A stretch of DNA of 64,000 nucleotides from Alphaproteobacteria bacterium (GCA_964291395.2 OZ219858.1:928001-992000), one strand, 5' to 3'; positions 1 to 64,000 are shown, numbered from the stretch's first letter. Notes: generated from the letters alone by a model not told the origin. A program made the numbers and translations.

Positions 1-2
1 AG

Positions 3-560
3 ATCATTCCGGGCTACGAGCCCGGCAGCGGCGATCCAGAAAAGGACCAGGCCCTGCAGGACATCGGCAAGATGTTCGGCGGCCGCATACCCAACTTCCA
101 CAAGGTGCTCGCCAATTCGCTCGCCGTGGTCAATGCCTTCGAGGCCATGCGGCGTCACCTGCAGAAGACCAGGTTGCGTCCCATCGAGCGCGAGATCGTC
201 TCGGTCGAGGTCTCGCGCCGGACGAAGTGCCGTTACTGCATGTCGGCGCATTCGAACTTCGCCAAACGGATGAGGATGAGCCGGGAGGACATTGCCGCCA
301 TGCGGGAGGGACGTCCCATGTCCCATCCGCGTCATGCGCTCGTGCAGCGTGCCGCCATGCGCCTCTGGGATACGCAAGGTCGCCTGTCGGAAGAGGAGAT
401 CAAGGAATTCGACGACGAGGGGCTGTCGGCGGCGGAGCTGCTGGAGATCATCTCCGTCATCGGCTGGTACGTGACCTCGACCCTGACCAACAACCTCGCG
501 CGCACCGAGATCGATCCGGAGTTCCTCTTCGAACAGGACGATCACGACGTCGCGGCTTGA
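3..560 (+). CDS. AhpD/carboxymuconolactone decarboxylase-family peroxidase-like protein (5' end probably outside window)
   Basis: EIVSVEVSRRTKCRYCMSAH matches the AhpD CxxC..H motif; the frame is open from nt 3 (IIPGYEPGSGDPEKDQALQDIGKMFGG), upstream of the ATG at 72. Confidence 0.85.
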   Translation: MIPGYEPGSGDPEKDQALQDIGKMFGGRIPNFHKVLANSLAVVNAFEAMRRHLQKTRLRPIEREIVSVEVSRRTKCRYCMSAHSNFAKRMRMSREDIAAMREGRPMSHPRHALVQRAAMRLWDTQGRLSEEEIKEFDDEGLSAAELLEIISVIGWYVTSTLTNNLARTEIDPEFLFEQDDHDVAA

Positions 561-572
561 CACGGGCCGGTC

Positions 573-3449
573 ATGGTGGCTGGGCATGACGTCGAGACGT
601 CGCCTCGCGTTTCCGACGAGGTGAAGTTCACGACCTGCTACATGTGTGCCTGCCGCTGCGGCATCAAGGTTCACCTCAAGGACGGGCAGATCCGATACAT
701 AGAGGGCAACCGCAACCATCCCGTCAATCGCGGCGTGCTTTGTGCCAAGGGCTCGGCCGGGATCATGCACCTCAACTCTCCCGCCCGGCTGACCAAGCCC
801 CTGCGGCGCGTCGGAGAGCGCGGCTCGGGCGAGTTCGAGGAAATCGAATGGGAGGAGGCGCTCGATCTTGCGACCGCTTGGCTGGCACGGGCGCGCGCCA
901 CCAATCCGCATCGCCTCGCCTTCTTTACGGGGCGCGACCAGAGCCAGGCGCTCACATCCTGGTGGGCGATGCAGTTCGGTACGCCCAACTACGCGGCCCA
1001 TGGCGGGTTTTGTTCCGTGAACATGGCCGCTGCGGGCCTCTACACCGTTGGCAGTGCCTTCTGGGAATTCGGCGAACCCGACTGGGAGCACACACGCTAT
1101 CTGATGATGTTCGGCGTTGCCGAGGACCACGACTCCAATCCAATCAAGATGGGTATCGGTCGCCTCAAGGCCCGTGGTGTCAAGTTCGTCTCGGTCAATC
1201 CGGTGCGCACGGGGTATTCCGCGGTTGCCGATGAATGGTTGGGTGTCACACCCGGCACGGATGGGCTTTTTGTGTTTGCGCTGATCCACGAACTGCTCCG
1301 TGCCGGCAAAGTCGACGTCGACTACCTGAGCCGCTACACGAATGCGTCCTGGCTGGTGATTGACGATCCCGGGGCCGAGGACGACGGACTGTTCGCGCGG
1401 GACGCCGCCGACCGGCCCGTGTGCTGGGACCGCAGGACGGAAAGCGCGCGCGACGCGCTCAGGGCCGGCAATGAGCCGGCCCTGAAGGGAACGTTCTCTC
1501 TGTCGGACGGCCGGCAGGCGCGTCCCGCATTTCACTTGCTGGCGGAGCGCTACCTCGATTCCCAGTACGCACCCGATGCCGTAGCACCACGGGTGGGTAT
1601 CGCGGCCGCGACTATCAGACGCATTGCCGCCGAGTTGGCTCATGCCGCCTTTGCCCAGGAAGTGGTCATCGAGCGGCCATGGACCGATTACACCGGGCGG
1701 CGGTACGAGCGTATGGTCGGTCGACCAGTCAGCATGCACGCCATGCGGGGGATTTCGGCCCACTCCAACGGTTTTCACACCTGCCGCGCTATCCATGTGC
1801 TTCAGGTCCTGCTCGGCAGCGTCGATACGCCGGGCGGCTGGCGTTACAAGGCGCCCTATCCGAAGTCGCTCGAGTCCCTGCCGCGTCCGTTTGGCCGGCC
1901 CGAGGACGTTTCTCCCAACAGCCCCCTGCCGGGGCCGCACCTGGGCTTTCCGCGTGGCCCTGAAGACCTGTTGATCGACGACGACGGCACGCCCCAGCGC
2001 ATCGACAAGGCTTTCTCATGGGAGGCGCCGCTCGCTGCCCACGGCATGATGCATTCGGTGATCTCGAACGCTTTCCGGGGAGACCCATATCCGATCGACA
2101 CGTTGTTCATGTACATGGCCAACATGGCTTGGAATTCGGCCATGAACACGGCCGAGACCATTCAGATGCTGACGGAGAAGGAGGGCGCGACAGACGAGTA
2201 CAAGATTCCGCGGATCATCTATTCCGATGCCTTCTATTCCGAGATGGTGGCCTATGCGGATCTGGTACTGCCCGACACGACGTATCTCGAACGTTGGGAC
2301 TGCATTTCGCTTCTGGATCGGCCGATCAGCAACGCTGAATCCGCCAACGACGCGATCCGCCAGCCCGTCGTGGCACCGGACCGCGATGTGCGTCCATTCC
2401 AGGACATCTTGCTCGATCTTGGTGCGCGTCTCGGCTTGCCGGGGATGGTCGATGATCAGGGCAATCCCCGCTATCCAGGTGGCTATCGCGATTACATGAT
2501 CAATCACGAGCGGCGGCCAGGGATCGGCATGCTGTCCGGCTGGCGCGGCGCCAACGGCGTGATGAGCGGCACCGGACCTCCCAACCCGGACCAGGTACAA
2601 CGTTACATCGACAACGAGTGCTTCTGGCAGGGAAAGATCCCTGGGGAGGCTCAGTATTTCAAGCACGTCAACGCGGCTTACCTCGCCTATGCGGAGGGGA
2701 TGGGATTCGTGGCCGATTGTTCGCCGGTCATCCTGCAGCTCTACAGCGAGGAACTTCAAAGATTTCGCCTCGCCGCACGCGGATGCGGAACTGAGCGGCC
2801 GCCCGAGAAGCATCGCGAGCGCATCGAGACCTACTTCGACCCACTTCCGTTCTGGTACCGGCCATTCGAGGAGGCGCTCGAAACCGCGGACCGCTTTCGG
2901 CTCCATGCGGTGACGCAGCGGCCGATGGCGATGTACCACTCGTGGGGCTCACAGAATGCCTGGCTCCGGCAAATTCACGCCGCCAACCGCCTCTACGTCC
3001 CGCGAACTCTGGCGCTGTCGCTCGGGATCGAGGACGAAGATTGGGTCTGGGTTGAGAGCCGCAACGGTAGGATCAAGGCGCGCGTAAGACTCATGGAAGG
3101 GGTCAACCCGCACACCATCTGGACATGGAATGCTATCGGCAAGCGTTCCGGTGCCTGGAACCTCGCCGACGATTCGCCCGAATCCCGAGAGGGGTTCCTC
3201 CTGAACCACTTGATCCACGAGTTGCTGCCTGCACGTGAAAGTGGGTACCGCTACAGCAATTCCGATCCGGTTACGGGACAGGCTGCATGGTACGACCTGC
3301 GTGTCCGTATCGAGAAGGCGGCCGCGGACGAGCAGGGGGAATCGGCGCCGCAATTCGGGTCGGTTCGAACGAGCGCCGGATTGAGCGGACGTCCGGCCCT
3401 GCTGCGCTATGGCGTGGAACCGAGGATCAAGGAGAGGGCCAGCCCATGA
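573..3449 (+). CDS. soeA: Sulfite dehydrogenase molybdopterin subunit (DMSO reductase family)
   Basis: N-terminal TCYMCACRCG...CAKG 4Fe-4S motif, no Tat signal, 958 aa, AAHGGFCSVNMA and YHSWGSQNAWLRQI motifs; followed by Fe-S and membrane-anchor genes. Confidence 0.9.
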   Translation: MVAGHDVETSPRVSDEVKFTTCYMCACRCGIKVHLKDGQIRYIEGNRNHPVNRGVLCAKGSAGIMHLNSPARLTKPLRRVGERGSGEFEEIEWEEALDLATAWLARARATNPHRLAFFTGRDQSQALTSWWAMQFGTPNYAAHGGFCSVNMAAAGLYTVGSAFWEFGEPDWEHTRYLMMFGVAEDHDSNPIKMGIGRLKARGVKFVSVNPVRTGYSAVADEWLGVTPGTDGLFVFALIHELLRAGKVDVDYLSRYTNASWLVIDDPGAEDDGLFARDAADRPVCWDRRTESARDALRAGNEPALKGTFSLSDGRQARPAFHLLAERYLDSQYAPDAVAPRVGIAAATIRRIAAELAHAAFAQEVVIERPWTDYTGRRYERMVGRPVSMHAMRGISAHSNGFHTCRAIHVLQVLLGSVDTPGGWRYKAPYPKSLESLPRPFGRPEDVSPNSPLPGPHLGFPRGPEDLLIDDDGTPQRIDKAFSWEAPLAAHGMMHSVISNAFRGDPYPIDTLFMYMANMAWNSAMNTAETIQMLTEKEGATDEYKIPRIIYSDAFYSEMVAYADLVLPDTTYLERWDCISLLDRPISNAESANDAIRQPVVAPDRDVRPFQDILLDLGARLGLPGMVDDQGNPRYPGGYRDYMINHERRPGIGMLSGWRGANGVMSGTGPPNPDQVQRYIDNECFWQGKIPGEAQYFKHVNAAYLAYAEGMGFVADCSPVILQLYSEELQRFRLAARGCGTERPPEKHRERIETYFDPLPFWYRPFEEALETADRFRLHAVTQRPMAMYHSWGSQNAWLRQIHAANRLYVPRTLALSLGIEDEDWVWVESRNGRIKARVRLMEGVNPHTIWTWNAIGKRSGAWNLADDSPESREGFLLNHLIHELLPARESGYRYSNSDPVTGQAAWYDLRVRIEKAAADEQGESAPQFGSVRTSAGLSGRPALLRYGVEPRIKERASP

Positions 3450-4180
3450 CGAGCCTGCCCGACATCCCGACGCTCAAGCGCCTCGGCCTCGTCATCGATC
3501 TTGACACCTGTGTCGGATGTCACGCCTGTGCCGTGAACTGCAAGGAATGGAACACCGGCGGCTACCATGCTCCGCTTACCGACGAGGCGCCCTACGGCAC
3601 CGACCCGTCGGGCGTTTGGCTCAACAGGATCCATACATTCGAGGCAGGTGAAGGCGAGGGCAGCCGTCTGGTGCATTTCCCCAAGTCATGCCTCCATTGC
3701 GAGGACGCGCCCTGTGTCACCGTGTGCCCCACGGGGGCCTCCTACAAGCGGACCGAGGACGGCATCGTGCTCGTGGACGAGGACTTGTGCATCGGCTGCA
3801 AGCTGTGTTCGTGGGCCTGTCCCTATGGCGCGCGCGAATACGACCGGGACGCGGGAGTGATGAAGAAGTGCACCCTCTGTATCGACCGCATCTACAACGA
3901 GAACCTGGACGAGGTTGACCGGGTGCCCGCCTGCGTCGCCACCTGCCCCGCCTCGGCGCGCCACTTCGGAGATCTTGGCGACCCACAGTCGAAGGTCTCC
4001 AAACTCGTCGCCGACCGTGGCGGGTACGATCTGATGCCCGAGATGGAGACCGGGCCGGTCAACAAGTACCTGCCGCCCAGGCCACGGGCCACGGAGGGCG
4101 GAGGCGCGCAATCGGTGCCCGAGCTCAAGACGGCGGCAGGCGGGTTCCTGGGCTGGCTTGACCGAATATTGTCGGGCTGA
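3446..4180 (+). CDS. soeB: Sulfite dehydrogenase Fe-S subunit
   Basis: ATGA overlap with soeA; CVGCHAC, CLHCEDAPC, CIGCKLC and CTLC ferredoxin motifs. Confidence 0.9.
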   Translation: MTSLPDIPTLKRLGLVIDLDTCVGCHACAVNCKEWNTGGYHAPLTDEAPYGTDPSGVWLNRIHTFEAGEGEGSRLVHFPKSCLHCEDAPCVTVCPTGASYKRTEDGIVLVDEDLCIGCKLCSWACPYGAREYDRDAGVMKKCTLCIDRIYNENLDEVDRVPACVATCPASARHFGDLGDPQSKVSKLVADRGGYDLMPEMETGPVNKYLPPRPRATEGGGAQSVPELKTAAGGFLGWLDRILSG

Positions 4181-4186
4181 CACGCC

Positions 4187-5134
4187 ATGCACCCGGCGTA
4201 TTCCGTCATCTTCTTCACCACGGCATCGGGAATGGGGTACGGCCTCCTGGCGTTGTTGGGCCTCTATGCGGCGAGTGGCCTGATCCCTGCGGAGCGTTGG
4301 TTCGGCGCTACCGCGCTGACGCTCGCACTTGGGCTGATCACCTGTGGATTGTTGTCGTCCACGTTCCATCTTGGGCATCCGGAACGGGCTTGGCGTGCCG
4401 TGACGCAATGGCGATCGTCTTGGTTGTCGAGAGAGGGGATAGCGGCCCTCGTTACCTACATCCCGACAGTTCTATTCGCCGCTGGCTGGCTCGTTGTCCA
4501 GAAGACAACTGGTTGGTGGGGCGTGCTCGGTGTTCTCTCCGCCGCGGGAGCGGCGGTCACCGTCTACTGCACGGGAATGATCTACGCCTCGTTGCGCGCC
4601 ATTCCCCGGTGGCACAACCGGTGGGTTGTACCCAATTATCTGGTCCTTGCGCTGCTGACGGGCGGTGTCTGTTTTGATGTACTCACGCGCGTATTCGGTG
4701 TGCAACGGCCCGAGTCCGCACTACTGGTTTCGCTTGTGGTCGCCGGCGGCTGGCTGCTCAAGGGGATCTACTGGCGCCGGATCGACACTGCGCCCACCGT
4801 GAGCACGTCAGCCAGCGCTACCGGGTTGGGTATCTTCGGCGAGGTTCGTCTCCTTGATCCGCCTCACACCCAAGTCAACTATCTGCAACAGGAGATGGGG
4901 TTTCGGATTGCCCGCAAGCACGCTCGCAAGCTGCGGCGTATCGCTATCACCCTGACCTTTGCCGTACCGCTCGTCCTGTCACTCCTGTTGCTTGCACTGC
5001 CGCCCGTGCCTGCGATCATCGCTGCCGCCCTGTCCTGTTTGAGTTGCACGTTCGGCGTGATCATCGAACGCTGGCTGTTCTTCGCCGAGGCCGAACATGT
5101 CGTCACGCTCTACTACGGTGCACGGGATGTGTAG
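4187..5134 (+). CDS. soeC: Sulfite dehydrogenase membrane anchor (DmsC/NrfD-like)
   Basis: MHPAYSVIFFT start, HLGHPERAWRA..SWLSRE and ERWLFFAEA motifs, multiple TM helices. Confidence 0.9.
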   Translation: MHPAYSVIFFTTASGMGYGLLALLGLYAASGLIPAERWFGATALTLALGLITCGLLSSTFHLGHPERAWRAVTQWRSSWLSREGIAALVTYIPTVLFAAGWLVVQKTTGWWGVLGVLSAAGAAVTVYCTGMIYASLRAIPRWHNRWVVPNYLVLALLTGGVCFDVLTRVFGVQRPESALLVSLVVAGGWLLKGIYWRRIDTAPTVSTSASATGLGIFGEVRLLDPPHTQVNYLQQEMGFRIARKHARKLRRIAITLTFAVPLVLSLLLLALPPVPAIIAAALSCLSCTFGVIIERWLFFAEAEHVVTLYYGARDV

Positions 5135-5186
5135 TGTTCATTTGGCCCGCCGGTTGTGCCCTTGCCGCCCTTGATGACTCTCAGGC

Positions 5187-5300
5187 CGCTCGATCTTGCG
5201 ACCGTGTGGCTGGCACGGACGCGCGCCACCAATCCGCATCGCCTCGCCTTCTTTACGGGGCGCGACCAGAGCCAGGCGTTCACATCCTGGTGGGGGATGC
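5187..5300 (+). repeat. 114-bp decayed direct copy of an internal soeA segment (859-972)
   Basis: Manual alignment at offset 4328: 109/114 identical, no gaps. Confidence 0.95.
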
Positions 5301-5346
5301 CTGTGGACCCATGGGACAGACGGAGTTATTCGGTCGGGCGCTGACG

Positions 5347-6333
5347 CTACATGAACAGCCGTTCGCCTTCCATGCCGTCATACAGTTGGGCAACGAACTC
5401 GCCGTAACCGTTATAAATCACCGTCGGAATTCTGCCGTTCGTTCCGAGCACGCGTTCCGTCGCTTGGCTCCATCGGGGATGGGGAACTTCCGGATTGACG
5501 TTCGCCCAGAAGCCGTACTCCCGGCCCTGAACCTCTTCCCAGAACGTTCTCGGCCGCTTGTCGGTGAACGTGAACCGGTCGATCGACTTGACCGACTTGA
5601 AGCCGTACTTCCACGGGGCCGCAAGCCGGAGCGGTGCGCCGTGCTGCTTTGCCAGCGGTTTGCCATAAGCGCCCGTTACCATGAACGCAAGATCGTTTGT
5701 CGCCTCGGCAATGGTCAGTCCTTCGAGATAGGGCCAGGGATACCAGAACTGCCGCTGGCCCGGTGCCATTTCCGGTTTGTTGAAGGTCGCCATTTCGATG
5801 TACTTCGCGCTGCTCAGCGGCTTGGCGAGTTCCACCAACGCCCTGAGTGGAAATCCAGTCCATGGCGCGATCATCGACCAGGCCTCAACGCAGCGATGAC
5901 GATAAACCCGCTCCTCCAGCGATACCTGCGCCAGCAAGTCGTCGATCCCGATCGTGAACTCGTTCTCGACCATGCCCTCGATGCGGATTTCCCACGGCCT
6001 GACCTTCAGCTTTTGCGCTGAGCGCCAGATCTCCTTGTGGGAACCGTATTCATAGAAGTTATTGTACTTGCCGTTGGTTTCCTCGTCCGTGATATCGCGT
6101 TCGACACGATATCTCAGGTTCCGTGCGGCTGGATAGAGCGGGAATGACGGATCATCCCGCTGCGCGTCGGCCCATGGCACCTCGGCCAACGCCGGACGTG
6201 CGAAAGAGCCCATACCTGCCAGGATGCTGCCCGCCGCGAGTCCTTTCATGAGCTGGCGCCGGTTGAGAAATGCACTTTCGGGCGTCGCCGCCGATTCCGG
6301 GAGTTCCCAGCCTTTGCGAACCTTGATCAACAT
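5347..6333 (-). CDS. msrP: Protein-methionine-sulfoxide reductase catalytic subunit
   Basis: MLIK...ATPESAFLNRRQLMKG Tat signal, YNNFYEYG, HRCVEAWS, PWKYGFKS, HPRWSQATER; GGAGG RBS before the ATG at 6333. Confidence 0.92.
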   Translation of the reverse strand: MLIKVRKGWELPESAATPESAFLNRRQLMKGLAAGSILAGMGSFARPALAEVPWADAQRDDPSFPLYPAARNLRYRVERDITDEETNGKYNNFYEYGSHKEIWRSAQKLKVRPWEIRIEGMVENEFTIGIDDLLAQVSLEERVYRHRCVEAWSMIAPWTGFPLRALVELAKPLSSAKYIEMATFNKPEMAPGQRQFWYPWPYLEGLTIAEATNDLAFMVTGAYGKPLAKQHGAPLRLAAPWKYGFKSVKSIDRFTFTDKRPRTFWEEVQGREYGFWANVNPEVPHPRWSQATERVLGTNGRIPTVIYNGYGEFVAQLYDGMEGERLFM

Positions 6334-6439
6334 TTTTGCCTCCTGAGCCGCTTGCGCGGATGACGTTTCCGACATAAGGGCCGCCGGTCTCGGCGACAAG
6401 TCAAACTTACGTGATACCCGCCGGCGGCTTGCCGGTGCC

Positions 6440-7225
6440 TTACGCATCTTCGAAGGCGACCGTCACCTGCCCGAATTCCCCAAAATCGGCAACCGCCACG
6501 TCGCCGGCATCGGCATAGGCCAACCCGGTGGAGAGTCCCGTCGCGATGATTTCGCCCGCGCGCAGACCCATTCCCGTGCTGGGTAGGTCGTTGGCGAGCC
6601 AGTGCAGTGCGTTCACCGGGTGTTCGAGAACGTTGCCCCCGCTTCCGCGCGTGACGACCCTTCCGTTGATCGCCAAGGTCACCTCGTGCGATGCCAGATC
6701 TTTCTGGCGCCAATCGATGACCGGTTCACCCAGGATCAAGCCGCCGGACAGCATGTTGTCGGCTATGAGGCTCAAGACGCCAACGCATGTCCAGTCCTGG
6801 TACGCGGTATCTACGATCTCGATGAGCGGAATCATCGCGTCGACGGCGTCGGTCACGGCATCGACGTCGAACGGCGCCCCGGACGGGGGCAGGTCCTTGC
6901 CGAGACGGAACCCGAACTCGGGCTCGATGAGGCGCATGAAATACTTGTCGCTTTGCAGCGCGGCCGGACTCTGATCGAGCTTGCCGGCCATCACCCGCCC
7001 GCGGCAGGGTTCATCGAACTTCAGTGTCTGCTGAGCAACTTCACTCGTGCAACTCAGCTTCCAACCGACGGATTGGCCGCCCCAGATTTCGACCAGGCGA
7101 TCCTGGATCGCATACGCCTCACGAAGCGTCTCGGGAATCAGATCCGGCGGCAGCGCCTCCAATTGCTTACGTTGGTGATACGCCGTGGCCAACAGGCTTG
7201 CGGCGCACGCCGTTGGCGCATCCAT
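6440..7225 (-). CDS. 2-keto-4-pentenoate hydratase / FAH-family protein
   Basis: EAYAIQ, GWKL, IEPEF, EIVD, IADN and GEIIATG motifs; start at MDAPT inferred. Confidence 0.8.
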   Translation of the reverse strand: MDAPTACAASLLATAYHQRKQLEALPPDLIPETLREAYAIQDRLVEIWGGQSVGWKLSCTSEVAQQTLKFDEPCRGRVMAGKLDQSPAALQSDKYFMRLIEPEFGFRLGKDLPPSGAPFDVDAVTDAVDAMIPLIEIVDTAYQDWTCVGVLSLIADNMLSGGLILGEPVIDWRQKDLASHEVTLAINGRVVTRGSGGNVLEHPVNALHWLANDLPSTGMGLRAGEIIATGLSTGLAYADAGDVAVADFGEFGQVTVAFEDA

Positions 7226-7254
7226 GGAATTTACCGTTCTCCGGGCTCGCGGCG

Positions 7255-9279
7255 TCACTCCGCTGCGTAGGCTTCCACGACCTCGTCCGCGAGACGCCCC
7301 TGCAACTCCTGCAAGTGATCGAACTTCCAGGTGAACGTGCCGACACCGGACGTCAACGAGCGTATCTCGATGATCAGGTCGTGCATTTCGGATTGCGGCA
7401 ACTGGGCCGACAGGATGTCCCAGCCCTGCCAACCCGGACGGGTATCGAATCCCAGGATCTGTCCGCGCCGGCTGCTCACCACGCTGTTGACCCGCGCCGT
7501 CAGCTCGGAAGGCACCGAGATATCGACATGCAGGATCGGCTCCAACAGCACCGGGTTGCACTTGGGCAATCCCTCCGACATGGCCATGCGGCCTGCCGTC
7601 TTGAACGCCAGTTCGGAGCTGTCGACCGCGTGATGCTGTCCGTCCGTCAAGGTCACTGACACGTCAACCACGGGAAACCCGAGCGGTCCCTTGCTCAGGA
7701 AATCCAGGACTCCGGCCTCGACCGCGGGAATGAATTGACGTGGTACGGCACCGCCTACGACCTTTTCGTCGAACTGGAAACCGGAACCGCGCGGCAACGG
7801 TTTGATGTCGATGTGCACGTCGCCGAATTGGCCGTGACCGCCGGTCTGCTTCTTGTACCGCGAGTGCTGCGAAACTCCCTTGCGAATCGCCTCCTTGTAC
7901 GGAACCTTCGGGCGTTCCACATTGATCGACAGACCCGAACGGTTCTTCAGCCGGTCCGCGGCCACGCGCAGGTGCATTTCACCCTGTCCCCACAGTAGCC
8001 ACTGATTCGTGTCGTCCTCGTGTTCGAACCGCAGCGACGGATCTTCGTCCATCAACTTGGTCACGGCGCCCGAGACCTTGACTTCGTCATTGCGGTCGGC
8101 GGCTGTCATGGCCAACGCGTAAACGGGCTGTGGTACGGGTGCCCGCGGGAGTTGCTCCACGTCCTTCGAGGTAGACAGCGTCGTGCCCGTAACGGCCTGT
8201 TCGAGTCGGCCCAACCCGACGACGTCGCCCGCAACGGCCTCGGCTAGCTTGTCTGTCTGCTGACCCAGGAGTCGGAACAGGCCCGAAACGCGCTGGTCAC
8301 CGAGTGTCATTCCGTCCGTGACCGAGCCCCGCCACACCCGGGCGACGGACAACTTGCCGCCATGCTGGGTGTTGAAGGACTTGAGAATCTGCACCAGGGG
8401 CTCGCTGCCACCGAGATCGATCCCCGCTCGTTCAGCGGCGGCGTTCGAGGCCGGTACCTCATGCCGTAACGCCTTCAACAGCCGATTGACGCCGGACGAC
8501 TGCTCGGCCGTTCCCAGCAGAATGGGCACGACGTGTCCATCCCGGGTGATATTGGAAAGGTGACCATAGGCGGCGTCCCGCTCGGGATCGACATCCTCAA
8601 GAAGCTGCTCCATCAGCGTATCGTCGTAGTCGGCCAGCTTCTCCAGCATCTCGTAACGGGCCTGTGCAACATCGTTGTCCATGTCACCGGGAATGTCCGC
8701 CGGTTCCGACGCCGCGCCGGGCCTATAGGTAAAGGCCCGAAGACTGGGAAGATCGACATAGCCGGTCACCGCCTCGCCGTCGACAATGGGTAACTGCCGC
8801 AACACGAGGGGCTTTTCCGAAGCCTCCTGCAGAGCGGCCACCAAGTCGCCGATCGGGCCCGAGGCCCGATCCATCTTGTTGACGAAAATGAAATGAGGCA
8901 GGCCCATGTCGCTGAGCCGACGCAGCACGGGCATCATCATGATCGCCTTGTCCGCCTCCGGCTCGCATACGACAACGGCCGCGTCGGCACCTATGAGCGC
9001 GTTGGCACCGTCCTGCCAGAATTCGATGGAGCCCGGACAATCGAGAAACGTGAAGATATCGTCCAGGTAAGTGGTCGTCGCGACGTTGAGTTCCGTGCTC
9101 ATCTGCCGGTCGCGTGCCTCGGGGCTCGCGTCACCGACGGTGTTGCCTTCCTTCGCGCTCCCCTTTCGGTGGACCGCTCCCGTGGCGAACAGGATCGCCT
9201 CGAGAAGTGCTGTTTTTCCAGAGGTATATGGACCGACAAGCGCTACGGATCGCGGCCCGGCATCAGTACTCCCGCTCAT
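7255..9279 (-). CDS. Elongation factor G-like paralogue (EF-G2 type)
   Basis: GPYTSGKT, DCPG, NKMD, GQGEMHL, KKQTGGHGQFG and HAVDSSELAF motifs; 674 aa; not in an str operon. Confidence 0.9.
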   Translation of the reverse strand: MSGSTDAGPRSVALVGPYTSGKTALLEAILFATGAVHRKGSAKEGNTVGDASPEARDRQMSTELNVATTTYLDDIFTFLDCPGSIEFWQDGANALIGADAAVVVCEPEADKAIMMMPVLRRLSDMGLPHFIFVNKMDRASGPIGDLVAALQEASEKPLVLRQLPIVDGEAVTGYVDLPSLRAFTYRPGAASEPADIPGDMDNDVAQARYEMLEKLADYDDTLMEQLLEDVDPERDAAYGHLSNITRDGHVVPILLGTAEQSSGVNRLLKALRHEVPASNAAAERAGIDLGGSEPLVQILKSFNTQHGGKLSVARVWRGSVTDGMTLGDQRVSGLFRLLGQQTDKLAEAVAGDVVGLGRLEQAVTGTTLSTSKDVEQLPRAPVPQPVYALAMTAADRNDEVKVSGAVTKLMDEDPSLRFEHEDDTNQWLLWGQGEMHLRVAADRLKNRSGLSINVERPKVPYKEAIRKGVSQHSRYKKQTGGHGQFGDVHIDIKPLPRGSGFQFDEKVVGGAVPRQFIPAVEAGVLDFLSKGPLGFPVVDVSVTLTDGQHHAVDSSELAFKTAGRMAMSEGLPKCNPVLLEPILHVDISVPSELTARVNSVVSSRRGQILGFDTRPGWQGWDILSAQLPQSEMHDLIIEIRSLTSGVGTFTWKFDHLQELQGRLADEVVEAYAAE

Positions 9280-9469
9280 AGATTGTGCCTCGATGCTGCT
9301 GCTCCGACGCTGCTCGAAATCCCGTCACGGATTCAAAGGCCAGAGCGGCATGATGTCCTTCCCTGGCCCACTATGTTTTCAAGCGGACGCCCGGCATGCA
9401 AGGAGAAAACTGCCCTAGCGTCACCGGCAGATGATGTGTCCGGGTTAGGTAGCACACGAGAGGATTGAC

Positions 9470-13028
<3,559 letters not shown>

Positions 13029-13220
13029 TCGCTGCCCCCTCATCCATCTGCCTGCGCCGGAAGCATCGCCGGGGCGAAGGTGTGCCGGGTGCCGTACGTT
13101 CCGCCGTCCCGATACGCGATCCCCGCCTCTGCGATCGCCTTGAAGCCGATCTCCCTTGGACAGACCGCGCGATAGCTGCTCTATTCGCCGGACTGCCGTC
13201 GATCGGGCTTGCGAAATTCC

Positions 13221-13565
13221 ATGCCTCCGAAAACCAATCCGCTTCGCCTCAACAATCTGCAACGTAAGACTCTGGTGATCTTGCAGGCGTTGGCGGCCGA
13301 TCCCCGCACCTCGACGAATCTCCCCGAGACCGGCGAGGTTCTGATCACCGGGTTTCCACCGCCCCACGGTGACCATTTCCACGTCGGCGACACGGTGATC
13401 ATGGCGAAGGACGCGACGGGGCTCAGGAACGAGGCGGTATGGCGGGCATTGGAACGGAAAGGTCTGGCGCACGGCGAATTTCCCATCGCCATTCACCTGA
13501 CTGCTTCAGGTTTGTCGTACGACACGGGCCTCAAGGAGCGGATCCTGCACCGTCATTCGCACTAA
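13221..13565 (+). CDS. Small hypothetical protein with His-rich motifs
   Basis: Plausible 114-aa ORF (PKTNPLRLNNLQRKTL..., HGDHFHVG, C-terminal HRHSH). Confidence 0.7.
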   Translation: MPPKTNPLRLNNLQRKTLVILQALAADPRTSTNLPETGEVLITGFPPPHGDHFHVGDTVIMAKDATGLRNEAVWRALERKGLAHGEFPIAIHLTASGLSYDTGLKERILHRHSH

Positions 13566-13739
13566 TCCTCCAGGCCCGATCAGGTGCGCGTGCGTGCAAC
13601 ACGCAGGTCACGAAGGGAATGAACATCGGGTGTCCCGTGGGCCGCAGGTCGAACCGCGGATGTCGTTGCGGCCGATTCCGTCAGTCGACAGAAGGAGAAT
13701 GACCGCGCCTTCAGGCCAGGACCGGAGCCAACGGACGGC

Positions 13740-14318
13740 ATGCTACGAGCGCTCACGCACTTCCTGATTCTTGTCAGTGGATCTTTCCGTGATCTCGCGC
13801 CGATCATCGTGGTCGTCGCTTTCTTCCAGATCGTCGTCTTGCGCCAGCCGCCACCCGACTTCGCGAGCATTGCCGAGCCGTCGCTCATCGCGGTTGCACT
13901 CAAAGCCAACGAGGTATCGGGCGGTACGATCGGCGTTTGGGGCCTAAGGACGGCCGTCGCTGTCGGTGTCGCGATCGGCGTGGGTTTGGGGACGTTTCGC
14001 ATCGTGACAGGCATCCCTCTGCCGTATTTCATCGTGGCGGGGTACGTCATTGTCGTCCTGCAGACGGCGCGGGCGGAGCGCGCCATCGTTCCCTTGGCTT
14101 ACGATACGGGTGGCGTTACCACGTCGACCGTGACCGTCCCCTTGGTGACGGCATTGGGTCTCGGACTGGCGACGGGCATTCCGGGACGCAGCCCACTGAT
14201 CGACGGCTTTGGACTCATCGCGTTCGCGAGCCTGTTTCCCATGATTACCGTCATGGGCTATGCCCAGGCAAGCGCCTGGCGACGGCGCCGCAGACACGCA
14301 CGGCGGAGGAGATCGTGA
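13740..14318 (+). pseudogene. DUF1538-family membrane protein with an apparent internal in-frame deletion or fusion
   Basis: N-terminal RDLAPIIVVVAFFQ..RQP runs directly into IAEPSLIAVALKA; AYDTGGVTTSTVTVP and DGFGLIAFASLFP motifs present; only 192 aa. Confidence 0.65.
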
Positions 14319-14665
14319 GATTCAAGCTGATCATGGCGTTGGTTGACGACCGCCATACCGAGGCTATTCTTCAGGCGGCGCGTTCGGCGGGGGCGACGGG
14401 CGCGACGGTTGTCACATCCGCCAGGGGCGAGGGTGTCGAACCCGAGAAATCGTTCCTGGGTCTCGACATTTCCGGACAACGGGATCTGCTGATGTTCCTG
14501 GTCGCCGAACAACTTGCCCGAGACATTCTCGAACGGATCTCAAAGACGGGCCGATTCGAGGAACGGCCGGGGGCCGGGATCGCCTTTCAGCTCGCCATAG
14601 AAGATGCCGTGGGTCTGAGGTCCCAATTTCGGGTCATCTCGGAGGAGATTCAGGATCAGATATGA
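14315..14665 (+). CDS. P-II-like regulatory protein
   Basis: GTG overlapping the upstream stop; RFKLIMALV...AARSAGATGAT..ARGEG...GIAFQLAIEDAVG. Confidence 0.85.
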   Translation: MRFKLIMALVDDRHTEAILQAARSAGATGATVVTSARGEGVEPEKSFLGLDISGQRDLLMFLVAEQLARDILERISKTGRFEERPGAGIAFQLAIEDAVGLRSQFRVISEEIQDQI

Positions 14666-15084
14666 CCCGGCTGCCTTACATCAAGGTGGACGACATCATG
14701 CGGAAAGACGTGCATACCGTTGATCCGCTGGCCACGGTCCGCGATGCGCTGCACGAGATGCAAAAGCACGGTGTCAGCTCTCTCGTCATTGAACGCCGGG
14801 ACGAGCGCGACGAACTGGGTCTCATCGTGGTTTCGGATATCGCCCGGGACGTGATCGCCAGGAACCGCTCGCTCGACCGGGTCGACGTCTACGAGGTCAT
14901 GGTGAAACCGGTGGTTACGTTGGATGCCGACATGGACGTCAAATATGCATCCCGCCTTCTCAGCGATCTGAGACTGACCCGGGGCCTGGTCGTGGATCAC
15001 GACCGCAATCTCGTCGGTATCGCGACTTTGCGTGATATGGTGCTGGCCTACACCGGCCCGGGCGACGTTGAAGCGACGACATGA
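14662..15084 (+). CDS. CBS-domain protein
   Basis: Tandem CBS pair (VDDIM...LGLIVVSDI; EVMVKPV...LVGIATLRD); ATGA overlap. Confidence 0.88.
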   Translation: MTRLPYIKVDDIMRKDVHTVDPLATVRDALHEMQKHGVSSLVIERRDERDELGLIVVSDIARDVIARNRSLDRVDVYEVMVKPVVTLDADMDVKYASRLLSDLRLTRGLVVDHDRNLVGIATLRDMVLAYTGPGDVEATT

Positions 15085-15124
15085 ATTCAACTAGCCGATT
15101 CTGAGATCGGCCGCGGAGGCGTCG

Positions 15125-16114
15125 TTGTTGATTTATCTCCAGTTGGTCGGCGGTCTCGTCATCCTGCTCCTGGGCGGGGACTTTCTTGTCCGCGGCGCCG
15201 TGGCGTTGGCGCGAAAGCTCGGTATATCGCCGCTCGTCATCGGCTTGACGGTTGTCGCCTTCGGCACCTCGGCACCGGAGTTGATCGTCAGCGTCGAGGC
15301 CGCGTTGGGTGGCGTACCCGGGCTCGCGATCGGCAACGTCGTCGGTAGCAACGTGGCCAACGTGTTTCTCGTCCTCGGGGCCCCTGCCGTCGTGTTTCCC
15401 ATCGTCTGTCAGGCACCATCCCTGAATCGAGACGTCATCGTGATGATCGGCGCCAGCCTGCTCTTCGTCGCGTTCTGCTGGGGCGGGGTCCTGGTGGCTT
15501 GGCAAGGCGCGATACTGGTGGTTCTTCTCCTCGCCTTCCTCATCAATTCGTATGTATCGGAGCGCCGTGACGGCCGCGGTCACGAGGAATACGGTGAAGA
15601 GTTCGACGGCATCGCCGCGTTTCCTCGGTCGGTACTCGTGTTCCTGGGATTTATCGCGGTCGGATTGGCGGGACTGTTGTTCGGGTCCCACCTCCTGATC
15701 GATGGAGCGGTGGGTGTTGCACGGAAGTGGGGTGTATCGGAAACGGTCATTGGCCTCACCCTCGTCGCGTTGGGGACGTCTCTGCCCGAACTCGCGACGA
15801 CCATCGCTGCTGCCGTTCGAAAACAAGGCGGAATTGCGGTCGGTAACGTGGTCGGCAGCAATATGTTCAATATCCTGGGCGTCATGGGCATCACGTCACT
15901 CATCATTCCGGTGCCGGTCCCCGAGCAGACGTTGCAATTCGATCTCTGGGTGATGCTCGGCGCGTCGGTCGTTCTGCTGCCGTTCGCGCTGCGCCATATA
16001 CCGATCGGCCGCACCGCGGGCGTAATGTTTTCCCTCGCCTATCTGGGATTCGTCTTCATCCAATACTTCGGCGTGCCTGTCTCCCCACTCGAGACCGCCT
16101 ACTTGAACCGATGA
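15125..16114 (+). CDS. Calcium/sodium antiporter (CaCA, YrbG-like)
   Basis: Two alpha repeats, GTSAPE..GNVVGSN and GTSLPE..GNVVGSN. Confidence 0.92.
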   Translation: MLIYLQLVGGLVILLLGGDFLVRGAVALARKLGISPLVIGLTVVAFGTSAPELIVSVEAALGGVPGLAIGNVVGSNVANVFLVLGAPAVVFPIVCQAPSLNRDVIVMIGASLLFVAFCWGGVLVAWQGAILVVLLLAFLINSYVSERRDGRGHEEYGEEFDGIAAFPRSVLVFLGFIAVGLAGLLFGSHLLIDGAVGVARKWGVSETVIGLTLVALGTSLPELATTIAAAVRKQGGIAVGNVVGSNMFNILGVMGITSLIIPVPVPEQTLQFDLWVMLGASVVLLPFALRHIPIGRTAGVMFSLAYLGFVFIQYFGVPVSPLETAYLNR

Positions 16115-16908
16115 GCGATGCAGTGTCTCCTTCGGCCGCACGGCCCATCGAGGCGGGTGTCGCACTCGTCACGGGCGGCGGGCAACGAATTGGACGGGCG
16201 ATTTCTCAGGCGTTGGCGGAGGACGGATGGGCAGTCGCCGTTCATCACCTGCGGTCGGCAAGCCAGTCCGAAGAAGTCGTGGCCGAGATCGCGAAGGGTG
16301 GCGGTCGTGCCATCGCGATCGCCGCTGATTTGACGGATGCAACCGCTGCCACGGACCTGATCCCGCGCGTCGCTGCGGAACTGGGGCCGGTGACCTGCCT
16401 CGTCAACAACGCGTCTGTGTTTGAGCCCGACGACGTCCTGTCGGCGACTCAAGAGTCCTGGTGCCGGCACATCGATGTCAATTTGCGGGCGCCGTTCTTC
16501 TTGTCTCAATCCTTCGCCAAAGAGATGGCGGCAGGCGCGTTCGGCTGCATCATCAACATCATTGACGAACGTGTATGGAATCTGACACCCCATTTTGCAT
16601 CTTATACGATGAGCAAGAGCGGTTTGTGGACGTTGACCCAAACGTGCGCGTTGGCGCTCGCACCTGGGATCAGGGTGAATGGCATTGGGCCAGGACCGAC
16701 GCTCCCGAGCCCCCGGCAGAGTCGTGAGCACTTCGAAACACAGGCCGCCTCGACACCGCTTGGGCGGGGCACCACACCCGGGGAGATCGTGTCCGCAGTT
16801 CGATTCATCCTCTCGTCGCCCGCGATGACCGGACAAATGATTGCGCTGGACGGCGGCCAGCACCTCAAATGGCGCCGGCACCCGGATGACGCGGACCTCG
16901 AGGAATGA
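16111..16908 (+). CDS. SDR oxidoreductase, pteridine reductase/FolM-like
   Basis: TGGGQRIG (Arg typical of pteridine reductases), NNAS, YTMSK; adjacent to folB. Confidence 0.8.
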   Translation: MSDAVSPSAARPIEAGVALVTGGGQRIGRAISQALAEDGWAVAVHHLRSASQSEEVVAEIAKGGGRAIAIAADLTDATAATDLIPRVAAELGPVTCLVNNASVFEPDDVLSATQESWCRHIDVNLRAPFFLSQSFAKEMAAGAFGCIINIIDERVWNLTPHFASYTMSKSGLWTLTQTCALALAPGIRVNGIGPGPTLPSPRQSREHFETQAASTPLGRGTTPGEIVSAVRFILSSPAMTGQMIALDGGQHLKWRRHPDDADLEE

Positions 16909-16954
16909 CAATGTTGTTGCCGGTCGCGGCGCAAGGCGACGGGCGGGCGTGGAC

Positions 16955-17362
16955 ATGTCACCGGACGGGGAAAACTTGAGCCGAGAACGGGAACGGCGCG
17001 AAACGCAGCGGATCATCATTCGCAATCTGATACTGCCTGCCCGTGTCGGCGTGTACCGTCATGAGAAATCCGGTCCGCAGCAGGTTCGCATCAATCTCGA
17101 ACTGATCGTCGAGGATCCCCGTCAATCCCTGAATGACGAGATCGATGACGTCGTCAGTTACGAGACGGTGATATTGAGCGTGAAGGAAGTATTGGCGGAA
17201 GGTCACACGAACTTGGTCGAGACATTAGCTGAAAAGATTGCGGAAATATGTCTGTCTGATCTCCGCGTTGTGGGGGTTCGTGTGGGAATAGAAAAACTTC
17301 ACGCCATCTCCGAAGCGGAAAGCGTTGGTGTTGAAATCGAGCGATTCCGATCTAACCATTGA
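16955..17362 (+). CDS. folB: Dihydroneopterin aldolase
   Basis: VGVYRHEK..PQQVRINL, VSYE, NLVETLAE, EKL..VGVEIER; the start could be 16886. Confidence 0.88.
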   Translation: MSPDGENLSRERERRETQRIIIRNLILPARVGVYRHEKSGPQQVRINLELIVEDPRQSLNDEIDDVVSYETVILSVKEVLAEGHTNLVETLAEKIAEICLSDLRVVGVRVGIEKLHAISEAESVGVEIERFRSNH

Positions 17363-17726
17363 TAACTCGACAAATTCTTTGGGTAATGTATTGCCGTTCG
17401 TCGGAAAGTTGTGCACAGGCGAATATTTACTGAATGCTGACGGTCGCATATCGCATGAGGTTTCTGCTCTCGGATCTCAGAAAGACCTTGACTTTTGAAT
17501 TATCACTTAAAATCAATTAGTTATCATATATTGCCCAAAAAACAGGCAACTGGATGAACGTAAAGGATTGCCGCGCTTGTACCCCCTGACGACACCATTT
17601 CCCACAAACTTATCCACACGAATCGTGGATATTATGACATCCGTGTGAAGCTGCCGCCGTCGACCATTCACCCAAACTTTGGGAGTCGTGCGGCTTCGTC
17701 GATGATATGCTCGCCGGGAACAGATC
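17363..17726. promoter_or_regulatory. Origin-like intergenic region: DnaA boxes, IHF site, AT-rich tract
   Basis: TTATCCACA 17610-17618; TTTCCCACA 17598-17606; inverted CGTGGATAT 17624-17632; TTGTGCACA 17409-17417; AATCAATTAGTTA 17511-17523 fits WATCAANNNNTTR; GAATC 17620-17624. Confidence 0.6.
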
Positions 17727-19661
17727 ATGACGGCCGTCCAACCTGAAATCCAGCGCCCGCGGCACCGCGTCGTCTCCGGCACCGAGAGCGCGGGCACTGA
17801 GCCCGCCGTCCCTTCGATTACGCGTGGCCGTGATGTAATCCGCACCCATTTGAAGCTGCTGCCCAACAGTCCCGGCGTCTATAGGATGGTCGATGCGAAG
17901 GGACAGGTTCTGTATGTCGGCAAGGCAAAGAGCCTGAAGAAGCGGGTCGCTTCCTATGCGAATTCGACGGGCCTGACGACTCGCATACTGGGCATGGTCG
18001 CGGCGACCGTGGATATGGAGTTCATCACCACACATACCGAGGTCGAGGCGCTGCTTCTCGAGTCGAACCTCATCAAAGAACTCAAACCCCGGTACAACAT
18101 ATTGCTGAGGGACGATAAGTCCTTTCCTTACATTCTAGTCACGGGAGACCACGACTGGGCTCAAATCACGAAACACCGCGGCGCGCGAAACAGGCCAGGT
18201 GAATATTTCGGGCCTTTCGCATCGGCAGGTGCCGTCAACGAAACGATCAACGCGCTCCAGCGGGCCTTTCCGCTTCGTTCTTGTTCCGACAGCGTGTTCG
18301 CAAGCCGCACGCGACCCTGCCTCCAATATCAGATCCGCCGCTGCACGGCGCCCTGCGTCGACCGCATCAGTCGGGAAGACTATGACCGGATCGTGCACGA
18401 GGCGCGGGACTTTCTTTCGGGCCGGAGTCGGCGAACCCAGGAGGAACTCTCCGAACGGATGCAGGAAGCCAGCGCAAGTCTGGAATTCGAGACCGCGGCG
18501 GTCTATCGGGATCGCATTCGAGCCCTCACCCAGATTCAGGCGCGCCAAGGGATCAATATTCCAACGCTGGGAGAGGCGGACGTTGTCGGGGCTTATCGGG
18601 ATGCAGGCCAAACCTGTATTCAAGTGTTCTTTTTCCGCTCCGGGCAGAACTACGGCAACCGAGCCTACTTTCCGGCACATGCCAAGAGCGACACCATCGA
18701 AGAGGTCCTGTCCGCCTTCATCGGCCAGTTCTACGCCGACAAACCGCCACCCCGACTGGTGCTGACCAGTCATGGCATAGAAGGCAGGAACCTCGTCGAG
18801 CAGGCACTCTGTGTCCGCGCAGGCAGGCGGGTGGACATCCGCGCGCCGCGTCGGGGCGCCAAGCGCCAGCTGGTCGAACATGCCGTCGACAATGGTCGAG
18901 AAGCGCTCGCCCGCCGCCTCGCGGAGAGCGCCTCACAGCGGCGGTTGCTGGAGGGTGTGGCCAGAACGTTTGGGCTTGAGGCGTCCCCCGAGCGTATCGA
19001 AGTCTACGACAACAGCCATATTCGCGGCAGTGAAGCGCTGGGCGCCATGATCGTCGCGGGGGCCGAGGGCCTCCTCAAGAACCAGTACCGGAAATTCAAC
19101 ATCAAGCGGTCCGATCTTACTCCTGGGGATGACTACGGCATGATGACCGAGGTCTTGACTCGTCGTTTCTCACGCCTGCTCAAGGAAGACGAAGACCGTG
19201 AGGGTGGGCAGTGGCCAGACTTGGTCCTGATCGACGGCGGTGCCGGCCACCTGAGGACGGCCGGGCAGGTGTTTGCCGATCTCGGCGTTACGGATGTGGC
19301 GCTCGCCGCCATCGCGAAAGGTCCGAACCGCAATGCCGGTCGCGAAACATTCCATGTTCAGGGGCAGCCGGCGTTCTCGCTGGAGACCAACGATTCCGTT
19401 CTGTACTTCCTTCAGCGTCTGCGCGATGAGGCGCATCGATATGCCATCGGCAGCCATCGCGCCAAGCGGTCGCATAAACTGGGCCGCTCGGCGCTGGACG
19501 AGATTCCCGGCATCGGGGCCAAGCGAAAGCGCGCCCTGCTGCATCATTTCGGCTCCGTACGGTCCGTGGAGCGCGCCGGCCTCGCCGATCTTGAAGCGGT
19601 CGAAGGAGTCTCGCAACGCGTGGCCAAATCGATCTATGACCATTTTCATTCCGGCGACTAG
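17727..19661 (+). CDS. uvrC: Excinuclease ABC subunit C
   Basis: GIY-YIG region [35 protein letters not shown], HhH C-terminus. Confidence 0.98.
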
Positions 19662-19730
19662 GGGACTCTCGGTGCGGAGGTTCCGAACACCGGCTGTGGA
19701 CGATGACGGTCGAAAATTCTCTGTCCGCCA

Positions 19731-20363
19731 ATGATTACCAGCCTGCCTAACCTCCTGACCTTCTCGCGAATTCTGGTCATTCCGGCGTTGGTGGCGACGT
19801 TCTATTTTCCGGGACTCTTGGCGGATTGGATTGCATTGGGACTGTTCTGCGCCGCCGGTGTCACCGATTTCCTGGATGGCTACGTGGCGCGCTTGCGCGG
19901 ACAGATGTCCACGTTGGGCCGGTTCCTGGATCCCGTGGCCGACAAGCTCCTGATTGTCGCTGCCATCGTGATGCTGATCGCCTTCGACCGAATTGACGGA
20001 TGGACCGTCCTCGCTGCGGTGATCATTGTCTGCCGCGAGATCCTCGTGTCCGGTTTGCGCGAATTCCTGGCGGATGTGCACGTCCCCGTTCCGGTAAGCC
20101 GCCTGGCGAAGTGGAAGACCGCACTCCAAATCATTGCGATCGCCTTTCTGTTGTCGGGTAACGCCGGGGATTTGCTGTTGCCGGCAAAAGGGATCGGAAC
20201 CATTTGCCTCTGGGTTGCCGCCGCGCTTACCCTTTATACGGGCTACGATTACCTGAGAGCGGGATTGGTGCACATCGCGGCAAATGATGATGAGGAGGTG
20301 GCGGCGAAGCCCGAAAAAGACCGCGACGCCATCAAGAGCACCGGGACCCGTACCTACGGTTGA
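19731..20363 (+). CDS. pgsA: CDP-diacylglycerol--glycerol-3-phosphate 3-phosphatidyltransferase
   Basis: PNLLT, TDFLDGYVAR...GRFLDPVADK; follows uvrC. Confidence 0.95.
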   Translation: MITSLPNLLTFSRILVIPALVATFYFPGLLADWIALGLFCAAGVTDFLDGYVARLRGQMSTLGRFLDPVADKLLIVAAIVMLIAFDRIDGWTVLAAVIIVCREILVSGLREFLADVHVPVPVSRLAKWKTALQIIAIAFLLSGNAGDLLLPAKGIGTICLWVAAALTLYTGYDYLRAGLVHIAANDDEEVAAKPEKDRDAIKSTGTRTYG

Positions 20364-20427
20364 TCGGGCGCACTGGCTAATACTCCGCGGATGACTTGGT
20401 TCCCGCAGTGAAGCAAAGGACCCCGTG

Positions 20428-20958
20428 ATGAAGCTGTTGGGCATCGCCGGATGGAGCGGCAGCGGCAAGACGACACTCATTGCGGGCCTGCTGCCCCGAC
20501 TCACGGAAAGTGGAATTCGCGCGTCGACCATCAAACACGCGCACCACGGATTCGACGTGGACCAGCCAGGGAAGGACTCGTACGAGCATCGAAAAGCGGG
20601 CGCTTCCGAGGTCCTGGTGTCTTCGAGCCGGCGATGGGTGCTCATGCACGAAAATCGCGGCGAGCCGGAACCGTCGCTGACGGATCTCGTTTCCCGGCTG
20701 TCGGCCGTGGACCTCGTTCTGGTCGAGGGATTCAAGCGGGAGGCAATCGACAAGCTGGAGGTCTATCGCCAGGGGTTGGGGAAGCCCATGCTCCAGCACG
20801 AGGACCCCCGTATCGTGGCCGTGGCCAGTGACACATCACTTGCGGATGTACCCGTTCCGGTACTCAGCCTCGCCGCGGTCGACGAAATTGCGACCTTCAT
20901 CGCCGCGCATTGCGGTTTCGCCGAGCAAACCCGGTACGCGGCGGCCCAGGGGCCATAG
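20428..20958 (+). CDS. mobB: Molybdopterin-guanine dinucleotide biosynthesis protein B
   Basis: GWSGSGKTT, IKHAHH.FDVD.PGKDS, VEGFK. Confidence 0.95.
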   Translation: MKLLGIAGWSGSGKTTLIAGLLPRLTESGIRASTIKHAHHGFDVDQPGKDSYEHRKAGASEVLVSSSRRWVLMHENRGEPEPSLTDLVSRLSAVDLVLVEGFKREAIDKLEVYRQGLGKPMLQHEDPRIVAVASDTSLADVPVPVLSLAAVDEIATFIAAHCGFAEQTRYAAAQGP

Positions 20959-20960
20959 CC

Positions 20961-22214
20961 GTGCAGCTTTCCGACGATTGCTTCGCGACCGGAGATCGTC
21001 TGATGACGATGGCGGAAGCGCTCGTCCTTCTGGCGGAGCGTATCGCACCGGTCGGCGCCACCGAACCCCTTCCCCTGCGCGGCGCCGTCAAGCGGATTCT
21101 CGCCGAAGATGTCGTGTCAGAGCGCGATGTTCCCCCGCAGGGAAATTCAGCGGTCGATGGCTACGCGTTCGCGTTCGATGACCTGACACCTGGCCATGAG
21201 ACCCGTCTTCGAATCGCTGGCCGTGCCACGGCGGGACACCCGACGTCAGGCGAACTGGGCGGACGCGAGGCGGTGCGGATCTTCACGGGGGCCTTGATGC
21301 CGGAGAGATGCGATACCGTCGCCATGCAGGAAGACTGCATAGCTGACGCTGACGAGGTCGTAATTCCCCCCGGACTATCACGGGGCGCCAATCGTCGTCG
21401 TGCCGGTGAAGACGTTCGGACGGGGGATGTCGTCCTCACCGAGGGCCATCTGCTGCGACCTCAGGATCTTGGTATCGCGGCGTCCGTCGGCTGTACCGAA
21501 ATCTCCGTGTACCGGCCGGTTCGTGTGGCTGTTTTTTCCACGGGCGATGAAGTTTGCGAACCGGGCGTCCCTCTGGCCCATGGGGCCATCTACGATTCGA
21601 ATCGCTATGTCTTGATGTCGTTGCTTGATGGTCTTCCCGTCGACGTCTCTGATCTGGGGATACTGGCCGACGATCAGCAAGCGGTGGCATCGGCATTGCA
21701 GGATGCCACACGTGCGCACGACTTGCTGATCACGTCGGGCGGCGTGTCGGTGGGAGAGGAAGATCACGTCAAGAACGCTGTCCGGCAAAACGGCACCCTC
21801 CACTTCTGGCGCCTCGCCATAAAGCCCGGCCGGCCGCTGGCATTGGGGCAGGTCAACGGGGTGCCGTTCGTCGGGTTGCCCGGCAATCCGGTGGCCGCGA
21901 TGGTGACGTTTCTTCGCTTTGCGCGGCCGCTGCTGCTGCGCTTGGCGGGGGGCACCCGCGTCGACCCGCACCTTTACCGCGTCCGCGCGAACTTCTCCCA
22001 TCGCAAGAAGCCCAACCGCCGTGAGTGGGTGCGGGCATGTCTCAAATCGGGCCCTGACGGGACTTTGGAAGCCGAAAAGTTCGCTCGCGAAGGGGCCGGG
22101 ATTTTGCGCTCTCTGGTCGAATCGGACGGTCTGGTCGAACTGCCCGAGGAGATGACGGAGGTGATACCAGGCACTATGGTGGAATTTCTCCCCTTTGCCG
22201 AGGTGACGTCTTGA
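20961..22214 (+). CDS. moeA: Molybdopterin molybdotransferase
   Basis: NSAVDGYA, RIFTGA, STGDE, TSGGVSVG, KPGRP, GLPGNP; GTG start inferred. Confidence 0.95.
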   Translation: MQLSDDCFATGDRLMTMAEALVLLAERIAPVGATEPLPLRGAVKRILAEDVVSERDVPPQGNSAVDGYAFAFDDLTPGHETRLRIAGRATAGHPTSGELGGREAVRIFTGALMPERCDTVAMQEDCIADADEVVIPPGLSRGANRRRAGEDVRTGDVVLTEGHLLRPQDLGIAASVGCTEISVYRPVRVAVFSTGDEVCEPGVPLAHGAIYDSNRYVLMSLLDGLPVDVSDLGILADDQQAVASALQDATRAHDLLITSGGVSVGEEDHVKNAVRQNGTLHFWRLAIKPGRPLALGQVNGVPFVGLPGNPVAAMVTFLRFARPLLLRLAGGTRVDPHLYRVRANFSHRKKPNRREWVRACLKSGPDGTLEAEKFAREGAGILRSLVESDGLVELPEEMTEVIPGTMVEFLPFAEVTS

Positions 22215-22462
22215 AGATTCTCTATTTCGCCTGGGTCCGTTCGCAAATCGGTCTTTCGGAGGAGACCGTCGACCTTCCCGACGATGTTTCCACGGTCGGT
22301 GAGCTGCTCGATTGGTTGCGAGGACGTGGTCCCCGGCACGCCGAAGCGCTGCAAGACACCTCCGTCGTGCGGGTCGCCGTGAACGAGGAGTATGCGTCGC
22401 TCGACGCGCCAGTCGCGTCTGGAGACGAAGTCGCCTTGTTTCCGCCGATGACCGGCGGGTGA
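22211..22462 (+). CDS. moaD: Molybdopterin synthase sulfur carrier subunit
   Basis: KILYFAW...GDEVALFPPMTGG C-terminal GG. Confidence 0.95.
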   Translation: MKILYFAWVRSQIGLSEETVDLPDDVSTVGELLDWLRGRGPRHAEALQDTSVVRVAVNEEYASLDAPVASGDEVALFPPMTGG

Positions 22463-22479
22463 CGTCGAAGTCGGTTCGC

Positions 22480-22935
22480 ATGATTCGGGTTCAGAGAGAG
22501 GATTTTGACGTTGCCGCCGAGATCGCCTCGATCGTGGGGAGCGATCACGGTATCGGTGCCGTGGTGACCTTCATCGGCCTTGTTCGCGATATCAGCGGCG
22601 GCGAGTCGATTTCGGACATGACGCTCGAGCACTACCCGGGCATGACAGAAAAGATGCTGGAGAGAATCGAGTCCGAGGCGATGTCGCGATGGCCCCTTTC
22701 GGCGAGCCTGATCGTTCATCGGTACGGCCGTCTCGAACCGGGAGACAGCATTGTTCTGGTCATCACGGCATCCCCGCACCGCGAGGCGGCTTTTGAAGCG
22801 AGTGAGTTTCTCGTGGACTGGCTCAAGACCAAGGCGCCGTTCTGGAAGCGGGAAACGACACCCGCGGGTGCCAAGTGGGTCGCGGCCCGTGACAGCGACG
22901 ACGCTGCGGCAGCTCGCTGGACCAGAGAGATCTAA
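22480..22935 (+). CDS. moaE: Molybdopterin synthase catalytic subunit
   Basis: GAVVTFIGLVR, LEHYPGM, HRYG, LKTKAPFWKRE; alternative GTG start at 22459. Confidence 0.95.
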   Translation: MIRVQREDFDVAAEIASIVGSDHGIGAVVTFIGLVRDISGGESISDMTLEHYPGMTEKMLERIESEAMSRWPLSASLIVHRYGRLEPGDSIVLVITASPHREAAFEASEFLVDWLKTKAPFWKRETTPAGAKWVAARDSDDAAAARWTREI

Positions 22936-23052
22936 GACCTGCCGGCGGCGGTATGCTTGAGTGGAATTTGGGGCTATTCTCTGTAAATTCTTGATTCCAT
23001 TCGTTCCAGGTACATTTTCTCTGTCGGATCGTGATGACGAGAGGCTTTCAGC

Positions 23053-23913
23053 ATGTTCATACAGACCGAAGAAACCCAGGATGCATCGGAACTTCGCTTC
23101 GTTCCGGGCGTCCCGGTCCTCGAATTCGGAACCGTGTCGTTCGAGCGTGGCGATGACGTGGGGCGTTCCCCTCTCGTCGAACGACTGTTCGAGATCAGTG
23201 AACTGCGTCGGGCGGACCTCGGCACCGATTCGATCACGTTGTCCAAAGAGGACGGCAAGGATTGGACGCTGCTGAAACCGGCGATATTGGGCGTCATCAT
23301 GGACCACTTCATGTCCGAGCGTCCGGTCCTTCTCGATGGGGAGCCCGAATCGGAATCCCCGCCATCCGTCGCTACTGATAGCGAAGTCAGCGAAACAACC
23401 GGGCAAATCGAGGAACTTCTGGAGACGCGAATTCGGCCCGTCGCCCAGGACCAGGGCGGGGACATCATCTTTCACGGGTTCGAGGAGGGCCGCGTCATCC
23501 TCGAGTTCCACGGTGCCGCCCACGCGCTGCAAGGCGGGATCCAGACGATGTTGCGGCACTACATCCCCGAGGTGGAGGAAGTCGTCAATCATCTGGACAT
23601 GATTCCCAAGCCCGGACTGGACACGCCCGAAGGCAAGGCCATCAAGCGCGTGCTCGATGAAGAGATCAATCCGCAGATCGCGATGCATGGCGGACACATT
23701 GCGCTGGTCGACGTGGTCGACGATACGGCGTACGTCAGGCTCGATGGCGGCTGCCAGGGTTGTGCGATGTCGTCGCTGACCCTCAAGCAGGGGGTCGAAG
23801 GGGCGATCATGCAGGTCGCCCCGTCCGTCACTCAAGTGCTCGACACGACCGACCATGCAGGCGGCACGAACCCGTACTATCAGTCCGGCAAAGAAGGTAT
23901 GAGCCCGTTTTAG
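23053..23913 (+). CDS. NifU/Nfu-family Fe-S carrier: Nfu N-domain, degenerate Nfu domain, intact Nfu domain
   Basis: MFIQTEET N-terminus; RIRPVAQDQGGDI without Cys; INPQIAMHGG...GGCQGC...TDHAGGTNPYY. Confidence 0.85.
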   Translation: MFIQTEETQDASELRFVPGVPVLEFGTVSFERGDDVGRSPLVERLFEISELRRADLGTDSITLSKEDGKDWTLLKPAILGVIMDHFMSERPVLLDGEPESESPPSVATDSEVSETTGQIEELLETRIRPVAQDQGGDIIFHGFEEGRVILEFHGAAHALQGGIQTMLRHYIPEVEEVVNHLDMIPKPGLDTPEGKAIKRVLDEEINPQIAMHGGHIALVDVVDDTAYVRLDGGCQGCAMSSLTLKQGVEGAIMQVAPSVTQVLDTTDHAGGTNPYYQSGKEGMSPF

Positions 23914-23980
23914 TATCTTTCGTGCATGGCCGGTCTTTCGAGCCGTCCGGCTGGCCGCCACGGGGTGTGGTCGCAAGCAG

Positions 23981-25390
23981 ATGAAGGTACTCCTGGTCTC
24001 CACTTATGATCTGGGTCATCAGCCGTTTGGGCTGGCGTCACCTGCTGCCTGGCTCAAGCAGGCGGGTGCCGACGTCAGGTGTCTCGATCTCGCGGTCGAG
24101 GAATTCGACGGAGATGCCGTCGTCGACGCACGAATGGTGGCGGTCCACGTACCCATGCACACGGCGACGCGCTTGGCGGAAATGATCATCCGCCGGATTC
24201 GCGAATTGAATCCGGCCGCCCACATATGCTGTTTCGGGCTGTACGCGCCGGCCAACGCGGATTGGCTGCGAAAGCTTGGCGCCAACTCCATCGTGGGTGG
24301 AGAATTCGAAGGCCCTCTCACCGGGCTTTATCGCCGTCTCGACGGCGGCGAAGTTGGTTCGCACGAAGCGGTCCATATCTCCTTCGACAAACAGGTATTC
24401 CTGCGGCCGGACCGCCGCGGTCTGCCCCCCCTTGACCGATACGTACGACTGATTCGGTCGGATGACCGCCGAGGCGTCGTCGGCTACACGGAGGCGAGTC
24501 GCGGGTGCAAACATCGCTGCCGGCATTGTCCTGTCGTGCCCGTATATGACGGCCGGTTCCGTATCGTCCAGAGACGGGTTGTCATGGCCGACATTCGACA
24601 TCTCGTGGCGCAAGGTGCCGAGCACATCACCTTTGGCGATCCTGATTTTTTCAACGGTCCGGGACATGCTGTCGCAACCGTCCGGGCGCTGCATGCCGAA
24701 TTTCCCGAACTCACGTACGACGTCACCATCAAGATCGAGCATCTTTTGGCTCATGCGGGTCGCCTCCCCGTTCTGAAAGAGACGGGATGCCTCTTCGTGA
24801 CGACGGCTGTCGAATCGGTCGAAGATCGGATCCTGGCCCTGTTGGACAAAGGTCATGCGCGGGCCGATTTCGTCCAAGCTGCTTCACTATGCCGGCAGTA
24901 CGGGATCGATCTCGCCCCCACGTTCATTCCGTTTACCCCCTGGACCACGATTCGCGGCTATGTCGATCTGCTTGCCACGGTCGACCAGCTCGAACTTGTC
25001 GATTCCCTGTCCCCAATACAACTTGCCATTCGCCTCCTCGTGCCGCGCGGGTCGCGTTTGCGCGATCTCGAGGAGTGGCAGGAGCACGAAGGACCGTTTG
25101 ATGAGGCGGCGTTGAGTTACGGTTGGGTGCACCCGGACCCGTCGGTCGAGGGCCTGTACGCCACCGTTCGTGACATCGTGGCGAACAGTGAAGAAGCTGG
25201 CATCGGGCGACGAGCGGTTTTCTCCGCTATCTGGCAGGCTGCTCACGATGCGCTCGGACGCCGTGCCCCACCCTTGACCGCCCCGCACCACCGTCCGCGG
25301 CCGCCCCATATGAGCGAGGCATGGTATTGCTGTGCGGAACCGACCGACCGTCAACTTGCGCGCCTCGATGGCGATTCAGGCCTGACTTGA
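23981..25390 (+). CDS. Radical SAM protein with B12-binding-like N-domain and CCAEP tail
   Basis: EASRGCKHRCRHCP (CxxxCxxC), HITFGDPDF, C-terminal SEAWYCCAEPT. Confidence 0.9.
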   Translation: MKVLLVSTYDLGHQPFGLASPAAWLKQAGADVRCLDLAVEEFDGDAVVDARMVAVHVPMHTATRLAEMIIRRIRELNPAAHICCFGLYAPANADWLRKLGANSIVGGEFEGPLTGLYRRLDGGEVGSHEAVHISFDKQVFLRPDRRGLPPLDRYVRLIRSDDRRGVVGYTEASRGCKHRCRHCPVVPVYDGRFRIVQRRVVMADIRHLVAQGAEHITFGDPDFFNGPGHAVATVRALHAEFPELTYDVTIKIEHLLAHAGRLPVLKETGCLFVTTAVESVEDRILALLDKGHARADFVQAASLCRQYGIDLAPTFIPFTPWTTIRGYVDLLATVDQLELVDSLSPIQLAIRLLVPRGSRLRDLEEWQEHEGPFDEAALSYGWVHPDPSVEGLYATVRDIVANSEEAGIGRRAVFSAIWQAAHDALGRRAPPLTAPHHRPRPPHMSEAWYCCAEPTDRQLARLDGDSGLT

Positions 25391-25461
25391 ACCGACATGA
25401 GCGCTGACATCGCGGTCGCCGGACCTGCCGAAGTGTCCTAGAGACGGCCGGCAAGATCACA

Positions 25462-26718
25462 ATGCCACGTGTCCTTCTGCTGATACCGACGACCTCGTAT
25501 CAGACGGCAGATTTCCTCGCGGCCGCCGATCAGCTCGATGTCGATGTCGTGGTGGGATCCGACGAACCCTCCGTGCTGGCGCAGGCCGCCGGAACGTCGC
25601 TGACCGTCGATTTTCGCCACCCCGATCGGGGCAGTGCGCAGATCCGGGAATTCGCTTGTCACACCCCGATCGATGCCATCGTTCCCGTCGACGAGGTAAC
25701 AACCGCGGTCGCCGCGTCGGCCGCCGACGCACTCAACTTGCGTCACAATTCACCCGAGTCGGTCTTGAAGGCCGGCAATAAATTGCGGTTGCGTGAGTGC
25801 CTTCGTGACGCGCACGTGCCGACACCGGAATTCATGCCATTGAACATCGATGCGGATGTGTCGGACGTCGCCCGCGCCGTTTCCTACCCGTGTGTGCTCA
25901 AGCCCCTCACGCTCTCCGCCAGTCGGGGCGTCATACGCGCCGATGGACACAATTCGTTCGTCGTCTCCTTCCAACGAATTCGCGACCTGCTTTCCGGTCT
26001 GGATCGCGACGGCGAGGCCGCGCGTACCATCCTTGTCGAGCAATACATCCCGGGAGCAGAAGTGGCTCTGGAAGGCCTGGTAGCGGATGGGGCACTTCGA
26101 GTCCTCGCGCTCTTCGACAAGCCCGATCCCCTGGAAGGGCCTTTCTTTCCGGAAACGATCTACGTAACTCCGTCGCGCCTCACCACGGACGAGCAAGCGA
26201 GGATCGCCGAAACGACTCAGGGCGCCATATCCGCCATGGGACTCCGGGACGGACCGGTTCACGCGGAACTGCGCCTCGGCGAGACCGGGCCCGTCATCAT
26301 CGAAGTCGCCGCTCGATCGATCGGAGGACTCTGCTCCCGGGTCCTGAGGTTCGGTGCCGGCGTGTCACTGGAGGAATTGATCCTGCGTCATGCCCTGCGC
26401 CTTCCGATAGAATCGCTCGAGCGCGAGGCCCGGCCCGCCGGTGTCATGATGCTGCCGGTTCCGGGGGAGCGGCCCGGCCGATTGCACCGCGTCGACGGCA
26501 TCGACGCGGCGCGGCTGGTGCCGGGCATCGTGGAGGTCACGCTGAGCATTCCCATCGGTGAACGAGTCGTCCCGCTACCGGAGGGAAATCGATACCTCGG
26601 CTTCATCTTCGCCCGTGGCGACACACCCGGTGCGGTGGAGCGAGCTCTCAAACGGGCATTCGCCCGAATAGAGTTCGCCGTCTCGGAAGATCAAGCCTGC
26701 GGAGGGTCTACGGCTTAA
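25462..26718 (+). CDS. ATP-grasp domain protein (amino-acid-ligase-like)
   Basis: YPCVLKP..LSASRGV, LVEQYIPGAE, HAELR..IIEVAARSIGG, YLGFIFARG. Confidence 0.88.
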   Translation: MPRVLLLIPTTSYQTADFLAAADQLDVDVVVGSDEPSVLAQAAGTSLTVDFRHPDRGSAQIREFACHTPIDAIVPVDEVTTAVAASAADALNLRHNSPESVLKAGNKLRLRECLRDAHVPTPEFMPLNIDADVSDVARAVSYPCVLKPLTLSASRGVIRADGHNSFVVSFQRIRDLLSGLDRDGEAARTILVEQYIPGAEVALEGLVADGALRVLALFDKPDPLEGPFFPETIYVTPSRLTTDEQARIAETTQGAISAMGLRDGPVHAELRLGETGPVIIEVAARSIGGLCSRVLRFGAGVSLEELILRHALRLPIESLEREARPAGVMMLPVPGERPGRLHRVDGIDAARLVPGIVEVTLSIPIGERVVPLPEGNRYLGFIFARGDTPGAVERALKRAFARIEFAVSEDQACGGSTA

Positions 26719-26763
26719 GGCGGGGCGGCATTCCGCTCCGTTTCAGGTGGGAACGAACCATGG

Positions 26764-27648
26764 TTACGCGGCGGCTTTTCGCCGGACGATTGCGTCGTAA
26801 TCTTCCATCAGTTGCTTCGTGATTTCACCGACCGTGTATTCATGGTCGTCGATCTCGCCGACGGGCGTGACTTCCGCGGCCGTTCCCGTCACGAAGACTT
26901 CGATCGCCTTGTCGAGTTCATCGGGCATGATGGCGCGCTCGATAACCTCGATCCCGCGCCGGCCCGCGAGATCCATGACGGTCTGGCGCGTGATGCCGGA
27001 CAGAAAGCAATCGGCGGTCGGCGTGTGCAGAGCGCCGTCGAAGTTGAGGAAGATGTTCGCCCCGGTGGACTCGGAGACCTGTCCCCGCCAGTCCAGCATC
27101 AATGCGTCGTCGTATCCCCCGGCTTCCGCCTCGTGCTTTGCCAACGTGCAGATCATGTAAAGGCCCGCTGCCTTGGCTTGGACCGGCGCACATTCGGGAG
27201 ACGGACGCCGCCATTTTGTGGTCTGCAGTCGGATTCCCTTCATGCGCGCCTCGGGCGAGAAATAAGCCGGCCACGGCCAAGCCGCGATGGCCACGTGAAT
27301 CTTGTTGTTCCGCGCCGACACGCCCATCATCTCGGCACCACGCCAGGCGACGGGACGAACATATCCGTCTTGAATGCGATTGGCGGTCAACACGTCGCGG
27401 CACGCCTGATCGATTTCCTCCAAGGTGTAGGGAATCTGAAAGCCCATCACCGCGGCGGAATAAAACAGCCGTTCCGTATGCTCGCGGAGCTTGAAGATCT
27501 CTCCTTCGTAGGAACGCTCGCCTTCGAATACCGTGGAAGCGTAGTGCAGCCCGTGGTTCAGCACGTGCAGCGTGGCGTCCCGCCAGGGCATCATTTCACC
27601 ATTGTACCAGATGATGCCGTCGCGATCGTCGAACGGAGGCGAAGACAT
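26764..27648 (-). CDS. ilvE: Branched-chain amino acid aminotransferase
   Basis: HGLHYA..FEG, AKAAGLY, ESTGANIF, LSGITR, GTAAEVTP. Confidence 0.93.
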   Translation of the reverse strand: MSSPPFDDRDGIIWYNGEMMPWRDATLHVLNHGLHYASTVFEGERSYEGEIFKLREHTERLFYSAAVMGFQIPYTLEEIDQACRDVLTANRIQDGYVRPVAWRGAEMMGVSARNNKIHVAIAAWPWPAYFSPEARMKGIRLQTTKWRRPSPECAPVQAKAAGLYMICTLAKHEAEAGGYDDALMLDWRGQVSESTGANIFLNFDGALHTPTADCFLSGITRQTVMDLAGRRGIEVIERAIMPDELDKAIEVFVTGTAAEVTPVGEIDDHEYTVGEITKQLMEDYDAIVRRKAAA

Positions 27649-27709
27649 ATGGCGGTCCTCGTTGCAAGGGGTGATCGGGTTAGAAAATGTCCGATCAGGT
27701 CAGTATTCC

Positions 27710-27783
27710 GCAACAATGGAACAACACATTAATTGTTGCGCTAGGTAGCACCAGAGGCAATATATGTCAACGTGACTGACGTA
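27710..27783. promoter_or_regulatory. Two inverted repeats in the divergent ilvE/MarR promoter region
   Basis: GCAACAAT-N14-ATTGTTGC (27710-27739); TATGTCA-N7-TGACGTA (27763-27783) overlapping the MarR start codon. Confidence 0.5.
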
Positions 27784-28266
27784 AAGACCGGCCCCAATCC
27801 TCTTTTCCTGCGTGACGAGGAGCTCATCCAGGGAATCGAACTCCTGTTCTACGCCTATCGCGATTTCACCGGGGATCCCGACGCCGTTCTCGCCGAGTAC
27901 GGTTTCGGGCGGGCGCATCACAGGGTGGTCCATTTCGTGGCACGTAATCCGGGGATGTCTGTTGCCGAACTCCTGGAGATTCTGCGCATTACCAAGCAAT
28001 CGCTGTCGCGGGTCCTCAGTCAATTGGTCGAGCGCGGGTTTATCGTGCAACAGAAGGGAACGCGCGACCGGCGGCAACGGCTGCTCTATCTCACCGAAAC
28101 GGGAAGAGATCTGGCGGAGCGCCTCGCAGAACCCCAGAAACGTCGGGTAGCGCGAGCATACCGTGAAGCGGGTGCCGATGCCGTCGAAGGTTATCGGAAG
28201 GTTTTGGCCGGCCTGATCGGTGACGGTAGCCGCGAGACCGTACTTCGCTCGTTCCGACGCCGTTGA
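27772..28266 (+). CDS. MarR-family regulator (PetP-like)
   Basis: ELLFYAYRDFT..PD, GRAHHR, ITKQSLSRVL, DRRQRLL; ilvE-MarR-OmpR-kinase context. Confidence 0.9.
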   Translation: MTDVKTGPNPLFLRDEELIQGIELLFYAYRDFTGDPDAVLAEYGFGRAHHRVVHFVARNPGMSVAELLEILRITKQSLSRVLSQLVERGFIVQQKGTRDRRQRLLYLTETGRDLAERLAEPQKRRVARAYREAGADAVEGYRKVLAGLIGDGSRETVLRSFRRR

Positions 28267-28285
28267 TGACTCCACGGCGGGCTCG

Positions 28286-28966
28286 GTGCCTGAGTTTTCA
28301 CCCCATATTCTGGTCGTCGATGACGATACCAGACTGCGTGGGTTACTCCGGGACTATCTCAGCGCCAACGGGTTCAACGTCACCACGGCGGAGCATGCCG
28401 GCGAAGCCAGGCGAAAGTTGGCCGGCCTCGAATTCGATCTTGTCGTTCTGGATGTGATGATGCCCGGTGAGTCCGGGCTCGATCTCACCGAGCATCTGCG
28501 GTCGACCTCTCAAGTTCCCGTTCTCATGTTGACGGCCCGTGGAGAAGCCGGAGATCGGATTGCCGGTCTGGAACGCGGTGCCGACGATTATCTGCCCAAG
28601 CCATTCGAGCCTCGCGAACTCATCCTGCGCATCGAGAGCATCTTGCGTCGCAGCGGGTCGGGCCGCGTGGAGCTCGATTCACTCTCCATCAACGGTCACG
28701 CCTTCAACGGCGACCGCGGGGAACTGCGTTCCGACGACCACGTCATCCGCCTGACGACGAGCGAGGCGGCACTGCTCACGATCTTTGCGGCGAACGTCGG
28801 AACAATCCTGTCGAGATCCGACTTGGCACGGCGGGTCGGCGTGAACAGCGAGCGCGCCGTCGACGTGCAAATTGCCCGACTGCGGCGTAAGATCGAGCCC
28901 GACCCCCGGAATCCGCGGCATCTGCGGACCGTGTGGGGGAAAGGGTACGTTCTTTGGCCTGACTGA
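28286..28966 (+). CDS. OmpR-family response regulator (PetR/OmpR-like)
   Basis: HILVVDDD, LDVMMPG, GADDYLPKPF, RAVDVQIARLRRKIE..TVWGKGY; start uncertain (28220 or 28286). Confidence 0.92.
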   Translation: MPEFSPHILVVDDDTRLRGLLRDYLSANGFNVTTAEHAGEARRKLAGLEFDLVVLDVMMPGESGLDLTEHLRSTSQVPVLMLTARGEAGDRIAGLERGADDYLPKPFEPRELILRIESILRRSGSGRVELDSLSINGHAFNGDRGELRSDDHVIRLTTSEAALLTIFAANVGTILSRSDLARRVGVNSERAVDVQIARLRRKIEPDPRNPRHLRTVWGKGYVLWPD

Positions 28967-29009
28967 CATGACGTGATCGGGCGTAGCCATGCCGGGAACG
29001 CGCTGAGCC

Positions 29010-30371
29010 ATGACTCAGCTGGTCAAGAGATACTTACCGGGCGCCCTCTTCGGCCGCGCCCTGCTGATCATCGTGACGCCCGTCGTGGCGCTGCAACTCG
29101 TCGCCACCCTTATCTTTTACGAACGTCACTGGGATACCGTCACACGGCGCCTGGCGCTCGGGCTCGCTGGCGATACGGCCCTCATCATCGAGATGATGCG
29201 CAGCGCGGCGGCGCCCGAAGAGTTCGCGCCGATATTCGACTCGGCGGCGCGCTACATGTCGCTTCGGTTGACATATCTGCCGGGCGAGATCCTTCCCAGC
29301 CAACAGCCAAAGGTTAGCGTGACCAACCGCATCGTCGACCGGATGCTGAACAGGGCGTTCGCCGCGCATCTCTATCGTCCGTTTCGGATCGACACGACCA
29401 GTTTCAGGGACGACATCGAAATCCTGATACAGCTGCCGGACGGCGTGCTCAGGGTTCTCACGACGCGCAAGCGCGTCACGAGTTCGACTACCTACATCTT
29501 CATCATGTGGATGGTCGGCACGTCCCTGATCCTGTTGGCCGTCGCCATTCTTTTCCTGCGCAATCAAATTCGTCCGATCCGACGTTTGGCCGAAGCGGCG
29601 GAGGAATTTGGTAAGGGTCGAGATGTCCGCGATTTTCATCCGTCGGGCGCTACGGAAGTGCGCCAGGCGGCCACTGCCTTCATCAGTATGCGTGACCGCA
29701 TTCGGCGTCAGATCGCGCAGAGAACCGAGATGTTGGCAGGCGTCAGCCACGACCTCAGAACACCGCTGACGCGCATGAAGCTTCAGCTCGCCATGTTGAA
29801 CGAAGGCGACGACGTCGAACGCTTGAAGGCGGACGTGGCGGATATGGAGCGCATGGTTGAAGGCTATCTGGCCTTCGTGCGCGGGCAGGATGCGGAAGCC
29901 GTTGCGGATACCGACATCGCCGACCTGCTCAGATCCGTGGCGGTCGACGCGGGGCGCCAGGGTGTCGTGGTCAAGGTTTCGCTACCCGAGCAGGCGACCG
30001 GCGGCGACGAGGACGTCAAACCCGTGAACGGCTGTGTCATTCCGCTACGTCCCAATGCCATCCGGCGCTGTATGACCAACCTTGTCGACAACGCGGCCCG
30101 TTACGGGCGACGCGTAGAGATCTCAATGGACTTGCGGGAAGACCAGGTCGAGATCTCCGTTGACGATGACGGCCCTGGTATCCCGCCGGATCGGCGCGAG
30201 GAGGTCTTTCGCCCCTTCCAGAGGCTTGAGGAATCCCGCAATCCGGAGACCGGCGGCATGGGACTCGGGCTGGCCATCGCTCGGGATGTCGCCCACAACC
30301 ATGGTGGCGATATCGAATTGTCGACGTCCCCGATGGGAGGGTTGCGGGCCTCCGTCCGATTGCCTGTCTAA
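29010..30371 (+). CDS. EnvZ-like sensor histidine kinase
   Basis: 2 TM, HAMP, GVSHDLRTPLTR, NLVDNA, DDGPGI, GLGLAI. Confidence 0.93.
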   Translation: MTQLVKRYLPGALFGRALLIIVTPVVALQLVATLIFYERHWDTVTRRLALGLAGDTALIIEMMRSAAAPEEFAPIFDSAARYMSLRLTYLPGEILPSQQPKVSVTNRIVDRMLNRAFAAHLYRPFRIDTTSFRDDIEILIQLPDGVLRVLTTRKRVTSSTTYIFIMWMVGTSLILLAVAILFLRNQIRPIRRLAEAAEEFGKGRDVRDFHPSGATEVRQAATAFISMRDRIRRQIAQRTEMLAGVSHDLRTPLTRMKLQLAMLNEGDDVERLKADVADMERMVEGYLAFVRGQDAEAVADTDIADLLRSVAVDAGRQGVVVKVSLPEQATGGDEDVKPVNGCVIPLRPNAIRRCMTNLVDNAARYGRRVEISMDLREDQVEISVDDDGPGIPPDRREEVFRPFQRLEESRNPETGGMGLGLAIARDVAHNHGGDIELSTSPMGGLRASVRLPV

Positions 30372-30373
30372 CC

Positions 30374-30396
30374 CGGTTCCGGTTCGACCGGAACCG
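30374..30396. terminator. Hairpin between the convergent kinase and csaA genes
   Basis: CGGTTCCGGT-TCG-ACCGGAACCG perfect 10-bp stem; no U tract. Confidence 0.5.
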
Positions 30397-30459
30397 CTCC
30401 GGCATCCCTTGTCGCTCATGGCGGCGGACCTCCGATTCCCGCCACGGAACAGATTCCAT

Positions 30460-30798
30460 TCAGTAGAGTCGGCCGCCGTTCGGCACGGTCTTGTCCGGTA
30501 CGATCAGGGTCACCTCGCCGTTCTCGTCGGGGAAGCCGAGAACGAGGACTTCGGACATGAACGGCCCGATTTGCCGCGGCGGGAAATTGACGACCGCCGC
30601 AACTTGGCGGCCCGTCAGCGCTTCCTTGTCGTAATTCGCCGTCAGCTGCGCGGATGATTTCCGTTCGCCGACCTCCGGCCCGAAATCAATGCGCAGCCTG
30701 TATGCCGGTTTTCGAGCCTCGGGAAAGTCCTCGACCGTGATGATGGTACCTGCCCGCACGTCGACGCGCAGGAAATCGTCGAAAGCAATCTCGCTCAT
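30460..30798 (-). CDS. csaA: tRNA-binding protein / export chaperone CsaA
   Basis: FPEARKPAY, KSSAQLT, VVNFPPRQIGPFMSEVLVLG. Confidence 0.9.
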   Translation of the reverse strand: MSEIAFDDFLRVDVRAGTIITVEDFPEARKPAYRLRIDFGPEVGERKSSAQLTANYDKEALTGRQVAAVVNFPPRQIGPFMSEVLVLGFPDENGEVTLIVPDKTVPNGGRLY

Positions 30799-30803
30799 CC
30801 GAC

Positions 30804-31439
30804 TTACGAGGACGCCTCGGCGGCCGGCCCATTCGCACTTCCCGGTCCCGCGATCCCGCAGAGTTTGGCCATAACGCCGTCTGCTCTCGTCAGCTGACGA
30901 TCGACAAACGTCATCGTTTTGGCCATGTCGTCGCTCTCGTCCGACTGCCAGACCCGAATGGCCCCCAGCATGATTAGGCCGAGGCCCTCGATACGAAGCA
31001 ACCCGGAAAGACCGCCGTGGTCGATCCTGGCCGCCTCCAGCATCCAGGCCAGGGAACGCGCGTAGATCGGCCAGGCCCCGACCCAGACGAGCGGTCGGCA
31101 CCGTATGTCCCTGAAGATGGCGACGACGCCCTCCTTGTACGGGTTGAGCAGATCGAACCGCCTCATGATCACGTCGAAGAGGCGATCGCGCGCCGGTTCG
31201 GCAGCCAACGTGGGATCGTCTCCCGCGATCATCTGCTCGTCTATCTTGCGCAAGAATGCCGACACGACATGCAGTTTCGACGGAGCGACCTCATGGACCT
31301 CTCTGAGAGACAGGCCCGCCGCATCAGCGATATCGGACATGCGGGTGTCCCGCCAGCCCTGCTGCGCAGCGAGCTTCAGCGTTGCCTGGATGACCCGGTC
31401 GAGTGGATCAGCGCGTTTTGCGCGCGCCCGTTTTGCCAT
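30804..31439 (-). CDS. TetR-like HTH protein
   Basis: ATLKLAAQQGW..MSDIADAAGLS, RDRLFDVIMRRFD, DMAKTM. Confidence 0.75.
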   Translation of the reverse strand: MAKRARAKRADPLDRVIQATLKLAAQQGWRDTRMSDIADAAGLSLREVHEVAPSKLHVVSAFLRKIDEQMIAGDDPTLAAEPARDRLFDVIMRRFDLLNPYKEGVVAIFRDIRCRPLVWVGAWPIYARSLAWMLEAARIDHGGLSGLLRIEGLGLIMLGAIRVWQSDESDDMAKTMTFVDRQLTRADGVMAKLCGIAGPGSANGPAAEASS

Positions 31440-31532
31440 GTCTCGCCCTCCTCCAAGCCGGCGGCCGACTGATAATGGCACAAGATCCGTCACGTCGCGA
31501 CGCGCCGGTTTCGTACGGGCGCCGCAGGAACG

Positions 31533-32345
31533 TCAGCCGGCGAGTTCCCGTGATCGGCGTGTCGCCTCCGCCACTGCCCGAGTCAACAACTGCCCCATCC
31601 CGTCATCTGCCATCAGCACTTCGAGAGCCGCTGCGGTCGTCCCGCCGGGACTGGTGACGTTCCGCCGTAACTCGGAGGGCGTCTCCCCTGATTGACGTGC
31701 AAGTTCGCCCGCACCCGCTACCGTCGCCCGGGCGAGTTGCATGGCGAGACCCGAAGGCAGTCCGGCCTCCGTGCCTGCCTCGGCCAAATACTCGATGAGC
31801 AGAAATACATAGGCCGGCCCACTCCCGGATGTCGCCGTCACGGCATCGAGGAGGCCCTCGTCTTCCACCCACGCGACCTCTCCCACCGCCGCCAGCAGTT
31901 CGTCGCAGGTCGCCCGACCATCGCCGGTGACATGCCTGTTGGCACAGGCAACGCTGATACCGCGGCCGACGGCGGCCGGCGTGTTTGGCATTGCACGGAC
32001 GACGGCGGCGTCCTTGCCCAGCCGGTCCTCGAAATAGGCGATGGGTCTTCCCGCGGCAATCGACAGGAACACGGTGTCGGGGCCGACGAATTCCGCGTAG
32101 GCAGGCACCACGTCATCGGTAATCTGGGGCTTGACCGCGAAGACGACGACTGCCGGCGCGACATCGCGCGGCAATGTTTCCACGGCTTCACTGCAGGAAA
32201 TGCCGAGATCGTGTGCCAGAGAGCGGGATTCTTCCGCCGGATCAACGATATAAACGTGGCCTGCATCGACGTCGCACCCCAACCACCCGCGCAGCAGGGC
32301 GCCACCCATCTTTCCGCAGCCGACAAGGAGGATGGTCTTGTTCAT
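31533..32345 (-). CDS. proC: Pyrroline-5-carboxylate reductase
   Basis: GCGKMG, AVKPQ, RAMPNTP, SGSGPAY, VTSPGGTT. Confidence 0.97.
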   Translation of the reverse strand: MNKTILLVGCGKMGGALLRGWLGCDVDAGHVYIVDPAEESRSLAHDLGISCSEAVETLPRDVAPAVVVFAVKPQITDDVVPAYAEFVGPDTVFLSIAAGRPIAYFEDRLGKDAAVVRAMPNTPAAVGRGISVACANRHVTGDGRATCDELLAAVGEVAWVEDEGLLDAVTATSGSGPAYVFLLIEYLAEAGTEAGLPSGLAMQLARATVAGAGELARQSGETPSELRRNVTSPGGTTAAALEVLMADDGMGQLLTRAVAEATRRSRELAG

Positions 32346-32368
32346 GGGCGGAACCCGGTTGAGTCGGT

Positions 32369-32872
32369 CTAGGCCTCGCCGACTGTTTCCAGCATGACCG
32401 AGGCCAGGGCGTCGTCCGCGGTCTTACCGCCCCATAACATGAACATGAAGGCGGGAAAATAGCGTTCGCTCTCGTTCAACGCCACGTCGATCAGGTCTTC
32501 GACTTGCCGGGGCGTGGCCGGGGCGTCGGCCCCGAGCAGAAGCGCGTGCCGGAACATCGCGAATCCGCCTTCGGCCGAATAATCGAAATGGCCCAGCCAC
32601 AGGCGCTCGTTGACCAGGGTGAGTAGCGCACGGGTATCCGGCAAGCGATGGTCGGGGACCCGCAGATCGAATGCGCAGGAAAATTGCATCACGCCTTGGT
32701 CTTCCCGCCACGTGAACCAGAGATGGTAGCGGTTCCAATGTCCCTCGACGTATGCTGCAAGCTCCTCGTCTCCCGAACGATCGGCGGGCCATTCGTTGGC
32801 CACCATGAACTGCTCGACGACATCGAGCGGGTTTGTCGGCGCGAACTCGACTGGGTCAATCAGACTGGTCAT
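32369..32872 (-). CDS. YbjN-domain protein
   Basis: NPLDVVE, VNERLWLGHF, ESERYFPAF, C-terminal ETVGEA; proC context. Confidence 0.8.
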   Translation of the reverse strand: MTSLIDPVEFAPTNPLDVVEQFMVANEWPADRSGDEELAAYVEGHWNRYHLWFTWREDQGVMQFSCAFDLRVPDHRLPDTRALLTLVNERLWLGHFDYSAEGGFAMFRHALLLGADAPATPRQVEDLIDVALNESERYFPAFMFMLWGGKTADDALASVMLETVGEA

Positions 32873-33094
32873 TACCGGAACTCCGCAGCGGATAGGCGGA
32901 AGAGAGGCGGCAATTCGGTCGACATCTCGACCACAGCTCTCAATATGTTGTAGACGATTCCAGCACCATAACAGAATGTAGCCTGCCAAATCGTGGATTC
33001 GGGTGCAAGCGCCGAATCGGGTCGACCGTCGGAAATCTGTGGAAAACGCCCTGTTCGCGCGTCTTTTCGGCCGATGTTCGGAACCTGAAACCGC

Positions 33095-33433
33095 TCAGGT
33101 CGACGTCCTGCGGGCGCTCCCCGTCGTCCGCTTCTTGGCCGCGGCCGTCCCCTTTGCCTTACCGCCGCTCGTGGCCCGACGCTTTGTTGGAGCACTTGAT
33201 TTCTCGAGCGCCTCGAGCCGCTTCTCAAGGGCATCGTTCTCACGGCGCGCCGCGGCGGCCATCGCTTTGACGGCGTCGAACTCCTCACGGGTCACCAAAT
33301 CCATGCTGCTCAATATGCGCTCGAATTGGTCCCGCAGGCGCGCCTCTACCTCGTCTCTCACGCCCTGCAGCGTCCCAATGGCGCTCGCAGCCACGCGGGC
33401 CAAGTCATCAAGAAGCTTGTTGTCAGTCTGCAT
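33095..33433 (-). CDS. UbiK/BMFP-family accessory factor
   Basis: MQTDNKLLDDLA...MDLVTREEFDAVKAMA..AR.EN..L..RL coiled coil. Confidence 0.85.
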   Translation of the reverse strand: MQTDNKLLDDLARVAASAIGTLQGVRDEVEARLRDQFERILSSMDLVTREEFDAVKAMAAAARRENDALEKRLEALEKSSAPTKRRATSGGKAKGTAAAKKRTTGSARRTST

Positions 33434-33570
33434 TTCCAGCGTCTCCGGCGATTTCGTCACTATGGCGCAGGTGGGTGACAGCGGCAAGTTTAGCGCCTTG
33501 CGGCCCGCACGGCTGCTTTCTATAAGGGCAAGAGACTCGAACGGCTGGTCGCGCCAAAAGACTTGGATCG

Positions 33571-34413
33571 GTGCCGGCCAACGTCGATCAACTTGAATCC
33601 TCGGAGTCAAGAACGCTGCTTCCGGCTGTCCTCTCGTATCCCGCCATTGATCCGGTTCTCGTGCAGGTCGGACCGTTCGCGGTCCGTTGGTATGCACTGG
33701 CTTACATCGCCGGTTTGTTGCTGGGCTGGCGCTATATCGTCGCCTTGACCCGCCTGCGCGACCCGCCGCTCGAGAAACAAGACGTCGATGACTTCATCGT
33801 CTGGGCGACGCTCGGTGTGATTCTGGGCGGTCGGCTCGGCTATACCCTGATCTACCGCCCCGACTACTACTTGGCGAATCCCGTCGAAATACCGTTCATA
33901 TGGCAGGGCGGGATGTCATTTCATGGCGGCCTGGTCGGAGTGGTCGTGGCGGTTTGGTTGTTCTCCCGGCGCCGCGGGCTCGACACCTTGGGGGTGGGCG
34001 ATCATGTCGCCTGCGCGGCGCCGATCGGATTGTTCTTCGGTAGGATCGCAAACTTCATCAATGCGGAATTGCTCGGGCGGCCCAGTGACGTGGCGTGGGC
34101 GATGGTGTTTCCGGGCGGTGGCGCGGTGCCTCGGCATCCCAGTCAGCTTTATGAGGCCCTGCTCGAGGGTGTCTTGTTGTTCGTCGTTCTGGCGGTACTG
34201 GTCCGAAAAGACTCGATCCGGCTCAAGCGTGGCGCACTGTTCGGCATCTTCCTCGTGGGATACAGCGTCGCGCGCGCCTTCGCCGAGCTCTATCGCGAAC
34301 CCGATTCGCATCTCGGCTTCTTGATATCGGGCATGACGATGGGGCAGTTGCTGTCCGTGCCCGTATTCCTCTTCGGCATTTACCTGCTCGCCCGTGTCAG
34401 GAAATCAGCTTGA
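33571..34413 (+). CDS. lgt: Prolipoprotein diacylglyceryl transferase
   Basis: RWYALAY, GGRLGY, GGMSFHGG, GRIANFIN.EL.GR, RHPSQLYE; start uncertain. Confidence 0.96.
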   Translation: MPANVDQLESSESRTLLPAVLSYPAIDPVLVQVGPFAVRWYALAYIAGLLLGWRYIVALTRLRDPPLEKQDVDDFIVWATLGVILGGRLGYTLIYRPDYYLANPVEIPFIWQGGMSFHGGLVGVVVAVWLFSRRRGLDTLGVGDHVACAAPIGLFFGRIANFINAELLGRPSDVAWAMVFPGGGAVPRHPSQLYEALLEGVLLFVVLAVLVRKDSIRLKRGALFGIFLVGYSVARAFAELYREPDSHLGFLISGMTMGQLLSVPVFLFGIYLLARVRKSA

Positions 34414-35509
34414 CCCCAATGGCGGTCTGGCGGCGGAACTGCGTCGCCGGATCCGGGTCTCCGGGCCTCTGACCGTGGCGGAATATATGGCCGAGGCGCT
34501 CGGGAATCCGCGGTACGGCTACTACAAGATCCGAAACCCGATCGGTGCTGCGGGCGATTTCATCACCGCCCCGGAGGTCAGCCAGATGTTCGGCGAGCTG
34601 ATCGGACTGTGGTGCGCCGACACGTGGCAAAAGTTGGGTGCTCCGAGTCCGGTACGCTGGGTGGAGATCGGACCCGGCCGCGGCACGTTGATGCGCGACG
34701 CCTTCCGGGCAAGCCGGGCCCTGCCGGCGTTCCGCGACAGCGCGGACATACATTTCGTCGAAACCAGCCCGGTCCTCCGCACGTGCCAGAGAGAGGCGCT
34801 TCAAGATGTCGACGTGACATGGCATGACCGCTTTCTCCACGTGCCCGACGGGCCGGTCATCGTGGTGGCCAACGAGCTCTTCGACGCGCTGCCCATCCAC
34901 CAATTCGAGCGGACCTTCCATGGCTGGTACGAACGTCTGGTGGACTTGGACGTAGACGGCGAGGGCTTCCGCTTCGTGTTCGGGCCGGTGACGGCGGCCT
35001 TTTCTCTCGTGTCCGAGGAACTCCGGAACGCGCCGCTCGGCAGCGTGATCGAGGTGAGCCCCGCCTGCATCAATCTGATGCGGGATATCGCGGAACGTGT
35101 GGTTGACAGCCCGGGAGCAGCCCTCATCATCGATTACGGCAGTCTCGAGACCCGGCCCCGGGACACGCTGCAAGCCGTCGTCGCCCACCGAAGTCACGAG
35201 GTGCTCGACTCGCCGGGTAGTGCCGACCTCTGCGCCCATGTCGACTTCGCCGTTCTCGAACAGACGGCGACCGAATGCGGAGCGGAAGTCTGGGGGCCGG
35301 TTCTGCAAGGCGAGTTCCTGGAGTCGCTGGGGATTCGAGTCCGGGCGACACGGCTTAAGGAAACGCTGACACCGGAACGGTCCGGCGAGGTCGACAGTGC
35401 CCTCGAGCGGTTGACCGGACCAGGCCGGATGGGCACCTTGTTCAAGGTGTTGGCGATCGGCTCACCCGGAACGCCGGTTCCCGACGGGCTCGGTGCGAAC
35501 AACCGGTAG
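34394..35509 (+). CDS. MidA/NDUFAF7-family SAM-dependent methyltransferase
   Basis: GDFITAPEVSQMFGE, EIGPGRGTL, ANELFDALP, IDYG, ADL.AHVDF. Confidence 0.92.
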   Translation: MSGNQLDPNGGLAAELRRRIRVSGPLTVAEYMAEALGNPRYGYYKIRNPIGAAGDFITAPEVSQMFGELIGLWCADTWQKLGAPSPVRWVEIGPGRGTLMRDAFRASRALPAFRDSADIHFVETSPVLRTCQREALQDVDVTWHDRFLHVPDGPVIVVANELFDALPIHQFERTFHGWYERLVDLDVDGEGFRFVFGPVTAAFSLVSEELRNAPLGSVIEVSPACINLMRDIAERVVDSPGAALIIDYGSLETRPRDTLQAVVAHRSHEVLDSPGSADLCAHVDFAVLEQTATECGAEVWGPVLQGEFLESLGIRVRATRLKETLTPERSGEVDSALERLTGPGRMGTLFKVLAIGSPGTPVPDGLGANNR

Positions 35510-35515
35510 ACCGGC

Positions 35516-36304
35516 ATGCCACGAGACGCCCTTCCAGCACTTCAATCCGAAAATCTGGCCGATGTCACCGGAATTTCTCATGGTTTTTTCACGCGTCAGG
35601 GTGGGGTCTCGAACGGGATATATACATCGCTGAACTGCGGTTTCGGTTCTTCCGACGATCGCCACGACATCGCGGAGAACAGAGCCCGGATCTCGCGGGT
35701 TCTCGACGTGGATCCGGCGAATCTGAGGACCGTCCATCAGGTTCACGGCAAGAACGTGCGCATCGTCGATGATCGGGGCACCGCCCGAGAGCCTGCCCAG
35801 GCGGATGCGCTGGCGACCAACCTCTCGGGGATTGCGTTGGGAGTCCTGACGGCGGACTGCGCACCCGTTCTCATGGCCGATCCCACTGTCCCCGTGATAG
35901 CCGCCGCCCACGCCGGCTGGCGCGGTGCGCTCGATGGCGTCGTCGAATCGACCGTCGCCGCGATGATCGGGCTGGGAGCGCGCCCTTCGTCGATCATCGC
36001 CGGCATCGGACCATGTATCGGCCCACGGACATATGAGGTGGGCCCGGGATTTCCAGAGCCGTTTGTCGAACGGAATCCCGAGTACCGGCGTTACTTTCAG
36101 GCGGCACCGCGCCCGGACCATTTTCTTTTTGATCTCTCCGGTTTTGTCGAGTCGGCGTTGAACGCTGCAGGTATCGGGACTATCGAGCGTATTGGCGGCG
36201 ACACATTGAGCGAAGAGGGTCGTTTCTTCAGCTATCGGCGCGCTTGCCGCCGGGGAGAACGCGATTACGGCCGGCAGTTGTCGGCGATCGCGCTTCAACA
36301 TTGA
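35516..36304 (+). CDS. pgeF: PgeF/YfiH family (peptidoglycan editing factor / purine nucleoside phosphorylase)
   Basis: HGFFTRQGGVS, QVHG, TADC.PV, AHAGWRG, FFSYRR. Confidence 0.93.
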   Translation: MPRDALPALQSENLADVTGISHGFFTRQGGVSNGIYTSLNCGFGSSDDRHDIAENRARISRVLDVDPANLRTVHQVHGKNVRIVDDRGTAREPAQADALATNLSGIALGVLTADCAPVLMADPTVPVIAAAHAGWRGALDGVVESTVAAMIGLGARPSSIIAGIGPCIGPRTYEVGPGFPEPFVERNPEYRRYFQAAPRPDHFLFDLSGFVESALNAAGIGTIERIGGDTLSEEGRFFSYRRACRRGERDYGRQLSAIALQH

Positions 36305-36546
36305 GGCTAAGTGCCCTGCCGCACCCGTTCCGGCCCGAACGCAAGGTAGAGGTCGACTGAACCGTCATTCATCCCGGTGGGCGTCGCGTCGGTTCGGTGC
36401 GTCAACGAAATTCCGTGGAGGCCGGGCGCCTCGACGGCGCCTGGGGAATGATTGCGACGGTCGCCGCACATGGTGGCGCGGAGGGTGTGGTGTCGCTTTT
36501 GGAGGGGGCTGGGGATCGACTGCGAAACAGGCCGGGCAAACGCTGA
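36301..36546 (+). pseudogene. Remnant of a hypothetical (lipoprotein-like) gene between pgeF and prs
   Basis: One frame from TTG (overlapping the pgeF stop): LRLSALPHPFRPERKVEVD*TVIHPGGRRVGSVRQRNSVEAGRLDGAWGMIATVAAHGGAEGVVSLL...; internal TGA at 36358-36360; family resemblance from memory only. Confidence 0.5.
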
Positions 36547-36734
36547 TTCGTCCGCTGGACGAACGGCTTTCTCGAAAGTGGAACGGTACCTGATCGTACG
36601 TGTTCGGCGCGTTGGGCCCGGCGTTTACACACCGTAACCTCCTTGATAAATTCCGCCGCGGTCACGCTCACAAATCGATTTCACGCAGCAGGACGACAGA
36701 CTGTCCCGGAATTGGAGCCGATGGGGACGACGCT

Positions 36735-37667
36735 ATGAAGATCGTCGCCGGCAACGCCAACCGTCCGCTCGCGGAGGCTATGGCAGCCTATTTGAATCAG
36801 CCGCTGACCAGAGCCGTCATCCGCCGCTTCTCCGATATGGAGGTGTTCGTCGAGATTGAGGAAAACATTCGTGGTGAGGACGTTTTCCTGATCCAGCCGA
36901 CTTCCTATCCGGCAAACGACAACTTGATGGAGCTGCTGGTCTGTCTTGACGCCCTGAAACGGGCATCGGCACGCCGAATCACGGCCGTCGTGCCGTACTA
37001 TGGCTATGCCCGGCAGGACCGCAAATCTGGCCCCCGCACACCCATTTCGGCCAAGCTCGTGGCCAATCTGATCACGACCGCCGGCGCTGATCGGGTCGTC
37101 ACGCTCGACCTTCACGCCGGCCAGATTCAGGGATTCTTCGATATTCCGGTGGATAACTTGTTCGCCGCACCGGTGTTCTCGGAAGATATCGAGGAGCACT
37201 ACGACGGTGAGGACCTGATGTTCGTGTCACCCGATGTCGGCGGTGTGTTGCGCGCGCGCGCGTTGGCCAGACGACTTGACGCCGGACTTGCCATCATAGA
37301 TAAGCGGCGCGAACGAGCGGGCGTTTCCGAAGTGATGAACATCATAGGCGACGTATCCGACTGTCGGTGTGTGATCGTCGACGACATCGTGGATTCGGCC
37401 GGTACCCTGTGCAGTGCGGCCGACGCGTTGATGGAAGCGGGCGCCAAGTCAGTCACGGCATACGTAACCCATGGCGTGCTGTCCGGCGGCGCCGTGGCGC
37501 GGGTCACGGGTTCCTCTCTGGAGGCGCTGGTTACGACCGACAGCATATTGGCGACGGAAGCGGTGCGTGTGGCACGGAACATTCGGCGTATTTCGATCGC
37601 CCCGCTGATGGCGGAATCCATGTCGCGAATCAGTGAGGAGCGTTCCGTCTCGTCGTTGTTCGATTGA
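36735..37667 (+). CDS. prs: Ribose-phosphate pyrophosphokinase
   Basis: [38 protein letters not shown]. Confidence 0.98.
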
Positions 37668-37727
37668 CGGGTTGGTGGAGGTCGCTCTCTTGCGGCTGCG
37701 GATGGAGCACCGCGAAAGGAGTACGAA

Positions 37728-38450
37728 ATGTCTGATGCTGACGTGATTTCGGCGCAAAGCCGCACTGACTTTGGTCGTGGCGCTTCACGGGCCGCACGTA
37801 GGTCCGGACGCGTTCCCGGCGTGGTCTACGGCGCTGGAAAGGACACGATCTCGATATCGCTCGATCGCCGCCAGCTGGATCGCGAAATGGGGCGCGGCGG
37901 CTTCTATACGCGCCTGTACAGTCTCCGGCTCGACGATCAATCCGAACAGGTGCTGGCACGTGAGGTTCAACTCCACCCGGTCACGGACGTGCCGATGCAC
38001 GTGGATTTCCTCCGCCTGTCCCAGGACTCCACGATACGACTGCAGATTCCCGTGCATTTCGGGAACGAAGAGGAGTCACCGGGCCTCAAACGCGGTGGGG
38101 TGCTGAACGTGGTACGCCACGAGGTCGAGGTCAACTGTCGAGCGGACGCGATCCCGGAAAGCTTCACCGCGGATCTCACGGGCCTCGACATTGGCGACGC
38201 GGTGCGTATCAGCGATATCCGGTTGCCCGAAGGCGTCGAACCCGTGATTACGGATCGTGACTTCACGATTGCGACCGTCACCGCGTCGAGCGCGGCCATC
38301 GAGGAGGCCGCCGCCGAGGCCGAGGCGGCTGAATTGGCTCTGCTGGAAGGCGAGGAGGGAGAAAGGGCCGTCGAAGGTGAAGCCGTCGAGACGGCAGAAG
38401 GCGACGTCCCGGCCGAAGCGGCGGCTTCGGAGGGCTCCGAGGAGGGATAG
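37728..38450 (+). CDS. rplY: 50S ribosomal protein L25/Ctc
   Basis: GRVPGVVYG, QLHPV...HVDF, SPGLKRGG, acidic tail. Confidence 0.96.
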   Translation: MSDADVISAQSRTDFGRGASRAARRSGRVPGVVYGAGKDTISISLDRRQLDREMGRGGFYTRLYSLRLDDQSEQVLAREVQLHPVTDVPMHVDFLRLSQDSTIRLQIPVHFGNEEESPGLKRGGVLNVVRHEVEVNCRADAIPESFTADLTGLDIGDAVRISDIRLPEGVEPVITDRDFTIATVTASSAAIEEAAAEAEAAELALLEGEEGERAVEGEAVETAEGDVPAEAAASEGSEEG

Positions 38451-38459
38451 CTTCCCGCC

Positions 38460-39074
38460 ATGTTGCTCATCGTCGGTTTGGGCAATCCCGGAGAGCGGCA
38501 CAAGAAGAATCGGCACAATATCGGTTGGATGGCCATCGACGCGATCGCCGCGGGCCATGGTTTCGGATCGGAACGCCGGCGCTTCCATGGTCTGGTTTCC
38601 GAAGGCCGGTTGGCGGGTCGCCGGGCCACGACCCTCAAACCGACGACATCCATGAACGTATCGGGACAGGCGGTCGGCGCGGCCATGCGCTATCACCGGC
38701 TGGCGCCGCGGGATGTGGTCGTATTCCACGACGAGCTCGACCTGATTCCCGGCAAGGTGCGGGTCAAACAGGGCGGCGGCAACGCGGGTCACCGGGGATT
38801 GATCAGCATCGACGCCCATATCGGCAAGGACTACCGCCGGGTCCGCCTCGGCATCGGACACCCGGGGAGCAAGAGCCGCGTCAACCGCCACGTGTTGGGC
38901 GATTTCGGCAAGTCGGATCTCCCATGGCGCGCCGCGTTGCTGGAAGCCATCGTGGAGGCCGTGCCCATGCTGGCCGCGGGCGACGATGCCGGATTTCAAA
39001 ACAGGGTGGCAGCGCTCGCGCCACCGCCGAGACCCGAGGCTGCGTCGACGAACGCCGTCAAAACCGATCACTGA
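38460..39074 (+). CDS. pth: Peptidyl-tRNA hydrolase
   Basis: GLGNPG, RHNIG, KPTT.MN.SG, HDELD, GHRGL, RVRLGIGHP. Confidence 0.96.
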   Translation: MLLIVGLGNPGERHKKNRHNIGWMAIDAIAAGHGFGSERRRFHGLVSEGRLAGRRATTLKPTTSMNVSGQAVGAAMRYHRLAPRDVVVFHDELDLIPGKVRVKQGGGNAGHRGLISIDAHIGKDYRRVRLGIGHPGSKSRVNRHVLGDFGKSDLPWRAALLEAIVEAVPMLAAGDDAGFQNRVAALAPPPRPEAASTNAVKTDH

Positions 39075-39088
39075 CCCCCGGAGGCGAT

Positions 39089-39526
39089 ATGGCAGGTGTC
39101 TGGTACGACGACTACGATGTCGGTCACGTGTTCGAGTACGGCGAAGTCACCGTGGTCAAGGAAGAGATCATCGGGTTCGCCCGGAAATATGATCCGCAGC
39201 CCTTCCACGTCGACGAGGAAGCCGCAGCCGCCGGCGTGTACGGCGGCATCATCGCAAGCGGTTGGCACACGGTATGCCTCTGCATGCGCCTCATCGTGGA
39301 CAACATGATGGGTTCTGAGTCGGGCAGCATCGGCTCTCCCGGCCTAAGCGAGGTGAGCTGGCCGAAACCGGTGCGTCCGGGCGACACCCTCAGGTTGCGT
39401 GGGGAAATACTCGAGAAGATCCCGTCCAAGAGCAAACCGGACCGTGGTTTTTGGCGCGTACGTTTCGCGGCCCTCAACCAGGATGATGAGGAAGTGGCCG
39501 TCATGGTGCCGCTGCAGTATTTTTGA
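39089..39526 (+). CDS. MaoC-family dehydratase (possibly frameshift-truncated at the C-terminus)
   Basis: FARKYDPQPFH, IASGWHT, GSPG, PVRPGD; GGAGG RBS. Confidence 0.85.
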   Translation: MAGVWYDDYDVGHVFEYGEVTVVKEEIIGFARKYDPQPFHVDEEAAAAGVYGGIIASGWHTVCLCMRLIVDNMMGSESGSIGSPGLSEVSWPKPVRPGDTLRLRGEILEKIPSKSKPDRGFWRVRFAALNQDDEEVAVMVPLQYF

Positions 39527-39645
39527 AACGACCGGACGCGCCCGCGGAGTCCTCGGCCGGAAATTGACGGTCCCGACACCGCCTATGTTATAGATTCGGA
39601 CCGGCGTCAGATTTGTCCATTGCCTCAATAGGGAGAGAAGGATCG

Positions 39646-40316
39646 ATGGGATCGACGACGACGCTCACCGCGGAGGACGGCCATGAATTCGCCGCCTACG
39701 AGGCGGTACGGGATGGTCCGGTCAAGGGACGTCTCGTCGTCGTCCAGGAGGCGTTCGGGCTCAACAGTCACATCCGTGACGTGTGTGATCGATTGGCCGA
39801 CGAAGGTTATGCCGCGGTTGCGCCGGCGATGTACGACCGTGATGGGCGCGGAATCGAATTGGGTTACTCTGAAGGAGAGGTTCAGGAGGCCCGGGCGATC
39901 ATGGCGCGCATCCCTTGGGACGCCGCCATGCTCGACGTTCAGGCCGCATATGACTTCCTGGCCGGAAATGGTCCCGTCGGCATAACGGGGTTCTGCTGGG
40001 GTGGATCGGTGGCTTGGCTCGCCGCGTGCCGTTTGGATTTCGCCTGTGCCGTTCCGTACTACGGAGGAAGAATCATCGACTTTGTCGCGGAAAAGCCCAC
40101 CTGCCCCACGATGTGCCACTTCGGTGAGCTGGATGCGACGATCCCCATGGACGACGTCAACGAGATCATCGCCTGTCATCCCAGCGTCACGGTGCACGTC
40201 TATCCGATGCCGGGCACGGTTTTCATTGCGACCAGCGCGCCCATTATCACGAGGAAAGCGCTCGACTCGCCTGGAGTCGCACGATGGCGTTCTTCGAACA
40301 CCACCTTTCCGAGTAG
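39646..40316 (+). pseudogene. Dienelactone hydrolase family protein with a 1-nt frameshift near 40205
   Basis: QEAFG and GFCWGG in the starting frame; AGHGFHCDQR...AWSRTMAFFEHHLSE* in the shifted frame; the 671-nt span is one base short of 224 codons. Confidence 0.85.
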
Positions 40317-40478
40317 CGGCCGGCGGATCTCCGAGTCTCGCACCGCCGCCGCCGGCGGAGCCTTGAAGCCCGCACGGTCATTGAATCGTTCTCGAGCCCG
40401 GCGTCGCCCGCTCCAGGTTCTTTCATGTCTTCTTTCGCCTTCGTCCATCCGTCCATCAGGTGTCCTCTTGGGGCGTCT

Positions 40479-40769
40479 TCACAAGTGGCGTAGCGCATCC
40501 ATGCCGACATGCAGGATGCGGATGATCAGAACGCCTTCCTCCTCCTCCGCATAAAAGATCGTATGTGACCGGTGCTCGAAGCGCCTCAGGCCCGGAACGA
40601 GCTGCGACGCGTCGCGGCCCAATCTCGGGTTTCCCGCGAGACTTTCGAAACACGCCTCCAACTCGTCCCGATACCGGCGCGCCTGCTCGACGCCAAAGGC
40701 CTCGATGGTGTAATCCGCGATTCCCGCGAGGTCGACGCCGGCGCGGGACGTGAGGCGGTACTCAGCCAT
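40479..40769 (-). CDS. parE: ParE/RelE-family toxin
   Basis: YRLT..A..DL..I..YT...FG..QA..Y...HTIFY...IIRILH..MD. Confidence 0.9.
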   Translation of the reverse strand: MAEYRLTSRAGVDLAGIADYTIEAFGVEQARRYRDELEACFESLAGNPRLGRDASQLVPGLRRFEHRSHTIFYAEEEEGVLIIRILHVGMDALRHL

Positions 40770-41016
40770 GCCTCGCTGTGTGGCGTTCCTCAGCCTCCGC
40801 CCAGATCTCTTTTACTGTCGCATCGCTCGCGCCGCTCTCCAGACCTTCCCGGATCTCCTCCTCCAGGATCCGGAGTTGCGTGCTCCTTTCCTGGTCCCGA
40901 CGGATCAGATCGCGGAGGTATTCGCTGTCGTTTCCGTAGTCGCCGCTTGCGATCCGCGACCTGATCCATTGCTCCTGCTTGTCGGTCACCGTGATGCTCT
41001 TGCGTACCAGTGCCAT
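40762..41016 (-). CDS. parD: ParD-family RHH antitoxin
   Basis: RKSITVT..Q..WI...IASGDYGNDSEYLRDLIR..IREGLESG; overlaps the toxin start. Confidence 0.9.
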   Translation of the reverse strand: MALVRKSITVTDKQEQWIRSRIASGDYGNDSEYLRDLIRRDQERSTQLRILEEEIREGLESGASDATVKEIWAEAEERHTARHG

Positions 41017-41049
41017 CTTGTTTCCCAACCGGTAATAGGAATATATGTG

Positions 41050-41059
41050 ATGATATCAT
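41050..41059. promoter_or_regulatory. Palindrome in the AT-rich parD leader (candidate auto-operator)
   Basis: ATGATATCAT perfect palindrome about 35 nt upstream of the parD start. Confidence 0.4.
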
Positions 41060-41275
41060 ACACTCTCCTATCACTCCATGTAGACGGAACAGGCTGCCTG
41101 GGCGGTGATATCCATCAATCCGTCCAAAATTGGCGTTCTTCGAACACCACCTTTCCGAATAGCGGCCGGCCGATCGCCGAATCTCGGAGCGGGTGGGGCC
41201 GTCCATGGCGGCGGGACCTCCAGGTCCGTGCGGCCCTTGCCCTGCTTTCAAGCCCGACGGCGTTTCGGCGTGGGA

Positions 41276-43339
41276 TCAGCGCAGCGCCGCCTCGATATTT
41301 CCGCCGTCCACCGTCAACACCGCTGCCGTCGTCTTGCGGGAAAGGGCGAGGTCGACGAAGGCTTTGGCGACGTCCTCCGCCTTGACTTCGCGTTTCAGGA
41401 GATTCCCGCTCCCGAGGTACTGCTCCACCGTGAGGCCGCGCGCCGCGGCCCGTTCCTCGAGCAATCCGCCTTTGAAGAGCCGGGTGTGAACGCGGTCGGC
41501 GTTCACGACGTTGGAGCGGATTCCCTGCTCGCCGTACTCGAGGGCGTATTGCCGGGCGAGAGAGAGCGTTGCCGCCTTGGGGAGGCCGTAGGGCCCGAAG
41601 TCCCTTCCCGGATTCACCGCTTGTTTGGAGGCATTGAACAACAGTACGCCACCCGTTCCCTGGGCGGCCATCACACGAACGGCGTTCTGGGCCACCGTCT
41701 GGTGAGCGAAAAAGTTGAGCTCGAAGCTCTGCCTCAGAATACGGTTGGAGACGTTCCCGATCCGCCCCTGCCACGCCGCGCCCGCGTTGGACACCACGAT
41801 GTCGAGACCGCCGAACAGCCGGCAGATTCTATCGAAGGCGCGGCGCACCGAGCGGCGATCGGTGACATCGCATGTGATCCCGATGGCGCTTTCACCGATG
41901 GCCCTGGCGACGGCTTCCGCGGATGACCCATCCCGGTCGAGGACCGCGACGGCGGCACCGTGCGCCGCGAACTCTCTGGCGGTCGCCGCCCCGATCCCGG
42001 AACCGCCCCCCGTGACCAGCGCGACCTGCCGCGAAAAGGGCGGTTCCGCCCCCTTTCCGAGCTTTGCCTGCTCCAGAGACCAGTACTCGATATCGAAGAC
42101 GTCGGCCTCGCCCACCGGCTGATAGCGGCCGATCGCTTCGGCATCGGTGATAACCTCGATGGTGTTCTCCGCGATGTCGGCCGCGATGCCCGCATCGCTC
42201 ACCGACTTGCCGGCGCCGAACAGGCCGAGCCCGGGGACGAGGACCACGCGCGGATAAGGGTCGAGTTCGACCTTGGCCGGCTCCCGCATACCATTGTGAC
42301 GCCCGAAGTAGGCATGATAGCGCCGCACGTACCGCGCAACCCGTTTCCTCGTTTCCCGCTTGAAGGCCGTGAGATCGCCCGACGTGGGCACCGGCACGAC
42401 CAGGGGCCAATTCTTCGTGCGGATTGCGTGATCGGGTGTCACCACCCCGACTTGGCTGTAACGAGCAAGATCCTCTCCATCGACGTAGGTCCGGATGCGC
42501 TTGTCCGTGCGGAAGTCGAGGATGGTGCGGCGCCACTCCGCCTCCACACCGTTCACCGGCTCGGCGAGGAGACCGCGGATGATGGGACCGACTTCGGAGG
42601 CCCGCGCGACTCGGGGCGGTACGCGTGATGGCTTGAACCGCTCGCGGCGGTCCCGGCGAAGGCGGGCTTCCGCCAGCGACACCAGATCGATCATTCGCTC
42701 ATAGGCCTCGCGCGCGGTGTCTCCGAACGTGAAAATTCCGTGTTTGAGAAGGATCAGACCTTCGACGCCAGCGTTCGCGTCGTGGATCCCGGCCGCCGTT
42801 CTGGCCAGGGCGAAGCCGGGCATGACGTAGGGCACGAGCGCGACGCGTCCGCCGAATACCTCGCGGCAGAGCGCGGCGCCGTCGGGTTGGTCGGTCACCG
42901 CGAGCACGGCGGTCGAATGGGTATGATCGACGTACTTGTGCGGCAGGAACGCGTGCAGCAGCGTCTCCACCGACGGGCTGGGCGACGTCGAGTCGAGGAG
43001 GCACCCGCGCTGGAAATTGACCATCTCCTCGTCGGAAAGCGAGTCGAGATGCCGCAACCTGAGCAGTTCGGCGATCCGCAGCGCGGGAAGGCCGCGGGGC
43101 TCGATGCCTCCCATGTCCCAACCGCTACCCTTGACGCACAACACGTCGACGCGCTCGCCGAGAGAATCCCGCATGGTCGTCTTGACCGACGTATTGCCCC
43201 CGCCGTGCAGTACGAGCGCGGGGTCCCGTCCGAGCAGGCGCGTCGTATACACGCGCAGCGCCAGATCCCGGTTCACCCCTCTGCGCTTGTACGCCCGGAC
43301 CAGTCGTTCGGCCTCTCGAGAGCGCCATCGGCTCTTCAT
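41276..43339 (-). CDS. Bifunctional class II aldolase / short-chain dehydrogenase
   Basis: GGGNTSVK, PSVETLLH, HTH, HG aldolase motifs; TGGGSGIG, SNAG and YGLPK SDR motifs. Confidence 0.9.
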   Translation of the reverse strand: MKSRWRSREAERLVRAYKRRGVNRDLALRVYTTRLLGRDPALVLHGGGNTSVKTTMRDSLGERVDVLCVKGSGWDMGGIEPRGLPALRIAELLRLRHLDSLSDEEMVNFQRGCLLDSTSPSPSVETLLHAFLPHKYVDHTHSTAVLAVTDQPDGAALCREVFGGRVALVPYVMPGFALARTAAGIHDANAGVEGLILLKHGIFTFGDTAREAYERMIDLVSLAEARLRRDRRERFKPSRVPPRVARASEVGPIIRGLLAEPVNGVEAEWRRTILDFRTDKRIRTYVDGEDLARYSQVGVVTPDHAIRTKNWPLVVPVPTSGDLTAFKRETRKRVARYVRRYHAYFGRHNGMREPAKVELDPYPRVVLVPGLGLFGAGKSVSDAGIAADIAENTIEVITDAEAIGRYQPVGEADVFDIEYWSLEQAKLGKGAEPPFSRQVALVTGGGSGIGAATAREFAAHGAAVAVLDRDGSSAEAVARAIGESAIGITCDVTDRRSVRRAFDRICRLFGGLDIVVSNAGAAWQGRIGNVSNRILRQSFELNFFAHQTVAQNAVRVMAAQGTGGVLLFNASKQAVNPGRDFGPYGLPKAATLSLARQYALEYGEQGIRSNVVNADRVHTRLFKGGLLEERAAARGLTVEQYLGSGNLLKREVKAEDVAKAFVDLALSRKTTAAVLTVDGGNIEAALR

Positions 43340-43352
43340 GCGCGCGCGTCCC

Positions 43353-44459
43353 TCAGGCGGCGGGCTTCGCCCGCTCGGGGTACAGCGACGCCAGCCCCTC
43401 GACCGATGCGTCGCAGATGCCCCGTTCGGTAATCAGCGCGGTCACGAGGTGCGAAGGCGTGACGTCAAAGGCGAAGTTCGCGGCGGCGCTGCCGTCGGGC
43501 GTGAGCTGAACGGTCGTGACCTCGCCCGACCGGGTCCTGCCTGAAATCTCCGTGACCTCGCTGCCGTCGCGCTCCTCGATGGGTATGTCGCGCACGCCGT
43601 CGCGAATGGTCCAGTCGATGGTGGAATGCGGCAAACCGACGTAGAAGGGTACGCCGTTGTCACGCGCGGCCAGGGCCTTCAGGTAGGTCCCGATCTTGTT
43701 GCACACATCGCCCGAGGCGGTGGTGCGGTCCGTCCCGGTCATGCATAGATCGACGCGGCCGCGCTGCATGAGGTGGCCGCCGGCGTTGTCGACGATGACC
43801 GTATGCGGCACACCGTGATGAGCCAGTTCCCACGCCGTGAGACCGGCGCCCTGGTTGCGGGGGCGCGTCTCTCCGACCCAGACGTGGATTGGAATTCCGC
43901 CGTCGTGTGCTTTGTAGATGGGCGCGGTGGCGGTGCCCCAGTCGACGGTGGCAAGCCAGCCGGCGTTGCAATGCGTGAGAATCTCGACAGGCCTGGACCG
44001 GCCGGTCGCATCCCAGACCTCGCGAATGAGAGAGAGCCCGTGGTCGCCGATGGCCGCACAGGTGGCCACGTCGTCATCGCTGATGTCGGCGGCCTTGGCG
44101 TAAGCGGCATCCAGCCTGTTTCCGACGGTGAGCGTGCTCACCGCCGTTTTCATCTCGTCGAGCGCCCAGCGCAAATTGACGGCTGTCGGGCGCGTGGCCA
44201 GCAACGTTTCGCAGGCCTGGGCCAGGGATGCATCGGACGGATCCTCGGTCAGGGCCAGACAGACGCCATAGGCAGCCGTCGCGCCGATCAGGGGCGCCCC
44301 CCGCACGCGCATGGCCTTTATGGCTTCGGCGGCCTCCGCGACGGTGCTCAGCGTGCGTGTGACGAATTCGTGCGGCAGAAGGGTCTGGTCGATGATGTGG
44401 ACGCTCCGCCCGTCGTCCCCGACCCAAATAGTGCGGTATGGCGTGCCGTCGACGTTCAT
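43353..44459 (-). CDS. mtnA: S-methyl-5-thioribose-1-phosphate isomerase
   Basis: DQTLLP, VRGAP, TRPTAVNL, THCNAGWLA, ETRP, NKIGTY, FDVTP. Confidence 0.96.
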   Translation of the reverse strand: MNVDGTPYRTIWVGDDGRSVHIIDQTLLPHEFVTRTLSTVAEAAEAIKAMRVRGAPLIGATAAYGVCLALTEDPSDASLAQACETLLATRPTAVNLRWALDEMKTAVSTLTVGNRLDAAYAKAADISDDDVATCAAIGDHGLSLIREVWDATGRSRPVEILTHCNAGWLATVDWGTATAPIYKAHDGGIPIHVWVGETRPRNQGAGLTAWELAHHGVPHTVIVDNAGGHLMQRGRVDLCMTGTDRTTASGDVCNKIGTYLKALAARDNGVPFYVGLPHSTIDWTIRDGVRDIPIEERDGSEVTEISGRTRSGEVTTVQLTPDGSAAANFAFDVTPSHLVTALITERGICDASVEGLASLYPERAKPAA

Positions 44460-44480
44460 GCGATGAGGCCCGGTTGCTTC

Positions 44481-45008
44481 TCATTCCCCTTCGAACGTGC
44501 AGAGCGTAAGAACCTTGAGCCCCATGTCTTCGATTCGTCTACGGCCACCCAGGTCCGGCAGATCGATGACGAACGAGCAGCCGACAACGTCGGCGCCTGC
44601 CTGCCGGATGAGCTTGATCGCTGCCTCCGCCGTTCCGCCGGTCGCGATCAGGTCGTCGACAAGCAGTACGTGGGAGTTCGGCTCGAGAGCGTCCCGGTGA
44701 ATCTCTACCCTGTCCGTACCGTATTCCAGTTCGTAATCCTCGCCGATGGTCTCCCAGGGGAGCTTGTCCTTCTTGCGCACGGGTACGAAGCCGACCGAGA
44801 GCTGATGGGCCACCGCGCCGCCGAGGATGAATCCGCGCGCCTCGATGCCGGCGACGGCGTCGATGCGGACGCCCGCATGGGGTTGGACCAGTTCATCGAC
44901 GGCCTTGCGGAAACCGAACGGATCCTGCAGCAGGGTCGTGATGTCCCGAAACATCACGCCTTCCTTCGGATGGTTCGGAATGGTGCGGATGAGTGACTTG
45001 TAGGGCAT
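44481..45008 (-). CDS. apt: Adenine phosphoribosyltransferase
   Basis: [24 protein letters not shown]. Confidence 0.97.
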
Positions 45009-45035
45009 CCGGGCGTTCCATGACCTCGGGCACGA

Positions 45036-45926
<891 letters not shown>

Positions 45927-46081
45927 GTCCTTGATACCCCCATTGCCAGATGCGGCAAGCGGGGCTCAACGGTTCATCCGTCCCCGGAACCGACGCAGGG
46001 GAATCGGTGCCGGACCCCGCATTTACCGATTGTCCGACACCGATTCTCCTGCCGCCGAATGCTTCGGAGTACGGGCGTCGG

Positions 46082-46870
46082 CTAGTGGACGTCTCTCCAG
46101 ACTTTACGCTTGACCATGTAGAGGAGCACGGTCATCAGCACCAGAAAGACCATCACCTTGATGCCCATCCGCTTGCGTGCCTCCATGTCGGGCTCGGCCG
46201 CCCAGGTCAGGAACGTCGTGACGTCCCGCGCCATCTGGTCGACGGACGCCTTCGTGCCGTCCGCATATTCGACACCGTCCTCGAGCAGGGGCGGCGGCAT
46301 GGCGATCTGGCCGCCGCTGAAGTAGGGGTTGTAGTCCATCCCCTCGCCCAATTCGACGTCAGCGGGCGGGTCCGCGTAGCCCGTCAGCAGCGAATAAACG
46401 TAATCCTCGCCACCGGCGCGGGCCTTGACGATCAGCGACAGGTCCGGCGGCAGTGAGCCGTTGTTGGCCGCTCTCGCCGCATTGTCATTGGCGAAAGGCG
46501 CCGGAATGAAGTCGGAGAGAACGGCCGGCCGCTCGAACATCTCGCCTTCCTCGTCGGGGCCGCCCATGACCTCGTACTGGGCGGCGATGGCCTTGGCCTG
46601 CACCTCGTCAAAGCCGATGGACCGCAGATTGCGGAAGGCGAAGTACTTGAGCGAATGACATGCCGAGCAGACTTCCTGGTAGACCTGGAAGCCCCTCTGG
46701 AGCTCGCCCCGGTCATAGGTGCCGAACGGTCCCTGGAACGAGAAACCGGGCGACTTCGGTGCCTCGACATCTCCCGCTGCCATCGAGGGTCCGGCCGTCA
46801 GGAGCGCCACGCAGGCGGCGGCCACGGCGAGCGTCGGCCGCACGAAGGTCACGGGGCGTCGACCGGTCAT
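46082..46870 (-). CDS. petC: Cytochrome c1
   Basis: QRGFQVY.EVCSACH, PPDLSL, IAMPPPL, C-terminal TM anchor. Confidence 0.96.
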
Positions 46871-48117
46871 GGCGCGCCCTCCTTCGCCGTATCCGCCCCG
46901 CCTCCTTTGTCGAGGACCGATGTGGCGATGGAATCGGGCAACTGCCGTGGCGTCTCGAACCAGCCGACGAACGGCATGATGATGATGAAATGCAGGAAGT
47001 AGTATGCCGTCGCCAGCTGGCCGATCAGGATGAAGTAGCCCTCGGGAGGATTGGCGCCGACCCACCCGAGAATCAGGATGTCGGCCACCAGGATCCAGTA
47101 GAACTGCTTGTAGATGGGACGGAACGTCGCCGACCGCACCCGGGACGTGTCGAGCCACGGGATCAGGAACAACACACCGATGGCCGCCCCCATTACGACG
47201 ATACCTCCGAGCTTGTCCGGTATGGCCCGCAATATCGCGTAGTACGGCAACAGGTACCATTCGGGCACGATGTGCGGCGGCGTCTGCAGCGGATTGGCGG
47301 GAATATAATTGTCTGGATGCCCTAGGTAGTTCGGGTTGTAGAACACCCAGTAGGCGAAAATGATCAGGAACAGGCCCAGGCCGAACAGGTCCTTCACCGT
47401 GTAGTACGGATGGAAGGGGAGGGTGTCCTGCGGACCCTTCACGTCGATGCCCGTGGGGTTGTTGGATCCGTGCGTGTGCAACGCCCAGATGTGGACGATG
47501 ACCACGCCGGCGATGACGAAGGGCAGGAGGTAGTGAAGGCTGTAGAAGCGCTGCAACGTCGGGCTGTCGACCGCGAAGCCGCCCCACAGCCAGGTCACGA
47601 TGGGCTCACCGATCAGGGGGATGGCCGAGAACAGGTTGGTGATCACGGTGGCGGCCCAGAAGCTCATCTGGCCCCAAGGCAAGACGTAGCCCATGAAGGC
47701 CGACGCCATCATGAGCAGCATGATCGCAAGTCCGATCCACCACAGGAGTTCGCGCGGGTATTTGTAGGAACCGTAGTACAGGCCGCGGAAGACGTGGATG
47801 TAGACTACGAGGAAGAACATCGAGGCGCCGTTGGCGTGGATGTAGCGAATCAGCCAGCCGTAATTGACGTTGCGCATGATGTGTTCGACGGAATCGAACG
47901 CCATGTCCCCGTGCGGCACATAGTGCATGGCGAGCACGATGCCCGTCACGATCTGGATGACGAGTGCGACTCCCGCCAGGGAACCCATGTTCCACAGGTA
48001 GTTCAGGTTCTTCGGAGCGGGATAGCCCGAGCCGACGGTATGATCGAGCCAACTGAAAATCGGCAGCCGATATTCGATCCACTGAACGATCCGGTTGCCG
48101 GAACCGGGAGAACTCAT
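46867..48117 (-). CDS. petB: Cytochrome b
   Basis: [22 protein letters not shown]. Confidence 0.98.
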
Positions 48118-48127
48118 ATGGGGCTCC

Positions 48128-48676
48128 CTAGCCGATTTTGATGGTGGTGTCGGAGAGGAATTCGTATGGCGGGACCATAAGGTTCTCAGGAGCCGGTCCC
48201 TTCCTGATTCGGCCCGACGTATCGTAATGCGAGCCGTGACATGGGCAGAACCAGCCGCCGAAATCGCCTTGTGGATCGGTGGCCTTCTGGCCCAGCGGCA
48301 CGCACCCGAGATGGGTACAGACACCGACCATTATCAGCCATTTGTCCTGCTGGACCCGATCCTCGTCAGCCTGCGGGTCTCGCAGGTCTTCGACAATCAC
48401 GTTGCGCGCCGCCTCGATCTCGGTGGCCGTGCGATGGCGAATGAAAACGGGTTTGCCCCGCCATAGGACCGTGATGGCCTGACCCTCCTTGACGGGAGAC
48501 AGGTCCACCTCCGTCGAGGCGAGGGCCAACACGTCGGAAGAGGGATTCATTTGGTCGATGAGGGGCCATACCGCTAGCGCGGTTCCGATACCGCCGAAGG
48601 CTCCCGTTGCGATGTAAAGGAAATCGCGGCGGCTCGCATCGTCTCCGTGTCCGCCGCCGGACGTTGTCGTCGACAT
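48128..48676 (-). CDS. petA: Rieske iron-sulfur protein
   Basis: SRRDFL Tat motif, CTHLGC, CPCHGS. Confidence 0.98.
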
Positions 48677-48802
48677 ATGACCAAACCTGCCAATTCGTGC
48701 GAAATGCGCGCCCTTTGTCTCAAAAATCCTCCGCCTTGTCCAGAGCGTGCAAGGTGTCGATTTCCAGGTTCGGACTCCGGCGAATCGGATACAGTTGGAG
48801 AC

Positions 48803-49042
48803 ATGCGTCTCGCCGTCTTCGAACCCGACATGCCCCGGAGCTTGGATGCCACGGCGCGTCTCGGCGCCCGTCCGGATATTCCGCTCGACGCCGTCGGCCC
48901 GTGCGGTTTTCCCATCTCGGTGGCGGCGCGCTCGCTCGACGTCGTCGTGGCCGTCGGCATGGCCTCGGGGGGAGCATTGCGTCAGACGGGCGGGTTCGCG
49001 CGGCGCGAGGAATTCCCTGGTCTGGAAAAGACGACGCCATGA
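48803..49042 (+). pseudogene. trmL: Internally deleted, diverged tRNA (cytidine34-2'-O)-methyltransferase
   Basis: [11 protein letters not shown]...GPCGFP joined to ARSLDV...[10 protein letters not shown]; 79 aa, about half the normal TrmL length; lies directly upstream of hemF. Confidence 0.75.
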
Positions 49043-49893
49043 CGCTCCCGACCGAAGATCGACGGAATCACGCCGCCAACTGGTTTCGTCAGTTGCGGGA
49101 TGACATCTGCGCGGATTTCGAGAGACTGGAGGACGTCTATGGCGGACCGTTGTCCGACCGGCCGGCTGGCCGGTTCGAGCGGCGGGAGTGGTCGCGCGGC
49201 GGGGATGGCGGCGGCGGCGTGATGTCGATCATGCGCGGCCGCGTCTTCGAAAAGGTTGGCGTCAACGTCTCGACCGTGCACGGCGAGTTCTCGGAGGAGT
49301 TCCGCGACAGCATCCCGGGGGCCGAGGAGGACCCGCGATTTTGGGCGGCCGGCATATCGCTGGTGGCGCACATGCAGTCTCCTCACGTGCCGGCGGTGCA
49401 TATGAATACCCGGCACATCGTGACCACGAGAGCATGGTTCGGCGGCGGCGCCGACCTCACGCCGGCGGTTCCCAACGACACGGATGCGCGGGAATTTCAT
49501 GCCGAACTGAAGAAGGCCTGTGATTTCCATGATCCCACCTACTATCCGAGCTTCAAGCAGGCCTGCGACGAGTACTTTCATCTGACCCATCGCGACGAAC
49601 CCCGAGGGGTGGGCGGTATTTTCTTCGACTATCACGACACCGGCGACTGGATGACGGATTTCGCCTTCACCCGGGACGTCGGTCTCGCCGTCAGCGAGGT
49701 CTTTCCGCGCATCGTGCGCCGTCATATGAACAAGACCTGGACCAGGGAGGAACGCGAGCATCTGCTCGTCCGCCGCGGACGCTATGTCGAATTCAACCTG
49801 TTGTACGACCGCGGCACTCAGTTCGGTCTGAAAACGGGCGGCAACGTCGAGGCGATTCTGATGTCGCTGCCGCCCGAGGTGAAATGGCCGTGA
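49039..49893 (+). CDS. hemF: Oxygen-dependent coproporphyrinogen III oxidase
   Basis: [38 protein letters not shown]. Confidence 0.97.
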
Positions 49894-49957
49894 GCGCGTC
49901 AGCCAGGGCGGAAGCCGAGCTGGAATTGTCGGGGGAGACGGCTCAGGGGCGCAGGGC

Positions 49958-51127
49958 ATGACCGGACTCACATACGAAGACTCGCCCGTCGCGGTCCGGG
50001 AGGGGCTGGCCATCGCGCACCGGCACGCTTGGCGGCGACTTGCCGCACCCGGGACGTGGTGGAGCGGGCCGACGCGGGTGGCGGTCGCCGCCGAGGTGCG
50101 GAATGCTGCGGCCTGCGGGCTGTGCCGGCGGCGCAAGGAAGCTCTGTCGCCCTATACGCTCGGCGGAGTCCACGACAGCCTGGGATCGCTGCCCGAAAGC
50201 CACGTCGACGTGATCCACCGGATCGTCACCGACCCGGGGCGGCTCAGCAAGACCTGGCTGGACGACGTTCTGGCGAGCTGCCTGAGCGACGCCGAGTATG
50301 TCGAGACCGTCGGCGTCATCGTCAATGTCATGGCGATCGACCAGTTTCGCCGCGGCATCGGCATGGCGCCCGCGCCGCTGCCCGAGTCTCTTCCCGGCGA
50401 GCCCATGCGGGTGCGTCCCCGGGGCGCCAAGCCCGGCGCCGCCTGGGTGCCGCTGCTGGCGCCGGAAGATGTCACCGAGGCGGAGGCCGACCTCTACCCC
50501 GACGTGCCCTTGATCACCTACGTGCAGCGGGCGCTGAGCCTCGTACCCGAGGAGGCCCGTGCCTACAACGCCATCGGCTGCGAGCAGTACACGCCGACGG
50601 GCGCGAGCTGGGACTTCGAGAGCCGGATGCGCGAGATCAGCTACCAGCAGATCGAGCTCGTCGCCTCGAAGGTCTCGGTCCTCAACGGATGCTTCTACTG
50701 AACGGCCGGCCATTCGGCGAGGCTCCGTGAGAGCCTGAGGCGTGACGGCCGGGACAGCGACCTTCAGATCCTCGTGGACGTGTCGTCGGACGACGGGGCG
50801 GTGCCGCACGCGGCTCTGCTCGTCCGCTTCACCGAGGCCTTGATCACCGGTGACGGCGCGGCGCTGGATGCCGCCCGCGAAGAGATCGTCGAGAGGATGG
50901 GGGCAGGCGCCCTGGTCGATGCCGCGGGCGTCGCGGGCGCATTCGAGGGCTTCACCCGCATCGCCGACGCCATCGGCATTCCGACGGAAACGGTCAAGGT
51001 CGAGATGACGGAGGACTTCCGGGCCGGACTCGGCGCCGATTCGTTCACCGGCGCGCGGAACGTCGGCGACGCGCCGCTGCGCGCGGACGCCGAGGCGGCC
51101 TATTGGGGCACCGCGCGGGTGAAGTAA
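49958..51127 (+). CDS. AhpD/CMD-like selenoprotein (389 aa, UGA read as Sec at codon 248)
   Basis: ORFs 49958-50701 and 50774-51127 are in one frame, separated only by TGA 50699-50701 inside ELVASKVSVLNGCFY-U-TAGH; a hairpin follows. Confidence 0.85.
50702..50752 (+). promoter_or_regulatory. Candidate bacterial SECIS element
   Basis: Upper stem AGGCTC (50720-25)/GAGCCT (50731-36) with loop CGTGA; lower stem CCGGCC (50706-11)/GGCCGG (50747-52). Confidence 0.7.
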
Positions 51128-51191
51128 GGCATCCGTGTGCGGCCTGGATTCTCGGGACCGTGTGTCCACCCCCTCCGGTGAAGTCAGGCGC

Positions 51192-51857
51192 CTACAGCGT
51201 GATTTCACGGCGGTCGTAGGCGCGTCGCCACTTGCCGTCGAAATCCTCGTCGAAGACGAATGCCTCGTCCGTGGTCGCGGTGACCCAGGCCTCGCGGTCA
51301 AGCTCGGATTCGAGCTGCCCCGGCGACCAACCGGCATAGCCGAGCGCCAGGATGCTCTTGCGCGGCCCCTCTCCCCTGGCCAGGGCGCGCACGAGATCGG
51401 CGTCCTCGCCCGGCGTCATGGCGAACACGTCGTCGACCAAGACCGTGTGCTGGCCGACGTAGTCCGGGGTGTGCAGGACGAAGCCGCGCCCGAAATCGAC
51501 GGGTCCGCCAAAATGGATGCGGATGGTGCGGCCGCTCGACTCGATCGGCGGCTCCCCCTCGAGCCGCAGCTTGCTGACGGGCTCCACGCCCAGCACCTTG
51601 TTGATGATCAGGCCGAAGGCGCCCTGCTCGTCATGTGCGACCATGTAGATCACGGACTCCTCGAAACGCGGATCCGACATGTCCGGTGCCGCGATCAGCA
51701 GCTGGCCGGTCAGGAACTTGGGGTGAGGCGCGCTCCTCGGGTCCTGGTCGGCCGACGCCAGAGGCGGAATTGCTGGCGCGAGGAGGCAGACGGCGCCGGC
51801 GACCGTGCCGGCGATCACCGCACTCCGCACTCCCGTCCGTGGTCCAACCCGTGCCAT
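51192..51857 (-). CDS. YqgE/AlgH-family protein with signal-peptide-like N-terminus
   Basis: GQLLIA.P.M.DPRF..SVI, GLIINK, GGPV..GRGFVLH, LGYAGWSPGQLE.E. Confidence 0.9.
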   Translation of the reverse strand: MARVGPRTGVRSAVIAGTVAGAVCLLAPAIPPLASADQDPRSAPHPKFLTGQLLIAAPDMSDPRFEESVIYMVAHDEQGAFGLIINKVLGVEPVSKLRLEGEPPIESSGRTIRIHFGGPVDFGRGFVLHTPDYVGQHTVLVDDVFAMTPGEDADLVRALARGEGPRKSILALGYAGWSPGQLESELDREAWVTATTDEAFVFDEDFDGKWRRAYDRREITL

Positions 51858-51950
51858 GCTAGAAGAACCGTGCCAAATCACGACCCCATCGATCCGCGTT
51901 GCGCGCCTCTTCCCGGACGCTTCGCCAAGTTTACCGCGACTCGGCGCGAC

Positions 51951-52685
51951 GTGCGCGTCGCCGTGCCGACGGCGGTCGCCGCCTGCATGATCCTCGCGCT
52001 CGTGGCCGGCAACGTCCTGGCGGATGCCTACGATGCCGCGCGCAACGACCTGCTCGAGCAGATTCAGCGGGACGCGGCGGATACCGGCGGGTTGACGGGA
52101 CGACGGGGCTTCTCGCCGGAGACCATGGCGGCGCTCCGCCGCGTTCCGCGCCACGAGTTCGTGCGCAAGGAACACCTGTCGCTTGCCTACGCGAACCGTC
52201 CGCTGCCGATCGGATACGGGCAGACGATCTCTCAGCCCTACATCGTCGCCCTGATGACCGATCTGCTCGATCTCTCTCGCGACCAGCGGCTGCTGGAGGT
52301 CGGTACCGGGTCGGGCTACCAGGCGGCCGTGGCCGCGGAGGTCGCCGGGCACGTCTACACCGTCGAGATCATCGGGGCGCTGGCGGACCAGGCCCGGGAC
52401 AGGTTGAAGGATCTCGGCGTCGCGAACGTGACCGTACGCCGGGCCGACGGTTATCACGGCTGGCCCCGCCACGCGCCGTTCGACGCCATCATCGTGACGG
52501 CTGCCGCCGACCACATCCCGCCTCCGCTGGTGCGGCAGCTCAGGCCGGGCGGGCGCATGGTCATTCCGGTGGGTCCGCGTTTCCTCACCCAACAGCTCGT
52601 GCTGATCGAGAAAGCGCACGACGGCCGCGTCACGGCACGCCAGTTGCTGCCCGTCCGATTCGTGCCGCTGACCCGCAAACCGTGA
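51951..52685 (+). CDS. pcm: Protein-L-isoaspartate O-methyltransferase with N-terminal hydrophobic leader
   Basis: VPRHEFV, GQTISQP, LEVGTGSGYQAA, APFDAIIVTA, VRFVPL; start uncertain (51870, 51951 or 51987). Confidence 0.9.
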   Translation: MRVAVPTAVAACMILALVAGNVLADAYDAARNDLLEQIQRDAADTGGLTGRRGFSPETMAALRRVPRHEFVRKEHLSLAYANRPLPIGYGQTISQPYIVALMTDLLDLSRDQRLLEVGTGSGYQAAVAAEVAGHVYTVEIIGALADQARDRLKDLGVANVTVRRADGYHGWPRHAPFDAIIVTAAADHIPPPLVRQLRPGGRMVIPVGPRFLTQQLVLIEKAHDGRVTARQLLPVRFVPLTRKP

Positions 52686-52695
52686 TCCGCACCCG

Positions 52696-55146
52696 GTGAC
52701 CCTGCCGCTTACCTTGGCCGTCGCCCTCCTCTCCGGCGCCGTCATGGGCTACGAGATCCTGCTGATGCGGTTCTTCTCCATCGCCCAGTGGCACCATTTC
52801 GCCTACATGGTCATCGGGCTGGCGCTGCTCGGGTTCGGTGTCAGCGGGACGTTCCTGGTCTTCGCGCGGGAACGCCTGTCGGCGCGTTTCGTCCCGGCGT
52901 TCGCGACGTTCGCGGGCCTCTTCGGCGTTACCGTCGTCGGCGCGACTTCAACCGCCCAGCTCGTCCCCTTCAATGCGCTGGAAGTCGTGTGGGACCCTTG
53001 GCAATTCGCCTACCTCTTCGTCATCTATCTGCTGCTGGCCGGGCCGTTTTTCTGTGCGGCGACGAGCATCGGCCTCACCCTCTACGTACTCCGGTCCGGC
53101 ACCGCGCAGGTGTACCGCGCCGACCTCATGGGCGCGGGCCTCGGTGCCGCGGCGATCGTCGCGGTGATGTTCCTTCTGCCGATCGACCGATGCCTGGCGG
53201 CCCTGGGCGGGGTAGGACTGGTTGCGGCCGGATTGGCCCTCGCCTCGGAACGGCGGACGCGGAGACCCGCGGCCCTGTGCATCGTCGGAGCCGTAGCGGC
53301 CGTGGCCTTCCTGCCGGACGAGCCATTGATGCCCCGTCTCAATCCCTACAAGGCCCTGGGACAGGCGTTGACCGTGCCCGGCGCCGAGATCGTGTCGGAG
53401 GTGTCGGGTCCGCTGGGCCTGCTCACCGCCGTGCGGAACGACGAGGTGCCCCTTCGCCATGCGCCGGGCCTCAGCCTGAACGCGAACGCGGATATTCCCG
53501 AACAGCTCGCCGTCTACACGGACGGCGACGCCCCGACCGCGGTGACCCGCCACGACGGAGCCCTGTCGTCGTCGGCGTATCTCGACTGGCGGACGGCGGC
53601 GTTGCCCTACCACCTCGTGGCGGAGCCGCGTGTCCTCGTCCTCGGCACGGGCGGTGGTGACGAGGTTCTGATGGCCCTCCACCACCGGGCACGCTCCGTC
53701 GACGCCATCGAGCTCAATCCGCAGATGGCCCGTCTTGTCGGCCGGGACCACGCCGAATTCGGTGGACGGATCTTCGAACGGCCCCATGTCTCGCTTCACG
53801 TCGGCGAGGGGCGCAGCTTCGCCGCGACGACGGACGGGGCTTACGACCTCATCCAGATCTCGCTGCTCGATCCCTTCTCGGCGGCGGCCTCGGGCCTGCA
53901 CGCTCTCAACGAGAGCACGCTCTATACGGTGGAGGCGTTCGAGACCTTCCTCGGACGCCTGACGCCGGACGGCGTGCTGGCTGTCACCCGCTGGATGCGC
54001 CTGCCGCCGCGGGGCAGCCTCAAGCTCGCGGCCACGGCGCTCGCCGCTCTGGAACGGACCGGCGCGTCCCGCCCGCGGGACCACATCGCCGCCGTACGGG
54101 CCTGGAACGCCGTCACGCTGGTGGTCGCGAAGAGGCCGCTGACGCAGGACCGGATCTCGATGGCACGAACGTTCGCGAACGTCCGGTCCTTCGACCTCGC
54201 CTACCTTCCGGGGATCGCGGCCGACGAGACCAACCGCTTCAACGTGATCGGCACGCCCACGGTCTACCAGGGAATCGACGCCTTGGCGGGGAGCAGGGCC
54301 GCCGAGTTCGTCGAGTCCTACCCCTTCGACATCGCGCCCGCCACGGACGACCGCCCCTATTTCTTCCATTTCTTCAAGTGGCGCCTTCTGCCGGAGCTTC
54401 TGGAGATGCGTACGGCGGGCGGCATCCCGTTCATCGAATGGGGGTATGTCATTCTCCTGGCGACGCTCGTCCAGGCGCTGTTGGCGAGCGCCGCCCTGAT
54501 CCTGCTGCCGCTGACGGTGCTTCGAGGCGGCGCGCCCTCGGAATCCAAAGGCCTGTTCTGGTCGACGGCGGCTTGCTTCGGTGCCATCGGGCTCGCCTTC
54601 CTGTTCATCGAGATTTCGTTTATGCAACGCTTCGTGCTGCTGCTCGGCCACCCCCTGTACGCCGTCGTCGTGGTCCTCACGGGCTTTCTGCTGTTCGCTG
54701 GCCTGGGCAGCGGCTGGTCCGCCAAGCTGCGCCGTCGTACGCCCGAAAGAGCCGTTTCCTGGGCCGTCGCCGGGATCGTCGGGTTGGCGTTCCTCTATCT
54801 TGCCTTCCTGCCCGCCGTGTTCGAGGTCCTGAGACCGCTGCCGGAGGTGGCCAAGGTCGCCGTGTCCCTGGCGCTCATCGCGCCGCTCGCTTTCGCGATG
54901 GGGATGCCGTTCCCGCTCGCGCTCCACCGTCTGGGGGAGGCGTCTCCGGGGCTGGTGCCGTGGGCCTGGGGGATCAACGGCTGCGCCTCGGTCGTCAGCG
55001 CGGTGCTCGCCGTGCTGATCGCCATCGACTGGGGGTTCGATGCCGTCATTCTGGCCGCCTGCGGACTCTATGCCGGGGCGGCGATCGTGTACGGCGTGCG
55101 TCTGGGCAAGGCTCCACCGATCGTGAGCCGAGATTCCGGCACATGA
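52696..55146 (+). CDS. Polytopic membrane protein with central spermidine-synthase-like SAM-binding domain
   Basis: TM bundles at both ends; VLVLGTGGG, IELNP, EGRSF, YDLIQ, YTVEAF, TDDRPYF, WAWGING. Confidence 0.85.
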   Translation: MTLPLTLAVALLSGAVMGYEILLMRFFSIAQWHHFAYMVIGLALLGFGVSGTFLVFARERLSARFVPAFATFAGLFGVTVVGATSTAQLVPFNALEVVWDPWQFAYLFVIYLLLAGPFFCAATSIGLTLYVLRSGTAQVYRADLMGAGLGAAAIVAVMFLLPIDRCLAALGGVGLVAAGLALASERRTRRPAALCIVGAVAAVAFLPDEPLMPRLNPYKALGQALTVPGAEIVSEVSGPLGLLTAVRNDEVPLRHAPGLSLNANADIPEQLAVYTDGDAPTAVTRHDGALSSSAYLDWRTAALPYHLVAEPRVLVLGTGGGDEVLMALHHRARSVDAIELNPQMARLVGRDHAEFGGRIFERPHVSLHVGEGRSFAATTDGAYDLIQISLLDPFSAAASGLHALNESTLYTVEAFETFLGRLTPDGVLAVTRWMRLPPRGSLKLAATALAALERTGASRPRDHIAAVRAWNAVTLVVAKRPLTQDRISMARTFANVRSFDLAYLPGIAADETNRFNVIGTPTVYQGIDALAGSRAAEFVESYPFDIAPATDDRPYFFHFFKWRLLPELLEMRTAGGIPFIEWGYVILLATLVQALLASAALILLPLTVLRGGAPSESKGLFWSTAACFGAIGLAFLFIEISFMQRFVLLLGHPLYAVVVVLTGFLLFAGLGSGWSAKLRRRTPERAVSWAVAGIVGLAFLYLAFLPAVFEVLRPLPEVAKVAVSLALIAPLAFAMGMPFPLALHRLGEASPGLVPWAWGINGCASVVSAVLAVLIAIDWGFDAVILAACGLYAGAAIVYGVRLGKAPPIVSRDSGT

Positions 55147-55871
55147 CGGTGGCCCCCGACTACCGGACCATCGCGTCGGCTCTGCTGGATGCCGGCCTGA
55201 CCCCGCGGGGCGGTTTCCATGCCGAGGAAGCCGACGACGTGCCGGCGATGGGTGACGGCATGCGGGCGGTTACGCTGATTCTCGCTGGGAATGTCGGCAG
55301 CAGCCTGTGGCAGGCCTTTTCCGGCGATCATCCGGCCGAGAGCGCCGACAACGAACTCTGCCCGACGCAGCTCGACGACTGGTCCCGGGAGGCCCTGACC
55401 CGGGTCGCCGACGCCCTGGGAGGACCGGCGCGATGCAGGCCTCTGTTTCCCTTCGAGGGACCGCCCTTCCTGCCCTTCATCCGCTGGGCGCAGCGGGCGG
55501 AGCCGGTGTTTCCCTCGCCCATCGGGCCGCTCATCCACCCGGAGTACGGCCTCTGGCATGCCTACCGCGGTGCGCTGGCGTTCCCGCAGGCGATTCAACT
55601 GCCGCCGTACCCGGATCGGAGGAACCCGTGCGAGACCTGCGAGGCAAAGCCTTGTCTCTCGGGCTGTCCGGTCGGCGCCCATGACGGGAGCGCCTTCGAC
55701 CTCGATCGATGCGTCGGCCACATCGCTTCCGATGACGGCGCGAATTGCATGGCCGAGGGCTGCCTCGCGCGCCGGGCCTGTCCCGTCGGGCGCAGCTATC
55801 GGTATGCGCCCGACCACGCACGGTTTCACATGGTCGCGTTTCGCAGGACCAATCGGAGGGTGCTGGGCTAG
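55143..55871 (+). CDS. Ferredoxin-like protein with HPxxG-W motif (QueG/CblC-like region)
   Basis: ATGA overlap; IHPEYGLWHAYRGAL; CETC..KPCLSGCP and C..GCLARRACP. Confidence 0.75.
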   Translation: MTVAPDYRTIASALLDAGLTPRGGFHAEEADDVPAMGDGMRAVTLILAGNVGSSLWQAFSGDHPAESADNELCPTQLDDWSREALTRVADALGGPARCRPLFPFEGPPFLPFIRWAQRAEPVFPSPIGPLIHPEYGLWHAYRGALAFPQAIQLPPYPDRRNPCETCEAKPCLSGCPVGAHDGSAFDLDRCVGHIASDDGANCMAEGCLARRACPVGRSYRYAPDHARFHMVAFRRTNRRVLG

Positions 55872-56638
55872 GACATGCCCATGCCGGTCTCACCGCCGTC
55901 GACGTAGATGACGGTGCCGGTCATGAAAGAGGCCTCGTCGGAGGCGAGGAAGAGGATGGCGTTGGCCACCTCCACGGGCGTCCCGGGGCGCTTCAGCATG
56001 GTGCCGTTCCCGAAATCCCGCCGGTATTCCTCGTGTGTCTTGCCCATGCCTTCCGCGCGCGCCTGGTGAAAGTCGGTGAAGATGGGTCCGGGCCCGATTG
56101 CCATGACCCGCACGTTGTCGGCGGCGTGATCGCGGGCCATGCTGCGGTTGAGGCCGAGGATGGCGGCCTTCGTCGTGTCGTATTGCACGCATTTGGAACC
56201 GGCGCGCAGCGAACGGACGGAGGCGATGTTCACCACCACACCGCCGCCCGTCTTCTTCATGGCGGTGATCCCCGCCTTGGCGCAGTATATGTAGCTTCTC
56301 AGGTTCACCCCGAGCACGTCGTCCCAGCTCTCTGCCGAGGCCTCGGTGACATCTTCGTAGTTTCGGATCGCGGCGTTGTTCACCAGCACGTCCAGGCGCC
56401 CGAAACGCGACACGGTTTCGTCGATAAAGCGTGTGCAGTCACTTTCCTTCGAAACGTCGCCGGCCATGAAGAACGCGTTGTCGGCGCCGAGCTCCTTTTC
56501 AAAGGCCGTTCCCTTCTCCGCGTTCAAGTCGCAGAAGCCGACCCGGCCTCCTTCCTCGAGGAAGCGGCGCACCGCGGCGGCGCCGATACCCCCGGCGCCG
56601 CCCGTGACGGCGACCGCCTTTCCGTCCATGCGTCCCAT
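55868..56638 (-). CDS. SDR oxidoreductase
   Basis: TGGAGGIG, NNAA, YDTTK. Confidence 0.9.
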   Translation of the reverse strand: MGRMDGKAVAVTGGAGGIGAAAVRRFLEEGGRVGFCDLNAEKGTAFEKELGADNAFFMAGDVSKESDCTRFIDETVSRFGRLDVLVNNAAIRNYEDVTEASAESWDDVLGVNLRSYIYCAKAGITAMKKTGGGVVVNIASVRSLRAGSKCVQYDTTKAAILGLNRSMARDHAADNVRVMAIGPGPIFTDFHQARAEGMGKTHEEYRRDFGNGTMLKRPGTPVEVANAILFLASDEASFMTGTVIYVDGGETGMGMS

Positions 56639-56800
56639 AGTGCTTTCTCTTTCTGCCGAGGTTCGAGTGGTTCATGCGCCGACCTTCGCTGACGAGTCCG
56701 CCTGGGTGGAAGGACGCTGCGCGAGATTCATGATACGACGGCGGCGACGTGATATGCGAATGCATGTCTGATACCGACGCCCGAATGCCAGGCACGATTC

Positions 56801-57703
56801 ATGGCCGTTGAGATTCCTTACGTCCGCGACATGACCTTCGAGTACGGGAAGGCCGATCGGGTCTCCCCCATGATCCGCCGCGTCGTCGCGGAGAATCCGA
56901 GCGCCTTCACGTTTCACGGCACGGGGACCTATATCATCGGCCAAGGCGCCGTCGCCGTGATCGATCCGGGGCCCTTGCTCGACTCGCACGTCGATGCCCT
57001 GGAGCGGGCTCTGGGGCCGGAGCGCGTAACCCATATCGTCATCACCCACACCCATCGTGATCACTCCCCGGCGGCCCGGCCTCTGAAGGAGGCGACCGGC
57101 GCGCCGACATATGGATTCGGCCCCCACGGTTCCGGCCGCCCGGACGGCGGCGGGGAGGTCGAGGAAGGCGCTGACCGGAATTTCGTTCCGGATGTCCGCG
57201 TACGCGACGGCGACCGTATCGAAGGGAGCGGTTGGACGCTGGAAGCGGTGCATACGCCCGGCCACACGTCGAACCATCTGTGCTACGCGCTCCTTGAAGA
57301 GAACGCCCTGTTTCCGGGCGATCACGTCATGGGTTGGTCCACGACCGTCGTCTCGCCCCCCGATGGGGATATGCGGGCCTACATGCGGAGCCTCGAGCGC
57401 CTGCAGGCGCGCGGCGAAGAGGTGTTCTGGCCGACGCACGGGCCGCCCATTCCCGAACCGCAGGAATTCACCGCAGCGCTGCTCGCGCACCGCCGCGAGC
57501 GCGAGGACCAGATCACGGCGTGTCTGGCCGGCGGCAGGTCAACGATCCCGGAGATGGTCGAGACCATGTACGCCGACGTCGGCCGCCACTTGCACGCTGC
57601 GGCGGCCCGTTCCGTCCTCTCTCACCTGATCCACATGGTGGAAACCGGTCGCGTCTGCTGCGACGGTCCGCCCGGTCCGGACACGGTCTATCGGCTCGAG
57701 TGA
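56801..57703 (+). CDS. MBL-fold metallo-hydrolase (LACTB2-like)
   Basis: THTHRDH, HTPGH, GDH, PTHG. Confidence 0.9.
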   Translation: MAVEIPYVRDMTFEYGKADRVSPMIRRVVAENPSAFTFHGTGTYIIGQGAVAVIDPGPLLDSHVDALERALGPERVTHIVITHTHRDHSPAARPLKEATGAPTYGFGPHGSGRPDGGGEVEEGADRNFVPDVRVRDGDRIEGSGWTLEAVHTPGHTSNHLCYALLEENALFPGDHVMGWSTTVVSPPDGDMRAYMRSLERLQARGEEVFWPTHGPPIPEPQEFTAALLAHRREREDQITACLAGGRSTIPEMVETMYADVGRHLHAAAARSVLSHLIHMVETGRVCCDGPPGPDTVYRLE

Positions 57704-57796
57704 TACCAAGAAATCCGAAATCCCCTTGCCGGCGGGCTGTCGCGGGAATCGCCGGACCGGAAACCCCTGCAAGGACTCCTCGGCGGCCGGACCAGC

Positions 57797-59434
57797 CTAT
57801 TCCGCGGCGTCGACGGTGGGGAGCGCGTGGTCCCGGTAATCCTCCCGAAGTTGAGATTTGAGCAGCTTCCCCGTCGCGGTGTGGGGCAGTTCGGGAACGA
57901 AGACGACATCGTCGGGCAGCCACCACTTCGCGACCTTGTCGCTGAGGTATTCGACCATCGCGTTGCGATCGAGGCCGCTGCCCTTGGCCTTGACGATCAG
58001 CAGAAGCGGACGCTCATCCCATTTTGGGTGAGGCACCGCGATGACACAGGCCTCGACGACCTCGGGATGGCCCACGGCGATGTTCTCCAGGTCGATCGAA
58101 CTGATCCATTCGCCGCCGGACTTGATCACGTCCTTGGAGCGGTCGACGATCTGCATGAACCCGTCCGGATCCAACGTCGCGACGTCACCCGTCTTGAACC
58201 ACCCGTCGATGAAGCTCTCGCCGCCTTCGCCCTTGTAATAGCCGTCGCAGACCGTGCCGCCCCGGACCATGAGGTCGCCGAACGCTTCGCCGTCGCGGGG
58301 CAGTTCGTTGCCGTCGTCGTCGACGATCTTCATCTCCACGCCAAAGATGCCGCGGCCCTGCTTGGCCTGGATGTCGTAGCGCTGCTCGGCCGGAAGCTCC
58401 GCCATGCCCGGCTTGAAATTTCCGGTCGTTCCGATCGGGCTCATCTCGGTCATCCCCCAGGCGTGGATGACGCGGGTGTTGTGGTCTTCCTCGTACTCTT
58501 GCGTCAGCGCGCGCGGCATCGCCGATCCGCCCGAGACCAGACGCTCCAGGGTCGTCAGCGTACTCTTCGATCCGCGAAGGTATTGGGCCAACGCCAGCCA
58601 GACCGTCGGCACGCCCGCGGTGAACGTCACCTTCTCCGATTCCATCAACTCGTAGACGCTCTCCCCGTCGAGCTGACGCCCCGGCAGGACGAGTTTCGAA
58701 CCCGCCGCCGGGGCGCCGTAGACGAGGCCCCAGGCGTTCGCGTGGAACATGGGAACGACAGGCATGACGACGTCGACCGAGCGCAGGCCCAGGGTGTCGC
58801 TCATGCAGACCATCATGGTGTGCAGCACGGTCGAACGGTGGGTGTAGAGCACGCCCTTCGGGTTGCCCGTCGTCCCGGAGGTGTAGCACAGCGACGAGGC
58901 CGTCCGCTCGTCGAGCTCCGGCCATTCGTAGTCCGCACTCTCTGCCCCGACCAGCGTCTCGTAGCACATCGCATTGGGCAGCGAAGTGTCGGGCATGTGC
59001 GTTTCGTCCGTGAGAACGACGTATGCCTTCACGCTCGAAAGCGAGTCGGCCAGGCCCTCGACGAGTTCCACGAACGTGAGATCGAGGAAGAGATACGAAT
59101 CCCCGGCGTGGTTGGCGATGTAGGAAATCTGCTCGGAGAACAAACGCGGATTGATGGTGTGGCAGATGGCGCCGATGCCCGAGATCCCGTAATAGGCCTC
59201 GAAATGCCGGCAGGTGTTCCAGGCCAGCGTGCCGATCCGATCCCCCTTCCGGACGCCGAGACGGAGCAGCGCGTTGGCGAGCTTCTTGGCACGATCCCTG
59301 GCGTCACGGTAGGTGTACCGATGGATGGGTCCTTCGACCATGCGGCTTACGATCTCGCGCTCGCCGTGGTAGTCCGCCGCGAAATCCATGATGGTGGAGA
59401 TCAGCAACGGCCGGTCCATGATCAATCCGCGCAA
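57797..59434 (-). CDS. Medium/long-chain acyl-CoA ligase (AlkK/DmdB-like)
   Basis: [38 protein letters not shown]; TTG start after a GGAAGGGAAG RBS-like tract. Confidence 0.9.
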
Positions 59435-59484
59435 CGACGACTTCCCTTCCTACGCTGGTGATTCCGCACGTCCCGCCGCATCGG

Positions 59485-60222
59485 CTAGACGTGCTGCCCT
59501 CCGTTCACGTGGATCTCCGCGCCGTTCACGTAGGCGGCGGGCTCGGAGCAGAGGAAATAGATGAGGGACGCCACCTCCTCCGGACGCCCCAGGCGGCCCA
59601 TGGGAATCTCTTCGGCCAGGGCCTGATACTCCGGACTGATCATGGCCGTCTCGATCTCGCCCGGGGAGATTGCATTGACACGCACGCCGTGGGGCCCGAA
59701 ATCCGCCGCCATCTCGCGGGTGAGCGCCGCAAGCGCCGCCTTCGACGTGGCGTATGCCGACCCGGCGAAGGGATGGACGCGTCCGCCGGCGATCGAGGTC
59801 ACGTTGATGACGCAGCCGCGGCCTTCCTTCAGCTCCTGGACCAGACTGCGGGCCAGCATGACCGGCGCGTAGAAGTTCACGTTGAAGACGGTCTGCCAGA
59901 GATCGATTCCTGTGTTCAGCGTATCCATCCGCTCGCCGTTGTCGCTCTTCGGCGAGATGGCCGCGTTGTTCACCAGCGCGTTCAACGGTGCGCCGTCGAG
60001 CCGTGACTTCATGTCCGCGATGGCGTCGTCCAGATTGTGGATGTCGGCCAGATCGATGACCACGTGGTCCTCCGGCCCCGCCTCCCACGGACAGTCCTCG
60101 GGGAAGGCGTGACGGGAGCAGGTGATCACCCGCCAGCCGGCGGCGCTGAATCGCTTGACGGTTGCGTGGCCGATGCCCCGGCTGGCCCCGGTGAGGATAA
60201 GCGTCCGTCGATCGTTCGCCAT
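59485..60222 (-). CDS. SDR oxidoreductase (FixR-like)
   Basis: TGASRGIG, CPW, NNAAISPK, RVHPFAG.AYATSK. Confidence 0.88.
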   Translation of the reverse strand: MANDRRTLILTGASRGIGHATVKRFSAAGWRVITCSRHAFPEDCPWEAGPEDHVVIDLADIHNLDDAIADMKSRLDGAPLNALVNNAAISPKSDNGERMDTLNTGIDLWQTVFNVNFYAPVMLARSLVQELKEGRGCVINVTSIAGGRVHPFAGSAYATSKAALAALTREMAADFGPHGVRVNAISPGEIETAMISPEYQALAEEIPMGRLGRPEEVASLIYFLCSEPAAYVNGAEIHVNGGQHV

Positions 60223-60272
60223 ATCGGGGAAGTTTCAGTCCTTGAACCGGCGCCCATCGCCTCCGGGCGGCA

Positions 60273-61136
60273 TCAGTGCGCCATGAGCACGGGTACGGCG
60301 CTGCGGGTCAGGACGTCGCGCGTGACGCCGCCGAACACCAGGCGGCGCAATCGGCTTCGCGTGTAGGCTCCCATGACCAGCATGTCGGCTCCCGCAGCGC
60401 TCGTGGCGGCGAGCAGGCTCTCGCAGTCCGAGCCCTTTCGCTCCAGATCACGGCCTTCGGCCCTGACGCCGTGCCAAGCCAGATAGTTGGTCACGTCTTC
60501 CGTGCCCGGTCCGCTGTGATTCTCGGCATCGACCTCGAGCACGCTGACCCTGTCCGCCTTTTCCAGGAACGGCATGGCGTAGTTGATCGCCTTGCCTGCC
60601 TCCGGGCTCCCGTTCCAATAGATGGCGATAGAGGAGCCGAACTCGACGGGGTCGCTCGGCGGCAGAATCAGGACCGGACGCCCGGTGTCCAGCAGAGCCG
60701 CCTCGAGCGTCACGGAAAAGGTGACTTCTTCACCGCCGCCTTCAGGCCGCCGCGCGAAGATCAGGTCGGCCAATCGGCCGCGCGACGCCACGACGTCCTC
60801 CTCGCGCCCGGTCACGATCGTGAAATGCGCGGTTCCGGGGCCCGAATCCGGTTGATCGCTGATGGTCACGCCGTTCCTCTGGCAAGCGTCTTCGAACACC
60901 TTCTGGGCTTCCTGCCGGCGTTCGTCGGATTCGCGTTCGGCGACGGCCATGACGTCTCCGATCATGGCGCTGGTCATTCCCTCGCCCACGTAAGCCACGG
61001 AATCACGCGGGTCCATCGCGACATGGAGTGTCTCAAGGTGGGCGCCCCATTCGCGAGACAGCCTGATCACCGCATCCATCCACTGGCCGCGGCCGGGCAG
61101 GCCACTGAGCGGTACGAGTATGGTCTTGATAGCCAA
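60273..61136 (-). CDS. Universal stress protein (tandem Usp domains)
   Basis: KTILVPL, GRPVL, LVMGAY..SRLR..VFGGVTR..PVLMAH. Confidence 0.9.
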   Translation of the reverse strand: MAIKTILVPLSGLPGRGQWMDAVIRLSREWGAHLETLHVAMDPRDSVAYVGEGMTSAMIGDVMAVAERESDERRQEAQKVFEDACQRNGVTISDQPDSGPGTAHFTIVTGREEDVVASRGRLADLIFARRPEGGGEEVTFSVTLEAALLDTGRPVLILPPSDPVEFGSSIAIYWNGSPEAGKAINYAMPFLEKADRVSVLEVDAENHSGPGTEDVTNYLAWHGVRAEGRDLERKGSDCESLLAATSAAGADMLVMGAYTRSRLRRLVFGGVTRDVLTRSAVPVLMAH

Positions 61137-61225
61137 CTCACCCTCCCTTGGTTCCTCTCCCGCGCGAATCTAACACGGTGTGGATACCCGGCCAATCGAC
61201 AGTCTCGCGGTCGGCTGGAGTCGAC

Positions 61226-62194
61226 TCAGGCGAGGTGCGGCGGGATCTCTTCCACACCTTCCGGATCTTCGTGAATGATCACTTCGGCCTTGGGAAAGGC
61301 GTCGAGGATCCGTTCCTCGATTTCGTCGGAGATGCGGTGCGCCTCCAGCAACGTCATGCCGCCGTCCAATTCGAGGTGGAGCTGGATGAAGGTGTTGAGT
61401 CCGGAAGACCGCGTCCGCAGGTCGTGCATGCTCCGGACTTCCGGATGGGCGTGCACGATATCCTTGATGCGCTGCCGGTCCTCCTCGGGAAGTTCGTGAT
61501 CCATCAACATGTTGAAGGACGTCCGGAAGATCTCCCAGGCGCAGAAGGAGATGTATGCGGCCACGGCCATGGCGACCAGGGGGTCGACGAACCGCCAATC
61601 CAGCAGGATCGCGGCCAGCAGCCCGCCGATGATGCCGAGATTGACCAGCAGGTCGGCCTTGTAGTGGACGGAATCGGCGGATACCGCGATCGACCCGCTC
61701 TTGCGCACGACGTAGCGTTGATAGGTGACCAGCATCAGTGTCAGCACGACGGAAAACGCCATGACGGAAACGCCTATCATCCCGTTCTCGATCGGTTGTG
61801 GATGAAGCAGCCGGTTCGTCGCTTCGAACAGGAGAAACACCGCCGAGCCGCCGATGAACACCGCTTGCCCCAAACCCGCCAGCGGCTCGGCCTTTCCATG
61901 GCCGAACCGGTGCTCCGCGTCCGCCGGCGTCAGCGCGTGTCGAATGGCGAGCAGGTTGATGCCCGACGCCACGACATCGAGCAGGGAATCGACGAGCGAG
62001 CTCAGCATGGCGACCGAGCCGGTCATCAGCCACGCGAATGTCTTGGCGACGACGAGGAGGGAAGCCACCGAGACGGCAGCACGGCTGGCGCGGCGCATGA
62101 GGCGCGCGGACTCGGCGGGTCCCGCGCCCTCCGGCGCGTGTCGCGGCGCCGGCGGCACGGGATCGGCGCGATAGGTCGGCCGTTCCTCGGTCAC
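61226..62194 (-). CDS. Cation diffusion facilitator (FieF-like)
   Basis: SLVDSLLD, HRFGHGKAE, ADSVHY..D, HDLRTR, IIHEDP. Confidence 0.92.
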   Translation of the reverse strand: MTEERPTYRADPVPPAPRHAPEGAGPAESARLMRRASRAAVSVASLLVVAKTFAWLMTGSVAMLSSLVDSLLDVVASGINLLAIRHALTPADAEHRFGHGKAEPLAGLGQAVFIGGSAVFLLFEATNRLLHPQPIENGMIGVSVMAFSVVLTLMLVTYQRYVVRKSGSIAVSADSVHYKADLLVNLGIIGGLLAAILLDWRFVDPLVAMAVAAYISFCAWEIFRTSFNMLMDHELPEEDRQRIKDIVHAHPEVRSMHDLRTRSSGLNTFIQLHLELDGGMTLLEAHRISDEIEERILDAFPKAEVIIHEDPEGVEEIPPHLA

Positions 62195-62811
62195 GGGTAG
62201 AGCCTCGTCAACTGCCAGCCCCCGTCCATCCGGTCGAACTGCAGGCGGTCGTGCAGCCGGAACGGTCGCTGGCTCCAGAATTCGACACGGACCGGTTTCA
62301 GCCGGTATCCCGACCAGAACTTTGGACGCGGGATGTCGCCGATGACGTACCTGGCGGCGTATTTCGCGACTTCGCGCTCGAGCTCGAAGCGCCGTTGCAG
62401 CGGTTGCGATTGGCGGGACGCCCAGGCCCCGATCTTGCTTTCGCGGTCCCGCGTGGCGAAGTAGGCATCGGCTTCACCTTCAGCGAGCACCTCGACCGTG
62501 CCTTCCACGCGGACCTGCCGGGTCAGGCTCTTCCAGTGAAAGCACATCGCCGCCCGGGGATTGGCCGCCAACTCCTCGCCCTTGCGGCTTTCGAGGTTGG
62601 TGTAGAACACGAACCCGTCGGCGCCGTATTCCTTGAGAAGCACCATGCGCAGGGAGGGCCTCCCGTCAGGCGTGGCGGTGGCCAGCGACGCGGCGTTGGG
62701 AAGCGACGGCTCGCTGCCCTCGGCGTCCTTCATCCACCGCGTGAACTTTTCCAGTGGATCCTCGGACGCAAGTTCCGGATCCTGCGGCTCCTTGAGGTCA
62801 GACGACGTCAC
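62191..62811 (-). CDS. pdxH: Pyridoxamine 5'-phosphate oxidase
   Basis: RMVLLK, FYTN..SRKG, RQVRVEG, GAWAS.QS, EFW..R..RLHDR; GTG start inferred. Confidence 0.95.
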   Translation of the reverse strand: MTSSDLKEPQDPELASEDPLEKFTRWMKDAEGSEPSLPNAASLATATPDGRPSLRMVLLKEYGADGFVFYTNLESRKGEELAANPRAAMCFHWKSLTRQVRVEGTVEVLAEGEADAYFATRDRESKIGAWASRQSQPLQRRFELEREVAKYAARYVIGDIPRPKFWSGYRLKPVRVEFWSQRPFRLHDRLQFDRMDGGWQLTRLYP

Positions 62812-63147
62812 TGTGCGCCCTCGGTCGTGGCCGACTGCAGCCCGAAGCACTGCCTCGGCGCACGGCGTCTGGAGAATCGATCACGGGTCAATTCTAGCGA
62901 GCGCCGCAACGGATTGTCGACACGACCCGGCCCGGGCTCGAAAAATGGCCCCGGCGCCCCCATATTGATGTTTGCGCGGCATTTGCCGGCGGCGCACGAA
63001 GGGGCCGCAGATCCGATAGCCGGCCTTAATTCGGCCTGAATGCTGGTATAGTGGGAATCGATCGGGAAGATCGAACAATTTCGGAAGGAAGGACGGGCCG
63101 TTGTTGCGGTCCGTGTCCATCGGGCGAAACGAGAGGCGTGCGACATC

Positions 63148-63624
63148 ATGAAGACGTTCAAGTTCTTACTTATCGGTGCCATGGCGCTGTCGCTGGCGGC
63201 ATGCACGGAGTCATCCGGCCCCAAGCAGCAAGTCGGAACCTTGCTGGGCGCGGCAGCCGGCGCCGTCGCCGGTGCGCAGGTCGGCAGGGGAAAGGGTCAG
63301 CTCGCCGCGACGGCCGTGGGGACCCTGCTCGGAGCGCTCGCCGGCAGCGAGATCGGCAAATCGCTCGATCGGGCGGATATGGCTTACTTGCGGCAGACGC
63401 AGCAGAAGGCGCTCGAGACCGTTCCGTCCGGATCGTCGACCTCCTGGGTGAATCCGGATTCCGGAAACTCCGGTCAGGTCACGCCGCAACGGACGTATCA
63501 GAACGCGAGCGGCACCTATTGCCGGGAGTTTCAGCAAACGGTGACGGTTGGCGGCAATACCGAGTCGGCGTATGGCACGGCCTGCCGTCAGCCCGACGGC
63601 ACGTGGAAGATCATCAGCGGCTGA
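63148..63624 (+). CDS. 17-kDa surface-antigen-like glycine-zipper lipoprotein
   Basis: LAAC lipobox, glycine zipper, [22 protein letters not shown]. Confidence 0.9.
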
Positions 63625-63650
63625 GCGCCGGCATCCACCTGGGCGGGCTG

Positions 63651-63679
63651 CGGCGGTTCGGGCTGGGCTCGAACCGCCG
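63651..63679 (+). terminator. GC-rich hairpin after the lipoprotein gene
   Basis: CGGCGGTTCGGGC-TGG-GCTCGAACCGCCG 13-bp stem (one G-U); no U tract. Confidence 0.5.
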
Positions 63680-63706
63680 TCGGTCGGCTCACGCCGCGAA
63701 ACGGTT

Positions 63707-64000
63707 ATGGGCGGGAAACGCTGGATAGCTGCCGCAGCATTCATCGTATGCACGGCGACCGTCGCGCGCGCGGATTTTGCCGCCGGTCTCAGGTCCTACG
63801 AGACCGGTGACTATTCCACCGCCTACAAGGAGTGGCTGCCGCTCGCCGAAGCGGGAGATCCGGCCGCGCAACGCAACCTCGGACACCTCTACCGTCTCGG
63901 CCGGGGAGTGACGAAGGATTTCGTCAAGGCGGTGGAGTGGTACCGCAAGTCTGCCGAGCAGGGATTCTCGCGGGCGCAGGCGAATCTCGGCAACATGTAC
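63707..64000 (+). CDS. Sel1-repeat exported protein (truncated by window end; absent from the ORF track)
   Basis: Hand translation: MGGKRWIAAAAFIVCTATVARA-DFAAGLRSYETGDYSTAYKEWLPLAEAGDPAAQRNLGHLYRLGRGVTKDFVKAVEWYRKSAEQG. Confidence 0.88.
   Translation, partial: MGGKRWIAAAAFIVCTATVARADFAAGLRSYETGDYSTAYKEWLPLAEAGDPAAQRNLGHLYRLGRGVTKDFVKAVEWYRKSAEQGFSRAQANLGNMY

Follow-up and report, generated by a model that had tools for sequence, protein, structure and literature searches.

The question raised by this locus is whether a single TGA codon, at positions 50699–50701, ends a gene or is decoded as an amino acid in the middle of a longer one. In the window (by which we mean the whole 64,000-nucleotide stretch of alphaproteobacterial DNA analyzed here, with all features below on its plus strand), an ATG at 49958 starts a 247-codon ORF whose last residues, ...VSVLNGCFY, are followed directly by this TGA. 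When the codon is read as U, 141 further codons are open, up to a TAA at 51125–51127, and the ORFs at 49958–50701 and 50774–51127 become a single protein of 389 amino acids. A preliminary description of the locus had proposed this fusion of the shorter frame with the one behind it, and every part of that layout was verified. Our answer, which we hold at a probability of roughly 0.93–0.95, is that positions 49958–51127 contain one complete gene, of 389 codons with selenocysteine (Sec) at codon 248 and a TAA stop, encoding a predicted selenoprotein of the NCBIfam family NF041238.

The reading frame and its family

By itself, the open frame past the TGA is a weak cue in a window this rich in GC (63%). 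Among stop-to-stop frames of at least 150 codons, 22 of the 113 that terminate in TGA remain open for at least 141 codons beyond it. Base composition by codon position is alike on the two sides of the TGA, with GC1/GC2/GC3 values of 0.70/0.51/0.89 upstream and 0.74/0.53/0.89 downstream. The gene immediately upstream, which had been named as hemF, does encode coproporphyrinogen III oxidase (Pfam PF01218, 308 bits), and it ends in TGA, so that TGA is an ordinary stop codon elsewhere in this genome. The Cys-version AhpD/CMD gene that had been offered as an internal control is likewise real; it lies at 72–560 of the window and encodes EIVSVEVSRRTKCRYCMSAH. It is the comparative evidence, consisting of a TGA shared among homologues, conserved sequence on either flank, covariation in a hairpin behind it, and constraint at synonymous sites, that places the observation far above chance in the sequences compared.

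The read-through protein matches NF041238 at 450.5 bits (E 4.5e-135, against a cut-off of 175 bits), and the alignment runs from end to end, residues 13–364 corresponding to positions 1–356 of the 357 in the model. When the genome is searched with the same model, the gene is recovered at 442.1 bits with the report “1 TGA” within the match. NF041238 (AhpD_rel_CFYUT, alkylhydroperoxidase-related (seleno)protein) is a curated, equivalog-level model, and its C-x-Y-U-T motif is present here as CFYUT at residues 245–249. The window gene appears as a plain member, sharing with the family the full-length match, the motif, the in-frame UGA, and the position of the putative SECIS element, whereas its last 25 residues (365–389), which are predicted to be disordered, fall outside the model. 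The Pfam CMD domain (PF02627), which matches all 59 members in our alignment, rises above threshold solely on the joined protein (23.5 bits, cut-off 23); neither half passes alone.

The family has been described before. A 2026 review (PMC13188914) equates NF041238, in its table of prokaryotic selenoproteins, with “hypothetical protein 1” of the 2005 Sargasso Sea selenoproteome, and the legend to its Figure 3 includes a predicted SECIS for the family. CxxU AhpD-like selenoproteins were recorded from the Sargasso Sea in 2005 (PMC1088965), and such proteins were listed as abundant in GOS in 2008 (PMC2398784). Curated membership together with the listing in the review makes the selenoprotein call correct rather than new. 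Thus, of the earlier suggestion of a hidden selenoprotein, the Sec reading holds, supported by the family model, the census of TGA codons, the hairpin, and the Sec machinery, but its novelty was overrated, the family having already been curated. Family, motif, and SECIS are all on record, and the window gene is an ordinary member with nothing new in kind.

The recoded codon, its RNA hairpin, and the selenocysteine machinery

If the TGA encodes Sec, it should be seen as such in relatives. A set of 61 related genomes contains nine full-length family matches, distributed over six genomes and each with a single in-frame TGA; the copy in one further genome (G003) is disrupted. In all eight relatives that were extracted, the TGA occupies the homologous codon within the C-x-Y-U-T motif. 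A scan of a species-level genome collection returned 62 loci, five of which were left out of the codon census: three that stop short of the site (L058, L095, and L115), one that terminates directly at the corresponding TGA (L075), and a distant match of 26% identity with Cys at the site (L116). The remaining 57 loci supplied 60 gene copies, in which the codon is TGA in 59 and TAG in one, a count obtained with scan patterns that may have missed Cys forms. Full-length Cys forms do exist: two of the best 120 protein matches, P0023 (with CRFC) and P0075 (with CAFC), complete a Sec/Cys pair at this position. Conservation also continues past the UGA, where T249, H252, L256, R257, and S259 show little or no variation in an alignment of 59 sequences. 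The pairing of Cys with UGA at codon 248, the homology on both flanks, and the conservation of the 24 codons between the two ORFs, all of which the preliminary description had singled out for inspection, were thus borne out, and none of the homologues ended at the site with UAA or UAG as a real stop.

The sole TAG copy, at locus L104 in Modestobacter sp. DSM 44400, is itself informative. The same genome encodes a tRNA-Sec (66.9 bits in Rfam) with the anticodon CTA, which ARAGORN labels “Pyl” because of that anticodon, and selB is found on that contig as well, at a distance of ~3.3 kb. Sec encoded by UAG and a tRNA-Sec with a CUA anticodon are in print for the Geodermatophilaceae (PMC5330540). 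TAG is found where tRNA-Sec has a CUA anticodon; the recoded codon thus tracks the tRNA-Sec anticodon. At the level of sequence, the TAG copy is a natural control that ties this codon specifically to tRNA-Sec.

A bacterial SECIS element would be expected close behind the UGA. The candidate apical hairpin (50720–50736) consists of a 6-bp stem, AGGCTC at 50720–50725 pairing with GAGCCT at 50731–50736, and a 5-nt loop, CGUGA, at 50726–50730; the stem begins 18 nt, and its loop 24 nt, after the UGA. Across the family, the loop consensus is CGUGN, with G at the second position (G50727 here). In an ungapped alignment of 61 sequences spanning 60 nt from the recoded codon, RNAalifold, unaided, returned the same six pairs (columns 22–27 with 33–38) and the same 5-nt loop. 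In a 7-pair version of the helix, 89.5% of cells are paired, compared with 82.7 ± 1.0% in shuffles, and the covariation score is 0.228, compared with 0.133; none of 500 shuffles reached the observed value in either measure. When the partner strand was slid by 1–3 columns, these values fell to 28–52% and 0.024–0.094, respectively. The outer pairs carry the variation: pair 22–38 is CG in 23 sequences, AU in 14, UG in seven, and GC in two, and is unpaired in 15 of the 61, and pair 23–37 is UG in 46, UA in nine, CG in two, and GC in two. The inner four pairs are near-invariant and uninformative alone.

The hairpin lies within a conserved peptide, L-R-x-S, so that its conservation is partly at the protein level, and synonymous codon use was therefore compared. 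Leu256 is encoded by CTC in 61 of 61 sequences (entropy 0 bits), Arg257 by CGT in 53 and CGG in seven (0.52 bits), and Ser259 by AGC in 50 and AGT in nine (0.62 bits). By comparison, 37 other conserved Leu, Arg, Ser, Ala, Gly, Pro, Thr, or Val columns of the same genes range from 0.89 to 2.10 bits, and CGT accounts for just 4–10 of ~58 codons at other Arg columns. The frozen synonymous codons at Leu256, Arg257, and Ser259 are, judged by these codon counts, an RNA-level constraint, a comparison that addresses the protein-level share of the conservation and does not remove it.

Other measures of RNA structure gave less. A single-sequence fold is no better than shuffles (z = −0.77, with 41 of 200 shuffles folding at least as well), and an Rfam scan of positions 49500–51600 at E values up to 10 returned nothing concerning a SECIS. 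The minimum free energy fold of this genome’s sequence encloses the hairpin in a lower stem, GGCCGGCC / GGCCGG (50704–50752), in which CCGGCC at 50706–50711 pairs with GGCCGG at 50747–50752. This stem is not in the RNAalifold consensus structure of the 61 sequences; it may help locally and is not a conserved feature of the family. The SECIS-like structure pointed out earlier thus divides in two: the AGGCTC/GAGCCT stem with its CGUGA loop 24 nt after the UGA is conserved, but the CCGGCC/GGCCGG stem lies outside the family consensus.

The genome has the components needed to read such a signal. The preliminary description had asked after selA, selB, selC, and selD, and all four were found, each above its curated cut-off in profile searches of the genome: selA at 573.6 bits, selB at 425.6 bits, selD at 309.6 bits, and tRNA-Sec (selC) at 70.7 bits, the last also identified by ARAGORN as tRNA-SeC with anticodon TCA. 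The genes selA, selB, and selC are adjacent on one contig (C1). We considered whether the Sec trait of the genus depends on this gene and rejected the idea, as selA is present in five of five same-genus genomes, including three (G001, G002, and G004) with no family member above the cut-off. A Sec-containing formate dehydrogenase was also sought in the genome and rejected; the four TIGR01553-like matches are below the cut-off and have no in-frame stop. In the proposed mechanism, a ribosome arriving at the UGA at 50699–50701 would meet the hairpin GCUC-CGUGA-GAGC 18 nt downstream, which would act as a bacterial SECIS and recruit SelB with Sec-tRNA(UCA); selenocysteine would then, we infer, be incorporated in place of termination.

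Two other readings of the codon can be set against this evidence. The TGA might be a true stop, either between two independent genes (of 247 and 117 amino acids) or within a pseudogene. Generic gene callers do annotate such loci in this way, 118 of the best 120 matches being ~246 amino acids, and open frames after TGA are common in the window. We nevertheless regard this reading as extremely improbable. The same codon is TGA across 57 loci of diverse lineages, and sequence conservation continues through it; CMD and NF041238 are satisfied by the joined protein only; half of the catalytic helix-turn-helix, with the active-site His252, is encoded downstream of the TGA; the 24 linker codons are conserved and are without start codon context; and the gene has a SECIS and the genome the Sec machinery. 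Alternatively, the UGA might be read through without selenocysteine, by near-cognate insertion of Trp or Cys or under a reassigned code. Low-level misinsertion of Cys or Trp at Sec UGA codons does occur under selenium limitation. As the basis of decoding here, however, this also seems very improbable, with hemF ending in TGA as a normal stop, a dedicated tRNA-Sec(UCA) adjoining selB and selA, and the codon switched to TAG where the anticodon of tRNA-Sec is CUA. We thus return to the reading of the locus as one Sec-containing gene and consider what its product may look like.

Active site and predicted fold

In AhpD proteins, the second Cys of the C-x-x-C motif is the attacking nucleophile. The UGA at 50699–50701 is predicted to place selenocysteine, U248, at just this position, given the conservation of the codon in homologues and the Sec/Cys pair. 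The surrounding active-site helix-turn-helix (50654–50713) was delineated by alignment and contains E233 (50654–50656), C245 (50690–50692), Y247 (50696–50698), U248, and H252 (50711–50713). These five residues are invariant among 59 sequences, and T249 is nearly so. The relay E233-X11-C245-F-Y247-U248-X3-H252 conforms to the PF02627 pattern Glu-X11-Cys-X-(His/Tyr)-Cys-X3-His, with Sec for the second Cys. In a published account of the AhpD proton relay (PMC3141380), the residues are Glu36/Cys48/Tyr50/Cys51/His55 in Pseudomonas aeruginosa PA0269 and Glu118/Cys130/His132/Cys133/His137 in Mycobacterium tuberculosis AhpD, and the spacing in the window protein is identical to both as given there.

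A second candidate redox center is C53-G-L-C56 (50114–50125), located by alignment in a first, divergent AhpD-like domain. This C53-x-x-C56 is invariant among eight proteobacterial members and occurs in most of the family, but is missing from a whole subgroup of the 59-sequence alignment (L105 and L107–L113), and therefore it cannot be essential to the core chemistry of the family. An hhalign comparison of the N-terminal with the C-terminal half places C53-x-x-C56 in register with C245-x-x-U248; the match is weak, at a probability of just 10.5%, so that the sequence does not show an internal duplication. The protein had been pictured as a multidomain redox protein with an N-terminal CGLC and a C-terminal CFYU; both motifs are real, but the CGLC is not family-wide.

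The AlphaFold model, built with 59 sequences, is all-helical apart from the disordered tail, with a pLDDT of 90.1 and a pTM of 0.90. Its C-terminal domain (residues 159–353) aligns over 170–180 residues with at least six AhpD-like structures in VIA-align at Z 12.7–13.9. The N-terminal domain modeled alone has a pLDDT of 92.8. In a comparison of that model with 48,161 representative chains, the top eight were all AhpD/CMD folds or the N-terminal domain of Sestrin2, at modest Z of 7.5–4.5, and unrelated folds followed from Z 4.0 down. Foldseek against the PDB gave no match at E ≤0.001, the best being 3c1l_C at 9.1e-3. For the full-length model, the best match is human Sestrin2 (5dj4/5t0n/5cuf), over residues 1–342 at Z 17.0 and rmsd 3.2 with 238–239 residues aligned, a Z that is to be read with the inflation usual for helical proteins, whose scores up to ~13–14 can, by the program’s own warning, be unspecific. 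Because the C-terminal domain, the N-terminal domain, and the whole chain all match structures of this type, the protein looks, in the model, like a tandem AhpD-like fold in one chain, a pseudo-dimer resembling Sestrin2.

Comparison with known proteins indicates how far these likenesses extend. Sestrin2 and the modeled protein would share two AhpD-like domains in tandem in a single chain; with 8–9% identity, this is a resemblance of fold only. The Pfam Sestrin family (PA26) matches none of the 59 members at E values up to 1. Sestrin2 has its redox-type Cys in the N-terminal domain; in the window protein, it is the C-terminal domain that carries the complete relay. By sequence, the solved structure closest to the window protein is Deinococcus radiodurans AhpD (6k40), at E 3.8e-16 over profile positions 148–328, with the motif LNRCVYCAVSH and a fold match of Z 13.9 and rmsd 2.8 over 176 residues; it differs as a Cys form with 197 residues in a single domain. 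M. tuberculosis AhpD (1gu9/1knc) and PA0269 (2o4d/2ijc) match in fold at Z 8.8 and Z 10.4, respectively, and have the same relay spacing, with Tyr at the x position in PA0269 as here. The window protein differs from both in its Sec at the second Cys, in a sequence similarity confined to the active-site hairpin (1gu9, E 0.0054), in having two domains in a single chain where these are homo-oligomers of single domains, and in having no ahpC nearby. The “AhpD-like 1” CxxU selenoproteins (COG2128/TIGR01926), as represented in the two environmental surveys (PMC1088965 and PMC2398784), carry CxxU in the same helix-turn-helix. The window protein matches TIGR01926 over residues 227–342 at E 1.2e-7 and 31.7 bits, below the cut-off of 81.8. 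Solved proteins of the TIGR01926 type are single-domain, of ~180–197 residues, to which NF041238 adds an N-terminal AhpD-like domain of ~150 residues and a linker.

Possible chemistry and place of the family

On the model, each chain would contain two AhpD/CMD-like helical domains, and the complete proton relay would be found solely in the C-terminal one. The U248 selenolate could be the attacking nucleophile on an oxidized substrate, either a hydroperoxide or an oxidized thiol (sulfenic acid or disulfide) in a partner protein, for instance a peroxiredoxin. Resolution of the adduct by C245 would then give a C245–U248 selenenylsulfide, and this might be re-reduced by an external thiol system or, in members that have it, by C53-x-x-C56 within the chain. 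We give peroxide- or AhpD-type thiol-selenol redox chemistry of this kind an even chance over some other chemistry. There is no peroxiredoxin or ahpC gene beside this gene in the window and none recurrent in 61 loci; among those loci, taken with 3-kb flanks, the only clusters that recur are GC-rich shadow ORFs and the family’s own genes. One neighbor cluster, from seven loci, corresponds to no Pfam family.

The alternative is that this is a real NF041238 selenoprotein with non-peroxide chemistry, for instance a reductive dehalogenase that works by Sec, or a thiol-selenol reductase for some other specific substrate, built on the AhpD fold. The debrominase Bmp8 has the AhpD fold and, at Z 13.1 over 176 residues, matches the model about as well as the peroxidase-related structures (Z 12.7–13.9). 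A peroxiredoxin partner is not encoded nearby, and the near-constant Sec (59 TGA and one TAG in 60 copies, with two Cys forms in the best 120 matches) suggests a demanding chemistry. Oppositely, the full AhpD proton relay, Glu and His included, is invariant; the closest sequence relatives are peroxidase-related, 6k40 having an E of 3.8e-16 as against 0.65 for Bmp8 (6ohi); and the neighborhood holds no pointer to halogenated substrates. On balance, we take non-peroxide chemistry to be possible and rather unlikely.

As had been anticipated, pipelines split the gene: 118 of the best 120 public protein matches are fragments of 231–285 amino acids that cover 56–63% of the query and stop around the UGA, and one match, of 98% identity, is a 247-residue call ending in ...LNGCFY. 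Among these 120, the name “hypothetical protein” is used 35 times and “alkylhydroperoxidase family enzyme” twice. The public protein collections searched thus hold the family almost wholly as shortened fragments, despite the curated model. On our reading, the correct annotation here would be one selenoprotein gene (389 amino acids, Sec248), rather than hypothetical proteins of 247 and 117 amino acids.

The family has near-constant Sec, an apparent tandem AhpD fold, and no conserved genomic partner, and in any cultivable host it would be a reasonable target for first biochemistry. A more specific and quite doubtful idea is that NF041238 is a bacterial selenoenzyme of “Sestrin-like” build, with AhpD domains in tandem in one chain, in which the C-terminal C-x-x-U would be reduced internally by the N-terminal C-x-x-C domain, the two centers forming a self-contained relay that acts on a substrate other than a classical peroxiredoxin. 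If this were true, near-obligate Sec would reflect chemistry beyond the reach of Cys, and the family could be the closest prokaryotic architectural counterpart of the eukaryotic Sestrins.

A UAG-encoded member, paralogs, and a divergent subgroup of the family

The AhpD-related selenoprotein family NF041238, to which the window protein (49958..51127, plus strand) belongs, varies in codon, copy number, and N-terminal motif. In one record, titled Modestobacter sp. DSM 44400, the Sec codon of the family member is TAG and not TGA (L104:3571-3573). The same genome encodes a tRNA-Sec with anticodon CTA (L117:1501-1596; Rfam, 66.9 bits), with selB lying ∼3.3 kb from it. UAG-encoded Sec has been published in Geodermatophilaceae for FDH and for UGSC-motif and AhpC selenoproteins (PMC5330540); the excerpted portion of that paper makes no mention of the NF041238 AhpD-related family.

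NF041238 genes occur as sets of two or three paralogs in several genomes, in some cases in tandem. The cases are loci L056 (copies at 3037-4083 and 4152-5192), L059, and L070, as well as the related genomes G008, with three copies, and G011, with two adjacent copies; every one of these copies has its own TGA and its own SECIS.

In a subgroup of loci (L105 and L107-L113) that share 29-37% identity with the window protein, the N-terminal C-x-x-C is missing, but the SECIS core and the relay residues E, C, Y, U, and H are retained. The record titles are mostly those of Acidimicrobiia and Actinomycetes MAGs; that of L111 reads Gammaproteobacteria. The N-terminal dithiol is thus no family-wide requirement in NF041238.

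Other open frames in the window

On the minus strand, a 464-aa open frame (49943..51337) spans the whole NF041238 gene. Similar shadow frames recur in related loci, where they form joint clusters in the neighbor analysis. We take the minus-strand frame to be a by-product of high GC content rather than a gene. The window starts with a Cys-type AhpD/CMD gene (72..560, plus strand), and 13 nt after it begins a 958-aa frame with a Cys-rich N terminus (573..3449, plus strand). An 816-aa frame with many hydrophobic stretches (52696..55146, plus strand) matched no Pfam family at E ≤ 0.001.

Selenoprotein genes across the genus

In G005, the closest genome of the same genus, selA is matched in two adjacent pieces (G005:C1:2288909-2290265), one covering model positions 2-240 and the other 239-447; this points to either a frameshift or an error in the assembly. 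In G003, the NF041238 gene itself is in pieces, with a TAG present besides the TGA (G003:C45:63074-64105).

Across the whole genome from which the window comes, none of the formate-dehydrogenase-alpha-like matches has an in-frame stop. Three other genomes of the genus (G001, G002, and G004) have selA although they contain no NF041238 member above the cut-off. The genus must therefore have selenoproteins besides NF041238.
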